Position numbers and translations under genes: made by a program
The notes under the pieces: model-generated
The model's input: only the letters and a program-made list of their open reading frames with translations
Databases searched by the model: none
Told to the model about the DNA's origin: nothing
Shown: piece by piece, positions 1-24,000 of the stretch
Layout of the letters: each line of letters opens with the position of its first letter
How positions within the stretch are numbered: the stretch's first letter is position 1
Assembly: GCA_964473795.1 (NCBI GenBank)
Contig: CAYYQT010000004.1
Span: 24,045-48,044, forward strand
Direction of reading: 5' to 3'
From: an uncultured Candidatus Saccharibacteria bacterium
GTDB taxonomy: Bacteria; Patescibacteriota; Minisyncoccia; Phycocordibacterales; Phycocordibacteraceae
DNA length: 24,000 nucleotides

Positions 1-168
1 GTTTAAGCCGTAAACATGAATAAACTCGTCAGCAACAGATTCGTATTTTTTTTTACGTAAGAAATCTTGTATTGGTTTTGGTGCAGTATCATACAACACA
101 CGAAAACTCTCTTCAGTTGTGAGATTGTTTGCATCTGAGGTTATGTTTGTTTGTTTGTTTTCTTCCAT
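1..168 (-). CDS. hypothetical protein, N-terminal part only (gene runs off the window start)
   Basis: My own minus-strand translation: ATG at 168-166, then 56 sense codons (MEENKQTNITSDANNLTTEESFRVLYDTAPKPIQDFLRKKKYESVADEFIHVYGLN) open to base 1. It starts 13 nt after the stop of the 182-2230 gene on the same strand. No clear SD and no family recognised. Confidence 0.45.
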   Translation of the reverse strand, partial: MEENKQTNITSDANNLTTEESFRVLYDTAPKPIQDFLRKKKYESVADEFIHVYGLN

Positions 169-181
169 ACTTAATTTAAAA

Positions 182-2230
182 TTACTTTTTATCTTCGCTT
201 TTTTGTTCAGGTTCAGGGTCTTTGATTGCCTGGTTTATCATGTCGAGTATGTGGTCGTTTTTTGATTTTACTGCTTCTCTTCGCACTTCTACTGCTGCTT
301 TTCTTCTCATTTCGCTACCAAATTTCTTACCAATTACCCCTCCAACAGAACCCCCAACAGCTACACCAACCGCAGTTCCAAGTCCTGGCGCTATTGCAGT
401 TCCTATTGCAGCACCTATTGTAGCGCCAAGCCCAGCATCAGCAATGGCTGTGATGTTTTTACTTTCTGTACTCTTTGCATATTGTTCCTGAGGTCTCCTT
501 GAGTAATTCTTGATTTCTTCTGCGAGCTTTTTGATATCGTCAGAGCTTGTTCTTTTATCAGACCCCATAACTTTTTTAGACTCGGAAACTGTTTTTGCAA
601 ATAACTCCTCTTCACCAAGTCGTTGTTTTTTAATGTCTTCAAGTTCACTTTTCCTTGCGTTTACAAGAGTTTCTCCACCAACAATCTTGGAAGCGCTAAT
701 TATTGAGTCTTGTTTGTTTTTTATTGCAGCGTCAATGTTTTGGAGTTTAACTGCATGCTCGGTTCTTGCTGCATCTAGTTTTTCTTTATTGGAACCTTGT
801 TTTTCTTCATATAGTTGTGTCTTTGAGTTAAGTCGTACCTTCATCTCATTAAGTTGTTCTTCTTCTTTCTTAGACAGTTTGAGGTTACTTCCGTAGGATA
901 CCCTTTCCTTAGTTTCTTTTTCTTCAGATGCTCGATAGCCACCTTTTTGTGCTGTACCAATATCTATACCAATATTTTTTATACCAGCACCAACTCTACT
1001 TGCTCTCATGTCAAAGCTTGATTTGGCAGTTTTATCAAAAACACCAGCCACTCTTCTACCTACCAGAGAGTCTCGTGACCATTTCTGTTTTTGTATTTTA
1101 TTAGATATTCTTTGTGCTCCCCAACCAAGAGTTCCGCGTCCAATAGTGCCAAGCCCACCAAACACAACTTTGCCGCTGGTTCTGGTTGCAAACTTTGCAG
1201 CTGCTCCTGAGAGTGATTTTGCGATTATGAGCGAAGCCAAGACAAGCCCTATAACTACTAAAAACTCAAGAATCAACGATGCTATGCCTGTTGATTTATT
1301 ACTTGCTATTGCTTGTGCCCAATCAGCACTACCTGTTGCACCAAAAATACCACCTTGTACAAGAGACACAACAACAAGCAGTAGTAATAGTATGATAGGT
1401 GCAAATAATGTTTGGTCTGAAAGGGCGCGCCACCACTTTCTACCATAACCGCTAAGTAGTGGTATTCCAGCAAGACCAATAAATCCTATTGGAGAAACAA
1501 TCAGTAGAAAAATAAGTACAACAAAACGCGTTACAAGCATTATTGCTATAGAGCCAAGAACAAATGCTGTAATTATAAAAACAAGAATTCCCATAAAGAA
1601 CGTTATAAACCAGTGGTCTTGTGGTGCTTGTCCCGTATTTTTATATTCAGATAAACCGCTTGAGTCTTGAGTATTGTAAACAGTTGAAACATGTAGTGCA
1701 TTAAGAATTGCATTGGAGATTGGCTCACTACTTGCTGAAAAAGTGGTTGGAAGTTTGTTGTTATTTATTTGTACATAAAACTGCGTTGCAAACATGTTGC
1801 CAGTGTCAATAATAAACTCTGTAACAAAGAGTGAAAAGTTTAATGTAAGTGCGACTATCAAAAGTTTTGGTAGAGCCCTTTTTGCACCATACGAGGCGTT
1901 GTTTAGTATTGTTGCTATACCTATCGCTATAAAACCAAATACTAAAAATATATTTCCGAGGTCTCTAAACATTCCCCATGCAATCTCAATAGCGGGTAGT
2001 TTATGAATGTAACTTCCCATTTTTATAACTGTCTCGTATATTGCTGTACCCATTAGCGCCCCCATTGCTCCTGCAAGCCATGAAAAAAGAGACAATATCA
2101 AGTACAACAATCTACTCATTATAGAGTTGGTTGATTCTGCAAAAGCAACACTTGGTATGATAAACGCAATCACTGTTGCGGTTACGTAACTAGTTAAAAC
2201 TTTATGTAGTATCTTTCGTAGGGTAATCAT
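182..2230 (-). CDS. polytopic membrane protein, TrbL/VirB6-like (putative), with coiled-coil and glycine-zipper C-terminal extension
   Basis: 682-aa ORF with an N-terminal signal-like segment (VIAFIIPSVAFAES) and at least 7 hydrophobic spans in the first ~340 aa. A long K/E-rich helical region follows, then the Gly-zipper AGLGATIGAAIGTAIAPGLGTAVGVAVGGSVGGVIG. The architecture and the position right after a TrbJ-like gene resemble TrbL/VirB6. The family call is inference from topology, not a measured match. Confidence 0.5.
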   Translation of the reverse strand: MITLRKILHKVLTSYVTATVIAFIIPSVAFAESTNSIMSRLLYLILSLFSWLAGAMGALMGTAIYETVIKMGSYIHKLPAIEIAWGMFRDLGNIFLVFGFIAIGIATILNNASYGAKRALPKLLIVALTLNFSLFVTEFIIDTGNMFATQFYVQINNNKLPTTFSASSEPISNAILNALHVSTVYNTQDSSGLSEYKNTGQAPQDHWFITFFMGILVFIITAFVLGSIAIMLVTRFVVLIFLLIVSPIGFIGLAGIPLLSGYGRKWWRALSDQTLFAPIILLLLLVVVSLVQGGIFGATGSADWAQAIASNKSTGIASLILEFLVVIGLVLASLIIAKSLSGAAAKFATRTSGKVVFGGLGTIGRGTLGWGAQRISNKIQKQKWSRDSLVGRRVAGVFDKTAKSSFDMRASRVGAGIKNIGIDIGTAQKGGYRASEEKETKERVSYGSNLKLSKKEEEQLNEMKVRLNSKTQLYEEKQGSNKEKLDAARTEHAVKLQNIDAAIKNKQDSIISASKIVGGETLVNARKSELEDIKKQRLGEEELFAKTVSESKKVMGSDKRTSSDDIKKLAEEIKNYSRRPQEQYAKSTESKNITAIADAGLGATIGAAIGTAIAPGLGTAVGVAVGGSVGGVIGKKFGSEMRRKAAVEVRREAVKSKNDHILDMINQAIKDPEPEQKSEDKK

Positions 2231-2232
2231 GT

Positions 2233-3846
2233 TTAATTGTTGTTTGATATTGAAATACTATTCTGAAAACATGTTTGAGATGTTTGCAGTGCTGAAGATG
2301 CATTACTAGAGATTGTAGACATTTGCGATATCAACGTACCTCCAGATACAGACAGTCCACCAGCCCCAGAAGGACTAACAACTGAAACACCTTGATAACT
2401 TCCGTTTGGTGTACTTTGTATGCGTGCATACTGGACCTCTTTTGATGATGGCATAACCCCGTTTGTAATACTTAGTATATTCTGAATATCGCCAGCTGCT
2501 TTTTGTACGTCCACAAGAAGTTTTGTTTTTGCTGCTTTTTGTGCTTCTTGTCTAACTGTCTCGAGTTTTTGTTTGCTTGCATTTGCTTTAACAATTGCAG
2601 TCTGACTTTTGTTAATCACATTCTGTACGGTTATTTGTGATGTTGCTGCTGCTGACTTTGTGGATTGCAGACCACTACTACAGACGTTGTATTTTTTGAA
2701 GTCATAATACGAATTACTGTTTGATGGTGGTGTGTAGTTTGTGAGTATCGTTAGTGATGATTTAGCTCCTTTTGCTGAGTTTAGTATTGATGTCCAATTT
2801 GAAATATAATCAGCCAATTCCTGCTCGCTATAGTCTATTTGTGAAATTATTTTTGCTGTTACGGCTTTCGAATTTGAAGAAACAAGTGCTGCGTTAGAGT
2901 ATTGATTCAGATATGAAGCACCCCCTCCTGATGATGGACGTGAAAGTCCAAGTAAACCACCAACTCCACTAATAGCTTTGTTTGCAAGTTTTGATGCTAT
3001 GTTTCCTATTAACTCATCAATCTCATCTGCAGATACTAGAGAATCAATACCAGACCCAAGTGCTTTCTCAAGTTGAGCCTTAATTACGGTTCCTGGTGTT
3101 CCTGGTGATGACAAAAATCCACTGTTCATTGTTAGCTCTGTTGTTCTTGCTTGTCTTGCTTGGGCAACTTGCGTATCAAGTTGCCGTTTTGCAGAGTAGT
3201 AAGTTCCGTATGGATTATTAAGTGGATTAGAGGCCATACTTAACAACCCGTCGATTCCTCCTTGTCTAAAATCACCACGAATAAATGCTTCTGGGTTTTT
3301 AACAACATTTGAAAGTGTGCTTTTATGTGTTGACCAAAAATCACCAGTGCTTGTTTGTTGAAAGTAGGCGTTTCGTACAAGTGTTGCTGCTCCAGAAGCA
3401 AAAGGAGAATTCCCAATTTTTATTTGCGAAATTATTTTCTTTGCAAGTGGTGTTCCTACGTTGATTTTTAAATGTTTGAGTATATTCGTTACAAACATTG
3501 GGCTTAAGTTTCCAGTATTTGGGTCTACATATCCTTTTGATACTGTTCGGATTATGTCATTTGTTGTTGCTTGTAGTAAAGATTTTGCTACAGTCCATGC
3601 TATAGGGTCTAGAACAAATTCTTTTAGGTTTATTTGTTGACCAAGAACAAGTTGAACCCCTTCTTTTACTAATTGTACTATTTGTGTAGAATTTGATATT
3701 TCAAGCTGGGCTGCAGCTGCAGGATCAAAAACAATTATAGCCTCAGCACGCTTTGGGGTCGCAACGGCTATGAGGCTGCTGATGCTAAATGATATTGATA
3801 AAATCAATATGGTAGTTCTATTAAAAAATTTGTTAGAAAAAATCAT
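2233..3846 (-). CDS. secreted protein, TrbJ/VirB5-like N-terminus (putative)
   Basis: 537-aa ORF with signal peptide ILILSISFSISSLIAVATPKRAEA, followed by IIVFDPAAAAQLEISNSTQIVQLVKEGVQLV. This resembles the post-signal x-V-x-D-x(4)-Q...Q helix start of TrbJ/VirB5-type proteins. The remainder is S/T/N/A-rich. There is a 2-nt gap to the downstream gene and a 4-nt ATGA overlap with the upstream gene, so it is probably operonic. Confidence 0.45.
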   Translation of the reverse strand: MIFSNKFFNRTTILILSISFSISSLIAVATPKRAEAIIVFDPAAAAQLEISNSTQIVQLVKEGVQLVLGQQINLKEFVLDPIAWTVAKSLLQATTNDIIRTVSKGYVDPNTGNLSPMFVTNILKHLKINVGTPLAKKIISQIKIGNSPFASGAATLVRNAYFQQTSTGDFWSTHKSTLSNVVKNPEAFIRGDFRQGGIDGLLSMASNPLNNPYGTYYSAKRQLDTQVAQARQARTTELTMNSGFLSSPGTPGTVIKAQLEKALGSGIDSLVSADEIDELIGNIASKLANKAISGVGGLLGLSRPSSGGGASYLNQYSNAALVSSNSKAVTAKIISQIDYSEQELADYISNWTSILNSAKGAKSSLTILTNYTPPSNSNSYYDFKKYNVCSSGLQSTKSAAATSQITVQNVINKSQTAIVKANASKQKLETVRQEAQKAAKTKLLVDVQKAAGDIQNILSITNGVMPSSKEVQYARIQSTPNGSYQGVSVVSPSGAGGLSVSGGTLISQMSTISSNASSALQTSQTCFQNSISISNNN

Positions 3847-4889
3847 TGTGTTTTGTTTTTACTCTGTTTGTTTGCAATGATTGTTGCTAAGTTTACGAAT
3901 GAATACCCCTCGTCTTTAGGAGTGATTACCACACCAGCCTTACGAAACGCACTACCAAGGTCTATGTATGCTTTTGCCAGCGATGTAACTGCCTTTTTAT
4001 ATTCTGGTATTGCAAGAATTACCAAAACAGGGTCTGTGTCTAGTTTTGACATTTCGTTTATCACTGTAGACATGTTTGCATATGCGTTTACAAGCTCTAA
4101 ATGTGCTACTGTGGTTTCTTTTGTTGCAGTAATTTGGGAAAGACTGCTTGCTGCGTCTATGTATAATTTAGATAAAGATTGTAAATGTTTTAAGGCAGAA
4201 ACATCATTATTTTTTGCAGCGTTATTTAGATAGATCAACACACCTTTGTCTTCTGGAATTGTGTATCTAGAAAAAGCTTTTTGCACAGTTGCTGCATATG
4301 CGCGAAGAGCTTTTTGACCCGACCCAGATACTTTTATCTGTGAAATGTTTCTGAAATTTGTGAAAGTGCTTTTGTTACTTGTTACTTGTTGGACGGCATT
4401 TGCTACAATACCTGACATTTGTTGTTTAGAAAGAGGTCTTCCACCGCTCACTTTTTTCATTGTTAGGTATTGTGCAAAAAAGTTCTTTATAAAAACATCA
4501 GTTAGCGATCCTTGTGTTGGTGTAAAGCCCTTAACTACAGAGTTTGAGGTTGTTGTGCTTGTCTTTGTAATTTGCGATGAGGAGGAGTTTTTTGGTGTTG
4601 GAGCTTTTGGAACGATAAGACCTTTTGCAACAGCTTCGCCGTCTGTCATTCCAAGATTAAAAGTATCTATTTTGTGAGGGTTTGTTCCATACAAGACTTC
4701 TTCCCAATCTGGCAATCCGTCGCCGTCACTATCTCTTGAGGAGACTGATTTTAATACAGTTGAAAGGTTCGTTGCATCGACCTTGTTTGTTGTTAATATT
4801 CCGTTCGATAAAAGATATGTTCCGCTGATCATCAACACACTTAATATAATTGCAGATAATATACCCCACTGTTGTTTAATCCAAACCAT
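3843..4889 (-). CDS. N-terminally membrane-anchored protein with DxDxDG calcium-binding-like motif
   Basis: 348-aa ORF with N-terminal TM WGILSAIILSVLMISGTYLL. It carries the motif DSDGDGLPDWEEVLYGTNP (thrombospondin type-3/EF-like acidic loop), an S/T-rich linker and a helical C-terminal domain. Start and stop overlap with the next gene. Confidence 0.6.
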   Translation of the reverse strand: MVWIKQQWGILSAIILSVLMISGTYLLSNGILTTNKVDATNLSTVLKSVSSRDSDGDGLPDWEEVLYGTNPHKIDTFNLGMTDGEAVAKGLIVPKAPTPKNSSSSQITKTSTTTSNSVVKGFTPTQGSLTDVFIKNFFAQYLTMKKVSGGRPLSKQQMSGIVANAVQQVTSNKSTFTNFRNISQIKVSGSGQKALRAYAATVQKAFSRYTIPEDKGVLIYLNNAAKNNDVSALKHLQSLSKLYIDAASSLSQITATKETTVAHLELVNAYANMSTVINEMSKLDTDPVLVILAIPEYKKAVTSLAKAYIDLGSAFRKAGVVITPKDEGYSFVNLATIIANKQSKNKTQ

Positions 4890-4953
4890 AATACATATAT
4901 AGTATAGCAGCCAAATAGTAATACTGCGTGCTTTTTGTGTGAAGATTTGTGCA

Positions 4954-5739
4954 TTAACCCTTTATTAAATCAATTTTATTTGAAAGTTCTATCCATGTGT
5001 CTAAGTGTATATCCTCTGCACGTGCATCTATACTTATTTTCAGTGTGGAAAACGTTTTTAATAGAGGTTCTTTTTTGCTTATTGCAGATAGGTTTTTTAG
5101 AAGTTTTTTGCGTTTATGTGCAAACCCGGCATGTAGAATTGTAAAAAACCTTTCCTCATGAGAGGTGTCTTTGAAAGGTGTTGAAATGTTTTTTATTGAA
5201 ATAACAGCAGAGTCTACTTTTGGTGCTGGTATAAAAGCACCGCGAGGGACTGTAAATTCATACTTTGGATTTCCGTACGCTTTTACAGATAAAGACAGCA
5301 GGCTCTCTTTAGTGTCGCGTGCAATACGTATAGCGACTTCTTTTTGTACCAAAAGAGTCATTGATTTTGGCTTGTTACTTGTTTCTAAAAATTTTCTAAT
5401 AATTTCACCTGTTATATAATACGGGATATTTGCTACTAATATATATGGTTTTGTTATTGTTGCTGGGTCAAACTTCCTGATATCCTTTGTTTGTATTTCT
5501 AGTTTTTTTATTGATATTTCATTTTTAAATATATTGTGAAGTTCTTCAGAAAGATTTTCATCAGCTTCTATTGCGATTACGAACGTTGAACGTTCTAAAA
5601 GAGGAAGGGTTAACATGCCTGTACCAGGTCCTATTTCAAGAACTGTATCGTTGCTTGAAATACCAGAAACATCAGCAATACGTTCTGCTGTGCGTCTGTG
5701 CATTAAAAAGTTTTGTCCTAGTGATTTTTTTGCAAACAT
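4954..5739 (-). CDS. rsmA: 16S rRNA (adenine1518/1519-N6)-dimethyltransferase RsmA/KsgA
   Basis: Contains the SLGQNFL motif and the SAM-binding EIGPGTGMLT. I place the start at MFAKKSLGQNFL (CAT at 5737-5739) rather than at the track start 5793, which would overlap the upstream helicase gene by 47 nt. Confidence 0.9.
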   Translation of the reverse strand: MFAKKSLGQNFLMHRRTAERIADVSGISSNDTVLEIGPGTGMLTLPLLERSTFVIAIEADENLSEELHNIFKNEISIKKLEIQTKDIRKFDPATITKPYILVANIPYYITGEIIRKFLETSNKPKSMTLLVQKEVAIRIARDTKESLLSLSVKAYGNPKYEFTVPRGAFIPAPKVDSAVISIKNISTPFKDTSHEERFFTILHAGFAHKRKKLLKNLSAISKKEPLLKTFSTLKISIDARAEDIHLDTWIELSNKIDLIKG

Positions 5740-5746
5740 AAGATAG

Positions 5747-7651
5747 TTAAAGGTATATAGACGTACCGTAGTCTGTTTTTGAATAATCAACATGTCCAGG
5801 GTCTATATCCTCTATAAAAGATGACGGTTCTTGCCTGTAGTCTGTACCATAAATACGTCGAACATTTACAAGGGTTAGTATTAGTCGCAGTTTTGCGCGT
5901 GTTATTGCAACGTAGAAAAGACGTCTTTCTTCCTCTTCATCTCTTTCCTCGTTTCCCATTCCTTCATGTGGAAAGAGCCCTTCTTCCATTCCTGTTACAA
6001 ATACTGTGCCAAATTCCAAACCTTTAGCAGCATGTACTGTCATAAGTGTGACACCTACTGTATCGGTTTTTCTGTCTAGCTCATCTTGGTCGCTTGTAAG
6101 CGCTGCGTCAGCAAGAAAAGAGGATATTCCTTCTAGCCCAACGGATGTGTCATAACGTGTGGCAAGTGTCGCTAGTTCGTGTATGTTCCCAAGCCGTTCC
6201 CGCTCATCTTCTGTGCCGGTTGAAAGAGTTTTTTCGAGTCCGCTTTTTTCAATTACAAGACGTATAAAATCAGATGGTTTTGTTTTTTCTGATGCTAATG
6301 AAAGGTCTTCAACTATTGTTTCAAATTTTTCAACTTTTACTTTTTCTCCTGGACGTAATAAATCGCGTTGTCCAGCTACTAGTTTCCCTAGTGTTACTTT
6401 CCCTATTCCTCGCGACGGGGCTTGAACTGCTCGCATGCGGTCTGCTTCGCGTGTTGGTTCTAAAGCTAAACGTATCCACGCAAGAACGTCCTTAACCTCT
6501 TTTCTGTCAAAGAAACGAGTACCAAGAAGCTTGTATGGAACACCGGCGTGCAACAGTCCCTCTTCAAGTGCTCGCGACTGAAAGTTTGTGCGAAATAGTA
6601 TTGCGATGTTTTCTGGCGACACCCCTTTTGTAATTTCAGTTTTAATTTCTTTAGCAATCCATGATGCCTCTGCTTCAGCGTTTATTGCGGTATGTATTGT
6701 TATTTTATCTCCAACGGGATTGTTCGTTATAGACTTCTTTTCTTTTCTGTTTTTGTTATGTTCAATAATTGTATTTGCAGCTGCGACTATCGTTCCTGAT
6801 GACCTGTAATTTTGTTCAAGAATTATAGTTTTTGCTTTTGGGTAAGTTTTTTCAAACGAAAGAAGGTTGTCTATAGTAGCCCCTCTCCATGTATAGATAC
6901 ATTGGTCTATATCTCCAACAACAAACAGGTTCTTGTGTTTTCCAACAAGCGTATCTACGAGCCGTCCTTGCAACTCGTTTGTGTCTTGGTATTCGTCTAT
7001 ATGCACGTAGTGAAATCGTTCTTGAACTTTCGAACGTATGTCCGCGTGTTCATCAAGTAGTCTCATTGGAAGAGAAATAAGATCATCAAAATCGAGAGCT
7101 TTTTCTTTTTGAAGCGCTTCGTTATATCGCGTCCACACTTCACTTGATACGCGCGCCCTAAAACTGTCACGCCCATGTTTTTGTTTGAATTCTGAAGATG
7201 TCATTCCTAGGTTTTTTGCTTTCGAGATGCGCGAAAGTATAGCTCTTGGCGGAACCTCCTTGGGGTCTATATCCATAGCCTTTAGCGCAGCTTTTACAAC
7301 ACGTTCAGAATCATCTCGTCCAAAAATTGAAAAATATCTAGGAACTCCAATCGCACTACCATATTCTTCAAGTAGAATACGTCCAAGACCGTGGAATGTT
7401 GCTATTGTTGGCATTGGAGAGTCATCACCAAGTTGCGCTGTTAATCGTGTACGCATTTCGCGTGCTGCTTTATTTGTAAATGTGACAGCGAGTATGTTTT
7501 CTACAGGAACACCTTTTGTTATTAAATGGTAAATCCGTGTAGTTAGTACGCGTGTCTTTCCAGAACCAGCGCCAGCAAGAACAGACACTGCCCCATCGGT
7601 TGAGCACACAGCTTCTTTTTGTTGTTCGTTTAGTCCGTCAAGATAACTCAT
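5747..7651 (-). CDS. pcrA: ATP-dependent DNA helicase, UvrD/PcrA/Rep (SF1A) family
   Basis: 634-aa ORF with Walker A AGAGSGKT, motif II DEYQDTN, and the motifs TFHGLG, QNYRS and VHAAKGLEF in canonical order. Confidence 0.9.
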   Translation of the reverse strand: MSYLDGLNEQQKEAVCSTDGAVSVLAGAGSGKTRVLTTRIYHLITKGVPVENILAVTFTNKAAREMRTRLTAQLGDDSPMPTIATFHGLGRILLEEYGSAIGVPRYFSIFGRDDSERVVKAALKAMDIDPKEVPPRAILSRISKAKNLGMTSSEFKQKHGRDSFRARVSSEVWTRYNEALQKEKALDFDDLISLPMRLLDEHADIRSKVQERFHYVHIDEYQDTNELQGRLVDTLVGKHKNLFVVGDIDQCIYTWRGATIDNLLSFEKTYPKAKTIILEQNYRSSGTIVAAANTIIEHNKNRKEKKSITNNPVGDKITIHTAINAEAEASWIAKEIKTEITKGVSPENIAILFRTNFQSRALEEGLLHAGVPYKLLGTRFFDRKEVKDVLAWIRLALEPTREADRMRAVQAPSRGIGKVTLGKLVAGQRDLLRPGEKVKVEKFETIVEDLSLASEKTKPSDFIRLVIEKSGLEKTLSTGTEDERERLGNIHELATLATRYDTSVGLEGISSFLADAALTSDQDELDRKTDTVGVTLMTVHAAKGLEFGTVFVTGMEEGLFPHEGMGNEERDEEEERRLFYVAITRAKLRLILTLVNVRRIYGTDYRQEPSSFIEDIDPGHVDYSKTDYGTSIYL

Positions 7652-7774
7652 TTTTAATACTATACCGCGAAAATCTTTTTTATACTTTGTGTATTAAAAA
7701 ATAAACATACGTAATGTATTTTGTTTTGCTAAAAACAGTATAAAATCATACGCACCTTGATATATAAAATGGGG

Positions 7775-7802
7775 TTGACGTATATGCTGCGAGGGGTATA
7801 AT
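7775..7802 (+). promoter_or_regulatory. candidate sigma70 promoter for the LysM/M23 peptidase gene
   Basis: TTGACG (7775-7780), a 16-nt spacer, then TATAAT (7797-7802). It lies about 130 nt upstream of the GTG start at 7931. Confidence 0.5.
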
Positions 7803-7930
7803 CTCGGTACTGGAAGTTATGGATGTGTGAAAGAAATGGCTCTGTTAAGCCGTTTTTGTACTAGGAAGCTTGGTATTGACCTATAATTTTTATTTTAAAA
7901 CAAATACAATCCCTTGCTGTTTATCGCACT

Positions 7931-9043
7931 GTGCGAAAATATCAAAATATATATAAGATAATTACAATCGCATTAATTGCGTTATTTGTAATGACGTCTG
8001 TTTTTATGTCTACGCCAAGTTACGCTGCTGCTTTTTGGCCGTTTTCAAATGTATTAGCACACACAAGAACAAAAACTACTTTTATATCTGGCTCCAACGT
8101 TTCTTTATTACATGCCGCAACAAATTTAAACCCCAGCCCGATAAAAAAAATATCGGTAATAGCAATGACTGGGGGTTCATCTCTAATAGCAGAATCTGGA
8201 CCTGACGGGACCGCTGCAGACATAAATCCAGCCGCAGCAAATGGTCAAATCTCACTATATGTAGTTCGTAGTGGGGACTCTTTGTCGGAAATAGCAAAAA
8301 TGTTTGGCGTTTCTGAGAAAACAATCTTATGGGCAAATAATATAAGGAACGCTAGGCTTATACGTGCTGGTGATACTCTACTTATTCTGCCTGTGTCAGG
8401 AATAAAACATACTGTAAAAAAAGGAGAAACACTTACTTCAATAACAAAAAAATATCGTGCAAACAGTAAAGACACGGCTCTTTATAATAGTCTTGACCAG
8501 AAAAAACCTCTTGTTGTTGGTTCTGTTGTGATAATCCCTGGAGGTGAAATGCCAACTGTAAGAAGGTATAAAAAGTCTTATACTTATTCTAGGAGGTCTC
8601 GTCACTATCACAGGATTAGAGTTGCGCCATCAAACCCTTATCGTGGAGGAAGTGGTCCTGCTCTACCTGGTTTTTTCAGTAATCCATTATCTAGAGGAAT
8701 AGTTACGCAAGCACTCCATGGTTGGAATGCTTTTGATATAGGAGCAAGAACAGGAACTCCGATTCGTGCTGCAGCTGCTGGGCGCATTATTGTGTCTCGT
8801 GTCGGTGGTTGGAATGGTGGTTATGGAAATTATGTTGTTATTAACCACGGTAATGGGACACAAACTCTTTATTCACATATGGTTCGTGATGTTTCAAGTG
8901 TTGGACAACGTGTTCGTGCTGGGCAAGTAATTGGTTATGTCGGTGAGACTGGTGAAGCTACAGGACCTCATTTGCATTTTGAAGTTCGCGGTGCGCGTAA
9001 CCCGTTCGTTGGTTGCAGGGTTGGTTCAAGGTGTAATTTCTAA
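7931..9043 (+). CDS. LysM-domain M23 family peptidoglycan metalloendopeptidase
   Basis: GTG start with an N-terminal TM/signal segment (IITIALIALFVMTSVFMSTPSYAAA). Two LysM repeats are present (YVVRSGDSLSEIAKMFGV..., HTVKKGETLTSITKKY...). M23 motifs are HGWNAFDIG, GGYGNYVVINHGNGTQTLYSHM and GPHLHFEVR. Confidence 0.9.
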   Translation: MRKYQNIYKIITIALIALFVMTSVFMSTPSYAAAFWPFSNVLAHTRTKTTFISGSNVSLLHAATNLNPSPIKKISVIAMTGGSSLIAESGPDGTAADINPAAANGQISLYVVRSGDSLSEIAKMFGVSEKTILWANNIRNARLIRAGDTLLILPVSGIKHTVKKGETLTSITKKYRANSKDTALYNSLDQKKPLVVGSVVIIPGGEMPTVRRYKKSYTYSRRSRHYHRIRVAPSNPYRGGSGPALPGFFSNPLSRGIVTQALHGWNAFDIGARTGTPIRAAAAGRIIVSRVGGWNGGYGNYVVINHGNGTQTLYSHMVRDVSSVGQRVRAGQVIGYVGETGEATGPHLHFEVRGARNPFVGCRVGSRCNF

Positions 9044-9061
9044 TATATACAATAATGTCGC

Positions 9062-9097
9062 AACATATCGCAAGTAAACTTACGATATGTTTTGCTT
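9062..9097. terminator. hairpin between convergent genes (likely bidirectional terminator)
   Basis: AACATATCG (9062-9070) pairs with CGATATGTT (9083-9091), followed by a T-rich tail. It sits between the M23 stop (9043) and the yifB stop (9097). Confidence 0.5.
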
Positions 9098-10635
9098 TAC
9101 ATAAAATCAAATACTCCTCTTGGTCTATATTGTAGTGCTTCAAGTATGTGCTCGGGTAAAACATTTTTTGATTTATCTAAATCTGCGATTGTTCTGGCAA
9201 CACGCATTGTTCTGTGATACGCCCTTGGTGATAGATTAAGTTTTTTAGCTGCATTTAAAAGAGTATCTTTTGAGTCTTTTGTAAATCCTGAAATGTCGCT
9301 GTCTAACTCTTTGGGTGACATGCGTCCGTTTACAGAACCAATTCTTCCTGTTCTCTTCTCTGATAATTGTCTAGATTTTTCAACACGTTTTCGTACGGTG
9401 TCTGAAGTCTCACTTGTTGATATTTTGTTTAATGTTTCGTGTGGTATGAGAGGAACTTCAATCCATATATCAAGCCTGTCAGCAATTGGCCGTGATATGT
9501 TACGTGCTTGTTTCCTAGCTGCACGAAGCCTGACCTCGGCGTTTGAGGTTAGTGTGTCTGCTGGGTTCATTGCCGCAACTAACATAAAATCTGCGGGGAA
9601 TGTAATTGTGGATCGTGCCCTAGATACAGTGACAGTTCTATCCTCTAAGGGTTGGCGCAACGCTTCAAGAGATTGTGAGCCGAACTCAGGAAACTCATCA
9701 AGAAACAGTACTCCGTTATGAGCTAGTGTAACTTCGCCAGCACGAATGTTAGCACCACCACCTATAATTGCAGTGTGAGAAGCTGTGTGGTGTGGTGCTC
9801 TGAATGGTGGTAAATATACTGCTTTGTTCCCGTTTAAAATTCCTGCAGTTGAGTGTATTGCAGTTGTTTCCAGAACTTCATCGTTTGTAAGTTTTGGAAG
9901 TATTCCAGACAGAGCTCGTGCCAAAAGAGTCTTGCCTGTTCCTGGAGGTCCATAAAGTACTATGTTGTGTCGTCCTGCGGCAGCTATCTCTATAGCGCGT
10001 TTTGCACTTTCCTGCCCTTTTATGTCAGACATATCAGAGCTTGGTGTACGAATAATTTCCGTAGTATCTTGAGCACATTTTTTTAAAAGTTTTTCATTTT
10101 TAATATGAGCCACAAGTTCTGTGAGTGTGTTTGGTGCATAAACATTAATGTCTTTTGCAAGAAGCGCCTCTTTAGTATTCCCTTTCGGAACAAAAACATC
10201 GCACATACCATTGTTTTTTGCTGAAATTACTTGTGGTAATATACCCCGCACACTACGTATTGTTCCGTCTAGTGCAAGCTCTCCAGAAAAGAACATTGGT
10301 TTTTCTGGTAGTGTAATTTCTCCAGAAGCTGCCAAATATGCAAGCGCAAGCGGTACGTCATAATGTGCACCTTCTTTTTTTAAATCTGCTGGAGATAATG
10401 AAAGTACTATTCGTACATTTTGTGACTTTGGTGATTTGTACCCAGAGTGTCGGATTGCTGCGCTAATTCTGTCGCGTGCTTCATCAACAGCTTTGTCTGC
10501 GAGACCAACAACTGAAAATGAGTGCAGTCCTCGAGTAAGGTCTGCTTCAACAGTTACCAGTTTTGCGGTAGCTCCATTTGGCTGTGCTGTGTTTAGTATT
10601 GCGTAACCGTTTGTGTCGGTTTGTTTTTTAGACAT
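9097..10635 (-). CDS. yifB: YifB/ComM family Mg-chelatase-like AAA+ ATPase
   Basis: 512 aa with an N-terminal Lon-protease-like domain. Walker A is GPPGTGKT and Walker B is [10 protein letters not shown]. The C-terminal helical domain ends in LEALQYR. Confidence 0.9.
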
Positions 10636-10651
10636 ACAATATTATTGTACG

Positions 10652-10693
10652 TTATAAACGGCAGATTAAATTAATTTAATCTGCCGTTTATAA
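10652..10693 (-). terminator. 42-nt perfect palindrome downstream of the DksA-like gene
   Basis: TTATAAACGGCAGATTAAATT|AATTTAATCTGCCGTTTATAA, perfectly self-complementary over 10652-10693. It lies between the dksA-like stop (10720) and the yifB start (10635). A T-run follows only on the plus strand, so strand and function are uncertain. Confidence 0.45.
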
Positions 10694-10719
10694 TTTTTGG
10701 ATACAAAACTATCTGTTGT

Positions 10720-11076
10720 TTAGTTGTTCATGTGTTCTACACAAACTGCCGCTGCACTATCTGCATTAAGTCGTTCTTCTGTAATTTCTGCACCACACTC
10801 TGTGCACTTCCCATATGTATTTTTTTCTATACGTTCGAGGGCTGATAGAACATTGTTGTAACGTATCTCTAAGTCTTTTAATATCGCGATGTTTTCTTCA
10901 AAGCCTTCTATTAAATCTGCTGCATCGTTTTTGTCAGGCTCCTTCCCTGTTTCTTGAGGGACTGCCTCCCAGTCATTTTTGTTTGACGGGTTTCTTCTAC
11001 CAATACTTGATAATTCACTTTCTAACTTTGTTTTCTCATTTGTTAGTAACTCTTTGTAGTGTTGGATGTTTTCCAT
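10720..11076 (-). CDS. DksA/TraR-family zinc-finger protein
   Basis: 118 aa with an acidic coiled-coil N-terminal part. The C-terminal finger is CTECGAEITEERLNADSAAAVCVEH, i.e. CxxC-x17-CxxH, in which the fourth ligand position is His rather than Cys. Confidence 0.75.
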   Translation of the reverse strand: MENIQHYKELLTNEKTKLESELSSIGRRNPSNKNDWEAVPQETGKEPDKNDAADLIEGFEENIAILKDLEIRYNNVLSALERIEKNTYGKCTECGAEITEERLNADSAAAVCVEHMNN

Positions 11077-11113
11077 ATGTAATACGTTAACACATAATCT
11101 AAACGCTGATTAT

Positions 11114-12496
11114 TTACTGAGTGTTTAGGTTGCTTAGTCTATTTGTTATTTCTGTAAATGCAGGAGCATTACGTGCAATTATCAACGTTTTTTTGTTCAA
11201 GAAACCATACATTAGAATACTACGTCCTTCACTATCGCTTAACACTCTAACATCGTGGTTTGTAATTATTTTATCAACAAAAGACGGCGCAATCGTAAAC
11301 TGTGTAGACGTTGCAGATGTTGTTGAGCTCATATCTCTATATTTTGGATATAAAATGTTCATATCGTTTCCGATTGTTTTTTCCCATCTAAGCATTCCCG
11401 CAAAAGCTGCGTCGTATGACGCCACTCTCATTACGAAAAACGGACGTGTTTGTGTACCTGCATGAATAATTCCAACAGTGCTATTTAGTGAGATGTTTCT
11501 CATTAGTATCTCTGGCATCGGTAGTCCGAGAGCTGCTATTAAATACCCACCAGAGGCTGGCGAGGTTGTTGTCGCCCCAAACATTGTGCTCGTTGCAACT
11601 GATATGTAAGTAAGCCGCATTGACCCGTTTGCAAGAGGTTTTGATGCGGATCTTGCAAGTGAATTTATAAGTTCTGTTCCAGTACCAAAAAGTTCCTGTT
11701 GAGAGTCTACAAAAATAAGCGTTGGCGCTGTGGTTTTTGTTGCAACTGGAGCCGATAGTTTTGAGTTGTAACTATACGCATACCATAATCCAGAAATACT
11801 TAAAACAAGAAAAATAATTCCACCTACTGCAAACCAGATGTTGTTTTTGTTTTTTGGAGATTTTTGCTTCTCATTACTAATAGAGTCTTGTTCTTTTGCT
11901 AGCATCTGTGTTTCAGACGCATTTGTATCATGTACGTAGTCTCTAAAATCAGATTTATAAGTATGTATTGGGGAAACTACACTTTCTTTATGCTGTGGTT
12001 GTATGTTTGGTAGTTCTATAAGTTCTGGTACTTCTCGTGTTTGTTTTGGAAGTACGCCTTTCTCAACTAATCTTTCTGTTGGTTTTTTGTGTTCTGATAC
12101 TTTTGCATGTAATCGTGCCAAAACTTGTTCTCTTGTGTTGGTAGGGATAGTTTGTGTTTCTTTAAGGGTGTTTGTTGGTTTGATTTCTTCAACGGTAGTT
12201 TTAGTTTCTAAAATAGGTGGATGTTCTTCGTGTGCTGCTGTGTCTTCTAAACGTTTGGGTGTTAAAACATTAGTGTATATTTTATTATCTACAGGACTTA
12301 TTGGTTTTTGCTGTTCTGCATGTTTAGGAACGTTAGTTGGTTGGGTAATAGTTTGTTTTTGAGATGTTGGCGTAATACTTTTTTCTACACTCCCCACTTC
12401 TTTCACTGGATTGTTTTTAACTTCTTCCATATCGCGTGCATATGTACGCATGCCTTGTAAATGGTTTGGGTATTGTTGTGTTTGTTTGTCGCTCAT
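11114..12496 (-). CDS. hypothetical single-pass membrane protein
   Basis: 460 aa. The N-terminal ~215 aa are polar and low-complexity (Q/T/P/K/E rich). One TM follows (IWFAVGGIIFLVLSISGLWYAY), then a ~220-aa C-terminal domain. No family recognised. Confidence 0.7.
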   Translation of the reverse strand: MSDKQTQQYPNHLQGMRTYARDMEEVKNNPVKEVGSVEKSITPTSQKQTITQPTNVPKHAEQQKPISPVDNKIYTNVLTPKRLEDTAAHEEHPPILETKTTVEEIKPTNTLKETQTIPTNTREQVLARLHAKVSEHKKPTERLVEKGVLPKQTREVPELIELPNIQPQHKESVVSPIHTYKSDFRDYVHDTNASETQMLAKEQDSISNEKQKSPKNKNNIWFAVGGIIFLVLSISGLWYAYSYNSKLSAPVATKTTAPTLIFVDSQQELFGTGTELINSLARSASKPLANGSMRLTYISVATSTMFGATTTSPASGGYLIAALGLPMPEILMRNISLNSTVGIIHAGTQTRPFFVMRVASYDAAFAGMLRWEKTIGNDMNILYPKYRDMSSTTSATSTQFTIAPSFVDKIITNHDVRVLSDSEGRSILMYGFLNKKTLIIARNAPAFTEITNRLSNLNTQ

Positions 12497-12518
12497 ATCG
12501 TTATTACTATTCTAACGC

Positions 12519-12562
12519 ACACACACCAAACAGTCGTTAGTAAACGACTGTTTGGTGTGTGT
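12519..12562 (-). terminator. 20-bp perfect hairpin between the NYN gene and the 460-aa gene
   Basis: ACACACACCAAACAGTCGTT (12519-12538), loop AGTA, AACGACTGTTTGGTGTGTGT (12543-12562). It lies 16 nt downstream of the NYN stop. There is no clear U-tract on the minus strand, so it may be a processing or stability element rather than a classical terminator. Confidence 0.45.
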
Positions 12563-12577
12563 TACTTCTTTTTATAT

Positions 12578-13096
12578 TTATTGACCGTTGTATCCGATTA
12601 TAAATTTCTTTGGTTGTTCGCACATATCTGTAAAGGCATGTGTTGCTTCGCGTAGTTTGCTAGATGAGCTTTTTCCAAAAGATATTACCTCTACCTGACA
12701 CCCTTCGTTCATGTCTAGGTACTGAATTAAAGGTACAAAGTCCCCGTCTCCAGTTGCAAGTATTATTGTGTCTAGTTTTGGGGCGAGCTTAACGGCGTCT
12801 ATTGCTAGTCCAACATCCCAATCTGCTTTTTTAGCACCATCTGCAAAAACTTGCAGGTCTTTTACTTTTGTTTCTATTCCTATTTTTGTTAGTGCTTCAA
12901 AAAAGTTTTTCTCTTCTCCGTTCTCTGTTGATATAACGTAAGCTATCGCACGAACAAGAACACGTCCGCCAACCGCTTCTTCAAGTACTTTTGCAAAGTT
13001 TACGCGAGATTTGTAAAGATGTTTAGCGCTGTGATATAGGTTTTGTGTATCAATAAATACTCCGACTCTCTGAGCGCTGTGTTTAATAACTGCCAT
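12578..13096 (-). CDS. NYN-domain (LabA/DUF88-like) protein, putative RNase
   Basis: 172 aa with VGVFIDTQNLYHSAK at the N-terminus and ILATGDGDFVPL, the typical acidic-residue pattern of NYN/PIN-like LabA proteins. Confidence 0.75.
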   Translation of the reverse strand: MAVIKHSAQRVGVFIDTQNLYHSAKHLYKSRVNFAKVLEEAVGGRVLVRAIAYVISTENGEEKNFFEALTKIGIETKVKDLQVFADGAKKADWDVGLAIDAVKLAPKLDTIILATGDGDFVPLIQYLDMNEGCQVEVISFGKSSSSKLREATHAFTDMCEQPKKFIIGYNGQ

Positions 13097-13211
13097 AAAT
13101 TCTAAATGTATTAAAAATAAATTGTATTAAATAATGAACAACTGAACTCTAAACTATTTTAGCACTATTTCTGTATTAGAAATTGATATAAAAATAATTA
13201 AAATACTGCTT

Positions 13212-13241
13212 ACAAAAACCATACCCGCATAAATGCGGGTA
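13212..13241 (-). terminator. rho-independent terminator of rpsO
   Basis: The minus strand reads TACCCGCAT-tt-ATGCGGGTA followed by TGGTTTTTG. It begins 9 nt after the rpsO stop. Confidence 0.75.
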
Positions 13242-13249
13242 GTAAGGTT

Positions 13250-13516
13250 TTATCGTTTTAGTCCTAGTTTCTTTATAAGAGCGTTATAACGTCTTTTATT
13301 GTTTTTTTCTAGGTATCTAAGGTGAGAGCGTCTGTCTGCAACCATTTGTAGAAGACCTCTTCGTGAATGAAAGTCTTTATGGTTCTTTTTCAAATGTTTC
13401 GTTAGTTCCTCGATATTTCGAGTCAACATAGCGATTTGAACGTCTGCAGAGCCTGTGTCTGAGTCGTGCAATGCAACCTTTTTAATAACGGATGTTTTTA
13501 CTCTCTTTGTAAGCAT
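13250..13516 (-). CDS. rpsO: 30S ribosomal protein S15
   Basis: 89 aa from MLTKRVKTSVIKK...; contains HLKKNHKDFHSRRGLLQMVADRRSHLRYL, which is typical of S15. The start is set at the internal Met (CAT 13514-13516). The track's 38-codon upstream extension is not S15-like. Confidence 0.9.
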   Translation of the reverse strand: MLTKRVKTSVIKKVALHDSDTGSADVQIAMLTRNIEELTKHLKKNHKDFHSRRGLLQMVADRRSHLRYLEKNNKRRYNALIKKLGLKR

Positions 13517-13670
13517 GATTTCAATACCATACCATATCTTGATTATAATTGCAACTGTGTTAGAGCCTCCTATCATAAACATAAAACAGCGCGTTTTATG
13601 TTTAAAATCTTGTTTTAGTTTTACAAACAAGCAAACATTGTTGGGTTTTTATGCAGTATAATTAATCGAT

Positions 13671-14588
13671 ATGTATGTTAAAGATTTTAAACGTCAATTT
13701 CTTGAGTATGTTGAGATTGAACGCGGACGTGCTGTAAAGACTGTGGAAAATTATGACCGCTATCTCACGCGTTATTTTAATCAAGCTGAGATTTCAAATG
13801 TAAACGATATAACAGAAGAAAGTATAAGAAAGTTCCGTCTTTGGCTAAACAGGCAGTCTGGAACTAATGGATACATGAAAAGACGTACACAAAACTACTA
13901 CTTAATTGCACTACGAGCATTTTTGAAATTTTTGCGTAAAAAAGGAATCGATTCTGTGTCGCCAGAGTATATTGAGTTAGCAAAAGTTCCTGAGCGTTCT
14001 TTGGATATCCTCACAGCATCGGAACTAAGTCGTTTAATGAACGCACCATTAACTATTCTGAAAAAAGAAGAGGATATACATAAGCAAAGAATATGTATGC
14101 GTGACAACGCTATATTAGAACTTTTATTTTCTACAGGACTGCGTGTTGCAGAGCTTTGTTCTCTTAATAGTGATATAGACCTAACGCGTGATGAACTATC
14201 TGTGCGCGGTAAGGGAGATAAGGTTCGTGTTGTTTTCTTATCTAAAACAGCAAAGACTTCAGTATCGAAGTATCTAAAGTTTCGTAACGATATGGAAAAA
14301 GCACTTTTTGTAGATGGTAGAGAAAATAAACTACACAGGATTACTCCGCGCGACGTACAACGACATGTTAAAAAATATGCAACGTATGCTGGAATTACAA
14401 ACAAGGTTACACCACACACAATGCGCCACGCATTTGCAACTGACCTTTTGTCCAATGGAGCAGACCTGCGGTCTGTTCAGGCGTTGTTAGGTCATGCAAA
14501 TATAACCACTACACAAATCTATACGCACGTAACAGATGCTCATTTGCGAGAGGTTCACAAAAAGTTTCACGGTAAAAGGAATACATAG
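13671..14588 (+). CDS. xerC: site-specific tyrosine recombinase, XerC/XerD family
   Basis: 305 aa with an N-terminal SAM-like core-binding domain. Catalytic motifs are GLRVAELCSL (Arg), HTMRHAFAT (H-x-x-R) and LLGHANITTTQIYTHV (His and Tyr). Confidence 0.85.
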   Translation: MYVKDFKRQFLEYVEIERGRAVKTVENYDRYLTRYFNQAEISNVNDITEESIRKFRLWLNRQSGTNGYMKRRTQNYYLIALRAFLKFLRKKGIDSVSPEYIELAKVPERSLDILTASELSRLMNAPLTILKKEEDIHKQRICMRDNAILELLFSTGLRVAELCSLNSDIDLTRDELSVRGKGDKVRVVFLSKTAKTSVSKYLKFRNDMEKALFVDGRENKLHRITPRDVQRHVKKYATYAGITNKVTPHTMRHAFATDLLSNGADLRSVQALLGHANITTTQIYTHVTDAHLREVHKKFHGKRNT

Positions 14589-14692
14589 ATTTATTTGTTG
14601 CACGAAGTCTTTTTTGTAACATTTACGCCGTAGTAGTTAGTTTATTCATATGTATTGGTAATTTTGTAGTGTAACGGTGTAGAATAAATGTA

Positions 14693-15457
14693 ATGAAAAT
14701 TGTTTCATGGAACGTTAATGGGTTACGGTCATTAAATAAAAATGACTATTGGACAACTTTTTTAAAGGACATTAAGCCCGATGTCTTTTTTCTACAGGAA
14801 ACAAAAGCAGAACCAAATCAATTACCGGAACATATGCTTGATGGTTCTGGATACTCCGCCTTTTTTTCATCATCAAAGACTAAAAAAGGTTATAGCGGTG
14901 TTGCTTTGTATTCAAAAATAGAACCAATCACTGTTGTGTATGGCATGGGAATCAAAGAGTTTGATCAAGAAGGTAGGGTTATAGGTGCTGAGTATGAAGA
15001 TTTTTGGGTTATCGGTGTATATTTTCCAAACGGAGGAATGGGTCCGCACCGTTTGGACTATAAGCTACGTTTTTATGATGCTTTTTTGGTGTTTATAGAA
15101 GGTCTACATAAGCAAAAACCCGTTGTTTTCTGCGGTGATATTAACACTGCACATGAAGAGATAGACTTGTCTAACCCAAATGCAAATGTAAATAATACAG
15201 GGTTTTTGCCAGAAGAACGGGCGTGGATAGATGAAATAATCCAAGCTGGGTACATAGACTCTTTTCGCTCTAAACACCCAAATACAAAAGAAGCTTATTC
15301 GTACTGGGACCTTAGAACACGTGCTCGTGATAGAAACTCCGGCTGGAGATTAGATTACTTTTTTGTTTCAAATGAATTATCGTATAAAATCAAAAGAGCT
15401 GAAATACACAGTAATATATACGGTTCTGACCACTGCCCTGTTTCTATTACTTTATAA
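14693..15457 (+). CDS. xth: exodeoxyribonuclease III (AP endonuclease)
   Basis: 254 aa with SWNVNGLRS, LQETK, GDINTAH and the C-terminal GSDHCPV. Confidence 0.9.
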   Translation: MKIVSWNVNGLRSLNKNDYWTTFLKDIKPDVFFLQETKAEPNQLPEHMLDGSGYSAFFSSSKTKKGYSGVALYSKIEPITVVYGMGIKEFDQEGRVIGAEYEDFWVIGVYFPNGGMGPHRLDYKLRFYDAFLVFIEGLHKQKPVVFCGDINTAHEEIDLSNPNANVNNTGFLPEERAWIDEIIQAGYIDSFRSKHPNTKEAYSYWDLRTRARDRNSGWRLDYFFVSNELSYKIKRAEIHSNIYGSDHCPVSITL

Positions 15458-15656
15458 AAGACATAAAGGACAAGTTATCCACAGGCAAGGTATGGACAGT
15501 GTCCTATATGAGAGTATTATAGTCAAAAGAGAGGACGTTCTTTAATAGCTCTTTCACACATCGCGTATGTCGCACGAACTTCTGGCCAACGATAGGGCGT
15601 ATCCCTCAAAAAATAAAAGGGCAGACAAGTTCCACGTGTAACGTACAAATACCTAC

Positions 15657-15749
15657 AAAAAAACCGCCAACCACTAATCCCCAGTCGGATTAAAGCAACG
15701 AGCCCCCAAGCTAACTAATACAATCCGACAACATATAGGCGGTTTTTTT
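15657..15749. other. nested stem structure flanked by A7/T7 (elaborate bidirectional terminator or small structured RNA)
   Basis: The outer helix is AAAAAAACCGCC (15657-15668) pairing with GGCGGTTTTTTT (15738-15749). The inner helix is GTCGGATT (15684-15691) pairing with AATCCGAC (15722-15729), enclosing a 30-nt C-rich loop. It lies 200 nt past the xth stop. Confidence 0.4.
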
Positions 15750-15835
15750 ATTTTCGAGAAAATCGTTTGTTTTAAACAAATATATACTGTAGAAGTCTTT
15801 AAATACTAAGTAATTAAGTAAATCTATAAGATAAA

Positions 15836-15875
15836 ACCTAACACTTATGTTTCGCATGAAACATAAGTGTTAGGT
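15836..15875 (-). terminator. rho-independent terminator of cca
   Basis: An 18-bp perfect stem, ACCTAACACTTATGTTTC-gcat-GAAACATAAGTGTTAGGT. On the minus strand it is followed by TTTTATC. It lies 39 nt after the cca stop. Confidence 0.7.
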
Positions 15876-15913
15876 GTGTCACGTGAAAAGAAACCTTTCT
15901 TTTGTATGATTGA

Positions 15914-17377
15914 CTAACAAACGTGGTGTTTGGACATTATTTTCTGTATTTCCTCATCTTCTCGTTTTTCACGCTCTTGCTTTCCAGACTCTCCAAGTAT
16001 CTGTAGTTCTTTGTCTGATAATGAAAGTAGACTCAAAATACGTTTGTTTAAATACTCTTCACTATTCTTCTTTGGGTCTTCTAGTACTTCCTCAAGAAGT
16101 GCGTGAAGTGTCCAGCCTATTCTAGGGCCAGCCTTTACACCAAAGTCATTCATAAGTTTGTTCCCGTCTGTTTTAAGCATTGATACTGAAATTGGATCCA
16201 TTAAGGCTTGTTCTACCATTGCCTTATACTTTCTAAACCTAAACGGTTGTTCTTTTGGTCGGCCTGTGCCAATACGGTCGCATATTCTTAAATTAAGTAA
16301 ATCCCATATGTGTTCTTTCCCAACGTTACAAATCATACGTCTTACGGCTGATATTGTAATTTGGTCGGGGTCAGAGAAAAACATATGCCATCTAACAAGT
16401 TTAACTACCTTGTCTATAGTTTCACGTGAAAAGTGCAGTTCCTCAAGTGCTTTTTTTGTTGTTCTTGAACCAACAACATCATGTCCGTGGAAAGTCCACT
16501 GCTTTTTTTCATTTGACCAACGTCTAGTTTGTGGTTTGGATATGTCGTGAAATAGGGCAGCTAGTCGTATTTCAAAACTCCAGTTTTTATCTGCTGCATG
16601 TTGGGTGGTACGCATTAAGTGTTCAAAAACATCATAAGAATGTGCTTGATTTTGCTCTATACCAATACCTTTTACGAGCTCTGGAGATATGTACTCAAGA
16701 ACACCAAGTCTAGCAGCAAGTACTAACGCCATCATTGGTTGGTCAGAATTAAGTATTCGTACTAACTCATCGCGTATACGCTCTTTAGATATATGACTAA
16801 GGTTCGATGCTTTTTGTTGGATTGCTTCTGCTGTGTTTGTGTCTAGTGCAAAACCTAGCTCTGCTACAAAACGTAGTGCCCTCATTAAACGTAAACCATC
16901 TTCCTCAAACCTTTCAAATGGACTCCCAACTGTTTGTAGGACACCAGCTTTAAGGTCATTGTGTCCTTTATAAGGGTCTATTAGCTGTCCTTTAGCATCA
17001 TCGTATGCAATTGCATTTATTGTGAAGTCTCTTCGTGCCAGGTCGTCTTCTATAGAGTCTCCGAAAGTTACGGAGTCTGGTCTACGTTTGTCAGCATAAG
17101 TTGACTCTGTTCTGTATGGGGTAATTTCTACTATTTTAATAGTTTTGTCCTCTGTAACGTTTACAACTCCAACTGTTCCAAAGTCGTTTGTATAAAAAGT
17201 CTCATCAAACAATGATTGAATATCGTCTGGTTTTGCGTTTGTTGTTATGTCCCAATCCTTTGGTTTTCTGTTTAAATATAAGTCCCTAACACAGCCGCCA
17301 ACAAGGTAGGCTTCAAATCCTGCGTTTCTTAGTGTTTTTGTTATGTTTTGTATTTCACGTGGAACGTCGTACCTCAT
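15914..17377 (-). CDS. cca: CCA-adding tRNA nucleotidyltransferase with HD domain
   Basis: 487 aa with the class II nucleotidyltransferase head LVGGCVRDLYL...DWDITT and RDFTINA. An HD-domain signature is present (AALFHDISKP). Confidence 0.85.
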   Translation of the reverse strand: MRYDVPREIQNITKTLRNAGFEAYLVGGCVRDLYLNRKPKDWDITTNAKPDDIQSLFDETFYTNDFGTVGVVNVTEDKTIKIVEITPYRTESTYADKRRPDSVTFGDSIEDDLARRDFTINAIAYDDAKGQLIDPYKGHNDLKAGVLQTVGSPFERFEEDGLRLMRALRFVAELGFALDTNTAEAIQQKASNLSHISKERIRDELVRILNSDQPMMALVLAARLGVLEYISPELVKGIGIEQNQAHSYDVFEHLMRTTQHAADKNWSFEIRLAALFHDISKPQTRRWSNEKKQWTFHGHDVVGSRTTKKALEELHFSRETIDKVVKLVRWHMFFSDPDQITISAVRRMICNVGKEHIWDLLNLRICDRIGTGRPKEQPFRFRKYKAMVEQALMDPISVSMLKTDGNKLMNDFGVKAGPRIGWTLHALLEEVLEDPKKNSEEYLNKRILSLLSLSDKELQILGESGKQEREKREDEEIQKIMSKHHVC

Positions 17378-17480
17378 AGTAGGAATACTAATACTCTTAT
17401 GGTTTTTTTCCTAGTGTGACAGTAGTATGTGGTGTAGGATACAAACACGTTCGCATTTGTTTTTTTCACAGAATGTAAAC

Positions 17481-17552
17481 GCCCCTATGGTGAAATGGAT
17501 ATCACAACTGACTTCGGATCAGTCGTTCTGGGTTCGAGTCCTGGTAGGGGCA
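17481..17552 (+). tRNA. tRNA-Arg (anticodon TCG), no encoded CCA
   Basis: Hand-folded cloverleaf. The acceptor is GCCCCTA/TAGGGGC and the D arm is GTGA..TCAC. The anticodon stem ACTGA/TCAGT carries loop CTTCGGA. The T arm is CTGGG-TTCGAGT-CCTGG (two G-U pairs) and the discriminator is A. Confidence 0.8.
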
Positions 17553-17645
17553 CAACACTTTTTTAAGTACCGTACTATATGAATGGTTTCAGTGTGTTTG
17601 GTTGTTGTAACCGCAGCTAAATAAAAGCTGTGATATGATTTTGTA

Positions 17646-18206
17646 ATGAAAATTGGAGTTATGGGTGCACACGGAAGCTTTTCTGAAAAAGCAGGGGAAG
17701 AATATATTTCTAAACATAAAGTTAAGTTTGGTAAAATTATTCCTCTCGTTAGTGCAGAATCAGTACTTAAGTCTGTCGAAGATGGTTCTGTTGATATAGG
17801 AATCTTTCCAATTGAAAACTCAAATGGTGGAATTGTGACTGAAGCGGTATACGCAATGGCTGGGCATAATTTTTCGATTAAAAGTATGTTTGAGATTGAT
17901 GTACATCATATGCTTTTGGTTAAGCCTGGTACTAAAGGTTCTTCAATACAAACGATATGCTCACATGACCAGGCGTTAAGGCAGTGTCGTATGTATCTTA
18001 AAAGGGTATGGGCAGGGGCTGATGTAACCCCGTACAGCGATACGGCAAAGGCTGCTGAAGGTTTAAGTAGTGGTATTTTGCCTGATACCACAGCGGTTAT
18101 TGCGCCTCGGAGATGTTCTGAGCTTTATGGGTTAGAAATACTAGAAGAGTCTATCCAAGATTTGAAGTTTAATTACACTACGTTTATTGTTGCTGTTAAG
18201 AAATAA
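17646..18206 (+). CDS. pheA: prephenate dehydratase catalytic (PDT) domain protein without ACT domain
   Basis: 186 aa. MKIGVMGAHGSFSEKA...IFPIENSNGGIV...SHDQALRQC...NYTTFIVA matches the PDT-domain motif order (the canonical N-x-TRF is NYTTF here). The ORF ends directly after the PDT domain. Confidence 0.7.
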   Translation: MKIGVMGAHGSFSEKAGEEYISKHKVKFGKIIPLVSAESVLKSVEDGSVDIGIFPIENSNGGIVTEAVYAMAGHNFSIKSMFEIDVHHMLLVKPGTKGSSIQTICSHDQALRQCRMYLKRVWAGADVTPYSDTAKAAEGLSSGILPDTTAVIAPRRCSELYGLEILEESIQDLKFNYTTFIVAVKK

Positions 18207-18237
18207 AACAAACAGTGAATAAATTTTTAAGACGAAA

Positions 18238-18257
18238 AACTCCATAAAAATGGAGTT
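18238..18257. terminator. short hairpin after pheA
   Basis: AACTCCAT-aaaa-ATGGAGTT. The T-run (TTTTTC) follows only on the minus strand and an A-run precedes it on the plus strand, so the strand assignment is ambiguous. Confidence 0.35.
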
Positions 18258-18455
18258 CGAAAATACTAACAATCAAATTAAACCTTTAATTCCACTCGAT
18301 TATTAACGTGAGTTTGTATATATAATCAATAAAAGGGAGGTCTTCATGCAGAAAGCAAAAATAGTGGAATTTAGTTCCACTTCTGTTGAGTGTTTATAGG
18401 TTTCTTTTAATATCTCTTTGAATATTCCAACAAAAGCTGAAATCCTCAAAAGATA

Positions 18456-18484
18456 GGACGAGCCAAGAGTTGGCTAGCTCGTCC
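18456..18484 (-). terminator. GC-rich hairpin immediately after the 169-aa ORF
   Basis: GGACGAGC..CCAA-gag-TTGG..GCTCGTCC. On the minus strand it starts 11 nt after the TAA (18498-18496) and is followed by TATCTTTTG. Confidence 0.55.
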
Positions 18485-18495
18485 AAAAACCTAGG

Positions 18496-19005
18496 TTACT
18501 CTTGTTGATGAATGGCACGAAGCTCCTCATCTGTCATGCTGGTGAGTTCCGTTGTCATGCTGGTGGTTTCCGTCGCACAGAAATCACCATTAAACGTCAG
18601 CAGAAAGTACAACCCCTGGAGCTCAATAATCTGTCTTTTTCCTTTGTAGTGGCCAGTCGTTAAGACCACCACTCCCTCTGAGCGGATTTTTTCTTTTTCC
18701 TCCAGGAGGAGTTTTTCTTGCATGTCATTAATTTTGGAGCTGAGGTTACCCTCCGTAAAAATCTCGTCGCAGTTAGCAGCTGTGCGACGGATCTTAATTG
18801 CCTCCCTCCTCCACAACTCCTTTTGCGGTGCCGTGCCGCGTCGCTTTTCAACCTCGGCGGCTTTTTTGTACACCCGCTTGCGGTCAGCGTAGCAGGTCTT
18901 TTTTCCAGTCTTAAAGGTCTGTTTGACCTTTTTAACGGCATGCCAGTATCTCTCTTGGGTTTCTTTAAGCAAGAAACCCCTGTCTTTAGAAAAAACCTCA
19001 TACAT
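18496..19005 (-). CDS. orphan hypothetical protein (169 aa), basic N-terminal half
   Basis: Strong SD AAGGAGG lies 5 nt before the ATG (minus strand, 19005). G+C is clearly above the surroundings: 27/60 in line 18601 and 33/60 in line 18841. The K/R-rich N-terminal ~100 aa are followed by a beta-like segment (VVVLTTGHYKGKRQIIELQGLYFLLTF). The C-terminal heptad is duplicated. No family recognised. Confidence 0.65.
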   Translation of the reverse strand: MYEVFSKDRGFLLKETQERYWHAVKKVKQTFKTGKKTCYADRKRVYKKAAEVEKRRGTAPQKELWRREAIKIRRTAANCDEIFTEGNLSSKINDMQEKLLLEEKEKIRSEGVVVLTTGHYKGKRQIIELQGLYFLLTFNGDFCATETTSMTTELTSMTDEELRAIHQQE

Positions 19006-19296
19006 AACAGCCTCCTTGTGTTGAACTGGTGGAATTGTTTCAAGAAACTTGCGAAATTATTGGCACGTACCATTCCTCTGAAAGACATAAACGAATTTCA
19101 ATAACCTTTTTGTTCTTTTAAAGGCTTATCATGTTTTTAACTGCTTGCCAAGGATTGTAGTTAAACGAAACTGTAAGCTCTTTTAATATATATACAAAAA
19201 TACGTTTGTATATATGTTGTATTGTTTCATCCAAAAGTATTGTAATAATGTACAGTAAATGAAAAATTCATTGAGTGTGCTATCATTCACCACAAA

Positions 19297-19367
19297 GCGG
19301 ATATGGTTTAGTGGTAAAATACGTCCTTGCCAAGGATGAGTCGGGAGTTCGATTCTCCCTATCCGCA
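19297..19367 (+). tRNA. tRNA-Gly (anticodon GCC), no encoded CCA
   Basis: Hand-folded. The acceptor is GCGGATA/TATCCGC and the D arm is GTTTAGTGGTAAAAT. The anticodon stem CGTCC/GGATG carries loop TTGCCAA. The T arm is GGGAG-TTCGATT-CTCCC and the discriminator is A. Confidence 0.9.
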
Positions 19368-19614
19368 CAGAGTAATACTTTGTTTCTATACGTCATTTAG
19401 CACAGTTTGCGTATGTTTAAGCTGTTAAACATTTTGTAGGTATGTTTTTTGTATAAATGATTCAGTCTTTCTAGGTTATTCGTTAAGAAAATTTATTTTT
19501 CAATAAATACGAAGAAGCTGTCATTATGAATTATAGTGTTTATTATAAGAGTCTTATTAAGAAATGCCTTTCTTAAAGAGTTTTGCATTAGTGGTTTTAC
19601 TCTTTCTTTAGCTC

Positions 19615-19643
19615 TTGACAGGCAGGTCTCTATATGCTATACT
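19615..19643 (+). promoter_or_regulatory. near-consensus sigma70 promoter driving the 339-aa ORF transcript
   Basis: TTGACA (19615-19620), a 17-nt spacer, then TATACT (19638-19643). It points toward the ORF starting at 19860, which implies a leader of about 210 nt. Confidence 0.65.
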
Positions 19644-19859
19644 ATCTTAATAGAAATTTAAGTTGTTCTTTGAAAATTTGATACTTAAGTTAAGGTGAGA
19701 TTTAGATATTCCATTTTGGTTTTGATTATTTGAAATTAAAATGGAGTATCTACTCCCGTCTGGTACTGACCTCCTGGACGTAAAACATTTCACTGAGCGC
19801 ATTTTTTGCGCTCGCGCTCTACCATCAAAGAAGGGTGCTTTGCGCCCAAGGAGACCCAA

Positions 19860-20879
19860 ATGTCATACAATTCACAGAATACACCTTTTGTCATCCGTCG
19901 CAACAACGCCGATGCTGCAGCCGCGGCAGACGGCTACAACCTCAATGACCTGGAGGGTTGCATGGAAGCCGCTTACGAGGGGCAGCAGTACGTCACTCGG
20001 AACGCCTTTCGGCGTTTCAGATGCCGGATTACCGGCGAAGAGTACCTGAAAATGGACGGAGCGACCATCGATTGGAAGCACCTGTCCGGCCTCGTTCGCG
20101 AGGCGGTTGAAGCCTCTGGCTTTGAAAATTTACCATGGAATCTGGACAACTTGGTTAATGCTAATGTTGCCCCAGGTTCGTATCCGTTTTTCGCCAGCGA
20201 AGCTGGCAAGGAACGGGTGGTCAAAAAAGTGCAACGTTTTTGTGGTTGGCTTCGTGCTGCCGCAAAATTGCCGGGTGTCCGGCGTGTTATCGAGAAGACA
20301 CAGTCTTCTTGCGGCATGTGGTCACCGCGCACCTTGGTACATCTGTGGGACCTTGCGTCCCATCACCCGTCACCGGGTGCACTGGAGCGGAAGCTCTGGA
20401 GTGTCCGGCGTCGAGCAGACGCAATCTTCTCTGCTTACAAAGGAGAACAAAAAGCGTCATGGGCGAGCATTGCCCAATCACTGCTGATAACTCAGCAGAC
20501 AGGAAAAGCGGCTGTCATGGCCGTAGCGGGAACGCTTTCGGGCGATACCTTCCGCATGTACCGCAACGCCAGAGACTGGCTGGTTGAGCTGCATCTGTGC
20601 AGTAAAGCCGACCAGAGCGATGGAGTCATCGCTCGTCGTGAGGCGACGCCGCGGTTTGTTAAATTGGGTATCGCGGTTTATCGCATCGCCCTGCAAGACC
20701 AGTACCACAACTGGTCGTTCCAGTGGTTGGTGCGGACGGCCGATGGTCGTACGTATCACTCCAACTGGGGTGGAGTGATAGAGACTCTCCACGACGCACT
20801 CCATGCGTGGAAGGAGCAGGACAAACTCGCTGCGATGGAAGCCGATTTTATGGGCTTCTTAAAGGGCGAGGAGGGTTAA
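19860..20879 (+). CDS. orphan hypothetical protein (339 aa) in GC-rich foreign block
   Basis: SD AAGGAG (19848-19853) lies 6 nt before ATG 19860 (MSYNSQNTPFVIRR...). The track's start at 19806 has no SD. It is soluble, with no TM and no catalytic motif I can name. G+C is 34/60 in line 20281, against 23/60 in host line 22141. Confidence 0.7.
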   Translation: MSYNSQNTPFVIRRNNADAAAAADGYNLNDLEGCMEAAYEGQQYVTRNAFRRFRCRITGEEYLKMDGATIDWKHLSGLVREAVEASGFENLPWNLDNLVNANVAPGSYPFFASEAGKERVVKKVQRFCGWLRAAAKLPGVRRVIEKTQSSCGMWSPRTLVHLWDLASHHPSPGALERKLWSVRRRADAIFSAYKGEQKASWASIAQSLLITQQTGKAAVMAVAGTLSGDTFRMYRNARDWLVELHLCSKADQSDGVIARREATPRFVKLGIAVYRIALQDQYHNWSFQWLVRTADGRTYHSNWGGVIETLHDALHAWKEQDKLAAMEADFMGFLKGEEG

Positions 20880-21153
20880 TGCCCTCTCGTTGTCCGACAG
20901 GATTCGTATTCGGCAGGTAATTGCTCTGCCGGTACAGAATCTTGGCTGCGGGAACGTGGTTGGGCAGGTAGGGATTTTATCCCCGCAATATGGCTCATAC
21001 CGAACCTCGAAAACGGCTATGTTCGAGGTGTGGCAATGAATCTTTATCGCCACCACCACGTTGAATGTCCTTAAGTATCAAATGTGGATGGTGAGTAATC
21101 TACACACCCTCCATAGCTAAAAGGTTTGAGGAGCACCTTAGTACAAGCTCCTC

Positions 21154-21204
21154 ACTCTCTCTGGATGTGCGTCTAGACTGATGAGTCCAAAAGGACGAAA
21201 GAGT
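21154..21204 (+). ncRNA. hammerhead ribozyme, type III topology
   Basis: ACTCTC|TCTGGA-tgtgcg-TCTAGA-CTGATGA-GTCC-aaaa-GGAC-GAA-AGAGT. Core nucleotides CUGAUGA, GAA, A15.1-U16.1 and H17=C are all present. Stem I is a 6-bp hairpin, stem II is 4 bp with an AAAA loop, and stem III is an open 5-bp helix. Predicted cleavage is after C21159. Confidence 0.8.
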
Positions 21205-21320
21205 TTTGGTAATATATAAGCTCGTAACAGTAAAATGTGATATACGGTATGCAGGCTTTAATACAAATAAATGTATTTTGGTTTAAACACTAAACGTCAT
21301 TTTTATAGCTCTCGTATTTC

Positions 21321-21348
21321 AAAATACCGTCATAACACGGTATTTTTT
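21321..21348 (+). terminator. rho-independent terminator downstream of the hammerhead
   Basis: ATACCG-tcataaca-CGGTAT followed by TTTTTTG, preceded by AAA. Confidence 0.65.
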
Positions 21349-21405
21349 GTTTTATGTATCAATTTAAGGTATTTTTTGTCCTGTAGTTTTGGATGTCTTT
21401 ATAAC

Positions 21406-21435
21406 TGTGGACAAACCTGTGTATAGTGTGGATAA
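21406..21435 (-). promoter_or_regulatory. pair of DnaA-box-like 9-mers
   Basis: TGTGGATAA (21427-21435) is the perfect reverse complement of TTATCCACA. TGTGGACAA (21406-21414) has one mismatch, the same orientation and 21-nt spacing. A weaker third copy, TGTGGATTT, lies at 21526-21534 over the yraN start. Confidence 0.35.
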
Positions 21436-21526
21436 AAGACAAAGGACATTTTGTGTGTGTTTAATAGAATTCTTAAAATGTGCATAAGTATAGCCGTATT
21501 TTTCTAAGTCACGGTATACTGTCTAT

Positions 21527-21925
21527 GTGGATTTATCTAAGTCATCAAAAAAAGAAATAGGAGCTTATGGAGAGGTTGTTGCTGCTAAATATCTAAAAAA
21601 GCACGGTTTTAAGGTTTTAGACAGAAACGTTACATTTAAAATTGGTGAGATTGATATAGTTGCAAAAAAAGACCTTGTGTTACATATTGTTGAAGTAAAA
21701 AGTATCGCTTGTAATGAGTTTCCTGACACGCGTTACGGTAGTAGTGGTTTGTATAGTCCAGAGGAAAACCTTAATTACTTAAAAATACAACAGGTTTCTA
21801 GAGTAGGTCAGTGGTATATTGCTAGTAAATCTTGGGAAGGTGAGTGGCAGATTGATGGAATAACAGCTTTGTTACGTCGGCATGATGGAATGGCAAGGAT
21901 TAGTTATTTTCCACATATTGTGTAA
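21527..21925 (+). CDS. yraN: YraN family (UPF0102) endonuclease-like protein
   Basis: 132 aa with a GTG start. GAYGEVVAAKYLKKHGFKVLDRN...GEIDIVAKK...VEVKS matches the YraN PD-(D/E)xK-like pattern. Confidence 0.8.
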   Translation: MDLSKSSKKEIGAYGEVVAAKYLKKHGFKVLDRNVTFKIGEIDIVAKKDLVLHIVEVKSIACNEFPDTRYGSSGLYSPEENLNYLKIQQVSRVGQWYIASKSWEGEWQIDGITALLRRHDGMARISYFPHIV

Positions 21926-21983
21926 ACTCTGGTAGGATATAGAAACTTGCCGTACAGTGTTTGAAGAAGATACGTTTTGTGGT

Positions 21984-22057
21984 CGGGGTGTAGTATACCG
22001 GTAGTACGCATCCTTTGGGAGGATGTTGACTGGGTTCGACTCCCAGCACCCCGACCA
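21984..22057 (+). tRNA. tRNA-Pro (anticodon TGG), CCA encoded
   Basis: Hand-folded. The acceptor is CGGGGTG/CACCCCG. The anticodon stem CATCC/GGATG carries loop TTTGGGA. The T arm is CTGGG-TTCGACT-CCCAG. The discriminator is A, followed by CCA (22055-22057). Confidence 0.9.
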
Positions 22058-22124
22058 CAGTACATATCCATTATGTATCTGGTATATATTATTACGGTAA
22101 GGATATATTTATTTCATATACATT

Positions 22125-23192
22125 ATGTTGATATACGACACAGTTAAAAATTTAGTAATACTTTACAGTGAGCCAGCTGCTTATGCTGTGGTAGTCACTG
22201 TCGTGTCCGTAGTGGTTTTTGCTTTTATACAAAACAGGGTAGTCGTTCGTCTGGATAAGTTATCCAAAAAGACAAAGAACAACGTAGATGACGCTATTGT
22301 CGCGATGGTTAAAAGTATTAAACCATCGTTTTATTGGTTTTTGTCCGTATACCTTGGGTTTCAGACATTACCAATGTCTTTGTCTTTTTCGGTAATGCTT
22401 AACGGGGTGCTGTTGGCCGTTGTCCTTTGGTATGTGCTTCGTGCAGCTAGTATTGCAATAGACATGTGGCTTGCAGGTACAACGAAAGATGCTGGTGAAA
22501 AATCCGCCAGGCACTTCCTTGGAATAATTACCAAGTCCAGTTTGTGGATTGTTGCGATACTCCTACTGCTTTCTAATCTTGGGATAAACGTAACGTCTTT
22601 GGTTGCTGGCCTTGGAATAGGAGGTGTTGCCATCGCGTTTGCTTTACAAAATATACTTACAGATTTGTTTAGTTCATTTGCTATTTATTTTGACAAACCT
22701 TTTGTTGTTGGTGATTACATTGTAATTGGCGACCAGACTGGAATAGTTGAAAAGATTGGAATTAAAACTACAAGGTTGCGTGCTCTTCAGGGTGAGGAGA
22801 TTGTTATTTCTAACAAGGAGCTTACATCGACTCGTATCCAAAACTTTCATTCGATGCAGTCTAGAAGAATACAAATGACTTTTGGTATTTTATACGAAAC
22901 GCCTATTGAGACGGTTTCTGCACTTCCTAAAAAAATAAAAGACATGGTGGCTGGTATAAGTGGTATTAAAATAGATAGAGTTCATTTTTACGGATTTGGA
23001 AACTCGTCACTTGATTTTGCACTTGTTTATTACGTCGAGTCTGGTGAGTATTCTGAATACATGGATAAGCAGCAAGAAATAAACCTTTCTATTTTGAAAT
23101 TGTTTAGAAAAGAGAACGTTGAGTTTGCATACCCAACTCAAACTGTGTATATGTCTTCGACTGCTACTGACTCGAAGAAAGGGCTTGAGTAA
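22125..23192 (+). CDS. mechanosensitive ion channel, MscS family
   Basis: 355 aa with several N-terminal TMs. The pore helix and beta domain read GLGIGGVAIAFALQNILTDLFSSFAIYFDKPFVVGDYIVIGDQTGIVEKIGIKTTRLR, which is typical of MscS. Confidence 0.85.
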   Translation: MLIYDTVKNLVILYSEPAAYAVVVTVVSVVVFAFIQNRVVVRLDKLSKKTKNNVDDAIVAMVKSIKPSFYWFLSVYLGFQTLPMSLSFSVMLNGVLLAVVLWYVLRAASIAIDMWLAGTTKDAGEKSARHFLGIITKSSLWIVAILLLLSNLGINVTSLVAGLGIGGVAIAFALQNILTDLFSSFAIYFDKPFVVGDYIVIGDQTGIVEKIGIKTTRLRALQGEEIVISNKELTSTRIQNFHSMQSRRIQMTFGILYETPIETVSALPKKIKDMVAGISGIKIDRVHFYGFGNSSLDFALVYYVESGEYSEYMDKQQEINLSILKLFRKENVEFAYPTQTVYMSSTATDSKKGLE

Positions 23193-24000
23193 GCAGTGTT
23201 TCTAGTTGTTGTTTTGTTTGTGAAAACTCGGCAATATTTTCAGCTGGTGTTTTGGCTAGCATAGTGTCAAAAGATTGTGACTGTTCTTGTGAATAGTCGC
23301 GTCTGATATAGGTTGCCGTAATTGCGTTTAAGTTACGGCTTTGTGTTGAGCCGCTTATGGTACTTGTGGTTATTGTACCTATCAGGTTACCGTATGCATC
23401 TACTATACCCCCTCCAGAGGACCCTTCTTGGGCTGCAGCAGTGCCTCCAAGTGATATAAGGTCTATTGTACTAGTCACAAAGGTAAAAACGTCTTGTATA
23501 GACGCATATACTATTGTTGGATATAAAGATGTTTGTATCTCGCTAACAGATAGGAATTGTGCTGCGTATGACCCTATTACGACGGGAGTACCTTTTTTTT
23601 GTTGGTGTGTTGCAAGTGGTAGGTATTGAAAGGTCGCTGGGAGTGGTTTTTGTGTCGCACTTTTTGTTATAAAAAGGAGTGCAATGTCGTGTTCTCCTGT
23701 ACCTGTTGGTTGTGTTTGTTTAACTACAGTTCTGTTTTCAGAAATCCACGCTGGAGATATGAACATTAACTTTGCTTTATAGGCTGGTCTTGCTGGGCTG
23801 CCTGTTCTTATTGTACAAGACGTACTGTTTTTGGTCGGGTAGTTTTTTAGAAGAAAGTACTGTGCTATGTGTGCATTGGTTAGTATGATTCCTCTTGGGT
23901 CGATAATCGTACCGCTTCCCGAAATATATCTAGAAGATCCGCTTGCAGAGCTTGTACATATAATGTTTACAAGCGCTGCTCGTATTTTTGTAGCACTTGC
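23164..24000 (-). CDS. trypsin-like (S1 family) serine protease, C-terminal part (N-terminus beyond window end)
   Basis: I extended the track ORF (23164-23766) by hand. The frame stays open to base 24000 (...GTIIDPRGIILTNAHIAQYF...). The catalytic triad context is TNAHI (His), HDIALL (Asp) and EGSSGGGIV (Ser). Confidence 0.8.
   Translation of the reverse strand, partial: ASATKIRAALVNIICTSSASGSSRYISGSGTIIDPRGIILTNAHIAQYFLLKNYPTKNSTSCTIRTGSPARPAYKAKLMFISPAWISENRTVVKQTQPTGTGEHDIALLFITKSATQKPLPATFQYLPLATHQQKKGTPVVIGSYAAQFLSVSEIQTSLYPTIVYASIQDVFTFVTSTIDLISLGGTAAAQEGSSGGGIVDAYGNLIGTITTSTISGSTQSRNLNAITATYIRRDYSQEQSQSFDTMLAKTPAENIAEFSQTKQQLETLLTQALSSSQ

What the first reader, a model, noticed from the sequence alone, without database searches (positions are those of the whole stretch)
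18440..21215. Compositionally foreign patchwork around tRNA-Gly with no recognisable mobility genes
Spot G+C counts of single 60-nt lines are 27/60 (18601) and 33/60 (18841) in the 169-aa ORF. The count is 34/60 (20281) in the 339-aa ORF. By comparison it is 20/60 (19381) in the spacer next to the tRNA and 23/60 (22141) in a host gene.

Two GC-rich blocks (about 18486-19090 and about 19741-21215) therefore sit on either side of tRNA-Gly(GCC). They are embedded in host-like AT-rich DNA. The two ORFs are divergently oriented, and each has a strong SD (AAGGAGG, AAGGAG) and its own terminator.

I see no integrase, transposase, terminal inverted repeats or att-like direct repeats. The right block ends within about 10 nt of the hammerhead.

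A tRNA-adjacent foreign insert that carries only orphan ORFs and a ribozyme does not fit any island type I know. It could be an unusual mobile or RNA-derived element, a small two-gene accessory system, or an assembly chimera.
Basis: partly seen in the sequence, partly recalled or inferred. Interest (0 to 1): 0.7.

Follow-up and report, generated by a model that had tools for sequence, protein, structure and literature searches.

The report
Hammerhead-terminated, tightly folded foreign gene cassettes
Two GC-rich orphan genes beside a glycine tRNA in a Patescibacteria genome are real foreign cassettes, at least one of them swapped between strains; the larger one has an mRNA predicted to be exceptionally tightly folded that ends in a conserved self-cleaving hammerhead ribozyme.

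Summary
Every spot GC count is exact. ORF169 (GC3 0.57) and ORF339 (GC3 0.58-0.61) are clear outliers against 17 host ORFs (GC3 0.23-0.35). It is not a chimera, because independent assemblies reproduce all junctions.

Block B is one conserved unit:
- promoter;
- 200-nt structured leader;
- a gene of an unannotated family (365 clusters; confident model with no Foldseek match in PDB or BFVD);
- a pseudoknotted hairpin;
- a canonical type III hammerhead with covarying stems.

The "339-aa" ORF is really about 404 codons cut by an in-frame TAA. A distant relative carries a TAG eight codons away.

The same hairpin+hammerhead module directly follows each of several adjacent genes in uncultured viral contigs. 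This matches the known phage habit of flanking accessory genes with hammerheads.

A nearly identical strain carries a different GC-rich gene from position 19621 onward. ORF169 stays when ORF339 is replaced, so the two are not a two-gene system. tRNA adjacency is incidental.

One result was unexpected. These cassette genes fold far more stably than synonymous-codon shuffles (z -4 to -11.5; host genes about 0). That level is typical of RNA-virus genomes and remains unexplained.

Verdict: a new variant of hammerhead-punctuated accessory cassettes. Protein function is unknown.

The parts
18456..18484 (-). Intrinsic terminator of ORF169. This hairpin plus about 50 nt beyond it (18401-18466) is 83% identical to the DNA just 3' of the ORF339 homologue in L001.
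18496..19005 (-). ORF169: a basic (pI 9.3) orphan protein of block A. GC3 is 0.565 and its mRNA is hyper-structured (z -6.3 to -6.9 against synonymous shuffles).
18532..18634 (.). Hypervariable patch in the ORF169 C-terminus. It holds a 21-nt tandem duplication (the indel against strain L004) and 17 substitutions in 62 nt. The flanks differ by only 1-2 per kb.
19011..19017 (-). Shine-Dalgarno AAGGAGG of ORF169.
19297..19368 (+). tRNA-Gly(GCC), a host gene between the two blocks.
19615..19643 (+). Sigma-70-type promoter (TTGACA, 17 nt, TG-TATACT; 11 of 12 matches). Strain L004 diverges immediately after the -35 box, at 19620|19621.
19661..19859 (+). Conserved structured 5' leader, shared with L001 and L133. 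It has a long hairpin at 19703-19752, further hairpins, invariant single-stranded blocks and the SD AAGGAG at 19848-19853.
19860..20879 (+). ORF339 as called: 339 codons ending in an in-frame TAA (20877-20879). It is the main body of the unannotated family protein.
20880..21074 (+). In-frame continuation encoding the conserved C-terminal domain of the family (CPLVVRQDSYSAGNCSAGTESWLRERGW...). It ends at TAA 21072-21074.
19676..19689 (+). 5' arm of a 14-nt perfect 5'-3' complementarity (ATTTGATACTTAAG). It pairs with 21070-21083, which overlaps the stop codon of the full-length frame. L001 keeps the pairing with one compensatory change.
21070..21083 (+). 3' arm of the 5'-3' complementarity (CTTAAGTATCAAAT).
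21121..21153 (+). Pseudoknotted hairpin just 5' of the cleavage site. AAGGT (21121-21125) pairs with ACCTT (21135-21139) in the loop of the hairpin GAGGAGC/GCTCCTC (21128-21134 / 21147-21153).
21154..21204 (+). Type III hammerhead ribozyme. Stem III is ACTCT/AGAGT, stem I is TCTGG/CTAGA, the core is CTGATGA...GAA and stem II is GTCC/GGAC. Predicted cleavage is after C21159.
21321..21346 (+). Terminator-like hairpin in AT-rich DNA 115 nt beyond the hammerhead. Whether it belongs to the cassette or to the host is not settled.

Best explanation
**Block B (about 19621/19661 to 21204).** It is a self-contained, horizontally exchanged accessory-gene cassette of the kind that some phages string together.

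- It is transcribed from the promoter at 19615-19643 (inferred).
- The RNA carries a conserved structured leader and a gene for a basic protein of about 400 aa. The family is unannotated and the model has no Foldseek match in PDB or BFVD. In this lineage the gene is truncated by a TAA before its C-terminal domain.
- A pseudoknotted hairpin is followed directly by a type III hammerhead.
- The ribozyme probably cuts the nascent RNA after C21159 (inferred from a canonical core and covarying stems). This would release the mRNA with a hairpin-protected end carrying a 2',3'-cyclic phosphate. It would also uncouple the mRNA from whatever lies downstream, so the ribozyme does the job of a terminator. 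Relatives that lack the ribozyme have a U-tract or an ordinary terminator at the same place.

**Block A (ORF169).** It is an independent GC-rich orphan in the neighbouring slot.

**The locus.** Both blocks lie between pheA and yraN. At least the slot holding block B varies between strains, and its content is replaced without any mobility gene. The likely route is homologous recombination in the conserved flanks after DNA uptake or phage delivery (inferred).

**RNA folding.** The coding sequences are under selection for pervasive, lineage-fluid RNA secondary structure. The purpose is unknown. RNA stability or nuclease evasion is my guess.
For: **Foreign and real.**
- GC3 and folding are outliers against 17 host ORFs.
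- Independent assemblies confirm the junctions.

**Strain swap.**
- L004 matches 15999-19620 with 1-2 differences per kb outside ORF169.
- After the -35 box it carries a different GC-rich, hyper-structured gene.

**Conserved unit.**
- The family has 23-29 homologues by word search and 365 clusters by exhaustive HMM.
- In 7 of 7 loci measured, the gene is 8-17 GC points richer than the rest of its contig.
- L001 and L133 conserve the leader, with 11 compensatory pairs.
- The 3' module is present after homologues in L005, L007 and L141 (42-47% protein identity). Of its pairing cells 98% are paired, 10 pairs show compensatory change, and 0 of 500 shuffles match this.

**Phage link.**
- The covariance model of the module hits 48 sites in IMG/VR contigs, up to 5 per contig.
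- In L072, four of its five copies lie directly after a minus-strand ORF. These ORFs are orphans except one gamma-glutamyl cyclotransferase that PHROGs classes as a moron or auxiliary gene.
- Perreault et al. 2011 describe the same arrangement in prophages.

**Terminator equivalence.** L001 and L139 have terminators at this position. L131 has the AAAGGTTC-hairpin plus a U-tract.

**Independence of the two blocks.**
Against: - No self-cleavage or expression data exist. The Rfam score (37.2) is below the gathering score (48.5).
- The family is absent from IMG/VR, INPHARED phages and PLSDB plasmids. No phage gene lies nearby, so the phage origin rests on the RNA module alone.
- The right-hand end of the swapped segment was not observed, because L004 ends inside the alternative gene.
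- The mechanism of exchange is inferred.
- The explanation does not account for the extreme RNA folding, which is only moderate in the phage genes tested (z +0.35 to -3.4).
- It also does not account for the recurrent in-frame stop at one domain boundary.
- L007 and L008 share neighbours (a TrmB-like regulator and a large GNAT protein). In some lineages the gene may therefore be part of a stable cluster.
Confidence: 0.55

Rival explanations
1. The cassettes are DNA-resident copies of an element whose selected life stage is RNA. They could be launch sites or endogenised copies of an RNA replicon or satellite, or an RNA-mobilised cassette. In this reading the hammerhead defines unit-length RNA, and genome-scale folding protects the RNA or helps package it.
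For: - MFE excess over shuffles is 10-27%. z is -4 to -11.5 even when protein and codon usage are kept. This holds in all 8 family members tested and in unrelated neighbouring cassettes. Host genes, including GC-rich ones, sit near 0.
- The sense strand has the lower MFE in 9 of 9 cases.
- The element has a hammerhead, 5'-3' complementarity spanning the ORF, and in-frame stops before an intact domain in two distant members.
- L134 is a wholly GC-rich contig with several such ORFs, repeated leaders and a hammerhead.
- The proteins are orphans with no hit in DNA phage or plasmid collections.
Against: - At least seven loci lie inside DNA contigs between ordinary host genes.
- There is only one ribozyme, in one polarity.
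- The short contigs are not circular.
- The folding is local, not rod-like. Only 4-8% of pairs span more than half the length.
- No RdRp or RT was found. The protein model matches no polymerase fold.
- The same module occurs many times in contigs of the IMG/VR viral collection, whose DNA or RNA origin I did not check.
- Most of the folding is not positionally conserved.
Confidence: 0.12
2. The region is the decayed remnant of a tRNA-targeting integrative island or prophage. Its integrase and att sites have been lost, leaving only cargo genes.
For: - It lies next to tRNA-Gly, with two more tRNAs within 2.7 kb.
- Its composition is foreign.
- It carries a phage-type ribozyme module.
- L001 also has the homologue beside a tRNA-Gly.
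Against: - There is no repeat of the tRNA 3' end.
- No integrase or phage protein hit was found for either ORF.
- The strain breakpoint is 252 nt 3' of the tRNA, inside a promoter, not at the tRNA.
- The two blocks lie on opposite sides of the tRNA.
- The 14 other family loci scanned have no tRNA.
Confidence: 0.15
3. ORF169 and ORF339 form a small two-gene accessory system, for example a toxin-antitoxin or defence pair.
For: - The two genes are divergent.
- Both are GC-rich and hyper-structured, and both have strong SDs.
- They lie in a variable region.
Against: - ORF169 is kept (89% identity) in the strain where ORF339 is replaced.
- ORF169 has a single homologue and never accompanies the other family members.
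- There are no PADLOC hits.
- The two proteins show no similarity to each other.
Confidence: 0.04
4. The region is an assembly chimera or binning artefact that joins GC-rich foreign reads to an AT-rich genome.
For: - GC steps are sharp at the block edges.
Against: - The L002 contig is 100% identical to 19340-24000. Contigs from two further sequencing runs carry the same genes at the same spacing.
- An NCBI contig reproduces 15999-19620.
- Homologues lie inside long contigs of other MAGs.
Confidence: 0.02

Closest known systems
Hammerhead ribozymes flanking single genes in prophages and phages (Perreault et al. 2011, PMC3088659; for example around ardA in Agrobacterium)
   Same: - A canonical hammerhead sits directly beside an accessory gene whose identity varies.
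- The presumed role is to cut long transcripts into gene-length mRNAs.
- The same hairpin+type III module is found here in multi-copy arrays in viral contigs.
   Different: - Here there is a single stand-alone cassette in a chromosomal hot spot of a Patescibacteria genome, with no phage genes nearby.
- The composite pseudoknot-hairpin+hammerhead module, the conserved 200-nt leader, the protein family and the hyper-structured coding region are not part of that description.
Genes associated with twister and hammerhead ribozymes, and the RAGATH motifs (Weinberg et al. 2015; recalled from memory, not read here)
   Same: - Uncharacterised gene families recur next to self-cleaving ribozymes in bacteria and phages.
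- They are often accompanied by further conserved RNA motifs.
   Different: - I could not check whether this family or its leader is on those lists.
- No Rfam family, RAGATH included, matched the leader.
Phage morons and hot-spot accessory genes
   Same: - A single gene with its own promoter and its own 3'-end signal.
- Composition unlike the host.
- Presence or absence varies between near-identical strains.
   Different: - It is not inside a prophage.
- The 3' end is made by a ribozyme rather than a terminator.
Integron gene cassettes
   Same: - An ORF followed by a structured 3' element.
- Different cargo sits behind a resident promoter at the same slot in different strains.
- Arrays of such units occur elsewhere (L134, L007).
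   Different: - No integron integrase was seen in the interval.
- The 3' element is a catalytically complete hammerhead, not an attC site.
- The cassette carries its own long leader.
Viroid-like RNAs with ORFs (Obelisks, ribozyviruses, retrozymes) and GORS-type RNA virus genomes
   Same: - A type III hammerhead.
- An orphan protein with no detectable structural relative.
- RNA folding excess in the range I recall for structured RNA viruses (10-27%).
   Different: - It is encoded in chromosomal DNA.
- It has one ribozyme in one polarity.
- There is no circularity.
- The folding is local rather than rod-like.
- No polymerase is present.

Membership tests
Hammerhead ribozyme, type III (Rfam RF00008) | Catalytic core C3-U4-G5-A6-N7-G8-A9, G12-A13-A14, the A15.1-U16.1 pair and a non-G at position 17 | tested here: met
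   CUGAUGA at 21178-21184; GAA at 21197-21199; A21200 pairs with U21158; C17 is 21159.
Hammerhead ribozyme, type III (Rfam RF00008) | Three helices around the core with stem III open, supported by covariation | tested here: met
   Four sequences: stems I and III and the upstream hairpin show compensatory changes. 98% of cells are paired, against 42-50% when partners are slid.
Hammerhead ribozyme, type III (Rfam RF00008) | Score at or above Rfam's gathering threshold | tested here: not met
   37.2 bits against 48.5 (E = 1.4e-5). The stems are short.
Hammerhead ribozyme, type III (Rfam RF00008) | Self-cleavage activity | not testable with these tools
   Needs in vitro transcription or end-mapping.
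Hammerhead-punctuated phage/prophage gene arrays | The ribozyme lies directly beside single genes of variable identity | tested here: met
   The module follows the family gene in the window, L005, L007 and L141. It follows unrelated ORFs in L134 and L072.
Hammerhead-punctuated phage/prophage gene arrays | Located in a phage or prophage with several ribozymes | tested here: not met
   The window has one hammerhead. Neither ORF hits a phage family.
tRNA-targeting integrative island | Integrase or recombinase gene | tested here: not met
   No Pfam, PHROG, PADLOC or NCBIfam hit for either ORF. No other credible ORF lies in 18440-21215.
tRNA-targeting integrative island | Direct repeat of the tRNA 3' end at the far boundary | tested here: not met
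   The last 20 nt of tRNA-Gly occur only once in the window at up to 3 mismatches.
Integron gene cassette | attC recombination site 3' of the ORF, and an IntI/attI platform | not tested
   No attC model was available. No integrase was seen in the interval. The 3' element is a complete hammerhead.
Obelisk or viroid-like circular RNA | Circular genome | tested here: inconclusive
   The short family contigs L138-L141 have no terminal overlap. This is a weak test.
Obelisk or viroid-like circular RNA | Rod-like structure spanning the whole genome | tested here: not met
   Only 4-8% of MFE pairs span more than half of the element.
Obelisk or viroid-like circular RNA | No DNA counterpart | tested here: not met
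   The gene lies inside MAG and metagenome DNA contigs between host genes.
Retrozyme | Hammerheads in both terminal repeats | tested here: not met
   There is a single hammerhead. No hammerhead is detectable upstream in the window or L001.
RNA virus genome with genome-scale ordered RNA structure | Large MFE excess over sequence-order controls | tested here: met
   The excess is 10-27% for the sense strand. z is -4 to -11.5 against synonymous shuffles.
RNA virus genome with genome-scale ordered RNA structure | Encodes an RNA-dependent RNA polymerase | tested here: not met
   No Pfam hit in 34 members. A confident model (pLDDT 91) has no Foldseek match in PDB or BFVD.

The most novel reading that the evidence does not exclude
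Patescibacteria and their relatives may harbour a class of GC-rich orphan cassettes whose unit of selection is the RNA. Such a cassette would be a hammerhead-delimited, end-paired, genome-scale-folded transcript that persists, moves or acts as RNA. Examples would be a DNA-launched RNA replicon or satellite, or an mRNA built to survive transfer or nuclease attack. The recurrent leaky or split stop before the C-terminal domain would be a programmed two-product design.
Probability: 0.12. Interest if true: 0.9.

Novelty: new variant of a known kind. Interest (0 to 1): 0.68.

Why it matters
Bacterial hammerheads have lacked a clear job for 15 years. This case offers a compact, testable one. A single conserved gene has a hammerhead where relatives have a terminator, which points to ribozyme-made mRNA 3' ends.

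It also defines several new objects for experiment:
- an unannotated protein family (365 clusters) whose confident model has no Foldseek match in PDB or BFVD;
- a conserved 200-nt leader RNA;
- a pseudoknot+hammerhead module shared with uncultured phages.

The strongest point is the RNA folding. DNA-encoded bacterial genes whose synonymous sites are arranged for RNA-virus-like levels of folding are, to my knowledge, not described. If the result holds up, it marks either a new way for foreign genes to stabilise or shield their mRNA in reduced-genome bacteria, or an RNA-level life stage.

Tried and rejected
**Protein annotation.**
- Pfam, PHROGs, PADLOC, NCBIfam and PDB sequence searches gave nothing for ORF339, ORF169 or the alternative L004 gene.
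- Foldseek of a pLDDT-91 model against PDB and BFVD gave no match below E = 0.08.

**Searches for the family elsewhere.**
- The family was searched in IMG/VR, INPHARED phages and PLSDB plasmids. None was found.
- The hammerhead core pattern alone is too common in viral contigs to be diagnostic. None of those contigs encodes the family.

**Relations between the ORFs.** ORF169 is unrelated both to the ORF339 family and to the HTH protein of L001.

**Mobile-element signatures.**
- Short contigs are not circular.
- The fold is not rod-like.
- There is no att duplication of the tRNA.
- tRNA adjacency is not a family trait.
- I thought I saw a hammerhead relic upstream of the L001 cassette by eye. 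The covariance model does not support it.
- In L007/L008 a cassette leader (GGGGATCTCGAGAGAGTGAACC) is complementary to the hammerhead cleavage-site region. Nothing similar exists in the window.
- Weak flanking repeats (19655/21361 direct; 19516/21284 inverted) are AT-rich. The left inverted arm lies in DNA shared with the other strain, so it is not a terminal repeat of the swapped segment.

**RNA pairing and folding.**
- General 5'-3' duplex prediction across loci was inconclusive beyond the window and L001.
- Folding is only partly conserved by position. The consensus energy is -179 kcal/mol against -528 for the window sequence alone.

**Data that could not be obtained.**
- DNA of the P0005 contig was not available, so a third stop at the domain boundary could not be tested.
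- Literature searches found no description of hammerheads in Patescibacteria or CPR.


Full report
**Observation**

The window is AT-rich (GC 0.389). Block A (18486-19090) has GC 0.46 and block B (19741-21215) has 0.534. The spacer between them has 0.294.

The excess GC sits at synonymous positions:
- GC3 is 0.565 for ORF169.
- GC3 is 0.578 for the full ORF339 frame and 0.612 for the longest ORF call.
- GC3 is 0.225-0.354 for all 17 other ORFs of at least 120 aa in the window.

Other features check out as follows:
- tRNA-Gly(GCC) is at 19297-19368.
- Both SDs and the ORF169 terminator are as described.
- ORF339 has no terminator of its own.
- No protein library (Pfam, PHROGs, PADLOC, NCBIfam) recognises either ORF.

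**Not a chimera**

- The Logan contig from SRR14803398 (L002) is 100% identical to 19340-24000.
- Contigs from SRR6439370 and SRR6439372 carry the same genes at the same spacing.
- NCBI contig L004 covers 15999-19620.
- Homologues of ORF339 lie inside long contigs of other MAGs between ordinary genes. Two of these records are titled Patescibacteria and one Caldisericia.

**What ORF339 is**

The protein belongs to a family without annotation:
- 23 homologues were found by single-sequence search and 29 by profile search.
- An exhaustive HMM search found 365 clusters at 50% identity.
- 34 members give no significant Pfam hit (best E = 0.015, one member each), and there is no PDB sequence hit.
- The AlphaFold model of the closest full-length member is confident (pLDDT 91.1, pTM 0.76). 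It has no Foldseek match in PDB or BFVD with E below 0.08.
- The proteins are basic (pI 9-9.5) and rich in tryptophan.

The alignment shows that most members carry about 65 more residues at the C-terminus (...G[FY]CPL..DSYxAGNCxxGTxSW..GW..R.FIP..WL.P.L...VR.VA). In the window this domain is encoded in frame directly after the TAA at 20877-20879, and it runs to TAA 21072-21074. The real gene is therefore about 404 codons with one nonsense codon.

The other assemblies of this locus call the same truncated 339-aa product or the same stop.

A distant member (L131/L132, 32% identity) has an in-frame TAG eight alignment positions upstream of the window's TAA. It too is followed by an intact domain of 70 codons. 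No other stop occurs in the 16 loci examined. Two independent stops at one domain boundary suggest either programmed read-through or repeated adaptive loss of that domain. I cannot tell which. The UAA-U context in the window argues against efficient read-through (my knowledge).

**The transcription unit**

*Promoter and leader.*
- A near-consensus promoter lies at 19615-19643.
- From about 19661, the 200-nt leader is conserved with L001 and L133, whose proteins are 48-65% identical. It folds into several hairpins with 11 compensatory pairs in three sequences.
- No Rfam family matches it.

*3' module.* It starts about 50 nt 3' of the full-length stop codon and has two parts:
- an H-type pseudoknot, in which AAGGT pairs with ACCTT in the loop of the hairpin GAGGAGC/GCTCCTC;
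- directly after it, a type III hammerhead with a fully canonical core.

Rfam scores the hammerhead at 37.2 bits (E = 1.4e-5), below its threshold of 48.5.

The same module follows the family gene in L005, L007 and L141 (42-47% protein identity). The L141 copy has a different sequence but the same architecture. Across these four sequences 98% of cells are paired. Ten of 26 pairs show changes on both sides, and no shuffle out of 500 reaches this. Slid controls pair only 42-50%.

GC falls to host level within the 50 nt after the last hammerhead base.

*Relatives without the ribozyme.*
- L001 and L139 have an ordinary terminator at this position.
- L131 has the AAAGGTTC-hairpin followed by a U-tract.

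I therefore infer that the hammerhead substitutes for termination. It would leave an mRNA that ends in a stable pseudoknot with a cyclic phosphate.

*5'-3' pairing.* A 14-nt perfect complementarity joins the start of the leader (19676-19689) to the stop codon of the full-length frame (21070-21083). By my estimate, the chance expectation in 1.66 kb is about 0.01. L001 keeps the pairing over its own stop codon with one compensatory A-U to G-C change.

**Link to phages**

- The hammerhead core with this stem II is frequent in IMG/VR.
- A covariance model of the whole module finds 48 copies in 100 of those loci, up to five per contig.
- In L072, four of its five copies lie directly after a minus-strand ORF. 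These are orphans plus one gamma-glutamyl cyclotransferase that PHROGs classes as a moron or auxiliary gene.
- This is the arrangement Perreault et al. 2011 reported for prophages.
- The model also finds the module between two orphan ORFs in the wholly GC-rich contig L134. There it is followed at once by a 190-nt leader that is repeated upstream of the previous ORF.
- L007 has further small cassettes with a repeated leader and a 3' hairpin module.
- The protein family itself is absent from IMG/VR, INPHARED and PLSDB.

**Strain variation**

- L004 differs from the window by 1-2 substitutions per kb over 3.6 kb.
- The first exception is a patch in the ORF169 C-terminus: a 21-nt tandem duplication plus 17 substitutions in 62 nt.
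- The second exception is that everything beyond 19620 differs. After the shared TTGACA box, L004 carries a different GC-rich gene (GC3 0.66) with no family hit.
- ORF169 is thus retained while ORF339 is replaced. The two proteins are unrelated.
- In L001 the ORF339 homologue occupies the slot between pheA and a tRNA-Gly. It is followed by the terminator region that follows ORF169 in the window, at 83% identity over 70 nt.
- The pheA to tRNA-Gly to mscS neighbourhood therefore behaves as a hot spot with interchangeable GC-rich cargo.
- No att repeat exists. No tRNA was found in the 14 other family loci scanned.

**Unexpected: hyper-structured coding RNA**

| Sequence | Control | z |
|---|---|---|
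| Block B transcript (19661-21159), MFE -640.6 kcal/mol vs -516.5 +/- 9.2 | dinucleotide shuffles | -13.4 |
| ORF339 full frame | dinucleotide shuffles | -10.5 |
| ORF339 full frame | codon permutation | -8.9 |
| ORF339 full frame | synonymous-codon shuffles (protein and codon usage kept) | -5.9 |
| ORF169 | synonymous-codon shuffles | -6.3 to -6.9 |
| Seven other family members | synonymous-codon shuffles | -4.3 to -9.3 |
| Unrelated GC-rich cassettes (L134 ORFs, L007 orf348, L004 gene) | synonymous-codon shuffles | -5.0 to -11.5 |
| 17 host ORFs of the window | synonymous-codon shuffles | -2.8 to +1.25 |
| GC-rich host genes of L006 (GC 0.51-0.57) | synonymous-codon shuffles | +0.2 to -1.4 |
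| Phage genes of L072 | synonymous-codon shuffles | +0.35 to -3.4 |

Further properties of the folding:
- The sense strand has the lower MFE in 9 of 9 cases. The excess over shuffles is 10-27%.
- The folding is local. Only 4-8% of pairs span more than half the length, and there are no long exact inverted repeats.
- It is only partly conserved by position.

Synonymous sites are therefore arranged for folding in general rather than for one fixed structure. From my own knowledge, such values are typical of structured RNA virus genomes, not of bacterial mRNAs. I have no tested explanation.

**Conclusion**

The finding is real. The region is best read as two independent foreign cassettes in a locus whose content varies between strains.

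Block B is a new, well-defined variant of the hammerhead-punctuated accessory gene known from phages. It comes with:
- a new protein family;
- a new leader RNA;
- a composite pseudoknot/hammerhead 3' end;
- an unexplained RNA-virus-like degree of folding.

The cleavage, the mode of exchange and the protein's function are inferred or unknown.

Noticed in passing
window 20877-20879; L131 3290-3292: Two family members at 32% identity each carry an in-frame stop (TAA and TAG) within eight alignment positions of each other. Both stops lie just before an intact, conserved C-terminal domain. This could mean programmed read-through, or recurrent truncation.
   Followed up: partly
window 19676-19689 and 21070-21083: A perfect 14-nt complementarity joins the start of the 5' leader to the stop codon of the full-length frame. 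L001 conserves it with a compensatory change. It may be an mRNA end-to-end pairing.
   Followed up: partly
window 18532-18634: The ORF169 C-terminus is a local hot spot between near-identical strains. It has a 21-nt tandem duplication and 17 substitutions in 62 nt. The substitutions are not adenine-specific, so the pattern is not DGR-like.
   Followed up: partly
window 18401-18466 and L001 7261-7330: The terminator and about 50 nt beyond it are 83% identical between two species whose pheA genes are only 68% identical. The region follows different cargo genes in the two genomes (ORF169 and the ORF339 homologue). It may be a conserved boundary of the slot or a small RNA.
   Followed up: no
window 18347-18400: A 17-codon ORF (MQKAKIVEFSSTSVECL) with a strong SD (AAGGGAGG) lies between pheA and the ORF169 terminator.
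   Followed up: no
L007 5990-6340 and 7578-7950; L008 about 5370-5395: Small cassettes share a repeated leader (GGGGATCTCGAGAGAGTGAACC...) and a 3' hairpin module. The leader is the reverse complement of the hammerhead cleavage-site region (TCACTCTCTCGAGAT) in the same locus.
   Followed up: partly
L134 1-5107: This 5.2-kb contig is wholly GC-rich. It has at least three co-oriented hyper-structured orphan ORFs, a 190-nt leader repeated at 513-701 and 2221-2408, and a hammerhead with a long stem II insertion at 2134-2220. It looks like an array of such cassettes.
   Followed up: partly
L005 7395-8579: The Rce1/CPBP-like gene just 3' of the hammerhead has host-like GC (0.39), yet its folding z-score against synonymous shuffles is -18.7. 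It has no long repeats.
   Followed up: partly
L007 2884-3678 and L008 3641-4429: A TrmB-like regulator is divergently transcribed from the family gene, with a large GNAT-containing protein beyond it. Both occur in two loci whose family proteins share only 33% identity. This suggests a conserved neighbourhood in that lineage.
   Followed up: no
window 19770-19785 and 18694-18709: Both cassette transcripts contain a CCUCCUGGA(G/C)G(A/U)AAAA motif that resembles an anti-Shine-Dalgarno sequence. In the ORF339 leader it lies in an invariant single-stranded block.
   Followed up: no
window 17481-17553, 19297-19368, 21984-22057: The tRNA-Gly and tRNA-Arg genes do not encode the terminal CCA. A CCA-adding enzyme gene lies at 15914-17377. 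Both points fit a Patescibacteria-type host.
   Followed up: no

Follow-up and report, generated by a model that had tools for sequence, protein, structure and literature searches.

The 24,000-nt stretch of DNA that was analysed here, referred to below as the window, raises the question of what a self-cleaving RNA would do for a cellular gene: it places a hammerhead ribozyme of a phage-associated class in a Patescibacteria-like genome, between an accessory gene and the terminator of that gene's transcript. The nearest named relatives of the window are Patescibacteria MAGs, and its genes are housekeeping ones: those for a CCA-adding enzyme, ExoIII, a XerC-type recombinase, prephenate dehydratase (PDT), YraN, and MscS, along with three tRNA genes. 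No recognisable phage gene, and no phage or prophage context, was found in its 24 kb. The role of the thousands of DNA-encoded hammerheads in bacteria and phages is an open question (PMC6765202, PMC6155905), and our literature search found no paper connecting hammerheads with Patescibacteria.

The motif occupies positions 21154–21204 of the + strand. Read from its 5′ end, it consists of the first strand of stem III (ACUCU), the cleavage-site nucleotide (C), the two strands of stem I (UCUGGA and UCUAGA) on either side of loop 1 (UGUGCG), the core segment CUGAUGA, the strands of stem II (GUCC and GGAC) flanking loop 2 (AAAA), the core segment GAA, and the second strand of stem III (AGAGU). All invariant core positions are present, with C3 U4 G5 A6 N7 G8 A9 represented by CUGAUGA at 21178–21184 and G12 A13 A14 by GAA at 21197–21199. 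A15.1 (A21200) pairs with U16.1 (U21158), position 17 is a non-G residue (C21159), and the pairs adjacent to the core are canonical, both at U1.1–A2.1 (U21160–A21177) and at G10.1–C11.1 (G21185–C21196). The resulting CUC triplet would be cleavable under the NUH rule. Stem I is a closed hairpin of 6 bp with one G–U pair, stem II is a closed hairpin of 4 bp, and stem III is an open helix of 5 bp including A15.1–U16.1, an arrangement that gives type III topology. The MFE fold of 21126–21206 (ViennaRNA) consists exactly of an upstream 7-bp hairpin and the three-way junction. In a 140-nt context (MFE fold of 21076–21215), stems I and II stay and the weak 5-bp stem III is lost to longer-range pairing.

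RF00008 (Hammerhead_3) was the best family of Rfam clan CL00010 for this sequence, scoring 37.2 bits end to end over model positions 1–54, with an E-value of 1e-6 when 301 nt were searched and of 1e-5 when 2.9 kb were. The gathering score of RF00008 is 48.5 bits, and with gathering thresholds applied, Rfam reported three tRNAs only and no hammerhead in the window; the ribozyme is missing from such a default scan because 37.2 bits lies below that score. We also searched with R1, a covariance model for which 82 type III hammerheads from viral contigs in IMG/VR served as the training set, with the window excluded. R1 matched 21154–21204 at 66 bits (E 6.5e-17), without a gap over 51 of 51 positions, and its second-best match in the window scored 9 bits. 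Because the class-specific model gives 66 bits, we attribute the sub-gathering RF00008 score to the seed make-up of that family. The initial annotation had proposed a check against the Rfam hammerhead models, and the outcome was divided: the match is significant (E 1e-6 locally) with type III as the best family, but its score falls short of the 48.5-bit gathering score.

That shortfall is the one result that would suit a chance resemblance to the hammerhead consensus, a reading whose probability we regard as negligible in view of the E-values from Rfam (1e-6, local) and R1 (6.5e-17). A first-order Markov simulation of 19.2 Mb at the composition of the window produced 637 core matches, a single loose type III fold, and no fold with stems I, II, and III of at least 6, 4, and 5 bp, respectively. 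Features that the consensus does not constrain fit the viral class described below as well, namely the sequences of loops 1 and 2, the exact helix lengths, and a hairpin abutting stem III. The E-values and the simulation together refute a chance origin. The sequence, the core, the three helices, the covariance models, and the MFE fold agree on a complete type III hammerhead at 21154–21204, as the initial annotation had read it, and its prediction of cleavage after C21159 (between C21159 and U21160) is the one also made by the motif reading, the Rfam and R1 alignments, and the fold.

Work on bacterial hammerheads reportedly includes studies by de la Pena and Garcia-Robles in 2010 and by Perreault et al. 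and Jimenez et al. in 2011. Because loop 1 and stem II of the window ribozyme resemble those of the hammerhead of the satellite RNA of tobacco ringspot virus (sTRSV), the source of RiboJ, IMG/VR viral contigs were scanned with three patterns, whose stipulation of loop 1 AUGUGC or loop 2 NAAA biased the sample. These scans and a structural filter yielded at least 124 type III candidates, at least 105 of them distinct, with the architecture of the window ribozyme; among the matches listed, a type III fold was obtained for 105 of the 143 sites that fit the stem II/loop 2 pattern. The shared architecture comprises a stem III of 4–6 bp, C or A at position 17, a stem I of 6 bp with a 6-nt loop, a stem II of 4 bp with a 4-nt loop, and GAA. 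Loop 1 follows the consensus UG(U/A)GYR, in which the first two positions, U and G, are invariant or at least 90% conserved; among the matches listed it is mostly UGUGUG, UGUGUA, or UGAGUG, with UGUGCR in nine cases. Loop 2 is NAAA, in the form of AAAA or GAAA. Fast cleavage at physiological Mg in type III hammerheads depends on a tertiary contact between loops 1 and 2, and the two loops of the window ribozyme, UGUGCG and AAAA, agree with the conserved ones of the viral class. The 82 aligned members share 53 columns with no gap at all, and 14 of 16 pairs vary on both sides, the 100% pairing in this alignment being by construction, as the filter demanded pairing. Among the 121 viral members listed, the cleavage triplet is GUC in 96 and GUA in 19, the rest having AUC, UUC, or GUU and none CUC.

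The surroundings of these ribozymes are equally stereotyped. In 81 of the 122 cases scored (the 121 viral ribozymes listed and the window's own), a stable hairpin runs right up to stem III with zero gap, and the median upstream folding energy over the same 122 is −13 kcal/mol, compared with −4.2 for shuffles. We found no statement of this abutting-hairpin rule in the papers that we consulted on bacterial and phage hammerheads. Among the 121 viral ribozymes listed, 98 lie downstream of a same-strand ORF (median 34 nt) and 58 lie upstream of a next ORF (median 24 nt); among the matches listed, 19 viral loci have two or three ribozymes. Inspection of individual IMG/VR loci (L026–L254; for example L027 at 1115, 1868, and 3678, L151, and L252) gave the same picture of a uniform type III class, of which a contig can have several members, placed between successive genes, and most class members among the matches listed have a stable hairpin directly 5′, very often the same GUGUCUUCAAAGACAC hairpin. 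By its R1 score of 66 bits (E 6.5e-17) and its gapless alignment over 51 positions, the window ribozyme counts as a bona fide member of this class, which is abundant in phage DNA. The initial annotation had regarded type III topology as unusual in bacteria and phages, a view that is not sustained by the at least 105 distinct viral examples found here or by the bacterial type III hammerheads already published (PMC6155905). In intergenic regions of bacteria, canonical hammerheads of types I and III are on record, those of type III since 2010 (PMC6155905). Hammerheads flank genes in prophages (PMC3088659), where they have been proposed to cut long transcripts into gene-length mRNAs and where cleavage in vitro has been demonstrated for three tandem sets (PMC3088659, PMC6765202).

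In the window, the ribozyme belongs to an accessory cassette of ~2.0 kb on the + strand (19369..21397), directly 3′ of a tRNA-Gly(GCC) gene. At three loci syntenic with this region (L258, L259, and L260), tRNA-Arg and tRNA-Gly(GCC) genes are followed by only ~175 nt and then by the YraN gene. Because the homology of these loci to the window breaks off at 19369 and restarts at ~21398, the promoter, leader, gene, ribozyme, and terminator form, on the evidence of synteny, an inserted unit of 2 kb that adjoins the tRNA-Gly gene at its 3′ end. No tRNA-derived att repeat of an integrative element was found at the cassette. Two independent Logan assemblies of the window strain (L001 and L002) both break at 19340, inside tRNA-Gly(GCC), probably as a result of the tRNA repeat; strain variation at a tRNA-adjacent insertion site would also fit these breaks. 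The prephenate dehydratase gene and an ORF of 169 aa on the − strand (18496–19005) are likewise inserted relative to L258–L260, between tRNA-Arg and tRNA-Gly at 17600–19250; the G+C content of the 169-aa ORF is 47%, rising locally to near 61%, and searches of Pfam and PHROG gave no match to it. On the other side of the cassette, upstream of the YraN gene, the block at 21398–21445 is 79–84% identical to L258–L260 and the remaining spacer is unalignable. This block contains two DnaA-box-like 9-mers, TGTGGACAA and TGTGGATAA, both of which are perfect in L258.

The cassette has the layout of a single transcription unit. A sigma-70-type promoter on the + strand at 19615..19643 (TTGACA and TATACT separated by 17 nt, with a TG extension) matches 11 of 12 consensus positions and is the best in 19000–22200; no further promoter-like or terminator site was found on the + strand from this promoter to the ribozyme. 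It is followed on the same strand by a conserved 5′ leader at 19655..19859 that is predicted, tentatively and from two sequences only, to form a long hairpin and to pair a CUCC segment with the ribosome-binding site GGAG. The leader (~200 nt) is ~80% identical to positions 5792–6000 of L003, a locus with a homologous gene, whereas the proteins are only 64–70% identical, and the predicted leader hairpin differs between the window and L003 by two compensatory changes, again from two sequences only. No Rfam family matches the leader, which may be a cis-regulatory RNA of a kind not yet described. A G+C hairpin directly before the ribosome-binding site was also seen in three other homologous loci (L020, L022, and L023).

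Two + strand hairpins, neither followed by a U tract, separate the gene from the ribozyme. The first is at 21083..21115 in the MFE fold of 21076–21215, and the second, at 21128..21153, is a 7-bp G+C-rich hairpin (GAGGAGC/GCUCCUC) that abuts the 5′ end of stem III. Past the ribozyme on the same strand are an A+U-rich spacer at 21205..21320, which by its sequence and the ORF list holds no credible ORF, and an intrinsic terminator at 21321..21352 with a 10-bp stem and a 6-nt loop (hairpin 21321–21346), followed by UUUUUUGUUUU. A 7-bp long-range pairing (UAUCAAA/UUUGGUA; 21076–21082 with 21206–21212) is predicted around this 3′-UTR module of two hairpins and ribozyme, and may reflect chance or the limits of an inserted module. 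Much of the geometry described by the initial annotation was recovered: the 7-bp hairpin and the intrinsic terminator are both present, the ribozyme has the orientation of the upstream gene and stands between that gene and the terminator, and the terminator starts at 21321, 116 nt downstream of the ribozyme, where ~115 nt had been given. The ribozyme was also correctly placed at the right-hand edge of a G+C-rich block, which extends from ~19745 to ~21205 with 50–62% G+C in a chromosome of 37–38% and ends at the ribozyme.

The upstream gene itself required reinterpretation. The 339-aa ORF (19860–20879) ends at an in-frame TAA (20877–20879) inside a longer conserved G+C-rich gene on the + strand (19860..21074), which closes with TAA at 21072–21074 and would encode 404 aa if intact. 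Scans of genome-contig and metagenome-contig collections with the protein of this accessory gene found 22 homologues besides the ORF itself. The homologues run ~65–75 aa beyond the TAA with a conserved C-terminal domain (CPL..R.DSY.AGNC..GT.SW..GW); in the window, this domain is encoded in frame directly past the stop, and tblastn aligns through it as a single segment. In a sister strain (L257; Logan SRR6439371) that differs from the window at 6 positions in 790 nt (99% identity), the codon at 20877–20879 is TAT (Tyr), and the homologues have Y or F. TAA is an ordinary stop in this genome, closing 15 of the 19 ORFs of the window. Genome-wide recoding or read-through of TAA is ruled out by those 15 ORFs and the TAT of the sister strain. 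Because the sister strain has TAT at this codon, TAA is an ordinary stop, and the homologues extend past it, comparison of these sequences identifies a recent, strain-specific nonsense allele in the window strain that removes the conserved C-terminal domain of ~65 aa. Two statements in the initial annotation need amending for these reasons: the gene, called an orphan, has 22 homologues, and the ribozyme, placed 275 nt after the stop, was measured from the strain-specific TAA and starts 80 nt past the true gene end at 21074.

The accessory protein has no Pfam or PHROG match, its family has no relative in IMG/VR, and Foldseek searches of PDB and BFVD with an AlphaFold model (pLDDT 77) gave no match. 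The G+C content of the gene exceeds that of its flanks in all 15 loci checked, by 1–20 points overall and by 8–20 points in 14 of them. Family members of ~400 aa (L003–L023) often occupy very short contigs, many of them 1.2–3 kb, and lie at differing chromosomal positions; in the window and in L003 alike, the neighbour is a tRNA-Gly gene. As far as composition and distribution go, the family's behaviour suggests a mobile accessory gene. Searches of at least 20 homologous loci by regular expression, by Rfam at E up to 1, and with model R1 found no hammerhead or other Rfam ribozyme, and in three of these loci (L003, L020, and L023) an ordinary intrinsic terminator lies a few bases past the stop. 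The ribozyme is ruled out as a trait of the gene family by its absence from these homologous loci.

We think it likely, if by no great measure, that the window contains a phage-class hammerhead in the 3′ UTR of an accessory gene, that its self-cleavage leaves an mRNA ending in a protective hairpin, and that the module was acquired from mobile or phage DNA. According to this proposal, transcription would begin at the strong 19615 promoter, pass through the gene, the two non-terminating hairpins, and the ribozyme, and stop at the 21321 terminator. The ribozyme would then fold and cleave after C21159, leaving an mRNA whose 3′ end consists of the hairpin at 21128–21153 and ACUCUC with a 2′,3′-cyclic phosphate, and the A+U-rich tail and terminator would be shed as a 5′-OH fragment of ~190 nt (21160 to ~21352). 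The terminal hairpin would be expected to shield the mRNA against 3′ exonucleases as a terminator hairpin does. By analogy, the hairpin followed by a hammerhead is the same 3′-end-forming, cistron-separating arrangement as that between the genes of phage contigs, where it would let transcription continue and give each cistron its own protected end. An origin of the module in mobile or phage DNA is most likely, because it was found in none of the other family members. Against the proposal as a whole count the sub-gathering Rfam score, the CUC triplet, which none of the 121 viral members listed has, the loss of stem III from the longer MFE fold, the lack of a recognisable phage gene in the window, and the lack of relatives of the gene family in IMG/VR and PHROGs. 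In departure from the typical phage arrangement, no gene follows the ribozyme; cistron separation is therefore impossible as its role here, and the module is either a pure 3′-end former or a recent passenger.

The second of these possibilities, that the hairpin and hammerhead came with phage or other mobile DNA, may still cleave, have no selected function, and have not yet decayed, strikes us as unlikely, if far from negligible. It would account for the presence of the ribozyme in only one lineage of the gene family, for its place in an inserted cassette, and for the lack of a downstream gene where the phage arrangement usually has one; the nonsense mutation in the window strain's gene also speaks for it, and the available copies are too alike to reveal purifying selection. 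The 51-nt ribozyme is identical in L001, L002, and the sister strain, but this conservation carries no weight because the only other copies come from identical or nearly identical strains: between the sister strain and the window there are no changes in these 51 nt and 4 in the 322 nt of downstream intergenic DNA, a difference that is not significant. Decay, however, is not seen in the module, which retains all core positions, 15 of 15 pairs, the two loops typical of the class, and the hairpin next to stem III, and the gene is intact in the sister strain, so the unit was functional until very recently. We consider it very unlikely that the ribozyme instead serves the RNA downstream, with cleavage making the 5′-OH end of a small RNA of ~190 nt (21160–~21352) composed of the ribozyme body, the A+U-rich stretch, and the terminator hairpin. 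Such a fragment would be discrete, bounded by the cleavage site and the terminator, and in phages a hammerhead usually marks the 5′ end of the functional unit that follows, but the stretch has no credible ORF or Rfam match, and 21205–21320 resembles none of the loci compared and no GenBank phage, the ribozyme itself aside; a BLAST search of the 3′ region against GenBank phages returned only a spurious 35-nt match. Of the 6 substitutions that set the sister strain apart, moreover, the spacer has 2 and the intergenic stretch past it another 2, although these numbers are too small to test.

Type III topology had been taken by the initial annotation as a pointer to viroid-like RNAs, retrozymes, and Obelisk-type elements, and the G+C-rich block could in principle be the DNA copy of a hammerhead-processed circular RNA replicon. 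The sTRSV-like stem II (GUCC/GGAC) and UGUGC start of loop 1 would suit such an element, as would a block of ~1.4 kb with foreign composition and one ORF and the many homologues on contigs of 1.2–3 kb. We nevertheless hold this to be scarcely credible. Only a single ribozyme was found, counting both strands, with no flanking direct repeats and no sign of circularity; the short contigs L020–L023 lack terminal redundancy and have ordinary leaders and terminators; homologues lie in chromosomal synteny; and the fit to the DNA-phage class exceeds that to the Rfam type III family (66 compared to 37 bits). For practical purposes, the single ribozyme, the lack of terminal repeats on the short contigs, and the chromosomal synteny rule out a circular RNA or Obelisk-like replicon.

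The 3′-end-forming reading remains the one we prefer, and it has a more ambitious form. The parts of the 2-kb unit are a strong promoter, a conserved leader whose predicted structure may mask the ribosome-binding site, a G+C-rich gene for a protein without a recognised fold, and the hairpin with its hammerhead. It is conceivable, though on balance improbable, that this unit is an undescribed kind of small island that inserts next to tRNA-Gly genes, in Patescibacteria as well as in other bacteria, and that a phage hairpin-hammerhead was captured in the window lineage as a terminator-independent former of mRNA 3′ ends. If so, the ribozyme would be a domesticated one with a definable cellular role; otherwise the locus is one more member of a large known hammerhead family. 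The locus has a single promoter, gene, ribozyme, and terminator, with the ribozyme where relatives have an ordinary terminator, and because of this simple layout it could be a clean test bed for the proposed protection of mRNA 3′ ends by a hairpin and hammerhead that do not stop transcription.

Comparison with known hammerheads places the window ribozyme closest to the phage and prophage type III class. It departs from the RF00008 family, which has a longer loop 2 (a 4-nt deletion in the window) and two outer stem III pairs that are unformed in the window. With the sTRSV (+) hammerhead (L024), it shares type III topology, an identical stem II (GUCC/GGAC), and a stem I of 6 bp that closes with GGA ahead of a loop starting UGUGC. 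The sTRSV hammerhead differs in having a 7-nt loop 1 (UGUGCUU), loop 2 GUGA, and a GUC triplet, and it processes multimers of a 359-nt circular RNA, whereas the window has one DNA-encoded copy in an mRNA 3′ UTR. Relative to the phage and prophage class, the differences concern setting and triplet: the host locus is part of a cellular chromosome, and the 24 kb of the window contain no recognisable phage gene; the ribozyme follows a gene family with no other ribozyme or phage link; its triplet is CUC, where class members mostly have GUC or GUA; and only a terminator lies downstream, at +116 nt, whereas 58 of the 121 viral ribozymes listed have an ORF there, at ~20–25 nt. The structure and the immediate upstream surroundings are those of the class, with the same 6-bp stem I, a 6-nt loop 1 starting with U and G, a 4-bp stem II with an AAAA loop, a hairpin abutting stem III (in the window at 21128–21153, −10.5 kcal/mol, zero gap), and the same intergenic, co-oriented place after an ORF, in this case 80 nt past the stop at 21074.
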